A stretch of DNA of 64,000 bases from Nitrosopumilus sp. (GTDB lineage: Archaea; Thermoproteota; Nitrososphaeria; Nitrososphaerales; Nitrosopumilaceae). The stretch spans positions 512,001 to 576,000 of the forward strand of contig OY759726.1 in assembly GCA_963662625.1 (NCBI GenBank). Direction: 5' to 3'. The notes under the pieces were generated by a model. It was given only the letters and a program-made list of their open reading frames with translations. It had not been told where the DNA came from and ran no database searches. Every line of letters begins with the position of its first letter. Within the stretch, counting starts at the first letter, position 1. Below, in pieces: positions 1 through 64,000 of this stretch. A program made the translations under genes and the position numbers.

Positions 1-2
1 GG

Positions 3-41
3 TACCTGCCGCAGAAGCTGGAGCTCGCGAAAAGCCTGTAG
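3..41 (+). CDS. 3' end of a gene entering the window (partial)
   Basis: Frame reads YLPQKLELAKSL-TAG with coding-like codons, convergent with the next gene. Confidence 0.5.
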   Translation, partial: YLPQKLELAKSL

Positions 42-497
42 CTACTTTATCCTCAGGGTGAGCACGCCGTTCCTGTACTTGAAGTCGAAGATCTGCATCT
101 CGTTTGACCCCTCTATCTGGACCTGCTTGGAGAAGCCTGCGGAACCGCGGATGTACAGGACCCCGTCGATCAGCCGCACCGAGATCTTGTCCTCGGGGCC
201 CGGCACCTCGGCGACGAACACGAACTCCCCCTCGCCCCGGATTAGGTCGTAGACCCAGTTCTTCGTCTCCGGCTCCCGGGAGGAGTACAGCGGCTTTTGG
301 TCCTTGGCCATCTTCTTTATGACCCTGGCCCAGTAGAACATCGTGATCGCCGCGACGCCCACCAGGATGAAGCTGACGAACCCCGAGCCCGCCCTCTGGG
401 TCATTATGTAGATGATCCCGACAAACAGTATGATCATGATGGGGACCACGAAGTTTATCGACTGTTCGTTTGAATACGCGCCCTTGTACGATACCAA
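42..497 (-). CDS. Membrane-anchored Hsp20/alpha-crystallin-like protein
   Basis: Two N-terminal hydrophobic helices; C-terminal AEVPG...YRNGVLTLRIK alpha-crystallin signature; start placed at TTG 497. Confidence 0.7.
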   Translation of the reverse strand: MVSYKGAYSNEQSINFVVPIMIILFVGIIYIMTQRAGSGFVSFILVGVAAITMFYWARVIKKMAKDQKPLYSSREPETKNWVYDLIRGEGEFVFVAEVPGPEDKISVRLIDGVLYIRGSAGFSKQVQIEGSNEMQIFDFKYRNGVLTLRIK

Positions 498-568
498 GCA
501 CCAAAAATCGGTCTTTGCCAAATATAAAGTATATTTGGTTTTTATTACCACCCGGCGCCACTACCGCA

Positions 569-784
569 TTGGCAGATGACGACGCGCGGGACGTTTCCAT
601 TGGGGGGATCGCCGTCCGCGCCTCTGCCCTTGCCGCAATAGCCACCATCCCGTCGCTTGCCGCGTTCCTGGTCCTGTGGTCGCTGCTCGACGACCTGCTG
701 GCCGCGGCGGTGGCCGGCGGCGTGACGCTCTTCGTGATCATGGGGTTCTCGCCCAAGATCGCGCGCGCCCTCAACCTGTCGTGA
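569..784 (+). CDS. Small two-TM membrane protein
   Basis: TTG start downstream of an AT-rich divergent promoter; two hydrophobic segments. Confidence 0.6.
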   Translation: MADDDARDVSIGGIAVRASALAAIATIPSLAAFLVLWSLLDDLLAAAVAGGVTLFVIMGFSPKIARALNLS

Positions 785-878
785 GCGGGGGGGCGCCCCC
801 GGGGGGCGCCGGCCCGCGGGGCCCCCAGAAAATTTTTAGGCAGGGGGGGCCGTGTACCGCCATGGGCGGGGCGCAGGC

Positions 879-1235
879 ATGGTGGACGTGTCCAGGATAG
901 AGGCGGATCTCGTGTCGGAGATCAAGCTGGAGCCGCTGCAGGCAAGGGTGTACATCCTGGTCAACTGCCACGGCAGGATGCCCCCGCGCGGGATGGCAGA
1001 AAAGCTCGGCATCCCGGACGAGTCGGCCGCCAAGGCGGCCGGCGAGCTGATGGAACTGGGGGCCTTCATCGACATGCCGGGCGGCGAGTTCGAGGCGATG
1101 CACCCCAGGTTTACCGCCGTGAACATGTACAGGAGGTACTGCGAGCGGGAAAACGTCGAGTTCAAGAGGAACGACGTGGTCGACGGCATCGGGGTGGCCC
1201 TGGAGGGGCCGTACGAGAATGCAAGGACTAAATAA
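879..1235 (+). CDS. TrmB-like winged-helix protein
   Basis: LQARVYILV...MAEKLGI...LMELGAFI HTH pattern. Confidence 0.65.
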   Translation: MVDVSRIEADLVSEIKLEPLQARVYILVNCHGRMPPRGMAEKLGIPDESAAKAAGELMELGAFIDMPGGEFEAMHPRFTAVNMYRRYCERENVEFKRNDVVDGIGVALEGPYENARTK

Positions 1236-1257
1236 CGCGCGGCGCGGCTGGACAGCG

Positions 1258-1656
1258 TTGGCCGCGGATACCGAGTCATGCAGTCACCAGCCGGTGTACT
1301 ACGGGGTCGTAAACATCAACATCGACGAGAGGACCGTCGGATCGGTGGACGTCTGGAGGTGCGGCGCCTGCAAGAAGCGGTTTTGCGAGGAAAAGCAGCT
1401 GGGGATCGAGGAGCTTGCTGACCTGGTCGGCATGCCGAGGATCGATCCGGACGAGAAGTGGGGGGTGACCGTGTGCAAGCTGCAGCAGGGGAGGTACAAG
1501 TGGAAGCTGGTCAGGCTAAAGGAGAACGCCGAGATAAGGCACGAGTGCCTGAACGAGGAGGTCATCCCCCTCAAGGTGAGGGGCTTCAGGGTGGAGGACG
1601 GCCAGCACTGGAGCTTCCTGATAGACGACAACGTAAACAAGGCCGTGGAAATCTAG
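1258..1656 (+). CDS. Conserved hypothetical protein, Cys-rich (possible Zn-binding)
   Basis: CSH...CGACKKRFC motifs; strong coding codon bias. Confidence 0.7.
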   Translation: MAADTESCSHQPVYYGVVNINIDERTVGSVDVWRCGACKKRFCEEKQLGIEELADLVGMPRIDPDEKWGVTVCKLQQGRYKWKLVRLKENAEIRHECLNEEVIPLKVRGFRVEDGQHWSFLIDDNVNKAVEI

Positions 1657-1662
1657 CGCGCC

Positions 1663-1947
1663 ATGGAACTCAAGGTACACATAAACAACGTGCGCGGGAG
1701 CCAGATGGCCGCGAAGATCACCGGCAGGTTCTCCATAGGCGGGGATTCGTTCCGCTTCACCGCCATCGCGTTTGGCAGGATAGGCGGCCAGAATGTGGGG
1801 GCCAGCATCTCGCGGGAGACCGAGAAAAGGCTCCGGGGCCTGGGCCACGACGTCGACGAGGTGATAGCGTCCCTCCAGTCAAGCCTGCTCAAGGGCGACA
1901 TCACGCTCCCCGAGGGCCTGAAGAGGGAGTCGTTCGCGGACGGCTAG
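1663..1947 (+). CDS. Hypothetical protein
   Basis: ATG 7 nt after the previous stop; operon-like spacing and codon bias. Confidence 0.7.
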
Positions 1948-2735
1948 AACTTTGCGTCCTCGAGCGCCTTGGCGCACGCGCAGCCCCTCGCCCGGGGGAT
2001 GCGCCCCACCAGCCCCGCGAGGAGCCGCCTCGTCCTCTCGACGTTCTTTGACAGCGTGTCCATGACCTCCCTGGCGGTGACCGGCTTTTCGGCCCAGACG
2101 TCGTAGTCGGTGACGGAGGAGACAGACGCGTAGCACATCTGCGCCTCCCTTGCAAGCTGGCACTCCGGGACGAGCGTCATCCCTATGACGTCTGCCCCGG
2201 TGGTCCTGTAGAACCTCGACTCGGCCTTCGTGGAGAACCTCGGCCCCTCGATGCAGGCGTAGGTGCAGTCCCGGTGGATCCTCAGGTCCTGCCCGCCGGC
2301 GACGTCCGCTATGCACTGCCGGAGTTCCGGGCAGAACGGGTCGGCGACCGAGATGTGGATCACGTTGCCCTCCCCGGAGAAGGTGGCCTTTCGCGACTTC
2401 GTGAAGTCCAGGAACTGCGCGGGCAGGGCAAAATGCCCCGGCTCGATCTCCTCCCTGAGGCTGCCTACCGCCGACGGGGCCACGATCCTGGAGACCCCCA
2501 GCTCCCCGAACGCCCATATGTTGGCCCGGTAGTTGATCAGGTGCGGCGGGATGCCGTGCTTCTTCCCGTGCCTCGGGAGGAACGCGGCCTTCCTCCCCTC
2601 GAAGGTGCCCACGGTGATCGGGCCCGACGGCCTTCCGTAGGGCGTGTCGACCGTGACCTCGCTGGCGTCCTCCAGCAGCCCCGACTCGTAGATGCCGGTG
2701 CCGCCGAATATCCCGATCTCGACGTCCCCGTCCAT
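1944..2735 (-). CDS. mtnP: S-methyl-5'-thioadenosine phosphorylase
   Basis: [28 protein letters not shown] and VTDYD motifs. Confidence 0.93.
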
Positions 2736-2736
2736 C

Positions 2737-3249
2737 TCAGTACCTTACCAGCGACTTGCAGTTGTACTTGGCCAGGCCCTTCATGCCGTTCAGTTCGGTC
2801 AGCTCGATGACGAAGGCGATCCCGGCGATCTCGCCGCCCAGCCGCTCGACCAGCCTGGCCGCGGCCTTGGCGGTGCCCCCGGTAGCGAGCAGGTCGTCGC
2901 AGAGCAGCACCTTCTCCCCCTTCGCGATGGCGTCCTTCTGGACCTCGATGGAGTCCTTCCCGTACTCGATCTTGTAGGACGCCTTGATCGTCTTGCCCGG
3001 GAGCTTGCCCGCCTTCCTGATTAGCACCATCCCCTTGCCGTACCTGACTGCCAGCAGCGACGCCAGGACGAAGCCCCTGGACTCTATCCCCGCGAAGACG
3101 TCCACGTCGTTGGGGTGGAAGTGCCTCGCGAACTCGTCTGCCACGCACTCGAGGGCCGACGGATCCCTCAGGAGCGGGCCGTAGTCCCTGAACAGCACGC
3201 CCTTCTTGGGAAAGTCGGGGTATTCCGAGATCCTGTCGCGCAGGTTCAT
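2737..3249 (-). CDS. apt: Adenine phosphoribosyltransferase
   Basis: [25 protein letters not shown] and the PRPP motif DDLLATGGT. Confidence 0.95.
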
Positions 3250-3299
3250 GTCCTGAACTTGGACGGGGGTGGAATAAAACTGTTTGAGGCGGGGCGGCG

Positions 3300-5471
3300 C
3301 TACCTGAACTCGTGGGCGGCCTGCGACTCGCTCCGCGCGTCGCTTGCCTTTATGGTGTACGTTCCGGGCTCCGTGCCCTCCGGTATCGTCCAGGGCAGGT
3401 GGATCTCCCCCGTCTTTGTGGACCTGGGCTCGAGCTTGGCCACCACCTGCCCGTCCGGCGAGAGGATCTCGATCTTGACCGTCTGGGACGGGGACGCGCC
3501 GATCACCTGTATCAGGATCCCGTTCCCCCCGTCGCGGTCCTCCACCGACACCACTATGCCCTCCCTGGTGGACGCCACGTTGATCTGCACCGTGTCAAAG
3601 TTGGGGCCGCTCGTCGCCTTGAGCGTCCATGCCCCGAGCTTCGCCTCGGACGGGATCCTAAACGAGCTCTCCGATATGCGCCCGTTCTTGTCCGAGAACG
3701 TGTCCGTGGTCTTGACGGTGTCGCCGTCCGGATCCATCAGGTCCAGCGTGAGCAGCGTGTTGGGGACCTCCGTCTCCCCCAGGATCAGGAGGGAGTCGCC
3801 CGGCGCATAGTCGGCCTTCGTCGTCAGGACCGAGATGTTCCCCGCGCCTATCTCCAGCCCCACCGTAAAGGTGGCCTTGCTCTGGGCGGTGCCCTTGCTG
3901 ATTACCGCGGTGTATACCCCCGACTTGTACCCGCCCAGATCCAGCACGTGCTTGGCCGTCCCGTCGGGCGCCAGCGTTATGGACACCGCCTCCCCCTTCG
4001 GCTTGTCCGACGGGTCGATGATCAGCAGGCTCACGAGCTCCGAGGCGGACCCGGTCAGGTATATGGTGGCCGTCTCGAACGACTTGTAGTTTAGCTTGTC
4101 AAACTCGAAGTAGATCGGGATCTCCGGCAGCTGGCCGAGCCCGACGAAGACGAACTCCCTGTGCTCCCCCTGCTTTGCGGTCAGCCTGTAGGTCCCCTCC
4201 TTGGAGTTCCGATCCGTCTGGTATTCGAACCCCACGGCCCCCGAGCCGTCCGTGTTGGTTATGACGGAGTCGATCTCGATCCCCAGCGGATCCTCCAGGA
4301 CCAGCTCGATCGCCTGGTTCGGCTGCGCGGTGCCGCTGTACCGTATCAGGTCGCCGGGCTCGAACCTCAGGCTGGCCGGCGTTATGACGATCACCTTGGA
4401 CGACTGGATCTCCCACGTCCTGAGTATGCTCTCCCGCCCGTCGGAGATCTCCACGTTGTACTTGCCAAACGCCGTGTCCAGCGGTATGGATATGGGCTCG
4501 GGCAGGCTCCACGTCCCCTTCGCGTCCACCTCGGCGGTCCTCGTGTTGATTATGTTGCCCGCCGCGTCCCTGACGGACGCCGTGATGGCGCTGTTTGGCT
4601 GCGCCGTGCCCGACATCTCCAGCACGTCCCCCCTGTGCAGCGTTGACGGGATCCTGTCTATCGTCAGCTTGACGTCGTCCGCGTCGGGCACCCTGGTCTT
4701 GACCTCGCCCAGCCTCAGGCTCACGCTCCTCTCGCCCCCATCCGCGTCGACCACGCGGAAGTTCACCCTGTCGGCCTTCTGCCCGTCGGGAACCTTCATC
4801 GTGGTTATGAAGTTGCCGTCCCCGTCCGAGAGGAACGTCCCGAGGTTCCTCGCGTCTATGTAAAAGCTGAACTGGTGGGACGCCGCAAAGCCCTCCCCCA
4901 CGACCCTTATGGTGGAGCCGACGTTCGGCTTTTCGGGGATGATCCTGAACGTCGATCCCTCGAGGACCCCTGCCGGGGCTCCGGCACCCGGGCCGGGGGA
5001 CGGCCCCGCCGCCGCGCCCGTGGACGTCTTCCCCACCCTGACCGCGTTGCCCGCCGCGTCCGCGGCCATCCAGTTTATTCCCGGGTTTGGCCCGTCCGTC
5101 TTGACCCCCAGCTTGACAGAGCCCCCGGCCTGCAGCGGCTCCGAGGCCGTGAAGGTTATCGTCCCCTCGGGGGACCTCTTGCCGATCCAGCCCTTCTCCG
5201 TCTTGAACTCCTCGAAGCTGTGGCCTGCCCCGAGCCAGAGCGTGAACGAGTGTACCGGCGAGCCCGAGTTGTTCGTGAACCCTATGATCGCGGTCTTTTC
5301 AAAAAACACGCCGTCTGCCAGGACGGCGTCCTGGCCAGGCGCGTGCGACGACGCGCCGGCCGTGGGCGTGCCGGGCTCCTGCGCTGCCAGCGCCGCGCCT
5401 GCGAGCAGGAGGACGGACAGTGCGGCCAGGCGGGCAGCGGCCCGCCTACCGGCGGCCGTCATCCCCGCCAC
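3300..5471 (-). CDS. Large secreted beta-rich (Ig-like repeat) surface protein
   Basis: Signal peptide; repeated G/T/P-rich beta modules ending in GxYxI/L. Confidence 0.75.
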   Translation of the reverse strand: MAGMTAAGRRAAARLAALSVLLLAGAALAAQEPGTPTAGASSHAPGQDAVLADGVFFEKTAIIGFTNNSGSPVHSFTLWLGAGHSFEEFKTEKGWIGKRSPEGTITFTASEPLQAGGSVKLGVKTDGPNPGINWMAADAAGNAVRVGKTSTGAAAGPSPGPGAGAPAGVLEGSTFRIIPEKPNVGSTIRVVGEGFAASHQFSFYIDARNLGTFLSDGDGNFITTMKVPDGQKADRVNFRVVDADGGERSVSLRLGEVKTRVPDADDVKLTIDRIPSTLHRGDVLEMSGTAQPNSAITASVRDAAGNIINTRTAEVDAKGTWSLPEPISIPLDTAFGKYNVEISDGRESILRTWEIQSSKVIVITPASLRFEPGDLIRYSGTAQPNQAIELVLEDPLGIEIDSVITNTDGSGAVGFEYQTDRNSKEGTYRLTAKQGEHREFVFVGLGQLPEIPIYFEFDKLNYKSFETATIYLTGSASELVSLLIIDPSDKPKGEAVSITLAPDGTAKHVLDLGGYKSGVYTAVISKGTAQSKATFTVGLEIGAGNISVLTTKADYAPGDSLLILGETEVPNTLLTLDLMDPDGDTVKTTDTFSDKNGRISESSFRIPSEAKLGAWTLKATSGPNFDTVQINVASTREGIVVSVEDRDGGNGILIQVIGASPSQTVKIEILSPDGQVVAKLEPRSTKTGEIHLPWTIPEGTEPGTYTIKASDARSESQAAHEFR

Positions 5472-5528
5472 GCCCGGGCCAGGCCGCCGCTTCCTTCCAT
5501 GGTGTGTCCTGCCGGGGCGCCCATCCTC

Positions 5529-7628
5529 CTAACCCCGGGCCTTTGCCTTCTGGAATCTGTCCAAATCCGCCTTTACCGCAACGTTCTCGTACTGCCTGAT
5601 CCTCTCGGCTATCATCCTGTACAGTGTCCTGAACTGGTCCTTCGTGTTGTCCGACAGGAAGTCGGTCTCCCCGAGGTAGATCTTCTCGCAGATGTACCTG
5701 GTTATCTCCTCGTTGTCAAACTCCCCCCAGTCGTCCTCCCCGTGCTCCGCCCAGATCTCCCTCAGGTTGTCCAGCATTCCAGCCATGCCCTTCGAGGAGA
5801 CGTCGCCCGGGCCCAGGTTGGAATACCCCTCGTGCCTCAGCTTGATCTCGTAGGTCTGGTTGACTGCGTGGAGGTAGTCCTCCAGGACTATGTAGTCCTC
5901 GATCGACTCTATGTTCTTGCCTTCCTTCTGGAAGAATATCGTCTGGACGGGGGAGAACTCGTTTGACGCCAGCTGGGCCGAGATCTGCTTCGACTCCTCG
6001 GAGTTGTCCATGAGGATGAACGTCCTGTAGCCGTGGTTCCTGTAGAAGATCGCCAGCGGCAGGACGGAGTTCTTGCTGTACGCGGCGACCACGTTCAGCG
6101 GGTTCATCGAGATGTTCGGATCCTGCAGGAACTTGTCAAACGCGTTGAGGTACATCGCGTCGGACATGGTCTCTACGATGATGACCGGCCTCGAGTTCGT
6201 CCCGATCTCCCGGTCCACGATCGACTCCACCAGCCCCCTCGACAGCCCGTAGAGTATGGGCGTCAGCGTCTTGTCCTCGGCGTTCCAGTAGTCGTAAAAG
6301 ATCCTGCTGAGGTGCCTCCGCTTGTCCAGCTCCACCACCAGCAGGTTTCCCGGCGTGTAGTCGAATATCATGAACGGCGAGTGCGTCGCGTACAGGACCT
6401 GGTTTGACCCGGCCAGGCTCTTCAGCAGGTCCGATATCCCCATCTGCTGCGTGGGGTGCAGGTTCCTAGCCGGCTCGTCCAGCAGCAGGATGGCCTCCTT
6501 CAGCTCGGCGCGGTGCGTTTCCGCGGCAAAGTTAACGATGAACGAGAACGTCCACTTGAAGCCCTCCGCCCTCCTGTTGAGCAGGCCCGTGTTGGTCACG
6601 GTGCCGTCCTTGTGGATGTCCGAGATCACCACGCTCATTATGTTCCCCGGGTTGTACCTCAGGTCCACGTGTATTGGGTCCCCCTTCCACGCGGGGTTCA
6701 GCTTGGCCGTCAGCCTGTTGCTGGCCGTGTTGAGCAGCTTGATGCACTTGGACGGGCTGTCGCTTGCCTCGTCCAGCTCCCTCACGTTCAGCTCGGCCAG
6801 GTAGAACAGGTTCCGCACGGTCTCTGCCTTGTCAAACTCCTCGACGTACTCGATGGAGCTGGCCTGCTCGCCCTTGGCCTCCCTCAGGTACTCGTCAAGG
6901 TTGATGTTGCCGTAGATTTTCTTGTAGTCTGAAAAGTACACGAACCTCGGGTGCAGTTCGCTTGCGATGAAGTTCTCCAGCATGACCCTCTCGCTGGCGC
7001 CGCTCAGGAGGTTCGAGAACTGGTTTTCGGGGCTCGCGTAGATCTTCTCCCATTCCTCCACCACCCTGGGCTCCTGCATGGCCACCAGGTGCAGCTGGTT
7101 GCTGAATTCCGCCATGCCGCTGTCGAACGACTCCTGGCTCTCCGGGGACCCGCCGTCAAAGAACGACGTGTCGATCTGTATCCGGATGTGGTTCGGGAGG
7201 GTGTCCAGGAACCCCAGCATGTGCCTGGTGAAGTTTTCCCAGGAGTTCAGCTTGGCGTTCTCGTCCTCGCTGACGTGGATCTCGTCGAACTCGTACTGGA
7301 CGTCCGAGTGCCTGTTGTCCCTGAACATCTTTATCGTCTTGAATTCCGGCAGCCCCGGGAACTTTTCCCTCACCATGCTGATCTCGCCGGGGCTAAGCTC
7401 GAACTGCCCCTCCACCAGCCTGATCTCCTCCTTGAGCTCCTCCGACATCTCGTCGCAGAGATCCAGCTCCGAAAGCTCCTCGTCCTTGTTCAGCAGCGTC
7501 AGCGCCTGCAGTATCGTGGTCTTCCCGCTCTCGTTCCTCCCGACGAACGCCGCCAGATCACCAACGGTAATCTCGCCGGAGTCGTGGATGCAACGGTACG
7601 CCCTGACCCTGAATTTCCTAAGCCGCAT
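5529..7628 (-). CDS. OLD-family ABC ATPase/TOPRIM-like protein
   Basis: Walker A GRNESGKT, Walker B LLLDEP...LHP, ATHSP switch, TOPRIM-like IIVETMSD. Confidence 0.82.
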   Translation of the reverse strand: MRLRKFRVRAYRCIHDSGEITVGDLAAFVGRNESGKTTILQALTLLNKDEELSELDLCDEMSEELKEEIRLVEGQFELSPGEISMVREKFPGLPEFKTIKMFRDNRHSDVQYEFDEIHVSEDENAKLNSWENFTRHMLGFLDTLPNHIRIQIDTSFFDGGSPESQESFDSGMAEFSNQLHLVAMQEPRVVEEWEKIYASPENQFSNLLSGASERVMLENFIASELHPRFVYFSDYKKIYGNINLDEYLREAKGEQASSIEYVEEFDKAETVRNLFYLAELNVRELDEASDSPSKCIKLLNTASNRLTAKLNPAWKGDPIHVDLRYNPGNIMSVVISDIHKDGTVTNTGLLNRRAEGFKWTFSFIVNFAAETHRAELKEAILLLDEPARNLHPTQQMGISDLLKSLAGSNQVLYATHSPFMIFDYTPGNLLVVELDKRRHLSRIFYDYWNAEDKTLTPILYGLSRGLVESIVDREIGTNSRPVIIVETMSDAMYLNAFDKFLQDPNISMNPLNVVAAYSKNSVLPLAIFYRNHGYRTFILMDNSEESKQISAQLASNEFSPVQTIFFQKEGKNIESIEDYIVLEDYLHAVNQTYEIKLRHEGYSNLGPGDVSSKGMAGMLDNLREIWAEHGEDDWGEFDNEEITRYICEKIYLGETDFLSDNTKDQFRTLYRMIAERIRQYENVAVKADLDRFQKAKARG

Positions 7629-7807
7629 CTAGCGATAGTTGGTCGGCTTTGATTTAACTCATTCGTCAAATTCGTCCCGCGGGTGCGGACTCGCCCGCGC
7701 CCGGTCGGAGAACCGCCGCGCCGGTTTCGTGCCTGCGGCGTCCGGGGCCCGGCCCGCGCTCCCGCGGTTGCCAAATAGATATAAGGGAACCGCGGGGTTG
7801 GAATGGG

Positions 7808-8272
7808 ATGGCTGCAAGGGGGGCTCTTTACGCCGTTTTTCTTTTGCCCGTGGTGTTCTCGGCGGCCTTTGGCACCGCGGTGATGGCCGACGTGCTGCAG
7901 GAGCCGGACAGGGAGCTGAGGCTGTGGGGGTTCGCGGAGAAGGGCCACAAGGCGGGGCACGGGGGGCCCGTCGAGATCGTCGGCCTCCAGGGGGAGTATT
8001 CCGCGTCCCAGCCAGTCAGCCTTGGCGTCAGGGTCTCCGATCCCGCGTTCAGCTGCGGCGACCTGTACATTACGATATACTCCGGCGGGGAACCCGTCAT
8101 CCAGAGGGGTTTTTTTAACCAGTGCTTCGGGCAGGACATCCAGGTCTTGCCGGTAGGCGCAGAATTTTCCGAGATGATCGACGCCCCCGGGGCCTACGAG
8201 GTGGTCGTAGAGGTGACTGACAGGGACCAGCAAAGCAGCCTGGCCATGGGCGGGAAATTTACTGTTAAATAG
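7808..8272 (+). CDS. Exported/membrane-anchored hypothetical protein
   Basis: N-terminal hydrophobic segment, Cys pair; TATA (ATATAAG) upstream. Confidence 0.7.
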   Translation: MAARGALYAVFLLPVVFSAAFGTAVMADVLQEPDRELRLWGFAEKGHKAGHGGPVEIVGLQGEYSASQPVSLGVRVSDPAFSCGDLYITIYSGGEPVIQRGFFNQCFGQDIQVLPVGAEFSEMIDAPGAYEVVVEVTDRDQQSSLAMGGKFTVK

Positions 8273-8325
8273 TAATGTAATGTTTGGGGAGTAGGAAATT
8301 TGGTTCTGTTGGTCAAGGTGGTACG

Positions 8326-9129
8326 ATGGTAAAGAAGGACGACGCCCGTGCGGATATTGAGAAGATACAGTCGGAGATAGAGGCGCTGAAGAGAAAGTCC
8401 AAGATCCTGGCCACAAAGCCTGCAAGGAAGGCTGCCAAGAAGCCGGCAGGGAAGCCCGCCGGGAAGGCAGCGGCCAAGAAGCCGGCAGGGAAGCCCGCCG
8501 GGAAGGCAGCGGCCAAGAAGCCCGCCGGGAAGGCCGCGGCCAAGAAGCCGGCAGGGAAGGCCGCGGCCAAGAAGCCGGCAGGGAAGGCCGCGGCCAAGAA
8601 GCCGGCAGGGAAGGCTGCCAAGAAGCCGGCAGGGAAGGCCGCGGCCAAGAAGCCGGCCGGGAAGGCCGCCGCCGAAGAGGCCAAGACGGAGGGAAAGACC
8701 CTCGAGGAGGAGCTGGAGGAGCAGCTGTCCGACGAGGAGATCGAGAACTTCCAGATCGAGAAGGTGGACATGGAGAGGCTGACAAACAGGGTCTACGACA
8801 TACTGGCCGGGAAGGAGTCCGACGGCATGCTGCAAAACGAGCTCTGGAAGAAGCTCAAGCTCACGGCCAGGGACGGTTCCCGGCTCGCGCTGAAGCTGGA
8901 GAGGATGGGCACCATCACCAGGGAGAAGATTCTTGAAAAGGGCCGCTGGACCTACAAGCTCATCCTGAAGAAGACCCCGATCAGCACACAGTCCATAGTG
9001 GACGCCCCGTGCCTCGTGTGCCCCGTGGAGCAGAAATGCTCCCTTGACGGCGAGATCAGCCCGAGGAGCTGCCAGCTGATCGAGGAATGGGTCATCGCGG
9101 AGATGAAGAGACCAAAGAAGGGCAAATGA
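8326..9129 (+). CDS. TFE-beta/RPC34-like protein (winged helix + 4-Cys Fe-S domain) with N-terminal Lys/Ala/Pro repeats
   Basis: GMLQNELWKKL...LERMGTITREK wHTH; PCLVCPVEQKC...PRSCQLIEEW matches the RPC34-type Cys pattern. Confidence 0.75.
   Translation: MVKKDDARADIEKIQSEIEALKRKSKILATKPARKAAKKPAGKPAGKAAAKKPAGKPAGKAAAKKPAGKAAAKKPAGKAAAKKPAGKAAAKKPAGKAAKKPAGKAAAKKPAGKAAAEEAKTEGKTLEEELEEQLSDEEIENFQIEKVDMERLTNRVYDILAGKESDGMLQNELWKKLKLTARDGSRLALKLERMGTITREKILEKGRWTYKLILKKTPISTQSIVDAPCLVCPVEQKCSLDGEISPRSCQLIEEWVIAEMKRPKKGK
8437..8673 (+). repeat. Coding minisatellite (24/27/39-bp units) encoding 8 x KKPAGK(PAGK)AA(A)
   Basis: Repeated AAGAAGCCGGCAGGGAAGGCCGCGGCC-type units. Confidence 0.9.
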
Positions 9130-9719
9130 AGCTAATCGACGCCAGGAAGGATCACTACAGGAGGCTTGCCCGCGAGCAGGGGTACCGGAGCCGGTCTGCC
9201 TACAAGCTGAAGGAGCTGAACAGGTCCTACAGGGTCATCGGCCCCGGCTTTTACGTGCTTGACCTCGGCTGCGCCCCCGGGGGATGGACCCAGATGGCCG
9301 CAAAGCTCGCGGGAAACACGGGCAAGGTCATGGGGGTGGACCTGGCATACGTCGAGGAGGTCCCCGGGGCCCGCATAATCCGCGGGGACATCGGGGACGA
9401 GTCGGTGGTCGACGAGGTCATGGAATACTTTGGGCGCAAGGTCAACGCGGTCATATCCGATCTCTCGCCCCAGGTTACCGGGAACTGGTCGGTGGACCAC
9501 GCGAGGCAGATTTCCCTGAACTACGCGTCGGCCAAGATCATAGACGGCGTCATGGCCCGCAAGGGCAACGCCATCTTCAAGGTGTTCGACGGCGAGTACT
9601 CGATGGAGTTCAAGGGCTACGTCGGGAAGAAATTTTCGCGGGTGAGCCTCACGAAGCCCAAGGCCAGCAGGAAGCAGAGCAGCGAGGTGTACTATGTCTG
9701 CCTGGGCTACACGGGCTAG
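9126..9719 (+). CDS. rlmE: 23S rRNA Um2552 methyltransferase RlmE/FtsJ
   Basis: YRSRSAYKL, VLDLGCAPGGW, ISDLSP and KPKASR..SSEVY. Confidence 0.93.
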   Translation: MKLIDARKDHYRRLAREQGYRSRSAYKLKELNRSYRVIGPGFYVLDLGCAPGGWTQMAAKLAGNTGKVMGVDLAYVEEVPGARIIRGDIGDESVVDEVMEYFGRKVNAVISDLSPQVTGNWSVDHARQISLNYASAKIIDGVMARKGNAIFKVFDGEYSMEFKGYVGKKFSRVSLTKPKASRKQSSEVYYVCLGYTG

Positions 9720-10849
9720 CCCGCAAACAGCCCCCTGATCTCTCCTACTGCGGCGTCAGTCCTGAACCCGGTGGGCCCCAGCGAGGTCGGGCTGGACGCG
9801 AACCCGCCGTCCCGCAGGCCGCCTATCAGGCTGTCGAGCTTCGGCGGCGAGGCCTTCATGCCTGCCGCGATCTCGTCGAGGGTGTAGTACGTCCCGGGCA
9901 TGTCCGCCTCCAGGGCCGCCTTTGCCAGGATCTTCCCGCACGCCTTGTCCACCGCCATCCCCGGCGCGGCCAGGGCCATGCCCCGGACGAACCCCCCGTC
10001 GAAGAGCCTCCCGGTCCACAGCGGGCCGGCGGCGGCGTTTGCCGACCCGCACTCCTCGCATTCCGGCTCCCGCCGCGGCGAGGTCTTCCTGCGCATGCAC
10101 GCGCGGCAGTGCAGGACGAAGCCCATGTTCTCCCGCTGGTCGGGCCTTTTGTCCACCCTGACATACGTCCTGTAGTAGTGCTGGTCGCTCTCCACGAACA
10201 GCGGGTCTATCCCCATCCCCAGCCTTGCCGCGACCGACCTGAGGCACCCCAGGACCAGCCTTATGGCCACCTCGTTGCCGTACGTCACCCTGACGGGGAC
10301 GCCGCCGTACCTCCTCCTGCACGCGCCCTGGAACATCCCGTTCAGGACCTGCAGGTCCGTGGCCGTGCACGACAGGATCCCGCCGTGCATCGTCGCCCTC
10401 AGGCCGCAGTCAAAGAACGGGGCCGGGGAGCCGAACGGGTCGATGTCCACCATCGATCCGCGCTTTCCCCTCTCCGAGAACCTAGAGAAGAACCTGCAGG
10501 CCTCGTCCCCGGAGAAGCTCACGTTGTCGGTGCCGTTCAGCCTGGCAGAGTCCCTTGCCATCCTGACGGCCGACGGGTTCAGGTCGTTGGCCGCCACGCA
10601 GTCCACGTCCAGCTCGTTGGCTACCCTCAGCCCCCGGGCCCCGGTCCCCGACATCCCCTCCAAGAGGGTCTTGGGGCCAGCAAGGCCCGCCGCGAACGTC
10701 CCGTATGCCACCAGCGAGAGGTCCCTGTTCAGCCTCGCCCTCGGGTTGAAGAACGCCGGCTCCCTCGGCGGCACCCCCCCGGCGACGGATCCGCGGGGGA
10801 CGATCAGGGTCGTCCTCCCCTCGACCACCTCCTCCAGATCCGCCTCCAA
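9716..10849 (-). CDS. trm1: tRNA (guanine26-N2) dimethyltransferase
   Basis: FFNPRARLNRDLS, GARGLR, DIDPFGSP, TATD and AGPLW motifs. Confidence 0.92.
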   Translation of the reverse strand: MEADLEEVVEGRTTLIVPRGSVAGGVPPREPAFFNPRARLNRDLSLVAYGTFAAGLAGPKTLLEGMSGTGARGLRVANELDVDCVAANDLNPSAVRMARDSARLNGTDNVSFSGDEACRFFSRFSERGKRGSMVDIDPFGSPAPFFDCGLRATMHGGILSCTATDLQVLNGMFQGACRRRYGGVPVRVTYGNEVAIRLVLGCLRSVAARLGMGIDPLFVESDQHYYRTYVRVDKRPDQRENMGFVLHCRACMRRKTSPRREPECEECGSANAAAGPLWTGRLFDGGFVRGMALAAPGMAVDKACGKILAKAALEADMPGTYYTLDEIAAGMKASPPKLDSLIGGLRDGGFASSPTSLGPTGFRTDAAVGEIRGLFAG

Positions 10850-10912
10850 CAGCCTGACTGGCCAGGGCTGTCCCTATAATGGTTTAATACTCGCGCCCGT
10901 GGGACGGAACCC

Positions 10913-11533
10913 GTGCGGCTGTGCGGGGTTGACGACGCGGGGCGCGGTTCCATGCTGGGGCCGCTGGTGATCGCCGGGGTGTCCGTAAGCAAGTCCGGGC
11001 TCAGGGCCCTGCGCGAGCTGGGCGTCAGGGACTCCAAGACGCTCACCCCCAGATCCCGCGAGGAGCTGTACGGGAAGATCATTTCCGTGGTGGACGACTA
11101 CCACGTGGTCAGGATCCCCCCCAGGTCCGTCGACGCCAGCGTCAGGAGGCACGCCCTGAACCACCTCGAGGCCAGGCACATGGCGAGGGTGGTCTCCAGG
11201 CTGGATCCCGACGCGTCCTACGTCGACTCTTGCGACGTCAACCCGCGCAGGTTCGGGAGGGAGGTCTCGCGGCTTTCCGACAACAGGAGGATCCACTCGT
11301 ACCACCACGCCGACAGCAGGTTCGTGGTGGTCTCGGCCGCGTCGATAGTGGCCAAGGTGTCAAGGGACAGCTCGATCTCGCGCCTGCGGAGGGACCACGA
11401 CCTGGGCAGCGGCTACCCGTCCGACGCCAGGACGATCCGGTTCGTGTCGGAGTTCTACGCGGCCAACCGCGCGCTGCCCGCATTCGTCCGCAAGAGCTGG
11501 AAGCCCGCCCAGAGGATACTCGCCGGCGGCTAG
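10913..11533 (+). CDS. rnhB: Ribonuclease HII
   Basis: GVDDAGRG..LGPL, DSK, VSAASIVAKV.RD and GSGYPSD. Confidence 0.93.
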   Translation: MRLCGVDDAGRGSMLGPLVIAGVSVSKSGLRALRELGVRDSKTLTPRSREELYGKIISVVDDYHVVRIPPRSVDASVRRHALNHLEARHMARVVSRLDPDASYVDSCDVNPRRFGREVSRLSDNRRIHSYHHADSRFVVVSAASIVAKVSRDSSISRLRRDHDLGSGYPSDARTIRFVSEFYAANRALPAFVRKSWKPAQRILAGG

Positions 11534-12204
11534 CCCAGCGCCCTGGCAAGCGCTATCGCGTGGTCCTTGTCGTACGGGCGCAGGTCTATCACCTGCAGTA
11601 TCTCGAAGCCGGCCCTCAGCTTGTCCACCTCCCGGGCGATGACCCGCCCGGGCGCCTCCGCGACATTTATGCTCCTAGGCTTGACCACCAGGAAGAGCCA
11701 GCCGTTCTTCTTCAGGTACGCCCTGCAGTTCTCGATCGCGATGGCCGTCTGGTCCGGCTGCGCGATGTCCACGTAGACCACGTCTACCTTCCCGAAGGCT
11801 CCCGAGTACTCCTTGGGCTTCCTGGCGTCCTGGACTATCGGGATGACGTTCCTCCTGCGCGATGCGACCCTGTCGATGAACTCCCTGGCCACCCTGCTGG
11901 CGTGATCCACCCCGAAGACCGTCCCGCCGGGCCCCACTATGTCGGAGATGTGGCTGGCCGTCGTGCCGGTGGACACCCCCAGGTAGAGCACGGACGACCC
12001 CTCCGCGAACGGGAACTCCTCCAGCCCCTTCATGACCGCCGCCGCCAGCTTGCTCCTGAACGGGTCCCACAGCCGGTATTCCACGCCCTTCCTGACTACC
12101 AGGTTCTCCTTGTAGGCCCGGCGCCCCGGAACCAGGTTTTCCGTGGCGAGCCTCTCTTCTCCCTCGAACCTTATCCAGAAGATCCCCCTGTTACCGCCTT
12201 CCAA
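11530..12204 (-). CDS. flpA: Fibrillarin (box C/D 2'-O-methyltransferase)
   Basis: YRLWDPFRSKLAAA, VLYLG..GTT.SH.SD and DIAQPDQ. Confidence 0.95.
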   Translation of the reverse strand: MEGGNRGIFWIRFEGEERLATENLVPGRRAYKENLVVRKGVEYRLWDPFRSKLAAAVMKGLEEFPFAEGSSVLYLGVSTGTTASHISDIVGPGGTVFGVDHASRVAREFIDRVASRRRNVIPIVQDARKPKEYSGAFGKVDVVYVDIAQPDQTAIAIENCRAYLKKNGWLFLVVKPRSINVAEAPGRVIAREVDKLRAGFEILQVIDLRPYDKDHAIALARALG

Positions 12205-13441
12205 ACTTCTTTCGCTTCTTCTTTTTCTGGCCCGGCCTGTCCCCGGGCGCCCTCCTGCCGCGGCCCCTCTCGGGGGCCCTCCCGGAATTCTCGCCGCCCC
12301 TCCTTGCCGTCCCCGGCTTCCTCTCGGGGGGCTTTTCGTACCTCTTTCCTATCTCCGAGACCCTCACGTTGAGCTTCTCCAGCAGCATCTCGTTTATCCC
12401 CTCGCCGTACACGTCGACCCTGGCGGCGATCACGGTCTTTGCGGCGATCGCCCTTGCTATCTTGCCCCTCTGCCACCGGGGCGCGCCGTGGACCAGCTGG
12501 TGCTGGAACAGCAGCCCGTGCTTTGGCGGCTGCGATCCGGTCTTCAGCGCCCGGAACAGCGCCTTTTCGGCTCCCAGCACCTGTATGGTGCTTGCCGGCA
12601 GCGACGCCAGCCTCTTGAGGCTGCCCGCCTTCCTCATGAGCCTCGCCCCTATGGTGGGCCCCACTATGGCGGTCAGGTTCGGCGCGGTCTCCCTCATCTC
12701 GGCGTCTATGTGCATCTCCACGCCCCTCCTCAGCTCGTGGAGGCCGGCTATCTGCCTTGCCAGCGACTGGACCATCGACAGGTTGGCGTCGGAGATCTTC
12801 CCGCCTATGCTCTTTGAGGCGACCAGGACGACCATCTGGGCGTTGGACTCTGTGAACCCGGCCCCCTCGAAGAGATCCTTCGTCAGGTCTCCCCTCCTCC
12901 CGCCCAGGACGACCTGCGCGTACCCGTTTATGCCGTCGACTATGTTTTCGAGCTCCGGGAAGTGCAGCCCGTACCACTCGCGCATCCTCGAGCTCAGGAC
13001 GTTGGCGATCTTGTCGATCTCGTCTAGCGAGTCGATCGCCCTGACGATGTAGAGGTCAGGGCTCTCGAGGACCTCGGTCACCTGCGACGACGTCAGCCCC
13101 AGCGAAAAGTCCCTGAGCTTCCCGAGCGCGTCCGGGACGTCCTTTGCGAACCCCGAATCCACGATTATCTGCGGCTTTGACGACTGGATCTCCTCGAGCT
13201 CCTTCTCGTCCATCATCTGCGCGTCGATCGAGGACTTTTTTAGCAGCTCAAGCAGCGACGCGTCGCTGGTCTTCACGCCCCTCTGGAGCGAGTTGAGGTA
13301 CTCGACCAGCTGGTCCAGGCTGGCCTCTTTTTTTTTAATCGAGAGGTACTCGCCCACCACGTCCTTGAACGGGAACGTCCTGTCAACCACTCCCCCGCTG
13401 AAGACCGGTATCCCCAGTTCCGTCAAGATCACGGAGTACAT
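12191..13441 (-). CDS. nop5: Nop5 (Nop56/58) box C/D RNP protein
   Basis: REWYGLHFPEL, PASTIQVLGAEKALF, PKHG and RGKIAR; basic tail. Confidence 0.95.
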   Translation of the reverse strand: MYSVILTELGIPVFSGGVVDRTFPFKDVVGEYLSIKKKEASLDQLVEYLNSLQRGVKTSDASLLELLKKSSIDAQMMDEKELEEIQSSKPQIIVDSGFAKDVPDALGKLRDFSLGLTSSQVTEVLESPDLYIVRAIDSLDEIDKIANVLSSRMREWYGLHFPELENIVDGINGYAQVVLGGRRGDLTKDLFEGAGFTESNAQMVVLVASKSIGGKISDANLSMVQSLARQIAGLHELRRGVEMHIDAEMRETAPNLTAIVGPTIGARLMRKAGSLKRLASLPASTIQVLGAEKALFRALKTGSQPPKHGLLFQHQLVHGAPRWQRGKIARAIAAKTVIAARVDVYGEGINEMLLEKLNVRVSEIGKRYEKPPERKPGTARRGGENSGRAPERGRGRRAPGDRPGQKKKKRKKFGRR

Positions 13442-13528
13442 GCTAGGTGATCCGAACTGACCTTTAAAAAAGGTACCAGATTGGCCGCAGACCAACCGTT
13501 ATATTCAAACCCGGGATACCTGATCAGA

Positions 13529-14440
13529 GTGGAGCCGAGTCTTGCTACAACCATAGGTCCAATCTCGCTTGCCAGGCCCGCGATGCTGGCCTCGGGCATA
13601 CTGGGGATCTCCATGGAGGTGTTTGGCCGCGTCTACCGCGCGGGGGCCGGCGCCGTCGTCACAAAGTCACTGAGCAGGGAGCCGTGGGAGGGGTACCCGA
13701 ACCCCACCGTGGTCGGCGTCAAGGGTGGCGGGTGGATAAACGCGGTGGGCCTGTCGAACCCCGGGGCGTCGAACTTTGCTGGCATGATGGGGCCCGGCGG
13801 GGACGTCCCGGTCATAGTCAGCCTGGTGGGCTCCGCCGCCGGCGACTTTGAGTCCATGGTGGGGGAGTTTGCGGGCCGCGGGGTCACCGCGTACGAGCTT
13901 AACCTGTCGTGCCCCCACGTGGCCAAGGTGGGGCTCGAGGTGGGCGACGATCCCGGGCTGGTAAGGGAGATCGTCTCCGCCGTGAAGAACGCCTCCGGCG
14001 TGCCCGTGATCGCCAAGGTCGGGCTCGGGACGGTCCACTACCTCGACACCGTCGGCGCGGCCGTCGACGCCGGGGCCGACGCGGTGACGGCGATCAACAC
14101 GGTACGCTCCATGGCGATCGACGTCGAGACCCAGAGGCCCGTCCTCAGCAACAGGTTCGGCGGCCTCTCCGGGACGCCGATAAAGCCGATTGCGCTGCGC
14201 TGCGTCTACGAGATATCGTCAAGGTACGACATCCCGGTGATAGGCTGCGGGGGGATCTCCTCCTGGGAGGACGCCGTGGAGTTTTTCCTGGCGGGCGCGT
14301 CCGCGGTCCAGCTGGGCAGCGCGATAGGGGACGACTGGACAGGGGTGTTCGGCGAGATCAACCGCGGGGTGGCGGGGTACATGGGCAGGAAGGGCATCGG
14401 GAGCATAAGGGAGATGGTGGGCGCTGCCAAGGAATCCTAA
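13529..14440 (+). CDS. pyrD: Dihydroorotate dehydrogenase, catalytic subunit
   Basis: [25 protein letters not shown] and IGCGGI. Confidence 0.92.
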
Positions 14441-15236
14441 CCGCCCGCACATAGTCACGGTCGAGAGGGTGGTCGACGAGACCCCGACCGTCAGGACCCT
14501 GGTCTTTTCTGACGACGTGATGTCGGCCGCGCGGCCCGGGCAGTTTGCCATGGTGTGGGTCCCGGGGGTGGGCGAGCTGCCGATGAGCGTGATGGTCTCC
14601 GGGGGGGACGGGGAGGCGGCATTTACGGTAAGGAGGCACGGGGAGGCGTCCACCGGGCTGTTCAACACCGCGGCGGGGCAGCAGATCGGCGTGCGCGGGC
14701 CCTACGGAAACTCCTTTGACCTGAGGGAGGGGAGGCTCCTGCTGGTGGGCGGCGGGACGGGGCTCGTCCCGCTGATGAGGCTGCTGGCGTCAGTCAGGCC
14801 GGACGACGAGGTCACCGTCCTGATCGGCGCCAGGACGAGGGACGAGGTGTTCTTCGAGGGCCTGGCAAACGGCCTGCTGGAGGGAAACGCCCACAGCGTC
14901 ATAGTCGCCACGGACGACGGCTCGTACGGGGAGAGGGGGAGGGTCACCGACGTCGCCCTGGGGCTCGTCGACGGGCGGCGCTTTGACGGCGTCTACACGT
15001 GCGGCCCCGAAAAGATGATGTACAAGGCGGTCAAGGCGGCGCATTCCAGGGGGCTCTTCGTCCAGGCCAGCCTGGAACGGGTTATGAAGTGCGGCGTGGG
15101 CATGTGCGGGAGCTGCTGCACGGGCAGCGACCTCGTGTGCAGGGACGGCACCGTGTTTGACGGCGACCACCTGCTCTCGAACCCGGAGTTCGGCCGTTCC
15201 CACAGGAATAAGGCAGGAATCTTGGAAAATTATTAA
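14424..15236 (+). CDS. pyrK: Dihydroorotate dehydrogenase electron transfer subunit (start either CTG 14424 or GTG 14469)
   Basis: PGQF, RGPYG, GGGTG, CGP and the 2Fe-2S motif KCGVGMCGSC...C. Confidence 0.9.
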   Translation: MPRNPNRPHIVTVERVVDETPTVRTLVFSDDVMSAARPGQFAMVWVPGVGELPMSVMVSGGDGEAAFTVRRHGEASTGLFNTAAGQQIGVRGPYGNSFDLREGRLLLVGGGTGLVPLMRLLASVRPDDEVTVLIGARTRDEVFFEGLANGLLEGNAHSVIVATDDGSYGERGRVTDVALGLVDGRRFDGVYTCGPEKMMYKAVKAAHSRGLFVQASLERVMKCGVGMCGSCCTGSDLVCRDGTVFDGDHLLSNPEFGRSHRNKAGILENY

Positions 15237-15278
15237 ACTTGACCAGCAAGGTTTAAAATAAATCACTGAATTATTGCG

Positions 15279-17012
15279 GTGAAGGACATGGGAACTCCAA
15301 AGATCGTGCTTACCGCGGACCGGACGCTGATGTCCCCGTACAGGGGGCTCTCCCTGGCCACGTTCTTCGGGTGCGCGCCGGCTCTGGACCCGCACCGGGA
15401 CAAGAAGAGCTTCTGGTACAAGATCCTGAAAAACCAGGTGACCCCGAAGATCCTGTTCGACTTTATCTGCAACTACATCCCCCACACCAACGGCGTGGCA
15501 AACTACGCCCCCTACGGGCTGAGGAAGCTGGAGGCAGGGCTGCTGCGCGACGGCTTTAGCAGGCAGGACGTCGTGGTGGCCCACCCGGACCACATCGAGA
15601 AGTTCATAGGCCCCGAGACGATGGCCGTCGGCACGTACGAGATGGACCCGCTGGGGATGGGGCCCGTGACCATGACCTTCACCTACGGGAGGAAGCAGAT
15701 CTCCTACGACGAGTACTACAACGCCGAGCTCCACCGCAGGATCAAGGCGGCCAAGGAGAAGACGGGGAGCAAGGCCAAGGTGATCTCAGGCGCCTCTGGG
15801 ACCTGGCAGTACAACTACGACCCGGAGAAGATCCGCGAGTTCGGGATATACGCGATACTCGAGGGGGAGCTCGGGGGGATCGCGCCCGAGATAGACGGCC
15901 ACGCCGGCAGGTTCTTCAACTACCTGATCAACGGCGACTTTGAGAACATGGACCCGTTCAGGAAGAGGAGCGACTTCAAGGTGAACATCAAGGAGTTCGA
16001 GAGGCGCGGGAAGAAGATCCACGGCAGGTTTGTCAACTTCTGGGACAGGCCCGAGCTGGAGGAGATCCCCGACATCGTCGAGCCCAGCATGCACGGCATG
16101 GTCGAGGTGATGCGTGGGTGCGGCAGGGGGTGCAAGTTCTGCGACGTCACGCTGAGGTCGCTCAGGTACTACCCCCCGGAAAAGGTCAAGAAGGAGATCG
16201 AGGTCAACCTGAAGAAGGGGGGCTCAAAGTCCGCGTGGATCCACAGCGACGACATCTTCGTCTACGGGATGGATCCCAGGACCTCCAAGGGGATGGAGCC
16301 GAACAGGGAGGCCCTCGAGGAGCTGTTCACCGCAATAATGGCCACGGGGGTGGCCCACACCAACCCCACTCACGGCACCCTGGCCGGCGCCATAGCCGAC
16401 GAGAAGCTGATCCCGAACATCTCCAGGATCATCAAGGCGGGCCCCGACAACATGATCGGCATCCAGGCCGGCTTTGAGACCGGCAGCCTCAGGCTGATAG
16501 GCAAGTATGCGGACAGGAAGCTCGCGCCGTACGCGCCCGACGAGTGGCACTGGGTGGTCAAGGAGGGCGTGAAGACCCTGAACCAGGACTACTGGATCCC
16601 GGCGTTCACCCTGATCATGGGGCTGGACAACGACGAGACCCCCGAGGACTCGTGGGAGACGGTCAGCCTGATAAGCGACCTGGAAAGGGAGCAGCCGGAC
16701 TCGATGTTCACCACCACCGCGCTCACGTTCGTGCCGATAGGGCTCCTGGAAAAATCCGACTTTTTCAACATCGGGAACGAGATGACCCCGCCGCAGCTGG
16801 GCGTGCTTTACAAGACCTGGCAGCACAACTTCAAGTACGGCATACAAAAGTTCATGAACAAGACCGGGGCGGAGGGCCCGCAGAAGTACTTCTTCAACAT
16901 GCTTGCTCGGTCCTTGGGCGGGGTCCCGCTGGGCGCGATGGAGCGCTATGCCCGCAGGAAGAGCAAGGAGCACGAGAAAGTGATCGAGACCATCAAGGCA
17001 AAGTACTGGTAG
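15279..17012 (+). CDS. B12-binding-type radical SAM enzyme, GDGT ring synthase (GrsA/B)-like
   Basis: CGRGCKFC; N-terminal IVLTADRTLMS and APYGLRKLEA motifs recalled from the Grs family. Confidence 0.65.
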   Translation: MKDMGTPKIVLTADRTLMSPYRGLSLATFFGCAPALDPHRDKKSFWYKILKNQVTPKILFDFICNYIPHTNGVANYAPYGLRKLEAGLLRDGFSRQDVVVAHPDHIEKFIGPETMAVGTYEMDPLGMGPVTMTFTYGRKQISYDEYYNAELHRRIKAAKEKTGSKAKVISGASGTWQYNYDPEKIREFGIYAILEGELGGIAPEIDGHAGRFFNYLINGDFENMDPFRKRSDFKVNIKEFERRGKKIHGRFVNFWDRPELEEIPDIVEPSMHGMVEVMRGCGRGCKFCDVTLRSLRYYPPEKVKKEIEVNLKKGGSKSAWIHSDDIFVYGMDPRTSKGMEPNREALEELFTAIMATGVAHTNPTHGTLAGAIADEKLIPNISRIIKAGPDNMIGIQAGFETGSLRLIGKYADRKLAPYAPDEWHWVVKEGVKTLNQDYWIPAFTLIMGLDNDETPEDSWETVSLISDLEREQPDSMFTTTALTFVPIGLLEKSDFFNIGNEMTPPQLGVLYKTWQHNFKYGIQKFMNKTGAEGPQKYFFNMLARSLGGVPLGAMERYARRKSKEHEKVIETIKAKYW

Positions 17013-17080
17013 CGCGCCCCCATCCCTCGGCGCCCGGGCGCCATCCAAATACATAAATTCGTTAGGCCGCAACACAGGTC

Positions 17081-17263
17081 ATGGCAACCCACGGTTCGCT
17101 TACCAAGGCAGGCAAGGTCAGGGGTCAGACGCCCAAGGTGGAGGGCAGGAAGATCGTAGGCACCAACGCCAGCCTGAGAAACAAGAGCAACTTCAAGAAA
17201 AGGTTCGCCCTGGGCAGGGTCCCGGGCCAGAACAAGCCGGGGCAGAGAAGGAGGAGGCGCTAG
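17081..17263 (+). CDS. rps30e: Ribosomal protein eS30
   Basis: HGSLTKAGKVRGQTPKV. Confidence 0.95.
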   Translation: MATHGSLTKAGKVRGQTPKVEGRKIVGTNASLRNKSNFKKRFALGRVPGQNKPGQRRRRR

Positions 17264-17397
17264 CCGTCCCCGCGCGGCATCCCGGCGCCCGCGGTCCGGG
17301 CGCCCCAGCCGCGCAGCTTGCCCCGCGGCGCCGGCAGTCCCCGCGCGTGCTACGTATTTAGAGAGCCTTCACGTACACAATGCCGGGTTCTCCGGCG

Positions 17398-17823
17398 ATG
17401 CGTTTGGCAAAAAGATCAGTTGTTGCGGGGGTTTTGGTCGCGGTCGCGGCCGCCGCGGTGGCGGCGGCATACCAGGATCCCGGGGAGCAGGCCCCGGATC
17501 CCTCCCCGGAGGCCGAGGGCGGGATCGCCGCGGACGTGATCATGCCCACCAAGGTCTCCAGGCCCGGCTGCGAGGAGACCGACTCATGCTACGTCCCGGC
17601 CAGGATCACCGTCAGGCCCGGCCAGCCGGTGACCTGGCTGAACCAGGACTCCGCGTTCCACAGCGTGACCTCTGGCGCGTACGGCGACCCCACGGACGAC
17701 TTTGACAGCGGGTACATGGATCCCTACGAGTCATTCACCCTGACCTTTGAGCGGGCCGGAACCGTCGATTATTTTTGCACGCTTCACCCCTGGATGGAGG
17801 GCCAGGTCGTTGTGAGGGAGTGA
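17398..17823 (+). CDS. Exported plastocyanin-like blue copper protein
   Basis: Signal peptide; FHSVTSG and type-1 Cu ligands YFCTLHPWM. Confidence 0.88.
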   Translation: MRLAKRSVVAGVLVAVAAAAVAAAYQDPGEQAPDPSPEAEGGIAADVIMPTKVSRPGCEETDSCYVPARITVRPGQPVTWLNQDSAFHSVTSGAYGDPTDDFDSGYMDPYESFTLTFERAGTVDYFCTLHPWMEGQVVVRE

Positions 17824-17830
17824 TGGTTCA

Positions 17831-17902
17831 AGGTGCCAGAGGGAGTCGAACCCTCTTGTATGGGCTTTGCAGGCCCACGCATAACCGTTCTGCCACAGCA
17901 CC
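17831..17902 (-). tRNA. tRNA-Cys(GCA)
   Basis: Cloverleaf GGTGCTG.../TGGCACC, anticodon arm TGGGC-CT-GCA-AA-GCCCA, TTCGA T-loop. Confidence 0.95.
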
Positions 17903-18061
17903 GTTCTGAAGAGCGCAAGATCAACAATTAAATTCTTTAGGTCGCGGCAGGTCCCGCGGCATCTGGCGGCGGCCCGCAAGCCGCCGGGCCTGGCACCCGC
18001 CACGAATCCGGGCCCGCGGCCGCCCCGCCACGCTGGGGAACCCAGAATGTTTTTTATACCT

Positions 18062-18250
18062 ATGAGGGATAGCAGGTACGGCTTGGGCTCCAAACAGAAA
18101 TGCGCCTTGTGCAACGAGCAGGTCGGCTTCCGCTTCAACCCGATGTCGGAGTGGGGGGTAGACGGGGTCATATGCGGGAAGTGCTACTCGAGGAAGATCG
18201 ACGAGCACTACCCGGGGGATCACGTCAGGGTGAACAAGGAGGGCGACTAG
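18062..18250 (+). CDS. Small zinc-finger protein
   Basis: CALC...CGKC. Confidence 0.7.
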   Translation: MRDSRYGLGSKQKCALCNEQVGFRFNPMSEWGVDGVICGKCYSRKIDEHYPGDHVRVNKEGD

Positions 18251-18834
18251 CCCGGCTTTGAGTACTTGTTGACGTACAGGCAGTTCCACGCGAGCGGGTC
18301 GTTTTTCGCGTCATCCTCTGTCAGGTAGGCTATGTCGGTGACCGTCTTCTTTCTACGCAGCAGGTTGACCTGAAAGCTCGAGAACCTCCCGCAGCCGCAC
18401 GCGTTGTACAGGCACGAGTCGCCGTCGTTTTCGTCGTGGTCGTCTGCTGAGTGGCCGCAGTTGCACAGGGCGTCCTTCTTTACGTCCGCGAGGCGTTTTT
18501 TGGCGTATACGCCGAGGCGCAGGTACGCCTCACCGCCGTGGCCCTTCTTGAACCGCTCGTAGTTTTCAGACTTCGCGAGCGCCTTGAAGAACGCCATGTT
18601 CGAGTCGGGGTTCAGGGAGTCGGATCCCATGACGAACCAGTACCTCTCGCCGACGTCGACGAACCTTATCTTGATTGACGGGTCTGGCCAGTGGTAGATG
18701 GTGTCGCGCCACAGGCCGGAGGCGTACTTCAGGTCGTCAAACAGGGGCACGACGTTCATCCTCAGGTCATAATACCTGTAGGCCACGCCCAGGAAGTTGC
18801 CAAACCACGGGATCGGTGACTGGGACAATACCAC
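18247..18834 (-). CDS. Conserved hypothetical protein with Cys/His metal-binding motif
   Basis: CNCGH..DDHD...C...CGC; start near GTG 18834 or TTG 18828. Confidence 0.7.
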   Translation of the reverse strand: MVLSQSPIPWFGNFLGVAYRYYDLRMNVVPLFDDLKYASGLWRDTIYHWPDPSIKIRFVDVGERYWFVMGSDSLNPDSNMAFFKALAKSENYERFKKGHGGEAYLRLGVYAKKRLADVKKDALCNCGHSADDHDENDGDSCLYNACGCGRFSSFQVNLLRRKKTVTDIAYLTEDDAKNDPLAWNCLYVNKYSKPG

Positions 18835-19045
18835 ACAGGTCAGGGTGAGTGTATTTATCTTGATCCAAGCGGCGCGGGGCGCGGGGCGCCGTTTTTCACC
18901 AAAAAACGCCACATTCCGGCAAAAATCCGCGGCCGCCGGGGGGCCCCGCCGGCGCCCGGCCCGGCTGGTGCATGCGATCCTGGCCGCCGGGCCCCGATCG
19001 GGGGGCCGTTATACCCTTATATCGTGGTTGTGCCGCTAGTTACGT

Positions 19046-19327
19046 ATGGTAGCCTACAGGACAAGCATGAAGATCGTCGCCGATCTGCTGACCGTCACCG
19101 AGCAGTCGGGCATGGAAGGCATCAAGACGACGTCGCTGCTGACCAAGGCAAACCTATCGCACTCTAGGCTGTCAAAGTTCCTCGACAACCTGACGGGTTC
19201 CGGGCTGATCAACAGGATCGAGTTCGACGGGAAGAACGCGTTCGTGATCACCGAGAAGGGCAGGCAGTACCTGGAATCATACGCAAAGTTCGCGAGCATG
19301 GCAGAGTCGTTCGGGCTGGAGTTGTAG
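19046..19327 (+). CDS. Winged-helix transcriptional regulator (COG3432-like)
   Basis: KANLS...L..L...GLI...FVITEKGRQYL; TTATAT about 25 nt upstream. Confidence 0.85.
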   Translation: MVAYRTSMKIVADLLTVTEQSGMEGIKTTSLLTKANLSHSRLSKFLDNLTGSGLINRIEFDGKNAFVITEKGRQYLESYAKFASMAESFGLEL

Positions 19328-19328
19328 C

Positions 19329-19541
19329 CTACCTCTTGGATCGCCGCCTGGCGTTGGATCGTTGCCTCTCCTTTCTGCTCTTGTAAGAGTCGTAAAGCAC
19401 TATGGCCGAGATGCCACCGATGGAAAAGTAGAACAGGAGCAGGAACGGGGGGTCTCGGATCTCCCCGTTAGTGGGCGACACGAACGCTATGGGGATCCCC
19501 ACCACGAGGAATATCAGAACCACCATCAGGTACTTGTCCAT
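19329..19541 (-). CDS. Small two-TM membrane protein
   Basis: Two hydrophobic helices and a basic tail. Confidence 0.7.
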   Translation of the reverse strand: MDKYLMVVLIFLVVGIPIAFVSPTNGEIRDPPFLLLFYFSIGGISAIVLYDSYKSRKERQRSNARRRSKR

Positions 19542-19603
19542 GCACTGGGGTGTTTACAAAACCATATATCTTTTTGATTTGAGACCAAGGTTGCTGGAGG
19601 ATC

Positions 19604-19780
19604 ATGAGCAAGTTTCTTGACGTAATCGGGCTGGGGCTGATAGCCGTGATGATACTCGCGTTCGTCGGCGTAATCCCGGGGCAGGATCCCGGGCTGTCGC
19701 CGCTGTTCTGGGGATGCGCCGGGGGGGCGCTGGTGATCATATTCTACAGGAAAAGGATGAAAAAGCGGGAGGAGGGGTGA
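19604..19780 (+). CDS. 58-aa two-TM membrane protein (not in ORF track)
   Basis: MSKFLDVIGLGLIAVMILAFVGVIPGQDPGLSPLFWGCAGGALVIIFYRKRMKKREEG; GGAGG just upstream. Confidence 0.7.
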   Translation: MSKFLDVIGLGLIAVMILAFVGVIPGQDPGLSPLFWGCAGGALVIIFYRKRMKKREEG

Positions 19781-19857
19781 GCTCGGCCGCCACGCGCGGG
19801 CGTGCGGGGGCGCCGCGGCGCCCGCCCCGGGGGCGCGGGGCCGCCGGCGGGCCCGGC

Positions 19858-20133
19858 TCAGATCGAGTCCATGAACCTGGCCAGGTCCACGTCGTTCCGG
19901 GTTATGCCGCCCGCGTCATGGGTGGTCAGGTCGACTACCAGCCGGTTGTACACGTTGAACCATTCCGGGTGGTGGTTGGCCTTCTCGGCGTGCATCGCGG
20001 CCCTGGACATGAACCCGAACGCCTGGTTAAAGTCCTCAAACTCGAACTCCTTGTGCAGCTTTCCGTTGACGACCGTCCAGCCGTCCAGGCTGTCCAGTTC
20101 CCTCCCGACCGCCTCCGGATCCAGCTTTTCCAT
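19858..20133 (-). CDS. phhB: Pterin-4a-carbinolamine dehydratase
   Basis: [20 protein letters not shown]. Confidence 0.92.
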
Positions 20134-20195
20134 GCACCTGTGAACCGGGATCCATTAGTTAAAGATTTGTGGGGCTGGCCCGCAGGCAGTCCGGG

Positions 20196-20975
20196 ATGGC
20201 TGCGTGTGCGGAGGACGGGTTGCTCGGGATGATAAGGCGGTCCGTGGCGGAGGCCGTCCCTGCGGGGAGGATCGGGATCGCGTTTTCCGGCGGGGTGGAC
20301 AGCTCCCTGATGGCCAGGGTGTGCTCCGGGATGGGCTACGACGTCACGCTGCTGACTGTCGGGTTCCGGGAATCCCACGACATCGCGTTTGCAAGGAAGG
20401 TGAACGAGTCGCTGCTGCTTCCGCACGGGATCCACGAGATCGACCCCGCCGCGTTCACGGGCGTCTCGGGGAAGATCAGCCGGGCGGTCGGCAGCCGGGG
20501 CATCTCGTGGATCGAGAACTGCATCGCGTTTTACTACGTCTCGCGCCTTGCAAGGGACATGGGGCTCGGGACGGTGGTCACCGGCAACGGGATCGACGAG
20601 CTGTTCTGCGGGTATGACGCGTACAGGCGCGCCATCCCCGGTGGCGATTCCCGGGTGATGGAGGTCATGGACGAGAAACTGGAAAACGAGCTCGGGATGA
20701 TGGGCGCGGTGGGCGCGGTCGCCTCGGAGTTTGGCGTGGGGGTGATCCAGCCCCTGCTTTCGGCGGGCTTTGTAAGGTATGCCCGGGAGGTGCCGGTGTC
20801 AGAAAAGATCCACGGCCCGGGAGACCTCCTCAGGAAGCACGTCGTGAGGAGGCTGGCTGCCAGGGTGGGGGTCCCGGCGCTGTCCTGCATGAAGCGGAAG
20901 AAGGCCCTCCAGTACGGCTCCAAGATACACAAGAACCTCATGAAGTCCCGGCGGGGGGCCCCGCCTGCCGCCTGA
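20196..20975 (+). CDS. Asparagine synthase C-terminal domain (PP-loop) protein
   Basis: AFSGGVDSS, GNGIDELFCGY and KKALQYGS. Confidence 0.85.
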   Translation: MAACAEDGLLGMIRRSVAEAVPAGRIGIAFSGGVDSSLMARVCSGMGYDVTLLTVGFRESHDIAFARKVNESLLLPHGIHEIDPAAFTGVSGKISRAVGSRGISWIENCIAFYYVSRLARDMGLGTVVTGNGIDELFCGYDAYRRAIPGGDSRVMEVMDEKLENELGMMGAVGAVASEFGVGVIQPLLSAGFVRYAREVPVSEKIHGPGDLLRKHVVRRLAARVGVPALSCMKRKKALQYGSKIHKNLMKSRRGAPPAA

Positions 20976-22317
20976 CCTGCCTGTTCACGTCGCTGATGAT
21001 CTTGGGCCCCGCGCCAAGGTGCCTCTCGGGGGAGAATATCGCGTCTATCTCCCTGGGCGTCAGCCTCGACGAGAACGCGGCGTCGCCCTTCACGGCGTCC
21101 GCGTACTGGATCCCGGCATCCCTTGCCTCAAAGGCGACCCTCTGCACGTCCCTGTAGGCCTCCATCCTCGGGACGCCCTTCCTGATGAGCGCCTCTAGGA
21201 CGAACTCGGCGAAGATCTGCCCCCCCGTCATGCGCAGGTTCTCGGCTATCCTCCCCTCGTCCACGCTGAGGTTCGAGATGATCCCGGACATCGTCTCCAG
21301 CATCTCGTCGGCGAGGATCGACACGATCGGGATGGTGAACCTCTCGTTTGCCGAGTTCGAGAGGTCCCTCTCGTGCCACAGGGGGATGTTCTCAAACGCG
21401 ATCCCCACCTGGCTGCGCATCATCTTTGAGAACGACGACACCCTCTCGCTCTTGATCGGGTTCCTTTTTACGGGAACCGCGCTGCTGCCCATCTGGCTCC
21501 TCTTGAAGTGCTCGGCCACCTCGCCTATCTCCGTCCTCTGCAGGTTCCTCACCTCTACTGCCATCTTTTCGAGCGTTGCGCCGATCAGGGCCAGCCCGAA
21601 CACGTACTCCGCGTACCGCTCCCTGGGGACCACCTGGGTAGTGACCCTGGCCGGGCGCAGGCCCAGGCGCTCCGCGACGCGCCTCTGCACCTCCAGCGAC
21701 CTCGCCCCCATCAGGGAGCCCGTGCCCACCACCCCCAGGGTCTTGCAGACTAGCGCCCTCTTCTTGATCCCCTCGATCCTCTCCAAGTGCACGGCCATCT
21801 CGGACGCCCAGTTTGCGAACTTTAGGCCGAACGGGATGATGCTCGCGTGCTGCCCGTGGGTCCTTCCCACCGCCGGGGTCTTGCGGTACCTGACTGCCTT
21901 CTCCGCCAGGATCAGGGCCACCCCTGCCACCTTCGGCCCTATGATCCCCAGCGCGTCCCTCATCTGCATCGAGTTGCTCGTGTCCACCAGGTCGTTGCTT
22001 GTCAGGCCGTAATGTATCCACGGCCTCGCGTCCCTCGGGCACGCCTCCCCCAGCGCCTCCACGAGCGCGGCCGTGTCGTGGTCGCTCTTGGCCTCCAGGC
22101 GCTTGATCCGCGCCGCGGTGATCTTCCCGGATCGCGCGGCCGCGAGTATCTTCCTCCCCGCGCCCCTCGGTATCACCCCGATCTCGCTCTGCGCGGCGGC
22201 CGCGGCCCCCTCTATCTCCAGCTGGTAGTCGACCTTGCGCTGCTCGCCGAATATCGCGGTCATCTCCTTCGTGCCGTAACGGCCGCCGTCTATCGGTAGT
22301 ATCGCCAACGGCTTCAC
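20938..22317 (-). CDS. purB: Adenylosuccinate lyase
   Basis: HYGLTSND, GRTHGQHA, GSSAVPVKRNP and HERDLSNS. Confidence 0.95.
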   Translation of the reverse strand: MKPLAILPIDGGRYGTKEMTAIFGEQRKVDYQLEIEGAAAAAQSEIGVIPRGAGRKILAAARSGKITAARIKRLEAKSDHDTAALVEALGEACPRDARPWIHYGLTSNDLVDTSNSMQMRDALGIIGPKVAGVALILAEKAVRYRKTPAVGRTHGQHASIIPFGLKFANWASEMAVHLERIEGIKKRALVCKTLGVVGTGSLMGARSLEVQRRVAERLGLRPARVTTQVVPRERYAEYVFGLALIGATLEKMAVEVRNLQRTEIGEVAEHFKRSQMGSSAVPVKRNPIKSERVSSFSKMMRSQVGIAFENIPLWHERDLSNSANERFTIPIVSILADEMLETMSGIISNLSVDEGRIAENLRMTGGQIFAEFVLEALIRKGVPRMEAYRDVQRVAFEARDAGIQYADAVKGDAAFSSRLTPREIDAIFSPERHLGAGPKIISDVNRQVRRQAGPPAGTS

Positions 22318-22448
22318 TGTCCGCGCATCGAAAATAAACCTTCGTTGCGCGGCGGGCCGCGGCGGCCCGGAATCCCGGGTCCGGCCGGCCCCCGCGCGCA
22401 GCCTGCTTATGGTTTAAATTGTCTCTGCGCCGATTTCCACCTGATCTT

Positions 22449-23897
22449 ATGCCCCCCGCCGCCCCGGAAAAAATCGCAGAAAACCAGTACCAGATTGACG
22501 CGGACTCCGATCTCGGCATGAGGGTGCCGGTCAGGATTTACGCGGACGAGCCCCTGCTTGCGAAGATGCTCTCGGACAGGACGATCCTCCAGGCGAGGAA
22601 CGTCGCGGCCATCCCCGGGATCGTCGGCCAGAGCATAGTCCTGCCCGACGGCCACGAGGGGTACGGCTTTCCGGTGGGGGGCGTCGCAGCGATGGACGCC
22701 GACGAGGGGATGATCAGCCCCGGTGGCGTGGGGTACGACATCAACTGCGGCGTGAGGCTCTTGCGCTCGAACCTGACCGAGGCCGACGTCCGCCCGAAGC
22801 TGAAGGGCCTGGTAAACGACCTGTTCAGCTCGATCCCGTCCGGCGTGGGCTCCAAGGGCGCAGTCAACCTCAGCCCCTCGCAGCTGGACGAGGTCCTGGT
22901 AAGGGGCGTCGGCTGGGCGATCGACAACGGGTACGGGACCGCCGACGACTCTGACGTCTGCGAGGAGAACGGGCGGATCGACGGCGCCGACCCGAACAAG
23001 GTATCGGCCAAGGCCAGGAAGCGCGGCACCCCGCAGCTTGGGAGCCTGGGTTCCGGGAACCACTTCCTCGAGGTGCAGCGCGTGGCCGAGATCCACGACG
23101 AGGAGGCCGCGTCGAGGATGGGGATCCGGGAAGGGACGATCACGGTGCTGATCCACTGCGGCTCCCGCGGGTTCGGGCACCAGGTGTGCAGCGACTACCT
23201 GCGGGTGTCAGAGCAGGCCCTGGACAGGTACGGCATCAGCCTTCCCGACAGGGAGCTTGCGTGCGTTCCCAACGCCTCCGAGGAGGGGGAATCCTACAGG
23301 AAGGCGATGTTTGCGGCCCTGAACTTCGCCTGGAGCAACAGGCAGATGATCACCCACTGGACAAGAAAGTCTTTCCAGCGCGTCTTTGCCCAGTCCGAGT
23401 CAGATCTTGGCATGGGCCTGGTTTACGACGTCGCGCACAACATCGCAAAGGTGGAGCGGCACAAGGTGGACGGCAGGGAAAGGAGCGTGGTGGTCCACAG
23501 GAAGGGGGCCACCCGCGCGTTCCCGCCTGACCGCGACGAGGTCCCGTCCAGGTACAGGGACCTCGGCCAGCCCGTCCTGATTCCCGGCTCCATGGGGACG
23601 GCAAGCTGGATTCTGCTGGGAAAGCCCGGCTCCATGGACCTGAGCTTCGGCTCCACCGCGCACGGCGCCGGAAGGATGATGTCGAGGACGAAGGCGCGGA
23701 AGAGATTCTCCGAAGACGGGGTGAAGAAGTCACTCGGCGACAAGGGGATATTCGTCAGGGCGCTGACGCGCGACGGCGTGGTGGAGGAGACCCCGCAGGC
23801 CTACAAGGACGTGGATGCCGTGGTCGGCGTGTCCCACGACCTCGGGATAGCGACCAAGGTCGCCAAGCTAGTGCCAGTCGGGGTGATCAAGGGATGA
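22449..23897 (+). CDS. rtcB: RNA-splicing ligase RtcB
   Basis: PDGHEGYGFPVG, DINCG, GNHFLE, HCGSRG, HRKGAT and HGAGR. Confidence 0.96.
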   Translation: MPPAAPEKIAENQYQIDADSDLGMRVPVRIYADEPLLAKMLSDRTILQARNVAAIPGIVGQSIVLPDGHEGYGFPVGGVAAMDADEGMISPGGVGYDINCGVRLLRSNLTEADVRPKLKGLVNDLFSSIPSGVGSKGAVNLSPSQLDEVLVRGVGWAIDNGYGTADDSDVCEENGRIDGADPNKVSAKARKRGTPQLGSLGSGNHFLEVQRVAEIHDEEAASRMGIREGTITVLIHCGSRGFGHQVCSDYLRVSEQALDRYGISLPDRELACVPNASEEGESYRKAMFAALNFAWSNRQMITHWTRKSFQRVFAQSESDLGMGLVYDVAHNIAKVERHKVDGRERSVVVHRKGATRAFPPDRDEVPSRYRDLGQPVLIPGSMGTASWILLGKPGSMDLSFGSTAHGAGRMMSRTKARKRFSEDGVKKSLGDKGIFVRALTRDGVVEETPQAYKDVDAVVGVSHDLGIATKVAKLVPVGVIKG

Positions 23898-24307
23898 GCG
23901 GCCACGACTCGGAGCTGGAGCGCCTTAAGGCAAAGCGCCTCGCAGAGATGCAGAGGAACATATCGTTCAAGGAGCGGTCAGAGGAGGCGGTCCGCGCCGC
24001 CCAGGAAAAAAAGCCCCCGGGCCCCCGCGAGATCGTCACGGCCAGGCTGGGCTACAGGGGGCTGGAGGTGCTGCGGAACGCCGAATCCCAGTTCCCGGGG
24101 GAGGCGAGGCTGGTGCTGGAAAAGCTGTCGGAGCTGATTGCCTCAGGCGAGCTGTCAGAGACGCTCGACGGCGGGAAGCTGCTGCTGCTGTTCCGGTCAG
24201 TCGGGCTGCACGTGAGGATGAACACTAAGATAAACGTGGAGAAGGACGGGAAGTTCGTCTCGCTGTCTGACAAGCTGCGCAGCGAATCGGGCGGCGGTGG
24301 CGCATGA
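23894..24307 (+). CDS. PDCD5-like DNA-binding family protein
   Basis: DSELERLKAKRLAEMQ N-terminus; overlaps the rtcB stop. Confidence 0.6.
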   Translation: MSGHDSELERLKAKRLAEMQRNISFKERSEEAVRAAQEKKPPGPREIVTARLGYRGLEVLRNAESQFPGEARLVLEKLSELIASGELSETLDGGKLLLLFRSVGLHVRMNTKINVEKDGKFVSLSDKLRSESGGGGA

Positions 24308-24615
24308 GCGTGGTTTTTGAGATCGGCACGAAGGACTATGCCAACGACCTGCTCCTGGTGAAAAAGGCGCTCTCCCACATGGAGACCCTGACGGGACACT
24401 ACAACGGCTACGTGGTGAGCGAGCCGTCCTCCAAGTTCGGCTGGACGTTCTTCAGGCTGACCCTGGGTCCGGAGCTGGAAGGGGGCATACGGGAGAGGTT
24501 CTCCGACATGATCAGCAGGTACCGGTGGAGCGACCAAGGCGAGAAATTCGCAAAGTTCATGGGGGATTATTTCCAGTCCAAGGGGTGCGGGATCAAGCTC
24601 AAGAAACTGGACTAG
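24304..24615 (+). CDS. Hypothetical protein
   Basis: ATGA overlap with the previous gene; codon bias. Confidence 0.75.
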
Positions 24616-25685
24616 ACCCTTCTTCCCCTCTTACCGCCTTTCTTCCTCGTGGTGTCGTGTGGAATCGGGGTGACGTCGTCGATCCTCCCGATCTTGAACC
24701 CGCCCCTCGCGAGCGCCCTGATCGCCGCCTGTGCCCCGGGGCCGGGCACCCTTGAGCCCACTCCCCCGATGGCCCTGACCCTTATGTGGAACCCCGCGAA
24801 GCCCTTCGTCTTGGCCAACTCCACGACCGCGTTTGCGGCCTTCATCGCGGCAAACGGCGACGACTCGTACCTGTCGGCATTGACGTGGATTCCGCCGGAA
24901 CTGATGGCGACCGTCTCGGCGCCCGTGAGATCCGTCATGTGGATGATGGTGTTGTTGTAGCTGCTAAAGATGTGCGCGATGCCCCATTTCTCAGGATCTA
25001 CCTTTTTGGCCGGCGGGGCCTCCTGCGGATCCTGTTTTTCAGGCGCCTCTGCGGTTTGGGGCGCCTCCGGTTTTTCAGGCGCCTCGGGGGTTTGGGGCGC
25101 CTCCGGTTTTTCAGGCGCCTCGGGGGTTTGGGGCGCCTCCGGTTTTTCAGGCGCCTCTGCGGTTTGGGGCGCCTCCGGTTTTTCAGGCGCCTCGGGGGTT
25201 TGGGGCGCCTCCGGTTTTTCAGGTGCCTCTGGGGTTTCGGGCTCCGGTTTTTCAGGTGCCTCTGGGGTTTCGGGCTCCGGTTTTTCAGGTGCCTCTGGGG
25301 TTTCGGGCTCCGGTTTTTCAGGTGCCTCTGGGGTTTCGGGCTCCGGTTTTTCAGGTGCCTCTGGGGTTTCGGGCTCCGGTTTTTCAGGTGCCTCTGGGGT
25401 TTCGGGCTCCGGTTTTTCAGGTGCCTCTGGGGTTTCGGGCTCCGGTTTTTCAGGTGCCTCTGGGGTTTCGGGCTCCGGTTTTTCAGGTGCCTCTGGGGTT
25501 TCGGGTTCCGGTTTTTCAGGTGCCTCTGGGGTTTCGGGCTCCGGTTTTTCAGGTGCCTCTGGGGTTTCGGACTCCTCCGGCGTGTCTGGCTGCGCCTCGG
25601 GGGTTTGGGGCTCCTCCGGTTTTTCAGGCGCCTCTGGGGTTTTGGGCGCCGGAGCTGTACCCTCTTCGGTCTTTTCTTCTGACAA
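24612..25685 (-). CDS. rps11: Ribosomal protein uS11 with long acidic Pro-rich N-terminal repeat extension
   Basis: [13 protein letters not shown]...[14 protein letters not shown]...DVTPIPHD; TTG start after a TTTAAA box. Confidence 0.95.
25035..25645 (-). repeat. Coding minisatellite: about 11 x 33 bp ([11 protein letters not shown]) plus about 5 x 36 bp (PQT[P/A]EAPEKPEA)
   Basis: Near-identical tandem units without spacers. Confidence 0.95.
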
Positions 25686-25751
25686 CGCTTACTCAGATCC
25701 CAAGGGGTTTAAAAAACATTGATTTTGCCCGTGGCCCGCCCGCCGCGCGCC

Positions 25752-26702
25752 CTACCCAAAATGCCGCCACCCCAGGGCACGCAGGCGCCTCTGCCTTCCG
25801 CCTGTCTCAACGAACACCCCGCTGCCCCTTGCGACGCGCCCGATCTCGAGGGCCGGCGTCCCCGTCAGCCGCGCGTTCCTCCGGACGATCCCCCTGCGCC
25901 CCTCCGGCACGGTGAACACGAACTCGTACTCCTCCCCGCCGTGGAAGACCAGCCTCTCCAGGCTGATCCCGTTTGAGCTGGCAAATTCCGCCAGGTCGCC
26001 GCCGGCTGGGATCCCGCATATCACGAACTTGCACCCGCTCTGCCTCGCCATCTCGTTTAGCGTGACCGACAGCCCGTCGCTGGAGTCCATCGACGAGGTG
26101 AGCCACCTCCTGATTTTGATCCCAAAGTCCAGCCTCGGGGACGGCCGTGCGAACGCCCTTGCGGCCTTGCGCCCCAGTCCCGGGGCCGCCTCCGCGCCCC
26201 CCTCCAGCATCTCTAGCCCCGCGGCCGAGTACCCGAACGGCCCGGAGGCAAAAATCAGGTCGCCCGGCCTCGCCCCCCTCCTCGCCACGATCCCCCGGGC
26301 CGGGCCAAAGACGCACACGTTGATGGCTATCTCCTCCCCCTCGTTGGTGTCCCCGCCGAGGAACCTGATGCCGAACTCGCCGGCGGCGTGGCCTATTCCG
26401 CGCGCGATCTGCCTCACCTCCGCGCGCGATATCCCCCTCGGGAGTACGAGCGAGACCATCCCGTACCGCGGCCTCGCCCCCTTTGCCGCAAAGTCGCTCA
26501 CGCATGCAACCACGCTCTTCCGTGCCGCGTCCCTCAGCGCCATCCCCGCCGGGATGTCGGTGCCCTGCACCATGGTGTCCACCTTGGCCACCACCATCGC
26601 GTCCCCGGTACGGAAATACTCCACGTCTTCCGGCGCGCGCCCCGAGTTCCCCAGGGCCCCCCGGAACACCTTGACGATGTCTGATTCACCTAACCTGCTC
26701 AT
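25752..26702 (-). CDS. thiL: Thiamine-monophosphate kinase
   Basis: SDFAAKG, GGDT, MDSSDGL and GGEEYE. Confidence 0.9.
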   Translation of the reverse strand: MSRLGESDIVKVFRGALGNSGRAPEDVEYFRTGDAMVVAKVDTMVQGTDIPAGMALRDAARKSVVACVSDFAAKGARPRYGMVSLVLPRGISRAEVRQIARGIGHAAGEFGIRFLGGDTNEGEEIAINVCVFGPARGIVARRGARPGDLIFASGPFGYSAAGLEMLEGGAEAAPGLGRKAARAFARPSPRLDFGIKIRRWLTSSMDSSDGLSVTLNEMARQSGCKFVICGIPAGGDLAEFASSNGISLERLVFHGGEEYEFVFTVPEGRRGIVRRNARLTGTPALEIGRVARGSGVFVETGGRQRRLRALGWRHFG

Positions 26703-27981
26703 AACACCTGTTCACTAGCCTTACCGCGTCCTCGACGTGGCCCTCACACGCTTCACGGCTGCCCGATTCGCCGGACACCCTGATGGCGTCCTCCGTGTTT
26801 GACTTTCTTATCAGCACCCAGCTGTCCTCGTCGATGATCCCCTTCACGCCGTCAAGCGTGTCCACGTCGGAAAACTCCGCCGATCCCTCCAGGATTTTTT
26901 CGATTACCGCGTCGTGGTAACCGCTGCCGACTTCCACCTTCCTCCTGACCTGGTGGTAGCCCCCCATGTGGTCCAGGACCTCGTCGAACCCCGCGCCCCC
27001 CATCATCGACGCTATCAGCCCCCCGGTCAATATGCCGTCCCTGCAGTAGTTGAACCCGGGCAGGACGAACCCCGCGCTGCTGCCCTCGCCGCCGGCGTCC
27101 GCCCCCGACCCCAGCATCAGTTCGATGACGTTTGCCTCGCCTACCTTCGACCTCTGCACGCTGCCGCCCCTCTCCGTGACGAACTTTTCGATGGCCACGC
27201 TCGAGTCGATGCTGAGCACGAACTTCCTGCACCCTAGATCCAGCGATTTTGCGATCCCGAGCCCGAGCGTGACGTCGGGGGCCTGCTTCTCCCCGCCCCG
27301 TACTACGACCAGCCTGTCCCCGTCCAGATCGAACGCGAACCCCACGTCCTTGCCCCGTGACGCTGCAGCGAGCCCCGCCAGGCCGTCCGACGTGGGATCC
27401 GGCCCCCTGCCGCATCCCCGAAGGCTGTCGTTGATTGTGGACACCCCGCACCCCAGGCGCCCCAGCAGGGCGGGCGCAAAGTCCCTTGCGGCCCCCCCTC
27501 CGAGGTCCACCACCACCTCCGGGGCGTCGGGGATGTCGCCTATGAGTTCGGCCGCCTCTTCCAGGTACGCGGACGTGGCGCGTTCCTCCCCGCCGATACC
27601 CGGCTTCCGGGATCCCCGGCCCTCCAAGATCCGCGGCAGCTCGCCCTCGTTGACGCCCCTCCCGTCTACTATGAACTTGAGCCCGTTCCAGCTGGCAGGG
27701 TTGTGCGACGCCGTCACCACGACCCCGGCGCCGTACCGCCTTGCCTCGCGGAAGACCACCGGGGTAGGCGCCATCCCGAGGTCGTAGACGTCCACCCCGT
27801 TTGCCATCAGGGCCGCCTTTGCCGCCTCCATGACCATGCGTCCCGACTCCCGGGTGTCCCTCCCCACGACGCACCTGCCTGATCCCGCCAGCTGAGAAAA
27901 GTTGCCGCAGTACCGCATCGCGTCCTTCAGGCCAAAGTCGTCCCCGAAGACGCCCCTTATCCCGGAAATCGTTTTCTTCAT
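26686..27981 (-). CDS. Phosphohexomutase (PMM/PGM family)
   Basis: GRDTR, TASHNP, FDLDGDR, GGEGS and RKSNTE. Confidence 0.9.
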   Translation of the reverse strand: MKKTISGIRGVFGDDFGLKDAMRYCGNFSQLAGSGRCVVGRDTRESGRMVMEAAKAALMANGVDVYDLGMAPTPVVFREARRYGAGVVVTASHNPASWNGLKFIVDGRGVNEGELPRILEGRGSRKPGIGGEERATSAYLEEAAELIGDIPDAPEVVVDLGGGAARDFAPALLGRLGCGVSTINDSLRGCGRGPDPTSDGLAGLAAASRGKDVGFAFDLDGDRLVVVRGGEKQAPDVTLGLGIAKSLDLGCRKFVLSIDSSVAIEKFVTERGGSVQRSKVGEANVIELMLGSGADAGGEGSSAGFVLPGFNYCRDGILTGGLIASMMGGAGFDEVLDHMGGYHQVRRKVEVGSGYHDAVIEKILEGSAEFSDVDTLDGVKGIIDEDSWVLIRKSNTEDAIRVSGESGSREACEGHVEDAVRLVNRCYEQVR

Positions 27982-28034
27982 CTGTTCCAAATCGGCAAGG
28001 CTTTTTATTAACTCTGGTGGCACCCTTAGAGAGT

Positions 28035-28108
28035 GCCTCGATAGCTCAGCCTGGTAGAGCAAACGCCTCGTAAGCGTTAGGTCGCGGGTTCGTATCCCGT
28101 TCGAGGCT
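28035..28108 (+). tRNA. tRNA-Thr(CGT)
   Basis: Anticodon arm AACGC-CT-CGT-AA-GCGTT; acceptor GCCTCGA/TCGAGGC. Confidence 0.95.
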
Positions 28109-28134
28109 CCTTACAATTCCAAGTCCCGTTCGGG

Positions 28135-28212
28135 TCAATCCCCGGCGGCTTCGATGTCAGCTTGCAGCTCGTCCACCAAGCCTTCCCACCAGTTACCGGT
28201 TTTCTCCGCCAT
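28135..28212 (-). CDS. Putative 25-aa micropeptide MAEKTGNWWEGLVDELQADIEAAGD
   Basis: TTATAAAG box 25 nt before the ATG (leaderless spacing); amphipathic acidic sequence. Confidence 0.5.
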   Translation of the reverse strand: MAEKTGNWWEGLVDELQADIEAAGD

Positions 28213-28973
28213 GCCCCGATAGCTACCTTCCACACTCCTTTATAATAATTCGGGGGGAAAGGCCGCGCACCGCGGGTAAAAACCCCGCAAACCCCCGCGG
28301 CGGGCGGCCCGCAACCCGTGACGCCCGCGGGATGCAGCGGGCGCCGGTTGGGCGGGATGTGCCAGGTTCCGTCCCCGACGGAGGGGCTTGCCCAAGGATC
28401 CGCGCGGGATCGTCTTGCTGGGAGCGGCGGCCGCGTCACCGTGTCCCGCATGCGGCCGCTCCGCGAAGGCGCGGCCCTGATCACCGCGCGTTCGCCGCAC
28501 GCATGCGGGGAACAAAGGCGCGGCGCGCTTCCTGCGCGCAACCCCCGCCGCGGCCCCCGCCGCCCGGCACGCCGCCACGCCCCTCACCAAAGTCCTGCGA
28601 CGGGCCCCCGCGCCGGGGCGGTTGCTTGGCCGCCTGCGCTTGGAACCGCCTTGGGCCGCGGCCGCGCCGGCGCTCCCGGGCAGGACGGGCGCGCGGAGCC
28701 GTCCGGCGGGGCCGCCAAAAAAGGGCGCGCCCGGCGGCGCGGGCTCGCGAGCCCGGAAGGGGCGGGGGGCGCGATCCGGGATCCCTCGGGAATAGCCGCC
28801 CGGGGCTTTCCCCGCGCCCGGCCCGGACGCCCCGCCCAGCCGGGGCGCGGCCGGCACCGGCACCATCCCCGGGATGGCGCCGAGTGGGGCGGCGAACGTG
28901 CGGTCGGAGGCGAAAGACACGCACGAATCGTGGCCGGGAGCTGCATCGTGGCGGATCGCTCCAAAATACCCCT

Positions 28974-29084
28974 CCCCCGCGCGCCGCGGGGGCATCCACG
29001 CCTGCCGGGGCCCCGATCCCGTAGGCCCCGCGGGCAAGCAGCCAACCCCCGCGCGCCGCGGGGGCATCCCCGCCTGCCGGGGCC
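28974..29084. repeat. Two 39-bp direct repeats (1 mismatch) separated by 33 bp
   Basis: CCCCCGCGCGCCGCGGGGGCATCC[A/C]CGCCTGCCGGGGCC at 28974-29012 and 29046-29084. Confidence 0.85.
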
Positions 29085-29204
29085 GGGCGCCACCGGTCAG
29101 ACCTGCAAGGGGGCGCCGCGCCCGGTCCGGACGCCGCTTTTCCCCACGGGCGGGTCGCGGGCTGCCGTGTTTGGAATGCCGCAGGGCCGCCCGGCTTGCC
29201 GAAT

Positions 29205-29558
29205 TCAGACTTCCAATATGTCCTGGCGTATCTTTTGCCTGGTTTTCTGGTAAAATTGTGGCGTTACCTTTCCTATACGCTTAATCGCCCTGCTTTTTAA
29301 TTGCGTAAAATAACGCTCGCGCAAGGCCCGGCTTGGTTTGTGAAATACGCCTTCTTGCGTATCTGATGCGTTGATATCCATTGCAAATTGATCGCCATAT
29401 AAGGAGGACGTTATGGGCAAACAGATGAACGTGTCGACGGAGTCGTCTTTTGAAAATTTTGAGATTACTAATACGGGGCGGTTTTTTGTATTTTGATCTG
29501 GAAACGTCACGCTGGTTAGAAGAATTTCTTGTGGTTCAAAGAGTATCCCAGAATTCAT
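29205..29558 (-). CDS. PemK/MazF-family toxin
   Basis: FPDQNTKNRPVLVIS...CLPITS...KPS...KRIGKV; low GC. Confidence 0.82.
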   Translation of the reverse strand: MNSGILFEPQEILLTSVTFPDQNTKNRPVLVISKFSKDDSVDTFICLPITSSLYGDQFAMDINASDTQEGVFHKPSRALRERYFTQLKSRAIKRIGKVTPQFYQKTRQKIRQDILEV

Positions 29559-29835
29559 CTTCTTTGTTGTCCCACATTCTTCTCATTATTGTCTGGGTTG
29601 ATCCGTGTTGGTTTGCGGAGAGTTTGTTGAGTTTGATCTCGCATTCTTGGATTGGCGTCCGTAGTGCCCTGCCATCGTCTATCAGTTTCTGTATGTGTCG
29701 ATGCTGGATGCAGAGTACTTTGGTGATGCTTTCGTGGGCCTCCTGAGGCGTTTTTTCGCCGATCCCATACAGTTGATCAGCCGTCCACAGTGATTGTTTT
29801 TCTGCTCCCGTTTCGAACCCTGTCAGCATGGTCAT
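29536..29835 (-). CDS. Putative antitoxin
   Basis: Overlaps the toxin start; acidic-aromatic C-terminus WDNKEDEFWD. Confidence 0.55.
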   Translation of the reverse strand: MTMLTGFETGAEKQSLWTADQLYGIGEKTPQEAHESITKVLCIQHRHIQKLIDDGRALRTPIQECEIKLNKLSANQHGSTQTIMRRMWDNKEDEFWDTL

Positions 29836-29838
29836 TTG

Positions 29839-30228
29839 TCATGCAAGCCCCACTGTCTTTTGGTATTTTTGCCATACGTGGAATTGATGGAAAGTTGCAG
29901 AGCATCTCAAATCCCTGAGGCGGCGATGTAATTCCGCGGGGTTTTTTTCAGCATGCGCGGAAATCAGTTCTTCGATCCCGCCGACCAGTTCATTCTTTAT
30001 CTCTTCCCTTTTTTCACGCGGTATTTTGCAAGCATGCGACAGCTCGTCCATTTCCCCAAGCAAGGCCTCGGAGACTTCGCTGATGAATACCTCGTCCTTT
30101 AATTCCAGCGTCCAGCCAAAATTAGTCAAGTTTTTTGCGACATTAAAACAGCCTGCATACTCTTCCGCTTTTACCAAGGCAGACATGTTTTCCAGCTGCC
30201 CCCTGTAGGCCGCGGCCGGATCCCTCAT
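29839..30228 (-). CDS. Hypothetical helical protein, first gene of the low-GC island operon
   Basis: 3-nt gap to the next gene; low GC; ATG 30228 preferred. Confidence 0.6.
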   Translation of the reverse strand: MRDPAAAYRGQLENMSALVKAEEYAGCFNVAKNLTNFGWTLELKDEVFISEVSEALLGEMDELSHACKIPREKREEIKNELVGGIEELISAHAEKNPAELHRRLRDLRCSATFHQFHVWQKYQKTVGLA

Positions 30229-30417
30229 GCCTTTTGCATCCCATATTGGGATGTTAATGATCCCATGTTGGGCAGTCAGGCGAAATGCGCCCATGGCCCA
30301 TGCGCGATCCAGACTGACGCGGGGCCTGGGCGCGTCCCCGGTGCCGGGCTTGGGCCGCCTTTCTCCCGGGCGGCGCGTGCAGAGAATTTATATACAGAAT
30401 GCAGTCAGGCGCAACAC

Positions 30418-31233
30418 ATGGCGTCGGGCCCGGCAGTCCTTGACTCAGACTTTAGGTACATGGACAAGAGGGGGAACCTAATGAGGACCAGGATGGAGCT
30501 TACCATAGCCCAGATGCTGTCGTTCCTCAGGGTGGACTACGAGTACGACTGCGAGGTCGCGCTGGGCGGCGGGGCGTCCGCGAGGGTCGACTTTAAGACG
30601 GGAAACGGCATGATCGAGGCGATAGACGGCGCCGGTGACGTGGAAAAATACAAGCGGATCAAGGAGGCGCTGCCCGGAGAGAGGATCATGGCGGTGGGGC
30701 GCCCAGAGTTCGCGGCGCAGATCAAGGAGCTGCAGGACATCGTGTACTATGACAGCGCGCCGCAGACGGGCTCCATATTCCTGGAGGACCCGTCGTTCTC
30801 GTTTGACTACGCGCACATACTCCCGCTGGTGGAAAAATGCTCCATACTGCACGGCCACACGTCGTCCGTGATGGTCGAGCTGGTCGGGCAGATGAAGGAC
30901 AACCTGCTCCTCGACTTCGGGGAGGCAAAGAGGATCATCAGGGACGTGATCCTGGAGTTTGACCACAAGTTCTTCATAAACGAAAGGTACCTCAGGGGCG
31001 GCGACGGCCCCCACTACAGGATCCAGTTCGACGGGCCAAAGGGCACGTTCGACCTGCAGGTGCCGAGGGACACGACGTACCTCCTGAAGGGGGAGGCCAC
31101 CGTGGAGAACCTGGCCGGCGAGATCATCAAGCTGCTGGCCCCCAGGATGCCGCCGAACGTGGAGGCCGTCGGGGTCTACATCTACGAGGGGCACGACAAG
31201 GGATCCCACATCATCTCGAGCATAGCGAGATAG
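30418..31233 (+). CDS. queD: QueD/6-pyruvoyl-tetrahydropterin synthase with N-terminal PD-(D/E)xK-like domain
   Basis: FDYAH...CSILHGH, DFG..K, DHK and TVENLA; N-terminal E...L...YEY...VDF...IE. Confidence 0.8.
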   Translation: MASGPAVLDSDFRYMDKRGNLMRTRMELTIAQMLSFLRVDYEYDCEVALGGGASARVDFKTGNGMIEAIDGAGDVEKYKRIKEALPGERIMAVGRPEFAAQIKELQDIVYYDSAPQTGSIFLEDPSFSFDYAHILPLVEKCSILHGHTSSVMVELVGQMKDNLLLDFGEAKRIIRDVILEFDHKFFINERYLRGGDGPHYRIQFDGPKGTFDLQVPRDTTYLLKGEATVENLAGEIIKLLAPRMPPNVEAVGVYIYEGHDKGSHIISSIAR

Positions 31234-31240
31234 CCTGGAA

Positions 31241-33556
31241 ATGGAGCCGAGGATCAAGGAAAAGGCATGGGATCCGGCCCTGGAGAAGGGGATCCTCAGG
31301 AGGTGGCAGGACGAGGGGATCTACGACTTTGTCCCGGGCGAGGAGAACTTTACGATAGACACGCCGCCGCCGTACCCGTCTGGCAGGCCCTGGCACATAG
31401 GGGCCGCGGTGCACTACTCCCAGATAGACATGATCGCGCGCACCGCCAGGATGGCCGGGAAGAACGTGTACTTTCCCGTCGGGATCGACAGGAACGGGCT
31501 CCCGGTGGAGATCTACACGGAGAAGAAGCACGGCATAAGGATGCGGGAGACCGAGCGGGGCAGGTTCCTGGACCTGTGCAGGGAGTCGCTGGACGACCTA
31601 GAGTCCGAGATGGTGCTCATCATGAGGAACCTGGGCCTGAGCGGGGACATCGAGAACCGCTACAGGACGGACTCCGAGGAGTACAGGGCGCTCACCCAGG
31701 CCACGTTCATCGAGCTGTGGAGGAAGGGGCAGGTGTACCTCGCAAACAGGCCAAACAACTACGACTGGGCCTCGGGGACGACCATCGCCGACGCCGAGAT
31801 AACGTACGAGGACCTTCCCACGAAGCTGGTATACATGAGGTTCGCCGTCAAGGACGCGGGCAGGGAGATCGTCATCGCCAGCACGAGGCCGGAACTGCTC
31901 TGCGCGTGCAGGGCGGTCATAGTGAACCCCGGGGACGGCAGGTACGCGGGGCTTGCGGGGAAGAAGGTCACCGTGCCCGTGACCGGCGCCGAGGTGGAGC
32001 TCGTGCCGCACCATTCCGCGCGCGAGGAGTTCGGCTCGGGGGCGGTGATGGTGTGCAGTTACGGCGACCAGAACGACGTGGCGCTGTTCAGGGAGCTCGG
32101 CCTCGAGGAGGTGGTGGCCATCGGCCTGGACGGCAGGATGACGGGCGCCGCCGGGCGGTACGCCGGGCTCAGGCCGAAACAGGCGCGCGCCAGGGTCATC
32201 GAGGACCTGGAGAGGGACGGGCTGGTAGAGAAGGTGGAGGAGATAGTGCACCGGACTCCGGTGTCCGAGAGGAGCAAGACCCCGATAGAGATAATCCCGA
32301 TGGAGGAGTACTACATGAGGCAGAAGGACCGCGTCGGGAGGATCAGGGAGATCGGGGAGCAGGTCGTGTTCCACCCCGCGATGCACAGGCAGATCCTGAT
32401 GAACTGGCTGGAGTCGATCAGCATAGACTGGCCCATATCCAGGAGGAGGTTCTACGGCACCGAGATACCCGTGTGGCGCTGCAGGGGCTGCTCGGAGCCC
32501 CACGTCCCCGAGCCCGGGAGGTACTACAGGCCGTGGCTCGAGGAGTGCCCCGCGCGGGAGTGCCCAAAGTGCGGCTCCGGCGAGTTCGAGGGGGAGGAGA
32601 GGACGTTCGACACCTGGATGGACTCCAGCGTCTCGCCCCTGTTCGTGTCAAGGTACGGCAGGGACGGCGAGTTCTTCGGGAGGACGTACCCGGCGTCCAT
32701 ACGCCCGCAGTCAAAGGACATCGTCCGGACGTGGCTCTACTACACCCTCCTCAGGTGCGAGGGGCTGACCGGCGAGAAGCCGTGGGGCGAGGCGTGGATA
32801 ATGGGGTACGGCCTCGACGAGAGGGGGATGAAGATGAGCAAGAGCAAGGGCAACGCGATAGACCCGCTCCCCGTCATAGAGAGGCTCGGCGCCGACGCCT
32901 TCAGGTTCTGGGGGGCAAGCGAGGTCAACCACGGGTACGACTTTAGGTGCAGCGAGCAGAAGATAGAGTCCTCCAAGAAGTTCCTCAGCAAGCTGTGGAA
33001 CGTCTCGAGACTCCTGTCGAGCTTCCCGGCGCCCGCCGGCGCGGAGCCGTCGGCGACGGACAGGTGGATCCTGTCCGAGCTGGACGGCCTGGTGGCGGAG
33101 TGCGGGAAGGGGTACGGCGAGTACAACTTCTTCGTCCCCGCCATAGCCATAAGGGAGTTCACGTGGAACGTCTTTGCGGCGCACTACATCGAGATGGTGA
33201 AGGCCCGCGCGTACGGGGACGGCTTCACGGACGCCGAGAGGGACGCCGCGAGGGCCACCATGCACAGGGTGCTCTCCACGATCCTGAGGCTGCTGGCCCC
33301 GATCGCGCCGTTCATCACGGAGTACCTCTGGAGGGAACTGTACTCCGACGAGAGCATCCACGTGCAGCGCCAGGCCGAGGCGGGGCAGTCGGAGGATCTC
33401 TCGGCGGTCACCAGGGAGATCGCCGCGTTCAACTCCAGGGTGTGGAACGAGAAAAAGTCCAGGGGCCTCTCGCTGAAGGACCCGGTGGAGGCCGACGTCC
33501 CGGAGAGCCTGGGGGCGTACGGGAGCGACCTCAGGGCCATGCACAACCTGCGGTAG
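31241..33556 (+). CDS. valS: Valine-tRNA ligase
   Basis: DTPPPYPSG..HIGA, DWPISRRR, DTWMDS and KMSKSKGN. Confidence 0.93.
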   Translation: MEPRIKEKAWDPALEKGILRRWQDEGIYDFVPGEENFTIDTPPPYPSGRPWHIGAAVHYSQIDMIARTARMAGKNVYFPVGIDRNGLPVEIYTEKKHGIRMRETERGRFLDLCRESLDDLESEMVLIMRNLGLSGDIENRYRTDSEEYRALTQATFIELWRKGQVYLANRPNNYDWASGTTIADAEITYEDLPTKLVYMRFAVKDAGREIVIASTRPELLCACRAVIVNPGDGRYAGLAGKKVTVPVTGAEVELVPHHSAREEFGSGAVMVCSYGDQNDVALFRELGLEEVVAIGLDGRMTGAAGRYAGLRPKQARARVIEDLERDGLVEKVEEIVHRTPVSERSKTPIEIIPMEEYYMRQKDRVGRIREIGEQVVFHPAMHRQILMNWLESISIDWPISRRRFYGTEIPVWRCRGCSEPHVPEPGRYYRPWLEECPARECPKCGSGEFEGEERTFDTWMDSSVSPLFVSRYGRDGEFFGRTYPASIRPQSKDIVRTWLYYTLLRCEGLTGEKPWGEAWIMGYGLDERGMKMSKSKGNAIDPLPVIERLGADAFRFWGASEVNHGYDFRCSEQKIESSKKFLSKLWNVSRLLSSFPAPAGAEPSATDRWILSELDGLVAECGKGYGEYNFFVPAIAIREFTWNVFAAHYIEMVKARAYGDGFTDAERDAARATMHRVLSTILRLLAPIAPFITEYLWRELYSDESIHVQRQAEAGQSEDLSAVTREIAAFNSRVWNEKKSRGLSLKDPVEADVPESLGAYGSDLRAMHNLR

Positions 33557-33563
33557 GCGCCCG

Positions 33564-34178
33564 TCAGGACGCGGAGCCGGCCATCGACGCGAAGTACTTG
33601 TGGAGCGCCACGTCGCCGGCAAGCTCCGGGTGGAACGCTGTCCCGATCACGTTGCCCTCCTTGACGGCGACCGCCGCGTCCCCGAGCCTGGACAGCACCT
33701 GGACGCCCTGCCCAGTGGACGCTATGGACGGCGCGCGGATGAAGACGCCGTTGAACCGCGGGATCCCGATCGGGTCCATGGACACGTCCGCCTCGAACGA
33801 GCTGTTCTGCCGCCCGAACGAGTTCCTCTCGATCCTCGCGTCGAGCACCTCGAGCAGCGGCTGCTGCACGTTCCCCACCACCCTGTCGCTGGCGGAGCTT
33901 GACAGCAGTATCAGGCCGGCGCATATCCCCATGACGGGCATGCCGCCCTCCACCCTCTCCTTGATCGCCTTCAGCGAGCCGTTGGCGAGGGACATCCGGC
34001 CCACCGTGGTGCTCTCCCCGCCGGGGATTATCAGGCCGTCCAGCCCGCCTATCTCGGCGGGGGCCGCGACGGCCGAGACGCTCCCCTCCATGCCGAGCTC
34101 GACGAGCGCCTGCCTGGCCGACCGGACGTTTTCTTGCACGTCGCCCTGCATGGCCAGCACGCCGATGTCCACGCTCAT
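33564..34178 (-). CDS. pdxT: PLP synthase glutaminase subunit
   Basis: GVLAMQG, PGGEST, GICAG, RNSFGRQ, FIRAP and FHPEL. Confidence 0.95.
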
Positions 34179-35143
34179 GCCGAGCCCCCGCGCTCCTGCA
34201 TCCTCAGCTCCAGGGCGTCCGTGTCGAGTCCCAGCATGGACTGCCTCTCGTCGATCATCTTCTGCGCCTCCCTTACCTTGTCGGGCTCGTTCCAGAACGT
34301 GGTGGCCAGCACCACCGAGCGCGCGCGCTCCCGGGCGTCCTCGGCGTTGAAGATCCCGGAGCCGACGAATATCCCGTCGCACCCTAGCGACATCAGGTAC
34401 GCGGCGTCTGCCGGGGTCGCCACCCCCCCGGCCGCGAAGTTCACCACGGGCAGCCTCCCTATCCTGGCGGTCTCCGCCACCAGGTCGTACGGGACCCTGA
34501 ACTCCCTCGCCATCCGGACCAGGCCCTGGCTGTCCCCCGAGTCGTACACCGCCTTGGCGGCCCTCAGGCCGTCGTTTACCTTCTTGATGTGGGTCACGGC
34601 CTCGGCCACGTTGCCCGTGCCGGGCTCGCCCTTGGTCCGGATCATCGCGGCGCCCTCCTCGATCCTCCTGAGCGCCTCGGCCAGCGACCTCGCGCCGTTC
34701 ACGAAGGGCGTGGTAAAGTCCCACTTCCATATGTGGTGGTTCTCGTCCGCCGGCGTGAGCACCTCCGACTCGTCTATCATGTCGACGTCGGTCTCGGCCA
34801 GCACCCTCGCCTCGTACACGTGCCCTATCCTGCACTTTGCCATCACCGGGATCGTCACCGAGTCCATTATCTCCTCGATCACCCTGATGCTCGCGGTCCT
34901 GGCCACGCCGCCGGCCTTCCTGACGTCCGACGGCAGCTTGTCGAGCACCATCACGGAGACGGCGCCGGCCTCCTCGGCGATGCGGGCCTGCTCCGCCGTG
35001 GTGACGTCCATCACGACGCCGTTCTTCAGCATGTGCGCGAACCCCCTCTTCAGCGTTGACGTGCCGCGGGAGCTCTTCTGCCCCCCCGACTCCCCGGCCA
35101 GTATCCCCCGGGCGTCCTTCCGTTCGCCTGAAAGAGGAATCAT
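34175..35143 (-). CDS. pdxS: PLP synthase lyase subunit
   Basis: [17 protein letters not shown] and [13 protein letters not shown]. Confidence 0.96.
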
Positions 35144-35453
35144 GGCAGCTGTAGGGCCCGGAGGCTATTTGTACCTATACTTGGTTGCCGTGATCCGCCC
35201 GATTTGATCAGCGCCGGGCGGGGCGCGCCCCCAAGGGGGCGCTGCAAACAGCGGCGTCCGGGGTCGCCCGTCCGGCGGCAAGCGTGGCACATAAGCGGGG
35301 AGCGCGGCGTCCGGCGAACGCGTGGAAACGCGAACGGCGCCGCCTGCCGGGCCGCGCGGGCCGGCCATCTGCAGCGCCGCCCTTTTCAGTTTCGTCGCCA
35401 GGATCAGGGCCTGTGCTTCCAGCCGCCGCGTGCGCCATGTGCGAGGGTGGCGC

Positions 35454-35987
35454 CTATTCGCTTACGTCGTCGATTATCCGGTCCAGGTAGGCCTCCACCA
35501 TGGTGATTATCGGCGGTATGAACTTCTCCGTGGCGCCCTGCTCGGGCCAGTGGATCTGGTTGGTCTGGCCGTTGAGCGTGATCTTCACGCTGGACTTTTG
35601 GTACTCGGTGACGTTCTCCATTATCGGGAACGGCTCGGCGGGGATGGTGATGAAGCCGGTCTCCTTGACTATCGCCTTCAGCCTCTCCAGCCTCTCCTTG
35701 CCCAGCGCGGACTCGACCGGGGGCCGCAGGTCGCCGCCCTCGGTGGCGGTGTAGGTGAGCCTGCCGTCCGGCTTTATCACCAGGATCTCGGTCTTGCTGG
35801 CCGCGGTGCGCTCGGTTATGCCAAACGACACCTTTTGCAGCTGGTGCCTGGTGTACTCGAACTCTATGGTGTCGCTCGGGTTGGCCGCGGAGAACGGGAC
35901 CTCGGTCTTGGTGACCAGCGGGACGGCAATCAGGAGTGCGGCTATGGCCGGGATTGCCCCCAGGGCCAGCAGGACGGGTCTTACCAT
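35454..35987 (-). CDS. Membrane-anchored hypothetical protein
   Basis: N-terminal TM helix; codon bias. Confidence 0.75.
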   Translation of the reverse strand: MVRPVLLALGAIPAIAALLIAVPLVTKTEVPFSAANPSDTIEFEYTRHQLQKVSFGITERTAASKTEILVIKPDGRLTYTATEGGDLRPPVESALGKERLERLKAIVKETGFITIPAEPFPIMENVTEYQKSSVKITLNGQTNQIHWPEQGATEKFIPPIITMVEAYLDRIIDDVSE

Positions 35988-36137
35988 GGCGATCTTGTCG
36001 GGTATGGTTGCACGCTATTGCAAATAAGTCTTGGTCGGCGGGGGATCCCGCGCCCGGCGCGCCCCCCGGCGCGCGCCGGGAGGCCCCGCGCGGCGCTAAA
36101 AATAACTTAAAATTCGGGTGGTGTCAACGGTGTACGT

Positions 36138-36286
36138 GGGGTCGTAGCCTAGCCTGGCAGGGCGACAGTGCGAAGAGATCACCGCTAAGGGCTCCAGAGG
36201 TAAGCTAAGCTGAACTGACCGAGGGATGATGTGAGTTTGGAGCTGTAGTGACCCGTAGGTCGCCGGTTCGATTCCGGTCGGCCCCA
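36138..36286 (+). tRNA. tRNA-Trp(CCA) with two introns (36167-36188 at 28/29; 36198-36250 at 37/38)
   Basis: Removing both introns gives ACGGG-CT-CCA-GA-CCCGT; BHB GGCG/CGCT with ACA and AAG bulges for intron 1. Confidence 0.9.
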
Positions 36287-36288
36287 CG

Positions 36289-38565
36289 TTATGCTTTATC
36301 CTGCCTGTCCCTCAGGACGTTCAGCGCCGAGCCGGCCCTGAACCACCCGATCTGGGAGCGGTTGTAGGAGTGCCGCAGCCGGATCTCCTCCGAGGCGCCG
36401 TCGGCGTGGCCGATCACGCACTGGACTGCCCTGCCCGGCTCGAGCCCGTCGAGCCCCAGGAGGCTCATCCTGTCGCCCTCGAGTATCCGGTCATAGTCTC
36501 CCGGGTCCTCGAAGGTGAGCGCGAGGATCCCCTGCTTCTTCAGGTTCGTCTCGTGTATCCTGGCGAAGCTCTTCGTGATCACGGCGGCGCACCCCAGGTG
36601 GCGCGGGCTCATCGCCGCGTGCTCCCTGCTGCTGCCCTCGCCGTAGTTCTCGTCGCCCACTATGACCCACCGCACGCCCTCCTCCTTGTACTGCCTGGCG
36701 GTCTCGGAGAACGGCCCCGCGGAGCCGGTCAGCACGTTCGTGCCCCTGCCGACCTCCCCGCTGAACGCGTTGACCGCGCCCATCAGCATGTTGTCGCTCA
36801 GGTTGTCGAGGTGGCCCCTGAGCGAGAGCCACGCGCCGGCCGGGGATATGTGGTCCGTGGTGCACTTTCCCCTCGCCTTCACCATGACCGGGGCGGCCTC
36901 TATGTCCCTGCCGTCCCACGGCGGGAACGGCTCCAGCCTCTGCAGCCGCTTGCTCGCGGGATCCACCTCCACCTCGACGCCGTCGGGATCCTCCGCGGGT
37001 GCCACGAAGATCCCCTCGGGCCTCAGGAACCCCCCCTCGGGGACCTCGGGCGCGGGCCCCGGCGGCTCCAGCCTGAACCGGGTGCCGTCGGCGGCGGTCA
37101 GCTCGTCCTTTAGCGGGTTGAACGAGAGCCTGCCCCCAAGGGCCAGGGCGATCACCATCTCCGGGCTTCCGATGAAGTTGAGCGTGTTCCGGCGGCCGTC
37201 GTTCCTGCCGGGAAAGTTCCTGTTGAACGTCGTGACTATCGTGTTCTTCTCGTCCCCCCGGAGCTCGGGCCTGTCCCACTGGCCGATGCACGGGCCGCAG
37301 GCGTTGGCCAGGACCGTGGCCCCGATGTCCTTGAGCGACTCCATCTGCCCGTCGCGCTCTATCGTCCCGCGTATCTGCTCGGATCCCGGGGTCACCAGCA
37401 GGGGGACCTTCGACCTCACCCCCCTGGACTTTGCCTGCCGGGCGAGGCTCGCCGCCCTCGACATGTCCTCGTAGGACGAGTTGGTGCAGCTGCCGACCAG
37501 CGCCACCGATATCGGGTCGACGTAGCCGCCGGACTCCACGTCCCCGGAGAGCTCCGAGATGGTCCTCGCGAGATCCGGCGTGTGCGGCCCCACTATGTGC
37601 GGCTCGAGCTCGGAGAGGTCTATCTCGATCACCCTGTCAAAGAACCTGCCCGGATCCCCCCCTACCTCGGGATCGGCGGCCAGCAGGTCCCTGTTCCTGC
37701 CGGCCAGCCCCGCTATCTCCGCCCTGCCGGTATGCCGCAGGTACGTGTCCATCCGGTCGTCGTACGGGAACACGGAGCACGTCGCGCCGATCTCGGCGCC
37801 CATGTTCGTTATGGTGGCCTTTCCGGTGCAGCTGATCGACCCGGCGCCCGGCCCGAAGTACTCCACGACCGAGTTCGTCCCGCCGGATACCGTGAGCGAC
37901 TCTGCCACCTTCAGGATTATGTCCTTTGGCGCGGTCCACCCGCCCAGCCTGCCGGTGAGGCGCACCCCTATCCTCCTCGGGTAAAGCAGCTCCCACGGCA
38001 TGCCCGCCATGGCCTCCGCCGCGTCAAGCCCGCCGACGCCGATGGCGATCATGGCCAGCCCCCCGGCGTTGGGCGTGTGCGAGTCGGTGCCGATCATCAG
38101 CCCCCCCGGGAACGCGTAGTTCTCCAGCACCACCTGGTGGATTATGCCCGCCCCCGGCTTCCAAAAGCCGCAGCCGTACTTGCTTGCCGCCGACTGGAGG
38201 AACCGGAAGACCTCGCTGTTCTCGTCAAGCGAGGCCCTCATGTCCGCGTCCCCCTCCACCTTCGCCCTGATCAGGTGGTCGCAGTGGACGGTGGTGGGAA
38301 GCGACGCCTGCCTGAGGCCGGCCTGCATGAACTGCAGCATCACCATCTGGCCCGTCACGTCCTGCAACGCGACCCTGTCGGGCCTGAGAAAGACGTAGTC
38401 CTTTCCGCCTTCCGGGGCGGCCTCCGGCAGGGAATGGAGGTGCCCGGAGAGGATCTTCTCGGTCAGCGTGAGCGGGCGGCCGGCGATCCCGCGGTATTTC
38501 CCGGAGTTCTCCCGGAGCCTCCCGTATACCCGCGCCACCATCTCGGGGGTGCTGTCTGTTTCCAC
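36289..38565 (-). CDS. acn: Aconitate hydratase
   Basis: HCDH, DSHT, GSCTNSSYED, CGPCIG, TTDHISP and GSSREHA; true start GTG 38565. Confidence 0.95.
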   Translation of the reverse strand: METDSTPEMVARVYGRLRENSGKYRGIAGRPLTLTEKILSGHLHSLPEAAPEGGKDYVFLRPDRVALQDVTGQMVMLQFMQAGLRQASLPTTVHCDHLIRAKVEGDADMRASLDENSEVFRFLQSAASKYGCGFWKPGAGIIHQVVLENYAFPGGLMIGTDSHTPNAGGLAMIAIGVGGLDAAEAMAGMPWELLYPRRIGVRLTGRLGGWTAPKDIILKVAESLTVSGGTNSVVEYFGPGAGSISCTGKATITNMGAEIGATCSVFPYDDRMDTYLRHTGRAEIAGLAGRNRDLLAADPEVGGDPGRFFDRVIEIDLSELEPHIVGPHTPDLARTISELSGDVESGGYVDPISVALVGSCTNSSYEDMSRAASLARQAKSRGVRSKVPLLVTPGSEQIRGTIERDGQMESLKDIGATVLANACGPCIGQWDRPELRGDEKNTIVTTFNRNFPGRNDGRRNTLNFIGSPEMVIALALGGRLSFNPLKDELTAADGTRFRLEPPGPAPEVPEGGFLRPEGIFVAPAEDPDGVEVEVDPASKRLQRLEPFPPWDGRDIEAAPVMVKARGKCTTDHISPAGAWLSLRGHLDNLSDNMLMGAVNAFSGEVGRGTNVLTGSAGPFSETARQYKEEGVRWVIVGDENYGEGSSREHAAMSPRHLGCAAVITKSFARIHETNLKKQGILALTFEDPGDYDRILEGDRMSLLGLDGLEPGRAVQCVIGHADGASEEIRLRHSYNRSQIGWFRAGSALNVLRDRQDKA

Positions 38566-38724
38566 ACGGTACGGTGGGTTGTGCCGGGATTTAATATTTA
38601 CAGTGCGGCGGGCGGCCCCCGCGGGGCCGGCCCCGCGCCGCCGCGGGTTCTTAACAATTATAAGCCAAAGGCGCTCTTCAAAGTAAGCGTTGACTGCATC
38701 ACCGATCGGGCACGGGGCCCAGGC

Positions 38725-39357
38725 ATGGTAAACAAGGGGTTCCCGAAGTTCGGCATGTCGCAGGCCGGCGCGTACGTCACGGCCCTGAAGAACTACAACC
38801 TCCCCGACTTCATCCTGGAGCTGGTCGCCAAGGAATGCAAGTCCGAGCTGCTGGAGAGGGGGAGGATAGACGACAGGCTCCAGAGCATGAACGACGAGGC
38901 CCTGGAGCTGCTCCACAGGATATTCGTGGACTGCCACGACGACGACGCCGGGAAGTTTGCCCAGTACAGGTTCTACGCGTACGTCTCCAGCATGTACCAC
39001 AAGTGCGAGATCCTGATAAACGAGGCCGTCCCGGGGGCCGCCGGGAAGAACCACAAGATCCAGGTGGCGGTCAAGAACAACAGGATGTACATAGCGGTGG
39101 CGTGCAACAAGGCGACGGGGAACCCCGTGAACAAGAAGGAGGTCGCCAGGTTTTACGGCCTGGTGGACGACATCAAGATGGGCGACCACGGCACGATGCT
39201 GACCGACGCGATATACGGATCCTCGGTGGGCTTCAGGAGCGACGCGCTGGCGGAGCTCGAGAGCCTGAACAAGGCGAGGGCGGACAACCCGGAGAACAAG
39301 CTGGACTTTAAGACCGCGAACTTTGAGAACAACATATACTCCGTGACAAAGTGCTAG
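38725..39357 (+). CDS. Conserved hypothetical protein with degenerate Mrr/restriction-endonuclease-like C-terminal fold
   Basis: GKNHKIQVAV...AVACNK...V.KKEV..F...AIYGSSVGF..DA spacing. Confidence 0.6.
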   Translation: MVNKGFPKFGMSQAGAYVTALKNYNLPDFILELVAKECKSELLERGRIDDRLQSMNDEALELLHRIFVDCHDDDAGKFAQYRFYAYVSSMYHKCEILINEAVPGAAGKNHKIQVAVKNNRMYIAVACNKATGNPVNKKEVARFYGLVDDIKMGDHGTMLTDAIYGSSVGFRSDALAELESLNKARADNPENKLDFKTANFENNIYSVTKC

Positions 39358-39935
39358 GCCCCGTCCCCCCGCAGCTTCAGCCCCGACGTGTTTATGGTGA
39401 GGAATGCCGGCCTGCCCTCCGTCTCCTCAAAGTCGGGGCCGTACTGCTCAAACTCGAGCTGCTCGTAAAAATGCTTGGTCCACACCTCGTGCACCTCCTC
39501 GATGAACTTCCTGCGGCCCATGGCCCGCAGCATCTCGTGGGCGATCTCGTGGGACACCGTGGTGCAGTTCTTCTCCGCCATGAACAGCGTGTCGTGCGGA
39601 TCCTTGGGGGGCTGCCACCAGACGAGCCCGAAGTTCTCCGCGTGGTACCCCTCGCACGTGCAGTCGGTCCAGAAGGGCTTGAAGTGGCACAGGTAAAAGT
39701 GGTACGTGTCCCTCCCCCGCTGCTCGTGGTCGCGCACCATGGTGTGCACGTCGAGCCGCCTGAGGACGCCGCGGGGCCTCGTGACGAGCTCGTCGCACCT
39801 GACGTCAAAGTCCCTCCCGAACTTTTTCTTGATCCAGGCCTTGTAGAACTGCGCCATCTCCCGGACGTACGCGAACTCGGGGCCGCGCCTCTGGCGGTCC
39901 TCCTCTTTCACCACGAAGATAAAGTGCAGCAGCAT
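39354..39935 (-). CDS. Putative zinc metallopeptidase-like protein
   Basis: HEIAHE (HExxH) motif. Confidence 0.65.
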   Translation of the reverse strand: MLLHFIFVVKEEDRQRRGPEFAYVREMAQFYKAWIKKKFGRDFDVRCDELVTRPRGVLRRLDVHTMVRDHEQRGRDTYHFYLCHFKPFWTDCTCEGYHAENFGLVWWQPPKDPHDTLFMAEKNCTTVSHEIAHEMLRAMGRRKFIEEVHEVWTKHFYEQLEFEQYGPDFEETEGRPAFLTINTSGLKLRGDGA

Positions 39936-39945
39936 GGCGGGGCGG

Positions 39946-40185
39946 CTATGTCTGGCCTTCTATCCCCATCAGCGTGAGGGTCGACCGGATGTTCCCGATC
40001 TTCCTTATCTTCCAGGTGATCGTCTCGCGGAGCTTCTCGACCGTGTCCGACTCGATCTTGGCCAGCATGTCGTAGGCGCCGAAGGTGCCGTGGACCTCCC
40101 TGATCCCTTCGAGCCCCTTCAGCTGCCCGATGATCGCCTCCTCGGAGCCCAGCTCGCAGTTTATCAGGACGTAAGCGGTTGCCAT
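39946..40185 (-). CDS. Lrp/AsnC ligand-binding (RAM) domain protein
   Basis: AYVLIN...GTFGAYD..AKI...STLTL. Confidence 0.88.
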   Translation of the reverse strand: MATAYVLINCELGSEEAIIGQLKGLEGIREVHGTFGAYDMLAKIESDTVEKLRETITWKIRKIGNIRSTLTLMGIEGQT

Positions 40186-40237
40186 GACTCCCCGCGCACT
40201 GCCGGGTATATCAACAAACCGATCCGGCGCGCGCCCG

Positions 40238-40657
40238 TCAGCCCCGCGAGATCCGGATTATCTCGTCCCAGATTTCCGGCGGCACTGGCATCACCGACAG
40301 CCTGGAGATCCTGACCAGCTCCCAGTCGCGGAACTTCTCGCTGGCCTTGATCTCGTCGAGGGTGACGGGGCGCCTGAGCGGCTTCTTGTACTTTACGTCC
40401 ACCACTATGAAGCGCTCGTCGTCCTCCTCGGGGTTCGGGTACGGCCCCGACGTCACCTCCATTATCCCCACCGCCCGCCTCTCGCCGCCGGTGTGGTAGA
40501 ACAGAACCTGGTCGCCGGGCCTCATCTCCCGCATGTGCTTCAGCGCGAGGTTGTTGTGCACCCCGTCCCAGACGGTCTTCCCGTCCTTCCTGAGCGACTC
40601 GAAGCTGTACCCCCTCGGGCCGCCCGGTTCCTGCTTCGCGAGCCAGTACCTCCCCAA
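40238..40657 (-). CDS. EVE (PUA-like) domain protein
   Basis: YWLAKQEP, WDGVHN, M.PGD.VLFYHTG and RLSVMPV..W. Confidence 0.9.
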   Translation of the reverse strand: MGRYWLAKQEPGGPRGYSFESLRKDGKTVWDGVHNNLALKHMREMRPGDQVLFYHTGGERRAVGIMEVTSGPYPNPEEDDERFIVVDVKYKKPLRRPVTLDEIKASEKFRDWELVRISRLSVMPVPPEIWDEIIRISRG

Positions 40658-40697
40658 CGGCACCCCTTGGGGGGCGGGGGTTTTATGTCTTGTAGTA

Positions 40698-40866
40698 GGG
40701 TGTCCCCCGGCTCTGACTCGCGCAAGATCATTGGCGTTTAGCCAAAACCTCCCTTGGTTTTATGACCGGGGTGCCCGTGGTGTAGCACGCCTGGGTGAAC
40801 CGGGAATCACCGGAATCAGTACGATCTGCGTCATCCCGGTCCGTCTGCGTGCCTGCTCTTGGGCGC
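40698..40866 (-). ncRNA. Putative two-hairpin box H/ACA guide RNA
   Basis: Hairpin 1: GCACGC/GCGTGC stem, pocket, GGACCGGGA/TCCCGGTTC stem, TGA K-turn, then ACA (40781-83). Hairpin 2: CCCCGGT/GCCGGGG stem, pocket, CAAGG/TCTTG stem, GA/ATGA K-turn, then ACA (40701-03). Confidence 0.7.
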
Positions 40867-42516
40867 TTAGCCACCGGGGCGGCCAAATATTAATCCAGAC
40901 AGGGACACCTCGAAGCCGGCCGCCGGCACGCGTATCTTGTAGCCGGCCATCGTCCCGGAGCCGATCTCCCCGACCACGCCGACGGCCCTCCCGCCGGCCA
41001 GGATCGCCGCCGTCCGGCCCCCCTCGAGGGCCGGATCCGACGCCGCCCTGGTGCGGATCTCCACCCCGAACCCCGCGCCCAGCACGGACTGCAGGACAGA
41101 CTTTGCCTCGGAGAAGCTGGCGCCGGCGTGGGCGCTGACGCACGCGAGGCTGTGCCCCTCGGACACCGGGTCCCCGCGCCCGAAGACGACGCCGGTCTCG
41201 AACAGCCTCTGCGGGTACGGCGCGTGCACGTTCCTTGACAGGTTCTCCACCAGCCCGGGCAGCAGCGAGTCGCGCAGGATCGTGTGCTCCAGGCTCTTGG
41301 AGTCCATGACGGAGATGGCGCCCCCGTCCCCCCTCCCGGTCGCGCCGTAGAGGGACTTCCTGCTGGTGAGGCACGAGTTGAGGGCCTCGGTGTAGCCTAG
41401 CCCCACCATCAGGAGGCCGAGCTTCCTGAGCCCTGCCGGCACCGGGTCGGCGCGCCCGAGCGTCCCGGGCGGCGACAGGGACGGCTCCAGGTTGCATATC
41501 CCGTAGCCCAGCGCGACCTCCTCCACCAGGTCCATCGGGCCCAGGATGTCGAACCTGTGCGGCGGGACCGTGCACGCGATCGAGCCGCCGTCCCTCGCCG
41601 CGCCCAGCCGGGATCTCTTCAGCGACGAGATGATCCGCGCGGCCGGCAGGTCCAGGCCCAGCGTCCGGTTGACCAGGCCCGGGGACAGCCCGATCTCCCT
41701 GGGCTCCAGCGCCGGGGTCGAGTTTCCGGCCCCGGATATCTCCACCTCCTCCAGCCGGAAGCCCGCCGCCTGGAGCGTCAGCGCCAGCACCGCGAGCACG
41801 TCCTCGACGGCGGCCCTTCCCGTCCCGGTCACCTCCACGAAGAGGTTCCTGGTGGACTCGGTGAGGGTCGTCGCGGCCGCGTTGATGATCGGCGGGAGGG
41901 ACACCGTGCGGCCGTCGGAGTCCAGTATGACCGGCACCGGGCCGGAGCCCCCCAGTATCCCGCCGTACGCCCTTCCCGCGTCCGTGTCGGCGAGGACCTG
42001 CGACGCCGCGAGCTCCCTGTCCGAGTGCAGCGGGACGAACCTGTGGCCCCTGCCGGCCACCGTATAGGCAAGCGGGAACGAGATCATGTCGAGGTCGTGT
42101 ATCCCGATAGACGACTTCCTCCTCCTCCTCCCGATCCCAAAGTGCAGGTCCTCCTGCATCGCCATGAGCTGCCTGATCAGCCCGTCGTCGACCGTGCCGC
42201 CCCTTGCTGCGATCCCCGTGACGTACGGCCTGACGCCTGCGACCTTGGGGGAGGCGCGGAGCGCGAGCCTGCCGGGCCTCCGTATCCTGAGGCGCACCAT
42301 CCCCGTCCTCACGCCGAGGATCCCCTGCAGCCCCAGCGAGATGCCGTAGTCGGTGGAATAGTCGGGCCTGTTGGGGCTGTACTCCACCCTGACCGTGTCC
42401 CCGTCCTCCGACTCGATGTCCAGCCCCAGGAACGGGAGGGACTCGGACACCCGCCCCCTGGTGGCCCCGCCGACCAGCCCTTGCAGCCGCGAATACGACA
42501 GCTCGACTACCGGCAT
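40867..42516 (-). CDS. pheT: Phenylalanine-tRNA ligase beta subunit
   Basis: PNRPDY, R.DI...DLVEEVA..YG and LRDSLLPGL; start MPVVE at 42516. Confidence 0.93.
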   Translation of the reverse strand: MPVVELSYSRLQGLVGGATRGRVSESLPFLGLDIESEDGDTVRVEYSPNRPDYSTDYGISLGLQGILGVRTGMVRLRIRRPGRLALRASPKVAGVRPYVTGIAARGGTVDDGLIRQLMAMQEDLHFGIGRRRRKSSIGIHDLDMISFPLAYTVAGRGHRFVPLHSDRELAASQVLADTDAGRAYGGILGGSGPVPVILDSDGRTVSLPPIINAAATTLTESTRNLFVEVTGTGRAAVEDVLAVLALTLQAAGFRLEEVEISGAGNSTPALEPREIGLSPGLVNRTLGLDLPAARIISSLKRSRLGAARDGGSIACTVPPHRFDILGPMDLVEEVALGYGICNLEPSLSPPGTLGRADPVPAGLRKLGLLMVGLGYTEALNSCLTSRKSLYGATGRGDGGAISVMDSKSLEHTILRDSLLPGLVENLSRNVHAPYPQRLFETGVVFGRGDPVSEGHSLACVSAHAGASFSEAKSVLQSVLGAGFGVEIRTRAASDPALEGGRTAAILAGGRAVGVVGEIGSGTMAGYKIRVPAAGFEVSLSGLIFGRPGG

Positions 42517-43895
42517 CTGCCAGCGCCCCTCAGCCAGTCCATGTCGTTGTTGTAAAACTCCCTGACGTCGTCCACCCCGTATTTCAGCATCGCGATCCTC
42601 TCTATCCCTCCCCCCCACGCGAGGACGGGATCCCGGATCCCGAGCGGCCCGGTCACCTCGGGCCTGAATATCCCCATCCCGAACAGCTCGACCCACTTCC
42701 CGAGGCGCTCGTTGTACACCATCGTCTGGAGGGAGGGCTCCGTGTACGGGAAGAACGTGGGCCAGAACTTCACCCTGTCGATGCCCATCCTCCTGTAGAA
42801 CTCCTTCTGGATCCCCATCAGGCCGCGCAGGGTGGCGCCGCCCCCGGCGACCACCCCCTCCACCTGGTGGAAGTCCACCAGGTGCTTGTAGCCGACCTTC
42901 TCGTTCCGGAACACCCGGCCCAGGGAGAAGACCCGGGCCTCGTCGGGGCGGGCCTCTGCCAGGTGCCTTATGGTGACGCACGTGGTGTGGGTCCGGAGCA
43001 CCATCCTCCTCGCCTCCCCGGCGTCCCACCTGTAGCGCCAGCCGCTCTTGTGCGACGCCGAGACCCTCCTGATCTGGTCCCGGGTGGCGATCCTCCCGGC
43101 GGAGGCGCCCTCGATGTAGAACGTGTCCTGCATCTCCCGCGCGGGGTGGTCCTGCGGGGTGAACAGCGCGTCAAAGTTCCAGAAGCTGGGCTGGGCCAGG
43201 CCCCCGAGCACCTCGGAGAAGCCGAGCGTGACGAACGTCTCGCGGATCTCGTCGATTGTGTCCGCCAGGGGGTGGGTCCTGGCGATGTACGTGTCGGGCA
43301 CGTCGGCCTCGACGTCTATCGCGCCCGCGTCGCCGGAGATCCGGATGGATCTCGCCTTCCTCGTGAGCGACACCTCCCGGGTGCTCGTCACCTCCTCCAC
43401 GACAAAGTCGGGCCTCCCCAGCAGCGACGACAGGTCGCCTCCCGGGAGGCTCGCGGCCGGGACCGTCCCCCCGCCGATTATCCCGAGCGACCTCTCCCCC
43501 GGCAGCTCGGCGGGCGGGTCCTTCAGCGACACCACGGCCCCCGACGTGGAGATCCAGCCGTTCCTCCGCGCGAGGCCGACTGCCGGCCCGAACGCCGGGC
43601 CCAGCTCCCCCCGGACCTCCTGCAGGTCCCTCGGGCCGCCCTTCAGCGAGTCCAGCAGCCTCCGCTCCGGCAGCCCCTTCCGGGCCGACTCCAGGCCGTT
43701 TCTCCCGAGGCGGAACCGCGTGTCGCGGGACTCGCGCACCGCCGCCAGGCCCTTCAGCCGGAGCCACTCTATCCCGCGGCGCGCCTGGTCGGGCAGCAGC
43801 CCCGCGGACTCTGCGAGCTCCTCGGCGGTCTGCCCCGGGCTGTCCCTGAGCGACGAGATTATCTTTTTTTCAATTTCGTGAAAGACTTGCGGCAC
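42507..43895 (-). CDS. pheS: Phenylalanine-tRNA ligase alpha subunit
   Basis: FWNFDALFTPQDHPAREMQDTF, LRTHTT and FPYTEPS. Confidence 0.96.
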   Translation of the reverse strand: MPQVFHEIEKKIISSLRDSPGQTAEELAESAGLLPDQARRGIEWLRLKGLAAVRESRDTRFRLGRNGLESARKGLPERRLLDSLKGGPRDLQEVRGELGPAFGPAVGLARRNGWISTSGAVVSLKDPPAELPGERSLGIIGGGTVPAASLPGGDLSSLLGRPDFVVEEVTSTREVSLTRKARSIRISGDAGAIDVEADVPDTYIARTHPLADTIDEIRETFVTLGFSEVLGGLAQPSFWNFDALFTPQDHPAREMQDTFYIEGASAGRIATRDQIRRVSASHKSGWRYRWDAGEARRMVLRTHTTCVTIRHLAEARPDEARVFSLGRVFRNEKVGYKHLVDFHQVEGVVAGGGATLRGLMGIQKEFYRRMGIDRVKFWPTFFPYTEPSLQTMVYNERLGKWVELFGMGIFRPEVTGPLGIRDPVLAWGGGIERIAMLKYGVDDVREFYNNDMDWLRGAGRCR

Positions 43896-43945
43896 AGCAG
43901 AAGGTTTGAAAAAGACTTTTTAAACCTTAACCTGAGTCTCAGTGG

Positions 43946-45052
43946 ATGCCTGACGACTTTGTTGTGACACCGTGGCACGTCGAGGGCGACATAGACTACG
44001 ACAGGCTGGTGGAAAAGTTCGGCGTCGAGAAGATCTCCCGGGAGACGCGGCGCAGGGTGAGGGAGGCCGCCGGCGAGGACCACTTTATGCTGAGGAGGGG
44101 GGTGTTCTTTTCTCACAGGGACGTGTGTAGGATCCTCGACTGCCACGCCGCCGGCGACAGGTTCTTCCTGTATACCGGGAGGGGCCCGTCCGGCCACACC
44201 CACATCGGGCACCTGGTGCCGTGGGTATTTGCAAAGTGGATCCAGGACAGGTTCGGCGTCAACATGTACTTCCAGCTGACCGACGACGAGAAGTTCTACG
44301 CGAAGGACACGACGCTGGAGGAGACGGGGAGCTTCGCGTACGAGAACGCGCTCGACTTCATCGCGCTGGGCTTCAGGCCGGAGAACACGAAGATAATAAT
44401 AAACACGAGGAACATCCGCACGCTGTACCCCATCGCGGCGCGCATAGCGAAGAGGATCAACTTTTCAAACACGAAGGCCACGTTCGGGTTCACGAACGAG
44501 ACCAACATCGGCATGATATTCTACACGGCGCTGCAGTCCGCGCCGTGCTTCATCGAGGAGGGGCCGGTCCTGATACCGCTCGGCGTGGACCAAGACCCGC
44601 ACTTCCGGCTTACGAGGGACGTCGCGCCGAAGATCGGCAGGGCCAAGCCGGCGCTGATCCACAACGTGATGGTCCCGGGGCTGGGGGGCCCCGGGGGGAA
44701 GATGTCGGGGTCTGACGGGAGCGGGACCGTGTACACCACCGACCCGGAGGGGGCCGTCAGGAAAAAGATCAACAAGTACGCGTTCTCCGGGGGCCAGCCG
44801 GACGCCGGGCTCCACAGGAAGCACGGGGGGAACCCCGACATAGACGTGTCGTTCCAGTACCTCAGGATGTTCTTCGAGCCCGACGACGGGAAGCTGGGGT
44901 CGATCCGCGACGACTACGTGTCCGGGAAGATGCTGACCGGGGAGCTCAAGGCCATACTGGTAGAGAAGGTGAACGGGTTCCTCGAGGCGCACCAGGAGAG
45001 GAGGGAGGAGGCGAGGGGGAGGCTGGACGAGTTCCTCTTCGAGGACAGATGA
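43946..45052 (+). CDS. trpS: Tryptophan-tRNA ligase
   Basis: YTGRGPS..HIGH, DQDPHFRLTRD and KMSGS. Confidence 0.96.
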   Translation: MPDDFVVTPWHVEGDIDYDRLVEKFGVEKISRETRRRVREAAGEDHFMLRRGVFFSHRDVCRILDCHAAGDRFFLYTGRGPSGHTHIGHLVPWVFAKWIQDRFGVNMYFQLTDDEKFYAKDTTLEETGSFAYENALDFIALGFRPENTKIIINTRNIRTLYPIAARIAKRINFSNTKATFGFTNETNIGMIFYTALQSAPCFIEEGPVLIPLGVDQDPHFRLTRDVAPKIGRAKPALIHNVMVPGLGGPGGKMSGSDGSGTVYTTDPEGAVRKKINKYAFSGGQPDAGLHRKHGGNPDIDVSFQYLRMFFEPDDGKLGSIRDDYVSGKMLTGELKAILVEKVNGFLEAHQERREEARGRLDEFLFEDR

Positions 45053-45330
45053 GGGCCAGGGTAAGCTGCGAGGACGCGTACGAGGCCCGGAAGCTGGCGG
45101 GCCTGATCTATGCCAGCGAGTCCGGGGAGACCAACATAGAGTCGGTCCTCAACACGGTGGGAAACGAGCTCGTGATCGCGCTGAAGGACAAGTCGGCCCA
45201 CAGCATACTCCTGGAGGACGCCTCTGGCGCGGAGGCCTTTGCGGACTTTGTCCAGTCGGTGACTGACGGGGAGCACGGGATAGTCCGCGCCGTGGCGGAG
45301 GGGAGGCACGTCGACGTGGAGAAGGCGTAG
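45049..45330 (+). CDS. Hypothetical protein
   Basis: Overlaps the trpS stop; codon bias. Confidence 0.7.
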   Translation: MRARVSCEDAYEARKLAGLIYASESGETNIESVLNTVGNELVIALKDKSAHSILLEDASGAEAFADFVQSVTDGEHGIVRAVAEGRHVDVEKA

Positions 45331-45414
45331 CTATGGCTGGAACACGGCGTACAGCGCGACCAGGCCGACTATGGCAATCAGGCTCAGTCCCAGTGCTTTG
45401 AGGTCAGCGTCCAT
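45331..45414 (-). CDS. Putative 27-aa single-TM micropeptide MDADLKALGLSLIAIVGLVALYAVFQP
   Basis: TTTAATTATA box about 21 nt before the ATG; one clean TM helix. Confidence 0.6.
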   Translation of the reverse strand: MDADLKALGLSLIAIVGLVALYAVFQP

Positions 45415-45530
45415 GGGATGGGCTCTGCCGCATTATAATTAAAGTCTGTCGACACGCGTTTCGCGCAACTAAATGTCAAACCCGTCCCGCCCCGGTGCGC
45501 CGCGCGGCGGCCGTGGGGGGCCCGGGCCCG

Positions 45531-45860
45531 TCACACCAGGGACTTGTCCATCTCCGCGTCCAGTATCTCCTGGACCTTGAGGAAGTACAGCCTGGTGGTG
45601 GCCGGCATCTCGTCCAGGTTGGAGTCCACGGCCATCATGAAGTACCTGACCGCGCGCTTTGAGATGTCCAGGTTGAACTTCATCGGGAGCACCGGATCCT
45701 GGCTCACCCCGATCTTGTCTTCCAGCCACGGCGGCGCCATCTCGATCGTCTCCCTGATTATCCTGTCGTACCACAGCGACAGGTTGTCCGGCTGCAGCCC
45801 CTGCTGCAGCGCGGAGACGTCCGAGTCGATCTGGTTCAGCATGTTGTTGATGATCGCCAT
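45531..45860 (-). CDS. Hypothetical protein
   Basis: Codon bias; plausible globular sequence. Confidence 0.7.
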   Translation of the reverse strand: MAIINNMLNQIDSDVSALQQGLQPDNLSLWYDRIIRETIEMAPPWLEDKIGVSQDPVLPMKFNLDISKRAVRYFMMAVDSNLDEMPATTRLYFLKVQEILDAEMDKSLV

Positions 45861-45912
45861 GCGTGCGTGTCGGGGAGTTGCGTTTTATCCCAGCTGCTCA
45901 AATATAGGTAGC

Positions 45913-46389
45913 CTACTTGTCAACAGGCAAGAGCCTCCCGTCCACGTCTATCTCGGAGTTTCTTATCCTGGTGGTGGAGATGCGCCTCCCGTCCTGGGCC
46001 CGGACCATGGGGACCGCCACTATCGCCACCGGCGGGAGGCCCCTTTCGGCGCGCATGGAGTTGAGGACGTCGCCCTGCCCCCGCGTCTCCTCGCTGACCA
46101 CCAGCGCCTGCACGCCCTCCTCGAGGACGGCCGGGCCGAAATCGTTTTCAAGCCTGCTTATCTTGAAGTGGCGCCCCGGAAAATCCGCCCCGAGGGCCAG
46201 GATCAGGGCCCTGAGCCTCTGCCGGTAGTCGTGGGCGGTGTCCTTGCCCCTCTGCCTGGCGAGATCGTCGCTCGTCAGCCCTATGATGACCCGCGACGAG
46301 GCCTCGAACGCCCTCGAGAGGAGCGCCCTGTGGCCCGCGTGTATGATGTCAAAGGTGCCCCCCGTGGCTGCAAGTTTGAATTCGGCCAT
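45913..46389 (-). CDS. coaD: Phosphopantetheine adenylyltransferase
   Basis: GGTFD..HAGH, VVSEET and ISTTRIR. Confidence 0.9.
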   Translation of the reverse strand: MAEFKLAATGGTFDIIHAGHRALLSRAFEASSRVIIGLTSDDLARQRGKDTAHDYRQRLRALILALGADFPGRHFKISRLENDFGPAVLEEGVQALVVSEETRGQGDVLNSMRAERGLPPVAIVAVPMVRAQDGRRISTTRIRNSEIDVDGRLLPVDK

Positions 46390-46402
46390 CTGCCACCCCG
46401 CC

Positions 46403-47470
46403 CTATGTCACGCTTATCAGCACGATCGGCCCCTTCTCGGCGATCGGCACGCTGTTCCTGTCCCAGACGAAGGTCTCGATGAAGAACTCGCCGGCGTTGC
46501 CCGGGATCCAGTCTACCGACTGGTACTGGCTGCCCGTGCCGATGTACCGGCCGTCGTACTTGCCCACGAACTCCACGTAGGGGGAGGGCCCGAGCTGCTT
46601 CACCTGGACGAAGTAGGTGTATGGCGTCTCGTTCGTGGGCTGCGTGCCCGAGAACCGGATCTGCGACTCGCTCTCGATGCGCACCGTGGTGCCCGCCGGG
46701 ATCTCCAGGAGCTCGTTTCCGGAGGCGTCCCTGACGGCGATGTCCGTGATGGCGGCCAGCTTTGTGAACCTCTCCTGCTCGGGGAGGCGGACGTCCACGA
46801 AGTCGGAGTAGAATATGCTGGACTCGGAGAACAGCAGGAACCCCACCGCGCGGGATCCCACCTCCCCGCTGAACTCAAACGGGACGGCCTCGTTCGGGAG
46901 TATGTTCCCTAGCCCGACGGTGCGGACGTCCAGCATCCTCGGGGGATCAAACGCGTCGTAAAACGCGACGTAGACGTTGGCGCCGGTGGCCGGCGCGGCG
47001 CCGTTCTTCAGGACCCCGGAGAAGGACAGGGCGCCGCCGTGGTAGAAGACGCCGCCGGCCTCCACCGCGGGCTGCTTCGCCTTCGGGGTCGAGGTGGCAA
47101 AGCCCTGGAGGCTTACCGAGGCCTGGGTGACCGCGGGCGCGGGGGCCGCCGACTTTATGATGTACGGGGAGGATCCCGACGGGGGGATCACGTCCAGGAC
47201 GGTGCCCCCCGTGGCCGACTCCAGCGGCGTCGCGCCTGCATCGTCAAAGAAATCCACGGCCAGCCGGACGCCGGAGATCGGGGTCAGCTCGTTGTCGTTG
47301 ACGACCTGCCCGACGACCACGGCGTACCCGTCGCCGTCGCGGTACAGGAACTGGGACTCGTCCACGAGCCTGACCGTCAGGGTGGGCTCGGTGTCGGTGA
47401 GCTCGGCGGAAAACACGGGGGATGCCGGAAGCAGCGAGAGGATCAGGAACGCGGGGATGGCCTTGTACAT
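46403..47470 (-). CDS. Secreted Ig-like domain protein
   Basis: Signal peptide; beta-rich; C-terminal W.P...G.F..E.FVW pattern. Confidence 0.75.
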   Translation of the reverse strand: MYKAIPAFLILSLLPASPVFSAELTDTEPTLTVRLVDESQFLYRDGDGYAVVVGQVVNDNELTPISGVRLAVDFFDDAGATPLESATGGTVLDVIPPSGSSPYIIKSAAPAPAVTQASVSLQGFATSTPKAKQPAVEAGGVFYHGGALSFSGVLKNGAAPATGANVYVAFYDAFDPPRMLDVRTVGLGNILPNEAVPFEFSGEVGSRAVGFLLFSESSIFYSDFVDVRLPEQERFTKLAAITDIAVRDASGNELLEIPAGTTVRIESESQIRFSGTQPTNETPYTYFVQVKQLGPSPYVEFVGKYDGRYIGTGSQYQSVDWIPGNAGEFFIETFVWDRNSVPIAEKGPIVLISVT

Positions 47471-47576
47471 GGTTTGGGTGCAAGGAAGTGATTAATTTCA
47501 TGCGACATATCATATAGTCAACAAGAAAGGCAACAAGGTTTAACCCAATTACAAAAAGAGGAGCAAAAATTGAATT

Positions 47577-47681
47577 CTATCTCTTCTTCATTGCCGTAAT
47601 TGCCAACCAGTATACCAAACCCGGCGCTAAACCAACAATGAGTGGAATCCATACAGGCCATCCGTCTACTACGCTTGCCAT
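47577..47681 (-). CDS. 34-aa membrane micropeptide MASVVDGWPVWIPLIVGLAPGLVYWLAITAMKKR (not in ORF track)
   Basis: TTTAAATA box 22 nt before the ATG; T-rich terminator downstream; TM helix with basic tail; low-GC codons. Confidence 0.75.
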   Translation of the reverse strand: MASVVDGWPVWIPLIVGLAPGLVYWLAITAMKKR

Positions 47682-47766
47682 GGGTTATTGCCGTAACTTA
47701 TCCTATTTAAATCCATCCAGAAGGCCGGATTTCGCGGCTGATCGCGGGCGCCCGCAGGGATTGGAG

Positions 47767-47840
47767 TGGACTGGACGGGATTTGAACCCATGACCCCCCG
47801 CGTGCAAGGCGGGTATACTACCAGGCTATACTACCAGCCC
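47767..47840 (-). tRNA. tRNA-Ala(TGC)
   Basis: CCCGC-CT-TGC-AC-GCGGG anticodon arm; G3:U70 pair. Confidence 0.95.
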
Positions 47841-47867
47841 ACGCGGGATATGGCCCTGCCGCGGATT

Positions 47868-48179
47868 TTAATTGTTGTCTTGGGGCCGTCCGCGCCCGCC
47901 GCGGCCGGGCGGGGCGCTCGCGCGGGCCAGGCCGTGCCCCGTCGTTCCCCGCGTCCGGTCCCCGGCGGCCTTCCCGGGATCAGCGTGGCCGACGACCTTG
48001 ACCCGGCCCACCTGCCCGTCCATGAGCCTTACCTTGATCCCGTGCGGGTGGGAGTCGCCGCGGGTGAGGATCTCCTTTACGATTCCGCCGGTGAGCCTTC
48101 CCGTCCCCTGGTCCGCCTTCGTCTCGACGCTGGCGCGGCAGCCGATCTTGATCTGGGTCCTGGCAGGGTGGCCTGTCAT
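47868..48179 (-). CDS. YwbE/DUF2196 family protein
   Basis: KADQ.TG.LT.G.V..ILT...SHPHGIKVRL.DGQVGRV. Confidence 0.85.
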   Translation of the reverse strand: MTGHPARTQIKIGCRASVETKADQGTGRLTGGIVKEILTRGDSHPHGIKVRLMDGQVGRVKVVGHADPGKAAGDRTRGTTGHGLARASAPPGRGGRGRPQDNN

Positions 48180-48288
48180 GCGTGGGGTGTCCCGCCGCGG
48201 CCTATAAGAATTTCCGGGCCGGCGCGGGGGCGGATCCCGGCGCCCGAGACCCCGGCGGCGCGGGCGGGCACCGGAACGACAGGTTTAC

Positions 48289-48510
48289 TTGGGATTGGCG
48301 CCGCGTTTACTTATGCGCTGGCTCCGTCAGGCGCTGTGCGTGGCCGCGGTCGCCTCGCTTGCGCCCATCCTGCACTACGCGAACGCGCTAGGCGTCATCC
48401 TGGCGTACGCGTACGTGGCCGTCATCCTGACGGTTTCGGTCGCGTACTTTTTGTGGGTGATCCCGGTGATGTTTTTCGTGTTTTTGTACGGCGCCGTTGC
48501 GCCCGCATGA
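48289..48510 (+). CDS. Small membrane protein
   Basis: Strongly hydrophobic 73-aa ORF. Confidence 0.5.
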   Translation: MGLAPRLLMRWLRQALCVAAVASLAPILHYANALGVILAYAYVAVILTVSVAYFLWVIPVMFFVFLYGAVAPA

Positions 48511-48613
48511 GCCCGCCTCTGGGATTGCGCGGATCCCGCGCGCGGGTTCCCTCCGGGGCAGCCGCGCGCCTGCGGGCCCCCGTGGCCGCGCCGGCTAGGC
48601 CGGGGGTTGTCAG

Positions 48614-48688
48614 TGGGCCCGATGAGATTCGAACTCATGACCTTTCGATTATCAGTCGAACGCTCCAGCCAAGCTGAGCTACGAGCCC
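48614..48688 (-). tRNA. tRNA-Ile(GAT)
   Basis: TTCGA-CT-GAT-AA-TCGAA anticodon arm; complete cloverleaf. Confidence 0.95.
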
Positions 48689-48720
48689 ACGGACAGTCTT
48701 CCGCCGGGAGTCATTTAAGT

Positions 48721-49272
48721 CTAATTTTCCTTCCACTTGATCGAGCAGCCGATCGACGGGTCAAAGTCTTTTTCTATGCCCTCCCCGGACAGCATCTTCC
48801 GGATGTTTACCGCCATGGTGTTCTCCGTCGGGGTGCTCCCGGGCTTCATGGCGTCGTCAATCCTGCCGTGAAACACCAGCTTCTTGTCCTTGTCGAAGAG
48901 GAACGGATCCGGGGTGCACATGGCGCCGTACTTCCTGGCAACCTCCTGTGTCGTGTCCACCAGGTAGTCGAACTTGAACCCCTTCTTGGACGCGACCGTT
49001 TTCATGTTGTCAAAGCTGTCCTCGGGATAGGCCGACGGGTCGTTGCTGTTGATCCCCACGATGTCTATCTTGTCCCCGAACTCGCCGTACAGCTCGTTCA
49101 GCGCGTCGGATTTTGCCTTTACGTAGGGGCAGTGGTTGCACATGAAGATGACCAGTAGCCCGCCCTTGCCGTAGTCGCCAAGCGAGTGCGTCATGTCGTC
49201 AGTCCCGGTCAGCTTGAATTCCGGCGCGGCGTCGCCCGTCCTCAGCCTGAGCTGCGATTCCAACAGGACCAT
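48721..49272 (-). CDS. AhpC/TSA-like thioredoxin-fold protein
   Basis: FMCNHCPYV, AMCTPD, GRIDD and SIGCSIKW. Confidence 0.9.
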   Translation of the reverse strand: MVLLESQLRLRTGDAAPEFKLTGTDDMTHSLGDYGKGGLLVIFMCNHCPYVKAKSDALNELYGEFGDKIDIVGINSNDPSAYPEDSFDNMKTVASKKGFKFDYLVDTTQEVARKYGAMCTPDPFLFDKDKKLVFHGRIDDAMKPGSTPTENTMAVNIRKMLSGEGIEKDFDPSIGCSIKWKEN

Positions 49273-49377
49273 GGTTTTACGTGCGGCCCGTCAAATAAAA
49301 CCCTTCTCACCTGCATAGTCTGTTGCACAACTCGGCACGATCCCCGGGCCGTGGCCAGGCCGTGCCGCTTGGGGTCC

Positions 49378-49821
49378 CTACGCCCCCGCCTCCCCCGCCC
49401 ACCGGTTGTACTGGGCCACCCTGAGCCTTGCCTCCTGCACGATGTTCTCCCACCTGCGCGAGCGCGCGTGATCCCCGGACGTCCCCTTGAACGCCGACAT
49501 GGTTATCCCGGTCGGCCGCCTCCTGCCGTACCCCTTCCTGGCCTCCCGGTACCGGGCGTTCTCCTCCCTCTCCCTCGTGCCCGTCCTGCCGGCGCGCGCC
49601 TCCGGGCCGCCCCCCGGCCGGTCCCGCGCCGCCTCGCCCCACGCGCCGCCGGCGCCCCTGCCCCCGGCGGCGGGCGCTACCCTGGCCGGGACGGTCGGCC
49701 CCACGCCCATGTCGCGGCACCTCCGCATGTTGTCCCGCGACGCGCACGCCCCGTCGGCGATCAGGCGCGCCCAGTGGGAGCCGGGCGGCTGGCCGCGAAA
49801 GCCGGCGGCGGGCCTGCCCAT
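49378..49821 (-). CDS. Hypothetical protein (start uncertain)
   Basis: C-terminal half shows coding bias (YREARKGYGRRRPTGITMSAFKGTSGD...WENIV). Confidence 0.45.
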   Translation of the reverse strand: MGRPAAGFRGQPPGSHWARLIADGACASRDNMRRCRDMGVGPTVPARVAPAAGGRGAGGAWGEAARDRPGGGPEARAGRTGTREREENARYREARKGYGRRRPTGITMSAFKGTSGDHARSRRWENIVQEARLRVAQYNRWAGEAGA

Positions 49822-49880
49822 GGCTGGCCTTGGGCCCGGAATTTGTCCTGCCTCTGCCGCGGGCCGGCGCCCGCGGCCCC

Positions 49881-50777
49881 CTACCGGCCCGGGTTTGCGG
49901 AGGCGGCCTTGGACCACTGCACTATGTCTCCGAATTTGTCAGACGCAAAGTCGGCGGCGGCCCTGGTCTTGCTGCCCGCCTCCCCGCAGAGCGCCAGCCG
50001 GATGGGCCTCCTGGACTTTTGCCTGATCGAGCGGATCGAGTCCGAGAAGAACGCCAGCCCCTCCCCGGTGTCCGAAAAGACCGCCACGGCCGTGACGCCG
50101 GGCCTCTGCCTCGGGATCTTCCCCAGCAGTTTCTGGAAGTCGAGGTCGAACAGGACGTTGACTGCGTGCGACATGTCTCCCAGGTGGAATACCGACCAGC
50201 CGCCGGCGCGGAAGGACGAGGAGGCCGCCTCGGAGAGGAGCCTGCTCTGCGGATCTGCCGAGATGACCACCATGTTCTTCCTCGGGTCGGGCTCCGAGGG
50301 GAGCTGGCCCAGCATGTGCAGCGAGTCCGAGATGGTGTTCTGCATGAACTTCTGCTCGGAGCTGCCTATCTTGCCGTCGTCGAAGAGGCCGCCCACGGCC
50401 GACGCTGCCGGCACCAGCACCTCGGCGACGAGCGTCTCCACGGAGGCGCCCGAGCGGACGCAGTTCCTGATCAGGGCGCGCGCCCTGGACTCGGAGCACT
50501 GCTGCAGGATGCCGAGGAACTGCTCGGCCGCCCTGAAGTAGTCGTCTGGAAAGTCGTATGACTCCTGGCCCGGTTCCAGCGACCAGAGGGTCACGTTTCC
50601 GATGTCCTTTTGCCGGAGCGTGCCCTCCGCCGCGAAGATCTTGAGGTATTTGGCCATGGTGCTCCTGTTCACCCCCAGCGCCCCGGAGAGCTCCACGCCG
50701 GACATCCCCGTGCCGGATCCCTTCAGCCCCGCGACCAGCTTCTTCCGGATCTCTTCTTTCCGGTACCCGCGTCCCAT
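49881..50777 (-). CDS. HTH regulator with degenerate cobalamin-binding (CarH-like) domains
   Basis: N-terminal HTH (GVELSGALGVNRSTMAKYL), four-helix cap (VLVPAASAVGGLF), Rossmann GWSVFHLG. Confidence 0.7.
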   Translation of the reverse strand: MGRGYRKEEIRKKLVAGLKGSGTGMSGVELSGALGVNRSTMAKYLKIFAAEGTLRQKDIGNVTLWSLEPGQESYDFPDDYFRAAEQFLGILQQCSESRARALIRNCVRSGASVETLVAEVLVPAASAVGGLFDDGKIGSSEQKFMQNTISDSLHMLGQLPSEPDPRKNMVVISADPQSRLLSEAASSSFRAGGWSVFHLGDMSHAVNVLFDLDFQKLLGKIPRQRPGVTAVAVFSDTGEGLAFFSDSIRSIRQKSRRPIRLALCGEAGSKTRAAADFASDKFGDIVQWSKAASANPGR

Positions 50778-50865
50778 GGTGTGGTTGGGCTGAGGTACGG
50801 TATAAAGACTAATTTTAGCTGGCCCGGGCCCAACCCGCCGCGGAATAAAGCGTTATATACGCGCG

Positions 50866-50887
50866 TACCTTAATGTACGGTAAGGTA
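50866..50887. promoter_or_regulatory. Inverted repeat TACCTTA-N8-TAAGGTA between a TATA box and a start codon
   Basis: Lies downstream of TTATATA (50853-59) and upstream of TTG 50896. Confidence 0.5.
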
Positions 50888-50895
50888 AAAGTAAA

Positions 50896-51282
50896 TTGCC
50901 AAAAGCTGGGTTCAAGTCAATCACCGTGTCGGAGGCCGTCTACGACAGGTTCCAAGACGTCTACCGGAAGAACAGGGAGGGCCTGGCGATGAAGGGGGTC
51001 AACAGCTTCTCGGGCTATGTCACGTACATGCTGGAGGAGATGATGCAGAAGGACAGGACCTTCGCGAGGTACGCCCCGAAGATCGAGAAGGTCTCGGTCG
51101 ACGACGACAGGATAATCCTCAAGGACAACATAAAGAACAGGATCGCCGAGGTGGCGATCCAGGGGGGGGAGCTGTTCTGCCAGCTCTGCGACGAAAAAGA
51201 CTGCGTGCACGTGGGGTTCGTCTTCTCGCTGCCCGACGTGTACGAGGTGCTCAACTCCAGGGGCATAAGGCACTCCAGGTAG
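50896..51282 (+). CDS. Ribbon-helix-helix-like protein with SWIM-like Zn finger
   Basis: KSITVSEAVYD N-terminus; CQLC...CVH. Confidence 0.7.
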   Translation: MPKAGFKSITVSEAVYDRFQDVYRKNREGLAMKGVNSFSGYVTYMLEEMMQKDRTFARYAPKIEKVSVDDDRIILKDNIKNRIAEVAIQGGELFCQLCDEKDCVHVGFVFSLPDVYEVLNSRGIRHSR

Positions 51283-51288
51283 GAGCCG

Positions 51289-51408
51289 TGGAGGAGGCGG
51301 GATTTGAACCCGCGAACTCCTGAGAGACAGGATCACCCATTGTTTGATCTTAAGTCCTGCATGTCCAAAAGCGTGGTGCTTACTTTGGCCGGGCTTGATT
51401 ACTCCTCC
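51289..51408 (-). tRNA. tRNA-Leu(TAA) with two introns (51363-51382 at 23/24; 51334-51348 at 37/38)
   Basis: Spliced form CAGGA-CT-TAA-GA-TCCTG with a long variable arm; BHB CCAA/TTGG with AGT and ACA bulges. Confidence 0.9.
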
Positions 51409-51524
51409 GGATGGGTGGGGGTCCGCGCGGGATTTAACGGTTTGGCGGGCGTCCGGGCGCGTCCCGGGGCGGCCCCCGCGCGATAATCAAGAACTTATAA
51501 GGATTTTATTCCGTGGTAAACTGT

Positions 51525-51598
51525 GCTTCGATAGCTCAGCCTGGTAGAGCGTTACCTTGGTAAGGTAAAGGTCGCGGGTTCGGATCCCGCTCGAAGCT
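51525..51598 (+). tRNA. tRNA-Thr(GGT)
   Basis: TTACC-TT-GGT-AA-GGTAA anticodon arm. Confidence 0.95.
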
Positions 51599-51599
51599 C

Positions 51600-52454
51600 T
51601 CAATAATTCTTGATCAGCAGCTCGTGGTGCCCCGACCTCTTTTTGGCGTCGGAGTTGATCGAGCGGCTGACCGGGATCCTGCGGACGTCCCACGGCCCCC
51701 CGGAGAACAGCCCGGAGACCTCCCCAGAGTCGGAGTTTGAGAGCATCACCATGCACCCCCTGGAGTGCAGCTCCTCGCAGAGGCCAAACAGCCTGTCCAG
51801 GTCGTCAAAGTCCCGGTCGGTATAGCTGGTAAAGTTGGCAGTCTCGCTTACGGGCTGGTACGGGGGATCAAGGTACACCAGGTCCCCCCTGCCCGCCCTC
51901 CCGGCCGCGCTTGCAAAGTCGCCGCACGTGATCGACGCCCCGCCCGACCGCAGGGCCTGGCTTGCCGCGCGCAGGGCGCCCTCGTTCACGATGTTGGGCC
52001 GGGAGTACCTGCCCAGGGGGACGTTGAACATCCCCTTGCTGTTCACGCGGTACAGCCCGTTAAAGCAGGTCCTGTTAAGGAAGAGCAGCCGGGACGCCCT
52101 CTCGACCGCGTTCCCCGGGCGGCTCGCGCGCACGGAGTAATAGTACCGCTTGGGGTCTTTCTGGTAGCGGCTCTCGCGGTCCCTCAGGGAGGAGACCAGC
52201 TCGTCGACGCTGTCCCGGATGGTGTGGTACGCCGAGACCAGGTCGCGGTTAAGGTCGGAGGCGTGGCACCTGTGGCCGTCACCCTTGGCCAGGACGTGGA
52301 ACAGCAGCGCGCCGCCGCCAAGAAACGGCTCGTGGTACGCCCCGAACGACTCCGGCAGGTTGGCGTCCAACACATGGAGCAACCTCCTCTTTCCGCCCGC
52401 CCACTTTACGAACGGCTTCGCCCCGACCAGCACCTGGCCGTACTGCCGCGTCAC
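51600..52454 (-). CDS. dam: Dam-family DNA adenine methyltransferase
   Basis: KWAGGK, EPFLGGG, FNGLYRVN...FNVP.G and DPPY. Confidence 0.9.
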   Translation of the reverse strand: MTRQYGQVLVGAKPFVKWAGGKRRLLHVLDANLPESFGAYHEPFLGGGALLFHVLAKGDGHRCHASDLNRDLVSAYHTIRDSVDELVSSLRDRESRYQKDPKRYYYSVRASRPGNAVERASRLLFLNRTCFNGLYRVNSKGMFNVPLGRYSRPNIVNEGALRAASQALRSGGASITCGDFASAAGRAGRGDLVYLDPPYQPVSETANFTSYTDRDFDDLDRLFGLCEELHSRGCMVMLSNSDSGEVSGLFSGGPWDVRRIPVSRSINSDAKKRSGHHELLIKNY

Positions 52455-52578
52455 GGGCAGTCATCCCGGAATGAGATCTTATGCGGCGCGTTAAAAAAAG
52501 ATTACAAACGTGTGAAAAAAGGTGCCGCGGCGGGCGGCCTTGGAACCGTGGCAAGAAAATGAAAAGGAGAGGTGGTGG

Positions 52579-53229
52579 TTAGTCCCACTTGGACCATGCG
52601 GCCATCCATCTGTATGTCCACGTATTGAGCTTACAGCCTAACGCTGCAAACGTACAGGACAACACTGCACCCGCACCCGCTCCCAGGGCAACTGGGCTGT
52701 TGTAGAACTTGCCCACCTGCGGTTCTATCGGCGTCATGTAAGGCGGCAGTGTAGGTCTCGGGTACTTGAAGGCCGTTTCCAATGGGTCTGCGACTGTTAT
52801 CAGGTTTACCATGTTGAATAATGGCAATGACATCCCTACCAGTACGCCGCCAAAGAAGATCAACGAGTGTTTGTTCTTCTTTGTAGCCCAGTACGCTAGG
52901 TCGAGCAGCATTGCTGACGGTAGCCATACTGGCGTCACGATGAAGTCATACGGATACCCAAGTGCGAACCACGCGCCTTTGGCGATCCACGTATAGACTG
53001 TCATGATCAGGGCATAGTACGTCGCTGTGCCTGGAACGCCTGTAAACGTAAGGTAGTATGTTGCACCTACTACAAGCATCAACGTCTGCGATATTGAGAA
53101 TACCGTGTACGAGGTCCAGGCCCAGTCAGTGTAGAAGATGTAGTCACCCGCATTAATCGTCAACAGAGTTGAGTTAACCGCAACTACTACTATGAACAAG
53201 TAGTGGGTACATCGTCTTAACCAGACCAT
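52579..53229 (-). CDS. amoA: Ammonia monooxygenase subunit A
   Basis: MVWLRRCTHYLF...TINAGDYIFYTDW archaeal AmoA. Confidence 0.99.
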   Translation of the reverse strand: MVWLRRCTHYLFIVVVAVNSTLLTINAGDYIFYTDWAWTSYTVFSISQTLMLVVGATYYLTFTGVPGTATYYALIMTVYTWIAKGAWFALGYPYDFIVTPVWLPSAMLLDLAYWATKKNKHSLIFFGGVLVGMSLPLFNMVNLITVADPLETAFKYPRPTLPPYMTPIEPQVGKFYNSPVALGAGAGAVLSCTFAALGCKLNTWTYRWMAAWSKWD

Positions 53230-53334
53230 TATTCAGTAGAACAAAGGGTCAGTATATAAAATTTTAGAAAGTGGCGGAGATCGGCTTTTTTAGGGGAACC
53301 AAAATGAAAAAGGAGTGCTGAAGGATGTTTCCTT

Positions 53335-53697
53335 CTAGTTGCCGACAAACAGCGAGATGAGTATTGTGCCCACCGTCACGCCTGCTACCGTTCCTGCCAC
53401 CAAGCCGTTGCTATTCTTGTTAGAGCCTTCTTGCATGACTTTAACGCAGAATATGTAGCCTATCGCCTCGATGATCGTGAGGACGATGAAGGCGTAGTGC
53501 CCACTCGGTGTCGGGTATGCCCACGGATAGTAAAAGTATCCGGCGGCAGTACCACCAAAAGTAGCCAACCATGCTGCTATGAAAGAGATGGTGATTATGC
53601 CGGTCATGTTTTCGACGCGTCTGCCGATCATGCGCTCTACGTCAGCGCTAGATGCGCCGCCTGCGCCGCCTGAGCCAAATCCTTTCGGGAGTGTCAT
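53335..53697 (-). CDS. amoX: Ammonia monooxygenase subunit X
   Basis: Lies between amoA and amoC; YYPWAYPTPSGHY. Confidence 0.9.
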   Translation of the reverse strand: MTLPKGFGSGGAGGASSADVERMIGRRVENMTGIITISFIAAWLATFGGTAAGYFYYPWAYPTPSGHYAFIVLTIIEAIGYIFCVKVMQEGSNKNSNGLVAGTVAGVTVGTILISLFVGN

Positions 53698-53810
53698 CTG
53701 AGAGACATACTGATCAGAATCCTTTTAAATCTTTCTTAAATCCGGGTTTTGGTACGATCTACGCACGAACGGGCTGGAAAAATAGAAAAAAGGTGCAAAA
53801 CGCACTTTTT

Positions 53811-54374
53811 CTATGGGATTGCTCTGCTGTACAGCTTGCCCTCTAGGGCCATCTTGTACATCTCTGCAACGTACGGGTTCTCACCTGGAGTCTCTGCGCC
53901 CAGCTCTACCAGTCTGGCATATACCCTGACTACGTAGGCTAGCGCGCCCATGAATGCAACAACTACACCCATGTTAAACATCCAGTGGTTCGGTACCGCG
54001 AAGATCTCCTCCACGAACCAAAAGTGCCACATCTCGTTGATCCCGATCGTGAACATGGTCGCGAGATAACCAAGGATGGTCATCTTCAGGCCCGTGTTCA
54101 TCGAGTTGTTGGGACCCCTGAGGATCGGCACCTTCCTATCATAGATCGCTACAGACGCCCACCCTAGCGGCAGTGCCACAAAGTGGGAGTACAGCCACCA
54201 GTGTGCTGGCGTGAACGCGCTGTCCCTGATAGAGGTTTGGTGAAGTGATCCGTCGACGAAGTTGTCCACTTCGACGGATGCTGCAGTAGATCCCATAGCA
54301 ATGACGATGAGCCAGATCTTCTTAAGTCTCTGGATCTCGACTTCCTTTGGGATTAATGCCGGCATTTGTGCCAT
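53811..54374 (-). CDS. amoC: Ammonia monooxygenase subunit C
   Basis: DGSLHQTSIRDSAFTPAH; NEMWHFWFVEE. Confidence 0.98.
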   Translation of the reverse strand: MAQMPALIPKEVEIQRLKKIWLIVIAMGSTAASVEVDNFVDGSLHQTSIRDSAFTPAHWWLYSHFVALPLGWASVAIYDRKVPILRGPNNSMNTGLKMTILGYLATMFTIGINEMWHFWFVEEIFAVPNHWMFNMGVVVAFMGALAYVVRVYARLVELGAETPGENPYVAEMYKMALEGKLYSRAIP

Positions 54375-54635
54375 GCATAAATTGGCGCAATTTCAAATAT
54401 AAAGTAAGGGATTGCCGGGTGAAATGTTTTGTTGAAAAAACTTTACATGTCAAGGCGAAAACTTGTGAAAAATTCAATTCCCGTGGTAATTTTATGTGAA
54501 AAATAAGCACGTTTTCTTCCATATTTCGATGTTCAACATCAATGTTCAATGTAGCGTGCATGTTGCCGATCCCCCACCCCTCAAGGTAAGACATATAACG
54601 ATGTATATCATCTTTCAGGATATTAGGGATAAATC
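54375..54635. promoter_or_regulatory. Divergent amoC/amoB promoter region with palindromes
   Basis: TTTATAT (amoC), TGTATAT (amoB); AAATTG-GCG-CAATTT at 54379-93; GATGTT-C-AACATC at 54528-40. Confidence 0.65.
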
Positions 54636-55205
54636 ATGGCCGAAAAGAAGTTAATTGTATTGGGACTGTCGGTTGTACTTGCACTAGGGACGCTCGGCTT
54701 CAACTGGGTTGAGGTCATCGTTCCGCCTGCAGATGCACACGGCGTCCAGGCACAGCTTCAGAGTCGCTTCATCAGGATCGAAGACGAGACCTTCAACAGG
54801 CAATCCTTACAGACTGGCGAGACCCTGACCCTTCAGGGAACACTGGTCAGCCTGGTAGAGAGAGACCTCAGGGGATGGATATCCATCTTCTCAGAGTCCA
54901 CCAACGCAGGTAACAGATGGGAGATGCTGGCAAGAGACCCGCCGGGAAACGTCTTTGACATTCCGGGCAACTCCTTGATCCAGTACTCGCTGTCTGCAAA
55001 GGCACTAGAGGCGGGCGTGTACCATGTGCACACCCAGCTCAACGTGGCAAGCGTAGGTCCAGGACTCGGTCCGGGTCAGACGGTAGTCGTTGAAGGCGAG
55101 CCCATCATAAAGGCGATCCCGTACACAAACATCGCGTACCAGTCGATCATAATCGGCGTCGGTTACGTGATCACGTTTGCAACGCGGCCCTGGCAAGTCA
55201 TCTAG
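54636..55205 (+). CDS. amoB: Ammonia monooxygenase subunit B
   Basis: Signal peptide, then HGVQAQLQSRF, YHVHTQLNV and GPGLGPG. Confidence 0.98.
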   Translation: MAEKKLIVLGLSVVLALGTLGFNWVEVIVPPADAHGVQAQLQSRFIRIEDETFNRQSLQTGETLTLQGTLVSLVERDLRGWISIFSESTNAGNRWEMLARDPPGNVFDIPGNSLIQYSLSAKALEAGVYHVHTQLNVASVGPGLGPGQTVVVEGEPIIKAIPYTNIAYQSIIIGVGYVITFATRPWQVI

Positions 55206-55289
55206 ACCAACCCCTTTTCTTTTCATTTTCTCTCCCGTCGCCCGCGGCGCGTGCCAAGTTTTATCTGCCACGGGGACGCTAACATCGCC

Positions 55290-55604
55290 ATGCTGAGCTT
55301 CCGGGTGGCCGAGATGGGCATCTTCCAGGGGTATTTTTTCGGGAGCGTCGACTTCCGCGGCGACTCCTACAAGGTCAACATCCAGATCCAGAGGAGGGGG
55401 AAGGTGCTGAGGCTGCCGTTTGGCATCGTCCCGAGGAAGGAGAGGGTGGTGGTCAGGATGACCGGGCCCGGGGACGCGTTCGTGGAGGACTACCTCCCGT
55501 ACTGCGGCGAGTCGGAGTGGCTGGAGATCGACTCTGACGAGATCACCTACTTCCTTGCAGACAACCAGGACGCGCTGGACACCATAGAGGTGTCGGACGA
55601 CTGA
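55290..55604 (+). CDS. Hypothetical protein
   Basis: Codon bias; ATG 55290. Confidence 0.7.
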   Translation: MLSFRVAEMGIFQGYFFGSVDFRGDSYKVNIQIQRRGKVLRLPFGIVPRKERVVVRMTGPGDAFVEDYLPYCGESEWLEIDSDEITYFLADNQDALDTIEVSDD

Positions 55605-55759
55605 TGGGCCCGGCGGCCCGCCGCCGCCCCTCGCTGGCAGCCCCGCGCCCGGCGGGGCGCGCGCGGCCTGGGCCCCCTCCGGGCCGGGCGGCTCTGGCGG
55701 GGCTGGTTTGCGGGATCGCTGAGAGAAAGGTCTTTTAAGGAATCTGCAAAAGGCACCAC

Positions 55760-56284
55760 ATGATTTGGCCCGGCACGAACGACCCGTACAAGAGGAAGAA
55801 GACCATCAGGTTCCTCATCATTTCGGCGATAATAGGCATCTCGGTGGCCGCGGCCAGTTCGCTCGTCCAGCAGGCGGCGAACATGGACAACCCGCTCAAG
55901 GTCTGCATCAACGACAGGGACACCCCGTACAAGATCAAGGCGTCGCTGGAGCTGTTCGTGGACGGCCAGAGGGCAGACATCCCCGCGAGGATCGGGTTTG
56001 GCGATGGCGAGTGCCAGAGGAGCATGTACACGCTGTCCGACGACGGCACCATCTACGCCGAATGGGAGGAGGAATACCCGTTCGAGGTAGGCCACTTCCT
56101 CTGGATGTGGGACTTTCCGCTTAGGGACATGGACCAGTCAAAGTCGACCGTGTACGTGAACGACAGGGAGACCAGCCACTTCATCAACCACCCGTTGCAG
56201 GACGGGTACCACTACAGGGCAGAGTTTACCAGCAAGGCGTACGACGAGTCAAAGGACATCGACTTCCTGCCCCCGGAGAACTAG
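55760..56284 (+). CDS. Membrane-anchored hypothetical protein
   Basis: N-terminal TM, Cys pair, IPARIG motif. Confidence 0.75.
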   Translation: MIWPGTNDPYKRKKTIRFLIISAIIGISVAAASSLVQQAANMDNPLKVCINDRDTPYKIKASLELFVDGQRADIPARIGFGDGECQRSMYTLSDDGTIYAEWEEEYPFEVGHFLWMWDFPLRDMDQSKSTVYVNDRETSHFINHPLQDGYHYRAEFTSKAYDESKDIDFLPPEN

Positions 56285-56423
56285 GCGCGGGCCGGCGGGC
56301 CCGGCGCCGCTGGGGCCGGGACTGTTGCCCGGAGGCGGGTCCTGGCGGATCCGGGGCGCGCCAGCAACCCCGCGCGCTCTGGGCGCGCAAGGCCGGTTTA
56401 AAAATAATGAAAAGAAGGTATTG

Positions 56424-56693
56424 CTACCAGTATTTTCCGTTGTCTGGAATCAGACCGATGCCCTCTCTTTCAAAGTGCCTGTCCAATTCATCGACCCATC
56501 TCTCACGGTTGTCCTTGTATGACCAGCCGTGCACGCGGAGCCAGAAGGAGATAATTCCCAAAAGGAACACGGTAAACATCATCGTCCCAAAGATGTAGAT
56601 CATTACATCGTAGAATAACGGGTCATAGTTCGGCCCTAACTGACCTGTAACTGATGACAGGATACTTAGGAAGATTCCTGCGATAGGTATCAT
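56424..56693 (-). CDS. amoY: Probable AMO accessory subunit AmoY
   Basis: Small TM protein with low-GC codons like the amo genes; position between amoB and rps15 (synteny recalled, not verified). Confidence 0.55.
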   Translation of the reverse strand: MIPIAGIFLSILSSVTGQLGPNYDPLFYDVMIYIFGTMMFTVFLLGIISFWLRVHGWSYKDNRERWVDELDRHFEREGIGLIPDNGKYW

Positions 56694-56800
56694 TGTAATC
56701 TAGGCTCTTTTTGTGCGATATATACATTTCTCTTGCGCCGAAATGCGCGGGATCAGCGCGCGCTGGGGGTCGGAAATAAAATAAGAGGAGGAGGTGGCGG

Positions 56801-57133
56801 TTACCCTCGGCCCATTGCCGCGTATTTGCCGGATCTGCCCCTTACGAAGAAGGCCGCTGCGATCCCGCCGAATACCGCGCCTGCAATCACTGCCGCGCCA
56901 ACCACGCCGTTCGCGTCAAGGTAGGGCGTGCCTGAACCCGCGCCAGGGTTGTCCTGTGCCGCTTGGATTCTCCTTGCCTGGATCTCAAGGGCTTCCTCCA
57001 GCGTGTACTTGCCGGTTTGGCCCTCGGAGCCGACATTACCCATGTACTGTGCAAAGGCAACTGCTGACTCTGCATAATAACCAACAGTAAATACGGCGAT
57101 CAAGGTTGCTGTCAATGCTAGTTTTTTATTCAT
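56801..57133 (-). CDS. amoZ: Probable AMO accessory subunit AmoZ
   Basis: Signal peptide, soluble helix, C-terminal TM; low-GC codons; synteny recalled, not verified. Confidence 0.55.
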   Translation of the reverse strand: MNKKLALTATLIAVFTVGYYAESAVAFAQYMGNVGSEGQTGKYTLEEALEIQARRIQAAQDNPGAGSGTPYLDANGVVGAAVIAGAVFGGIAAAFFVRGRSGKYAAMGRG

Positions 57134-57385
57134 AGCGTTTACCTGTCTGTTCTGTGGCCACCATACTTATTTAACTTTTATCCATCGCCCGCAGATCCCG
57201 TTTTATGTGCGAAATCCGGGCGCCTGGCCGCCGGATCCACGCCGGGGGCCGCGGATCGCCCGGGCGGCCAGGCGCGCCGGCGGCCGGCGGGGGGGCGCCG
57301 CCCTGCGCCGGCCGCGGGTACGGGACGCGGCGGCGGGCGGATCCTGATAAGTAACGTTTAATTTTGTTCCGGAATCACCCCCGGC

Positions 57386-57835
57386 ATGGGACGCATGCAC
57401 ACCCACAGGCACGGCAAGTCGCACTCCATCAGGCCCGCCACCCTGCGGCCCCCGCTGTGGGTGTCGCTGGGCCCCGAGGAGATAGAGGGGCTGGTCATAA
57501 AGTACGCCAAGGATGGGATGACCCCGAGCCAGATAGGGATCAAGATGAGGGACCAGCACGCCGTCCCGCTGGTGAAGACGATCGCGAAGAAGACGATCGG
57601 CGAGATACTGCGCGAGAACGACCTCACGTCGGAGATGCCGGAGGACCTCGACAACATCGTGAAGAAGGCGGTGGGGCTCCAAAAGCACCTCAAGGCCAAC
57701 AGGGGGGACAGGAGAAACGTCAGGTCCCTGGAGCTGATCGAGGCCAAGGTGCACAGGCTGTCGACCTACTACAAGAGGATAGGCAGGATCCCGAAAAACT
57801 GGAAATATAAATCCGTGGTGGCCCAACTAGAGTAA
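57386..57835 (+). CDS. rps15: Ribosomal protein uS15
   Basis: MGRMH...GKSHS, PSQIG..RD and PEDL. Confidence 0.96.
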   Translation: MGRMHTHRHGKSHSIRPATLRPPLWVSLGPEEIEGLVIKYAKDGMTPSQIGIKMRDQHAVPLVKTIAKKTIGEILRENDLTSEMPEDLDNIVKKAVGLQKHLKANRGDRRNVRSLELIEAKVHRLSTYYKRIGRIPKNWKYKSVVAQLE

Positions 57836-59241
57836 TGGAAAGATCGCTGGACGGGTCACTCTCGCTCTTCAGGGACAGGGTCGCGGACTGCGTCAAGGCA
57901 AAGAAATCGATCTCCGTCCTGACCCACATCGACTGCGACGGGCTCACGTCTGGCAGCATAATCGCAAAGGCCCTCTTCAGGGCCGGGGCCAGGTGCACCG
58001 TCAGGACCGCGAAGGAGTTCGGCGCGGCGGCGATCGGGGAGATGGGGAAGGACTCGAGGGACTTCCACATAGTCACCGACCTGGGCGGCGGCTTTGCGGG
58101 GGAGATCGACGCCGAGCTTGGCGACGGCTGGTTCGTCCTGGACCACCACCAGATCTCGGGCGACGAGCTGGACAACCCGAGGGTCATAAACGCCTGGAAG
58201 TACGGCATCGACGGCGGCGCGGACGTGTGCGCCGGGGGGATGGCGTACCTGGCGGCGATGGCGCTAGACGAGAAGAACTCCGACCTGTCTGCGATCGCGG
58301 TGGTGTCCGCGCTGGGGGACAGGCAGGACAGGGGGGACAGGAAGTCGCTCACCGGGAAGAACCACGCGATAGCGGAGGACGCCAGGCGGGAGGGCCTGGT
58401 GGACGTCGGCCTCGACCTGCTCCTCGTGGGCAGGGAGACCAGGGCGCTTCCCGACGCGCTGGCGTTCACCTCGCAGCCGTTCATCGAGGGGCTCACGTGG
58501 AACAGGAACGCCTGCCTGGCGCTGCTCAAATCCGCCGGGATCCGGCTGAAGGAGGGCGGCAGGTGGAGGGTCCCCAGCGAGCTGGACGGGGACGAGAGGA
58601 GGTCGGTGATAGAGGCGATCGCCAGGTTCTCCCGGGGCAGGGACTCCACCGAGATGATGTCGGAGCTCATCGGGTACACGTACACGTTTCCCAGGGAGGA
58701 CAGGAGGAGCTTCCTGCGCGACGGCAGGGAGTTCTCCACCATGCTGAACTCGTGCGGCAGGATCTGCAGGTCCGGGGTGGGCATGGCAGTGTGCATGGGT
58801 GACAGGAACAGGATCCTCCTGGAGGGCGAGGGGATCCTGAAGGAGTACAGGGGGATGATCAGGGGGTACATGAGCAGGCTGTCAAGCGAGAGGTGGAGGA
58901 CCTCGGAGAGCAGCACGTGCGTGATGGTGAACGCGGAGGGCATAGTCCCCGAGACCATGACCGGGACCGTCTCGTCGCTGATTGCCGGCTCGCCGAAGAA
59001 CGCCGGAAAGATCGTGATCCTGAGGACGGACTCCGAGGAGAACACCGTCAAGTTCTCCTCCAGGAAGTCGCTTGGCTGCAGTTCGGGGATCAACCTGAGC
59101 CAGCTGATGAGGTCCGGGGCCGAAAAGTTCGACGGCATGGGCGGCGGGCACGACTCGGCGGCCGGCGCCAAGATAACTAAAGACAAATTGGACGGGTTTC
59201 TCGAGTATTTGGATGCAAATGTCGTTAACGTGCAAGGTTAG
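57835..59241 (+). CDS. DHH-family phosphoesterase (RecJ/Cdc45-like)
   Basis: HIDCDG, TDLG, LDHH and GGGH..AAGA. Confidence 0.88.
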   Translation: MERSLDGSLSLFRDRVADCVKAKKSISVLTHIDCDGLTSGSIIAKALFRAGARCTVRTAKEFGAAAIGEMGKDSRDFHIVTDLGGGFAGEIDAELGDGWFVLDHHQISGDELDNPRVINAWKYGIDGGADVCAGGMAYLAAMALDEKNSDLSAIAVVSALGDRQDRGDRKSLTGKNHAIAEDARREGLVDVGLDLLLVGRETRALPDALAFTSQPFIEGLTWNRNACLALLKSAGIRLKEGGRWRVPSELDGDERRSVIEAIARFSRGRDSTEMMSELIGYTYTFPREDRRSFLRDGREFSTMLNSCGRICRSGVGMAVCMGDRNRILLEGEGILKEYRGMIRGYMSRLSSERWRTSESSTCVMVNAEGIVPETMTGTVSSLIAGSPKNAGKIVILRTDSEENTVKFSSRKSLGCSSGINLSQLMRSGAEKFDGMGGGHDSAAGAKITKDKLDGFLEYLDANVVNVQG

Positions 59242-59461
59242 GATAACCCTCAACGGCGTCGCCGGTGAGAAGGCAAGGGCCGTGGAGAGGGCCCTGGAAC
59301 CGGACAACGTGGACTTTCCGGACGGGCTGGGCATGTCCGTCGAGAGCGCCGGCGGCAGGCTGGTTTTTACGTTCGAGGGAAGGCGGGACATCGGGAAGAT
59401 GATCGGGAGCATAGACGAGGTGCTCGGGCACGCGCAGGTGGCTCTGAGGGTGATGGGATAG
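59213..59461 (+). CDS. pcc1: KEOPS subunit Pcc1-like protein
   Basis: ALEPDN motif; conserved archaeal rps15-DHH-pcc1-serS-rps3ae order. Confidence 0.7.
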   Translation: MQMSLTCKVRITLNGVAGEKARAVERALEPDNVDFPDGLGMSVESAGGRLVFTFEGRRDIGKMIGSIDEVLGHAQVALRVMG

Positions 59462-60723
59462 TGCTGGATCCCAAGGTGGTCAGGGAGAGCCCCGGGGCCA
59501 TCCGGGAGATGCTGGGGGCCAGGGGCGTGGAGTTTGACCTGGATGCGCTGGTGCGCTCGGAGAGGGCCAGGCGGGAGCTGCTCGGAAGCGCCGAGGGGAT
59601 CAGGGCCAGGAAGAACCGCGTGGCGCTGGACATATCCAAGAAGAAGAAGGAGGGGGGGGACGCCGCCGGGTTGCTGGCGGAGATGAAGGAGGTGTCGGTC
59701 AGCCTGAAGGCCGCCGAGGAGGGGCTGGCCCGCGCCGAGGCCGAGTACCAGAGGCTCGCGCTCACGGTGCCGAACCTGGTGGACAAGTCGGTGCCGGTGG
59801 GCGACGAGTCGGCGAACGTGGAGGTGCGCAGGTGGGGCGACGTGCCGGAGTTCGGGTTCGGCGCCAGCAACCACGTCGACATGTCGGAGAGGCTGGGGCT
59901 CGTGGACCTGCAGAGGGCGGCCAAGGTGTCGGGCGCGAGGTTTTACTACCTGAAGGACGGCCTCGTGAGGCTGAACCAGGCCCTGATCAGCTACGCGCTT
60001 GACTTCCTGGCCGGGAGGGGGTACACCCCCGTCCAGCCGCCGTACATGATAAACCGGCAGTCCATGCAGGGGGCAGTCATCGCGGACGACTTTGAGGACG
60101 TCATCTACAAGATAGAGGGCGAGGACCTGTACATGATAGGGACGTCGGAGCACGCCATGGCCGCCATGCACTCGGGCGAGATCCTGGACGGGGCCGGCCT
60201 CCCGCTGAGGTACGCCGGGGTGAGCCCGTGCTTCAGGAAGGAGGCCGGCGCGCACGGCAGGGACCAGAAGGGGATCTTCAGGGTGCACCAGTTTGACAAG
60301 ATCGAGCAGTTCGTGTTCGCGAGGCCGGGGGAGTCGTGGGGCGAGCACGAGAGGATGCTGGAAGCCGCGGAAGAGTTCTACCGGAGCCTCGGGATCCCGC
60401 ACAGGGTGGTGCTGCTGTCGAGCGCGGACATGGGCAAGGTGTCCGCGAAGACGTACGACATAGAGGCGTGGATGGCGGGGCAGGGCGCGTTCCGGGAGGT
60501 GGTCTCCTGCTCGAACTGCCTGGACTACCAGGCAAGGAGGCTGAAGGTGAGGTTCAGGGACAGGACGAACGAGCAGACGCGGTACGTCCACACGCTCAAC
60601 AGCACGCTGGTCGCGACGTCCAGGGCCATGGTGGCGATAATGGAGGACTTCCAGACGGCCGACGGCCACGTCGGGATCCCCCGGGTCCTGCAGGGGCGCA
60701 TGGGGGGCGAGAGCGAGATCTAG
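59461..60723 (+). CDS. serS: Serine-tRNA ligase
   Basis: GTSEH, FRKEAG, RVHQFDKIE, EVVSCSNC.DYQARR and HTLNST. Confidence 0.96.
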   Translation: MLDPKVVRESPGAIREMLGARGVEFDLDALVRSERARRELLGSAEGIRARKNRVALDISKKKKEGGDAAGLLAEMKEVSVSLKAAEEGLARAEAEYQRLALTVPNLVDKSVPVGDESANVEVRRWGDVPEFGFGASNHVDMSERLGLVDLQRAAKVSGARFYYLKDGLVRLNQALISYALDFLAGRGYTPVQPPYMINRQSMQGAVIADDFEDVIYKIEGEDLYMIGTSEHAMAAMHSGEILDGAGLPLRYAGVSPCFRKEAGAHGRDQKGIFRVHQFDKIEQFVFARPGESWGEHERMLEAAEEFYRSLGIPHRVVLLSSADMGKVSAKTYDIEAWMAGQGAFREVVSCSNCLDYQARRLKVRFRDRTNEQTRYVHTLNSTLVATSRAMVAIMEDFQTADGHVGIPRVLQGRMGGESEI

Positions 60724-60841
60724 CGGCGGGCGGGCGCCCCAGGCAGGGGCGGCGGCCCCGCGCACGCCGCCTGCCGGCGCCCCGGGGATCTCCGGGCGGC
60801 CCCGCATACCCTTATATTTTGGATTCCAAGGTCGATAGTGA

Positions 60842-61453
60842 TTGGCACGCAGGAAGGGTCGCGTAAAGGACAAGTGGAGGGAGAAGCGGTGGATCACGGT
60901 CAACGCCACCGACGCGTTCAACAACGTCCCGATTGCGTACGTCCCGATCACCGACGACGAGAACGCCTCGGGCAGGGTCCTCGAGGTCACGCTGCACGAC
61001 ATCCTGAAGGGCGAGCCGTCGCAGCACCAGTTCAAGCTGTACTTCCAGATAGACAAGGTGGACGGGGACAGCGCGTCGACGATCTTCAAGAGGTACGAGT
61101 ACTCCAAGGAGTTCCTGAGGAGCCTCGTAAGGCGCGGCTCCTCGAAGGTCAACTTCATAGCGGACGTCAAGACGGCGGACGGCTATATCTTCAGGATCAA
61201 GGTGATCGCGCTCACTCACAGGCAGCTTAACACGTCAAGGAAGCACGCGCTGCGGCTCATCGCGCGCGACATCATCGACAAGACGGTGCCCGAGATGACG
61301 ATCCACCAGTTCGTCCAGGCGACGTGCTACGGAAAGATCAACTCCGACATCATGGCGGCGTTCAAGAAGGTGATAAGGGTCAGGCACGTCGGCCTGGAGA
61401 AGGTCAAGCTGATCAGGACTGCGGATAAAGAGATCGCGCTGCTCGAAGCATGA
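60842..61453 (+). CDS. rps3ae: Ribosomal protein eS1 (S3Ae)
   Basis: DKWREKRW, GRVLEVTL and LRSLVRR. Confidence 0.93.
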   Translation: MARRKGRVKDKWREKRWITVNATDAFNNVPIAYVPITDDENASGRVLEVTLHDILKGEPSQHQFKLYFQIDKVDGDSASTIFKRYEYSKEFLRSLVRRGSSKVNFIADVKTADGYIFRIKVIALTHRQLNTSRKHALRLIARDIIDKTVPEMTIHQFVQATCYGKINSDIMAAFKKVIRVRHVGLEKVKLIRTADKEIALLEA

Positions 61454-61456
61454 CGC

Positions 61457-61885
61457 ATGGCCGACGCCCTGAGAGTCACGGTTGACGTCATCGTCCACGC
61501 CACGGAGGACGTCTCGAAGCTGTTCGACGCGTTCGAGGAGAACCTCGGCGTCCGCAGGGAGGAGTTTTCGGAGAGGGGCTCCACCGGCCACTACGACAAC
61601 CCGATCACGGTCATCAGCGCGGACCTGCGGAAGGGGAGGGCCCGGGACTTTTTGGACAGGGCGCTTGGGATGCTGAGCGCCTCGCAGAGGGACGAGATGG
61701 TCGGCGAGATAGCGGAGAGGACGGAGCGGTCCAAGTTCCACGTGAGGCTCGGCAAGCAGGAGTTTCTCGGCGGGAGGCTGGCCTTCGAGGAGAACGACGC
61801 GATAAGGCTAAGGATCCACGCCCCGGTCTACAACAGGAGGGACACGGTCGCGACGTTCAGCGGGATCCTCTCCGGGGACTGCTGA
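61457..61885 (+). CDS. COG1325-type RNA-binding protein
   Basis: HATED, GHYDNPI and RLGKQ. Confidence 0.8.
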   Translation: MADALRVTVDVIVHATEDVSKLFDAFEENLGVRREEFSERGSTGHYDNPITVISADLRKGRARDFLDRALGMLSASQRDEMVGEIAERTERSKFHVRLGKQEFLGGRLAFEENDAIRLRIHAPVYNRRDTVATFSGILSGDC

Positions 61886-61973
61886 GCACGCGGCCTGTTC
61901 CGGCACGCGGGCGCGCCGCCGGGACGCCGCGCCGCGCGTCTAGGTTAAATAATGGCGGCGGGAATGCAGGTTC

Positions 61974-62042
61974 GGGAATGAGGAGATAACAGCCGCTCCA
62001 GTCTGAGCAAACGCCTTGAAGACCCCGCGACGAACCGACCCC
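61974..62042 (+). ncRNA. Putative box C/D sRNA
   Basis: GTTAAATA box at 61944-51; C ATGAGGA 61978, D' CTGA 62003, C' TTGAAGA 62016, D CCGA 62035; terminal GGG/CCC stem. Confidence 0.65.
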
Positions 62043-62118
62043 AAACACGAACATGACTCGGCACGGGACGCCGCGCGCGGGCCGCCCGGCGATCGCGGGG
62101 GCCGTGCCCGGCTTGGCC

Positions 62119-62225
62119 GCGCGCCCCGGGCGTTTTTGTCTGGCGGGCGGCGACTCGGCTCGGCCCTGGCCGGCCCCGGCGGCACCAAGCGCGCCCCGGG
62201 CGTTTTTGTCTGGCGGGCGGCGACT
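62119..62225. repeat. Two identical 37-bp direct repeats separated by 33 bp
   Basis: GCGCGCCCCGGGCGTTTTTGTCTGGCGGGCGGCGACT at 62119-62155 and 62189-62225. Confidence 0.88.
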
Positions 62226-62364
62226 TGCGGCATGCGCGGGGCTCCGGCCGCGTTCCCGGCGGTACCGGTTGGCGGGGTAGCGGCAGGCCCGGGGCCGGGC
62301 CCGCGCCGGGCGCCGCACGCCCACGGGCATCATTTTAAATACAGATAAGCGTCGTGGTTTAGTT

Positions 62365-63828
62365 GTGGCAGACTACGACGTCATAGTCGCCGGTGGCGGC
62401 CTCACGGGAACCATCGTGGCGCAGGCGGTGTCGCACTACTCCGGCCAGGGCCTGAGGGTGCTCTCGATCGACAGGAACGCGGAGATCCACCCGGGCAGGA
62501 AGTCGATGGGCGGGTGGACGTGCGGGGACGCGTGCTCGAAGGAGGCAGTCGACTACATGTCCGAGAGGATCAAGGTGCGTTGGACCAGGCCGGAGATAGA
62601 GCACGACGTGAAGGGCGTCATGGCGTTCTCCCCGGACAGGGAGACGGCCATCCCGTTTGACGGCGCCGGGTACATGCTCAACCGCCAAAAGCTCCCCGAG
62701 GTGCAAAACGAGAGGGCGCGCAAGATGGGGGCTGACTTTGAGTTCGAGATCAACCTGACGGGGCTGCTCTACGACGGGGGCCAGGTGGTCGGCGTCAAGG
62801 GGGTGGACAACAAGACGAGGCAGCCGTACAAGAAGACGGCAAGGGTGGTGGTGGACTGCACCGGCGTGACCTCGATGCTGAGGAACCAGCTGCAGAACTC
62901 GGCGAAGATCGAGAGGAAGATAGACAGGCGCGACCTGGAGTCCACCGGGAGGTACATCATGTATTTCAAGCCCGGGGAGAGCGACCTGACCGAGTTTGAT
63001 CCCGACTATTGCATAATCCACCTGGACCAGGACATCGCCCCCGGCGGCTACGGGTGGGTCTTCCCAAAGGGCGCGGAAAAGGTGAACATAGGGCTCGGGG
63101 TTGAAAAGTCGCTGCTGGACAAGAGGAACGCGAGGCTGGGCAAGAAGGACAACGTCGAGTCCCTGATGAGGGAGTACCTGCACAGGAACAGGGCGATCAC
63201 GGAGCCGAGGCTCTCGGAGGACCCGGAGGACTCCGACAACAACTCCGGCATATTCCAGGTGTCGGTGAGGAGGCAGAACGACTGCCTGGTCTCCGGTGGG
63301 TACATCATGGTGGGCGACTCCGCGTGGATGCCAAAGCCGATCGACGCCGGCGGGATCGGGCCCGCGCTGGTGGGCGGCACCATAGCCGGGGAGTGCGTGG
63401 TGCGGGCGATACAGGCGGGCGACGTCTCCGAGAGGGGGCTGTGGCAGTACAACCTGGACTTTATCGAGGAGTACGGGTACAAGACGGCGGGGCTGGAGCT
63501 CTTCAGGAGGCTGGTCCAGACGCTGACTAACGAGCAGATCAGCTACGGGATGAAGCATTTTTTGGGCAACCTCGACGTGGAGTCCATCAGCAAGGGGGAG
63601 CACCCCGACTTTTCCGGGCTCGGGAAGGTGGGCATGATGATCAGGGGGATAATGAACAAGACGGTCGCCGAGGGGCTCAGGTACACGTCAGGCCAGAACA
63701 AGTGGCTGGTCGAGCACTACGGCCGGTACCCCAAGGATCCCGACGGGTTCGAGTCGTGGAACAGGGAGCTCCACAAGAGGCTCGACGAGTCATACGAGAA
63801 GATCGCCTCGTTCGGGGGCCGGAATTAG
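62365..63828 (+). CDS. Geranylgeranyl reductase family flavoprotein
   Basis: DVIVAGGG..G, CGDA, PGGYGWVFPKG and VGDSA...PIDAGGI. Confidence 0.85.
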   Translation: MADYDVIVAGGGLTGTIVAQAVSHYSGQGLRVLSIDRNAEIHPGRKSMGGWTCGDACSKEAVDYMSERIKVRWTRPEIEHDVKGVMAFSPDRETAIPFDGAGYMLNRQKLPEVQNERARKMGADFEFEINLTGLLYDGGQVVGVKGVDNKTRQPYKKTARVVVDCTGVTSMLRNQLQNSAKIERKIDRRDLESTGRYIMYFKPGESDLTEFDPDYCIIHLDQDIAPGGYGWVFPKGAEKVNIGLGVEKSLLDKRNARLGKKDNVESLMREYLHRNRAITEPRLSEDPEDSDNNSGIFQVSVRRQNDCLVSGGYIMVGDSAWMPKPIDAGGIGPALVGGTIAGECVVRAIQAGDVSERGLWQYNLDFIEEYGYKTAGLELFRRLVQTLTNEQISYGMKHFLGNLDVESISKGEHPDFSGLGKVGMMIRGIMNKTVAEGLRYTSGQNKWLVEHYGRYPKDPDGFESWNRELHKRLDESYEKIASFGGRN

Positions 63829-63861
63829 TGTTAAATAAAGTCGGGTCGGAACGAGTGTGCC

Positions 63862-64000
63862 TTGGAAACGCAGTATCTTGACTGGAACGAGTCGATGCCG
63901 GTGCTTGACAAGGCGTACGCGGCTGGCCTCTTCGCGCTCATAATCGGGCCGAAGGGCACGGGCAAGACCTCGCTGGTGAGGGAGTTCGCGGCCAGCAAGA
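63862..64000 (+). CDS. MoxR/CbbQ-type AAA ATPase (partial)
   Basis: TTG start; LIIGPKGTGKTSLVR Walker A. Confidence 0.75.
   Translation, partial: METQYLDWNESMPVLDKAYAAGLFALIIGPKGTGKTSLVREFAASK

Follow-up and report, generated by a model that had tools for sequence, protein, structure and literature searches.

The window, the whole stretch of 64,000 nucleotides analysed here, carries on its minus strand a gene for a 34-residue peptide that would cross the membrane once. Among the genomes searched, the gene is single-copy and confined to lineages that carry amoA, and in two families it is the seventh gene of the amo cluster. That the gene is real we regard as virtually certain. That the peptide would act with ammonia monooxygenase (AMO) in the membrane, giving it a functional tie to ammonia oxidation via AMO, is the explanation we prefer, and we hold it with moderate confidence on the strength of genomic patterns. 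In what follows, f1 denotes the family of the genome that carries the window (G000, one contig of 1.86 Mb), and f4, f9 and f15 denote the other amoA-bearing families of the order. The GC content of the window is about 64%.

The micropeptide gene and its flanking signals

A sequence-only reading of the window had proposed a 34-aa ORF at 47577..47681, about 5 kb from amoA, with a TATA box 22 nt before its ATG, a T-rich terminator and a Trp/Pro-rich transmembrane helix with a KKR tail. Each of these features was recovered. The strand, which the reading had not given, is minus, the distance to amoA is 4.9 kb, and the terminator takes the form of two T5 runs that resemble a termination signal. The features at the locus are:

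47577..47681, minus strand: micropeptide CDS, 34 aa plus stop; predicted single-pass membrane peptide with a short acidic N-tail and a KKR C-tail
47704..47717, minus strand: promoter block GATGGATTTAAATA (BRE-like element plus TATA box), ending 22 nt before the ATG and conserved in f1
47553..47569, minus strand: oligo-T terminator-like signal, T5 runs at 47569-47565 and 47557-47553, after the stop
47766..47840, minus strand: tRNA-Ala(UGC), directly upstream of the micropeptide gene; a syntenic neighbour

The ORF translates to MASVVDGWPVWIPLIVGLAPGLVYWLAITAMKKR, which has 3 Trp and 3 Pro among its 34 residues, a mass of 3.75 kDa and a GRAVY of 0.98. AlphaFold2, supplied with the family alignment, predicted one helix spanning residues 11-33 (mean pLDDT 81). 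The positive-inside rule, applied to the acidic N-tail and the basic C-tail, and the cleavable signal peptides of the f9 and f4 homologues (see below) suggest an N-out, C-in topology with the acidic N-terminus outside and the Lys/Arg tail in the cytoplasm. Trypsin leaves a single hydrophobic fragment of 3.47 kDa by computation, so shotgun proteomics would be expected to miss the micropeptide.

The TATA octamer TTTAAATA occupies 47711..47704. The spacing from the end of the TATA box to the ATG was 21-23 nt at 20 of 20 f1 loci, where the block is conserved. The exact octamer occurs 43 times in the 1.86 Mb genome, counting both strands, and 20 of these occurrences are followed at 16-31 nt, mostly at 21-23 nt, by an ATG-initiated ORF of at least 30 codons. 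This genome-wide spacing identifies the arrangement as genuine, probably leaderless, promoter geometry. The micropeptide gene has its own strong TATA promoter and probably a leaderless mRNA, transcription itself being predicted from the DNA. A run of the CTTTTT type lies 3' of the stop at most of the 20 f1 loci, and transcription would end at the T5 runs. The tRNA-Ala gene was found within about 240 nt upstream at 14 of these 20 loci and about 1 kb upstream at one more.

The reading had called the ORF unannotated. This held for the exact peptide sequence encoded here, which was absent from the protein collection; orthologues are present in public protein sets, where some genomes have them annotated without function, named just 'hypothetical protein' or 'uncharacterized protein' and often with wrongly extended N-termini. 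No Pfam or NCBIfam family matched the micropeptide at E <=10, its best score in the ESM Atlas was 0.79, under the useful range, and none of 20 pattern matches to it in viral contigs was confirmed. Rfam recognised two tRNAs and no other family between 46000 and 49500. A sequence search of the PDB at E <=10 returned 5 matches, those to PsaM being at chance level (E >=0.02); because the PDB set searched lacked archaeal AmoA, this blank says nothing on AMO. We found no paper that describes the micropeptide and none that contains its motif string. A library search at E <=0.001 returned 17 proteins, 13 short and 4 long (1042-5081 aa). The four long matches were taken as spurious, as each aligns over 17-20 residues and one of them, P0002, is a repeat protein. 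The 90% cluster of one orthologue also includes 394-aa aminotransferases, which were set aside as a clustering artefact; one of them, P0024, does not contain the micropeptide.

Several further features of the neighbourhood were recorded. Between the micropeptide gene and a 355-aa gene there is a conserved intergenic element of about 57 nt (47490-47546, minus strand), aGGTTAAACCTTGTTACCTTTCTTGTTGACTATATGATATGTCGCACAAAATTAATC, which was detected by pattern at 10 of 20 f1 loci and has no Rfam match. Within it are a pair of CTTGTT repeats, spaced by roughly one helical turn, and the quasi-palindrome GGTTaAACC. The element stops about 20 nt short of the ATG of the 355-aa gene, for which it is probably the promoter and operator. 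The 355-aa gene itself (46403-47470, minus strand) encodes a secreted protein without a Pfam family, lies directly downstream of the micropeptide gene and is syntenic there in 16 of 19 other f1 loci. The secreted protein is not a universal partner: with this query it was found in 22 of 23 genomes of f1 and 9 of 9 of f4, and in 0 of 11 of f9 and 1 of 23 of f15. On the other side of the locus (48613-49272), an AhpC/redoxin gene and a tRNA-Ile are oriented oppositely to the micropeptide gene when compared with most f1 loci. An AhpC-type ORF was on the other strand at 13 of the 13 loci that have it, and the tRNA-Ile call was on the other strand at 4 loci, which suggests a small local inversion in the window genome. 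A D12-class N6-adenine DNA methyltransferase gene (51600-52454, minus strand; GC3 0.90) lies between amoA and a tRNA-Thr and was not seen at the same place in the amo clusters of relatives that were examined.

Selection acts on the protein

By itself a 34-codon ORF is not beyond chance; what exceeds chance is its conservation. A six-frame search with the micropeptide gave a match in 24 of 24 f1 genomes at 63-97% identity, and start codon, frame and stop are kept across genomes of 27-63% GC. For 21 core codons at 20 f1 loci, pS was 0.65 and pN was 0.078 (pN/pS 0.12), and the variable columns at codon positions 1, 2 and 3 numbered 7, 4 and 20 of 21, respectively. It is thus the protein that is under selection, and neither an RNA nor a DNA site, a result that bears out the constrained micro-protein of the sequence-only reading.

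Two profiles were used to follow the family. Profile A1, made from f1 sequences alone, reached f4, f9 and f15 at E 1e-8 to 1e-4 and gave noise elsewhere (E >0.09); profile A2 was made from 36 sequences of the four families. The f15 forms are 39-46 aa long (...FGVWIPLAFGLAVGLVYAIASAARRxR). In f9 and f4 the product is a precursor, about 65-70 aa long when counted from the first Met, that begins with a signal peptide (as in ...PSAYA/QTWGRPDSM..PLIVGLGTGIVYFIVISARRSRR). P13, G17, L18 and G21 are invariant across the 36 sequences and L14 is nearly so. The resulting pattern, P-L-x-x-G-L-x-x-G-(L/I)-x-Y, has the packing motif GxxxG within it, and conservation falls on one helical face (moment 1.34 compared with 0.67 +/- 0.34 for shuffles; 3.6% of 10,000 shuffles reach it). 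The PLxxGLxxG face would be a helix-packing surface, fitting tightly against another transmembrane helix. The 36-sequence alignment has no conserved His, Cys or Met suggestive of copper binding, which counts against a role with AMO.

Codon usage resembles that of the amo genes

The sequence-only reading had noted A/T-ending codons like those of the amo genes, and the measurements agree. GC3 of the micropeptide gene was 0.49, compared with 0.87-0.93 for ten ordinary neighbours: an AmoE-like 174-aa gene (0.90), a 117-aa gene in the amo cluster (0.90) and eight other neighbours (0.87-0.93). Values for the amo genes were 0.59-0.69 (amoA 0.63, amoX 0.64, amoC 0.69, amoB 0.68, amoY 0.62 and amoZ 0.59).

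The specificity of this signature did not hold up. Among 1096 ORFs of at least 80 aa that passed a frame-plausibility filter genome-wide, 183 had GC3 <0.72; they fell into 66 clusters, many of them low-GC islands, and included foreign islands, the ammonium transporter Amt and a multicopper oxidase. The low-GC3 signature is therefore real and groups the micropeptide gene with the amo genes and Amt, and it is not exclusive to AMO. Either codon selection linked to expression or a slow turnover of synonymous sites could have produced it. The micropeptide may be highly expressed, a possibility for which the amo-like GC3 and the consensus TATA box at leaderless distance are indirect signs.

Twenty of the 66 low-GC3 regions were chosen and their 33 ORFs scanned. 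Native-looking low-GC3 genes of this 63% GC genome were Amt (0.52), the multicopper oxidase (0.71) and a 1614-aa protein without a Pfam match (0.65), and also RadA and PCNA. Examples of isolated low-GC3 native genes lie on G000:C1 at 914836-916401, 306810-308219 and 1091081-1095925; with the amo genes, these isolated genes make up a codon-usage class of their own. At about 1661000-1693600 of the same contig, the ORF list shows large ORFs in a low-GC block, after which come numerous short ORFs that repeat the same peptide strings, a pattern expected from a long direct-repeat array, possibly a CRISPR with cas genes.

The gene co-occurs with amoA

Presence in ammonia oxidisers and absence from non-oxidising relatives, the check that the sequence-only reading had proposed, came out in its favour. 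Profile A2 gave one match per genome (E <=2.3e-11) in 65 of 151 genomes of the order, which are samples of each group and include related, non-independent genomes: G000, 23 of 23 in f1, 8 of 9 in f4, 11 of 11 in f9 and 22 of 23 in f15. A search of these 151 genomes for amoA (PF12942) found it in 66, which belong to the same four families and, within f15, are the 22 genomes that have the micropeptide. The micropeptide was present in 65 of the 66 amoA-positive genomes, the exception (G089) being 76% complete. It was found in 0 of the 85 genomes of the order that lack amoA and in none of the 16 other families, with a profile that was trained on sequences of ammonia-oxidising archaea (AOA) and could miss a very divergent non-AOA homologue.

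In a class-level sample, 136 of 201 genomes matched, comprising G000, 114 of 114 in f1 (a tally that includes the unpublished genome G267), 5 of 5 in f9, 14 of 14 in f15 and 2 of 2 in f4; the match rate in other families was 0 of 65. Within f15, 75 of 81 genomes matched (the set includes the unpublished G336 and G368), as did 58 of 59 in the high-quality subset. amoA was checked in five of the six non-matching f15 genomes. Three lacked it, among them G147, which is 96% complete, and two had it and are 75% and 89% complete; so small a set tells nothing in either direction. Many gene families share the AOA-only pattern, so co-occurrence by itself does not point to AMO in particular.

Position relative to the amo cluster

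The amo genes of the window are arranged as follows:

52579..53229, minus strand: amoA, upstream of the micropeptide gene on the same strand
53335..53697, minus strand: amoX, 120 aa; orthologues adjoin amoA in 22 of 22 loci examined
53811..54374, minus strand: amoC, 187 aa
54636..55205, plus strand: amoB, 189 aa
56424..56693, minus strand: amoY-type gene, 89 aa, named after PMC10030591
56801..57133, minus strand: amoZ-type gene, 110 aa, named after PMC10030591

The amoY-type gene has the core GP.YDPLFYDVM.YIFG in common with 89-aa genes in the amo clusters of G032 and G081, the latter an f4 genome.

All 11 f9 genomes have the micropeptide gene 163-788 nt away from the amoA match; the two are convergent in 10 and in tandem in 1. 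In f4 it was 238-523 nt from amoA (a range under 0.55 kb) in seven of eight genomes and 4.5 kb away in the eighth. G032 and G081 both have the order amoZ-amoY-amoB(-)-amoC-amoX-amoA-peptide(-), in which the micropeptide gene is separate from amoX, amoY and amoZ and is therefore a distinct seventh cluster member. The profile matched a single locus per genome and never the amoX, amoY or amoZ genes, giving no sequence homology to AmoX, AmoY or AmoZ. In G081, amoA and the micropeptide gene are separated by an ORF of 70 aa (L049, 6311-6523) that is rich in Cys and resembles a zinc ribbon.

Linkage is looser in the other two families. The f1 gene was co-oriented with amoA and downstream of it in 21 of 21 genomes that have both on one contig, at 3.7-6.8 kb in 17, at about 11.5 kb in 2 and at 37 and 152 kb in 2; in 3 genomes the two genes were on different contigs. 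It has its own promoter, and tRNA and housekeeping genes stand between it and amoA, which counts against a role with AMO. So does the distance in f15, which was at least 290 kb in four complete genomes. In G038 (f15) the gene sits among ribosomal and RNA-processing genes (L44e, Nep1-like, Rpr2-like and S19e). The unlinking in f15 fits the general scattering of amo genes reported for that family in the available text of PMC10030591.

Comparison with known small membrane subunits

The composition of AMO is under revision. According to the portions available of the two sources, six subunits were proposed in 2023 (PMC10030591) and eight in a 2026 preprint (bioRxiv 10.64898/2026.08.31.748207), one of the eight being unidentified. 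Hodgskiss et al. 2023 (PMC10030591), in the text available, defined AmoY and AmoZ by two properties of their genes, restriction to AOA and synteny with amo. The micropeptide gene is likewise AOA-exclusive and amo-syntenic, yet it is absent from the candidate lists in the accessible part of that paper. In the portion of its supplements that was available, the tag expected beside amoA in N. cavascurensis and the candidate N. viennensis tags did not reveal the micropeptide. A search for the N. viennensis orthologue by way of its neighbours in the accessible part of the transcriptome table gave no candidate, the gene order there being different. Two AOA-exclusive proteins that co-migrate with AMO in the same partial source, NVIE_013530 (271 aa) and NCAV_1739 (110 aa), are not the micropeptide, by length.

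The micropeptide resembles AmoX, AmoY and AmoZ in being a small, predicted helical membrane protein that occurs only in amoA-bearing lineages and has low GC3 in the window genome. The genes also share one cluster with amoABC in early compact clusters and are dispersed in the large-genome family. There are differences, however. At 3.75 kDa, the micropeptide is smaller than AmoY (9.6 kDa) and AmoZ (12.8 kDa; both masses from the available text of PMC10030591), it has no sequence relation to the three, and its gene is mostly convergent with amoA and not co-directional (10 of 11 in f9).

The available part of the preprint describes AMO of N. maritimus, studied in native membranes by cryo-EM, as having eight subunits per protomer and 51 transmembrane helices per trimer. 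The subunits are AmoA-G, with AmoX, AmoY and AmoZ called AmoD, AmoF and AmoG, and the unidentified AmoH; no extra single-pass helix is named in that part. By our own arithmetic from this account, all 17 helices of a protomer can be assigned to the named subunits, with none to spare. The preprint account, as far as it was available, counts against the micropeptide as a stable stoichiometric core subunit in N. maritimus. The same source describes AmoH, built as a poly-Ala model, as loop-rich and closing the cytoplasmic base. Identity of the micropeptide with AmoH was set aside on this description, AmoH being loop-rich and cytoplasmic and the micropeptide almost all predicted transmembrane helix.

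A direct precedent in kind comes from bacteria. In the text available of PMC13058606, an extra helix of AMO from N. europaea (PDB 9CL6) was traced to an unannotated ORF of 46 residues. Both are unannotated single-helix micropeptides, and the bacterial helix, as there described, is associated with a copper membrane monooxygenase and illustrates how subunits of this sort escape gene callers and proteomics. The bacterial ORF is not a homologue of the micropeptide: there is no sequence similarity, and the bacterial chain was not among the 5 PDB matches at E <=10. It is also reported, in the same partial source, as restricted to one lineage of ammonia-oxidising bacteria, whereas the micropeptide occurs in all four amoA-bearing archaeal families. 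The available part of the preprint places the third helix of archaeal AmoX at the position equivalent to the bacterial extra helix.

The size class of 30-40 aa is shared with PsaM (photosystem I subunit XII) and similar single-helix subunits. Four PsaM sequences showed weak local similarity over the helix (E 0.02-0.11), a level expected by chance for hydrophobic helices. Ammonia-oxidising archaea have no photosystem, and the likeness is an analogy only, not homology.

Explanations for the function of the micropeptide

The AMO-associated role put forward by the sequence-only reading survives in part. Restriction to amoA-bearing families, a place in the amo cluster in f9 and f4 and low GC3 speak for it, and the account in the available part of the preprint, with no extra helix, speaks against it. 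A rival explanation is a small subunit or assembly factor of another AOA-specific membrane system. Candidates for that system are a copper-protein electron-transfer chain, the step that oxidises hydroxylamine, the uptake of ammonium or some feature of the crenarchaeol membrane; adjacency to amoA would then reflect shared regulation and not contact with AMO. An AOA-only distribution would be just as natural for any other system specific to AOA, the f15 gene is not linked to amoA, Amt and the multicopper oxidase belong to the same low-GC3 class, the AMO structure preprint names no such helix in the part available, and the weak resemblance to PsaM (E 0.02) shows that such peptides serve many complexes. 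We nevertheless consider another system an unlikely, if serious, alternative, given that the gene adjoins amoA specifically, inside the amo cluster, in 18 of 19 f9 and f4 genomes and that no copper-protein, cytochrome or transporter gene adjoins it in the loci examined.

The micropeptide might instead be a general housekeeping membrane peptide for protein insertion or envelope upkeep, with its restriction arising from lineage history and from detection limits for a 35-residue protein. The profile is short and AOA-trained, the f15 gene lies among housekeeping genes and the f1 gene follows a tRNA gene. This explanation appears improbable, however, because the f1-only profile found f4, f9 and f15 and none of the 16 sister families, the class-level count in other families was 0 of 65, and clustering with amoA in two families would not be expected of a housekeeping gene. 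That the locus codes for no protein, being either a chance ORF or a conserved element beside the tRNA with a non-coding or regulatory role, is highly improbable: short ORFs are abundant locally (54 of at least 20 aa listed within 3.5 kb around the locus), but synonymous sites approach saturation with the protein preserved, start, frame and stop persist over the full GC range, in-frame signal peptides were gained in f9 and f4, and tRNAs are the sole Rfam matches.

Action with AMO in the membrane, the explanation we prefer, could take several forms, each of them tentative. The micropeptide may possibly be an accessory helix that is bound loosely or in substoichiometric amounts, for instance at surfaces where trimers meet or a partner docks. 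It could, with slightly less likelihood, be an assembly or stability factor for AMO. Physical membership of AMO is a candidate role that on the genomic evidence we rate between these two, and hence as unlikely. It is also somewhat doubtful, though conceivable, that the micropeptide is a further AMO component, universal in AOA like AmoX, AmoY and AmoZ, that would either be bound peripherally via the PLxxGLxxG face or be needed to insert or stabilise AmoA. The peripheral sites proposed are between trimers of the hexagonal AMO lattice or at the docking place of a hydroxylamine-oxidising or electron-accepting partner. A peripheral site would explain why single-particle averaging and tryptic proteomics missed the peptide.

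Significance

Archaeal AMO drives much of global nitrification. In phyletic pattern and cluster position, the micropeptide gene shows the signature by which AmoX, AmoY and AmoZ were recognised. It was probably overlooked because it is passed over by gene callers in most genomes and because its product would yield no usable tryptic peptide. It costs little to include the micropeptide in annotation and proteomics databases, and doing so opens the question to direct testing. Should the micropeptide contact AMO, it would be a universal component through which assembly, lattice formation or partner docking could be approached. Should it not, it would still mark an unknown membrane function that is specific to ammonia-oxidising archaea.
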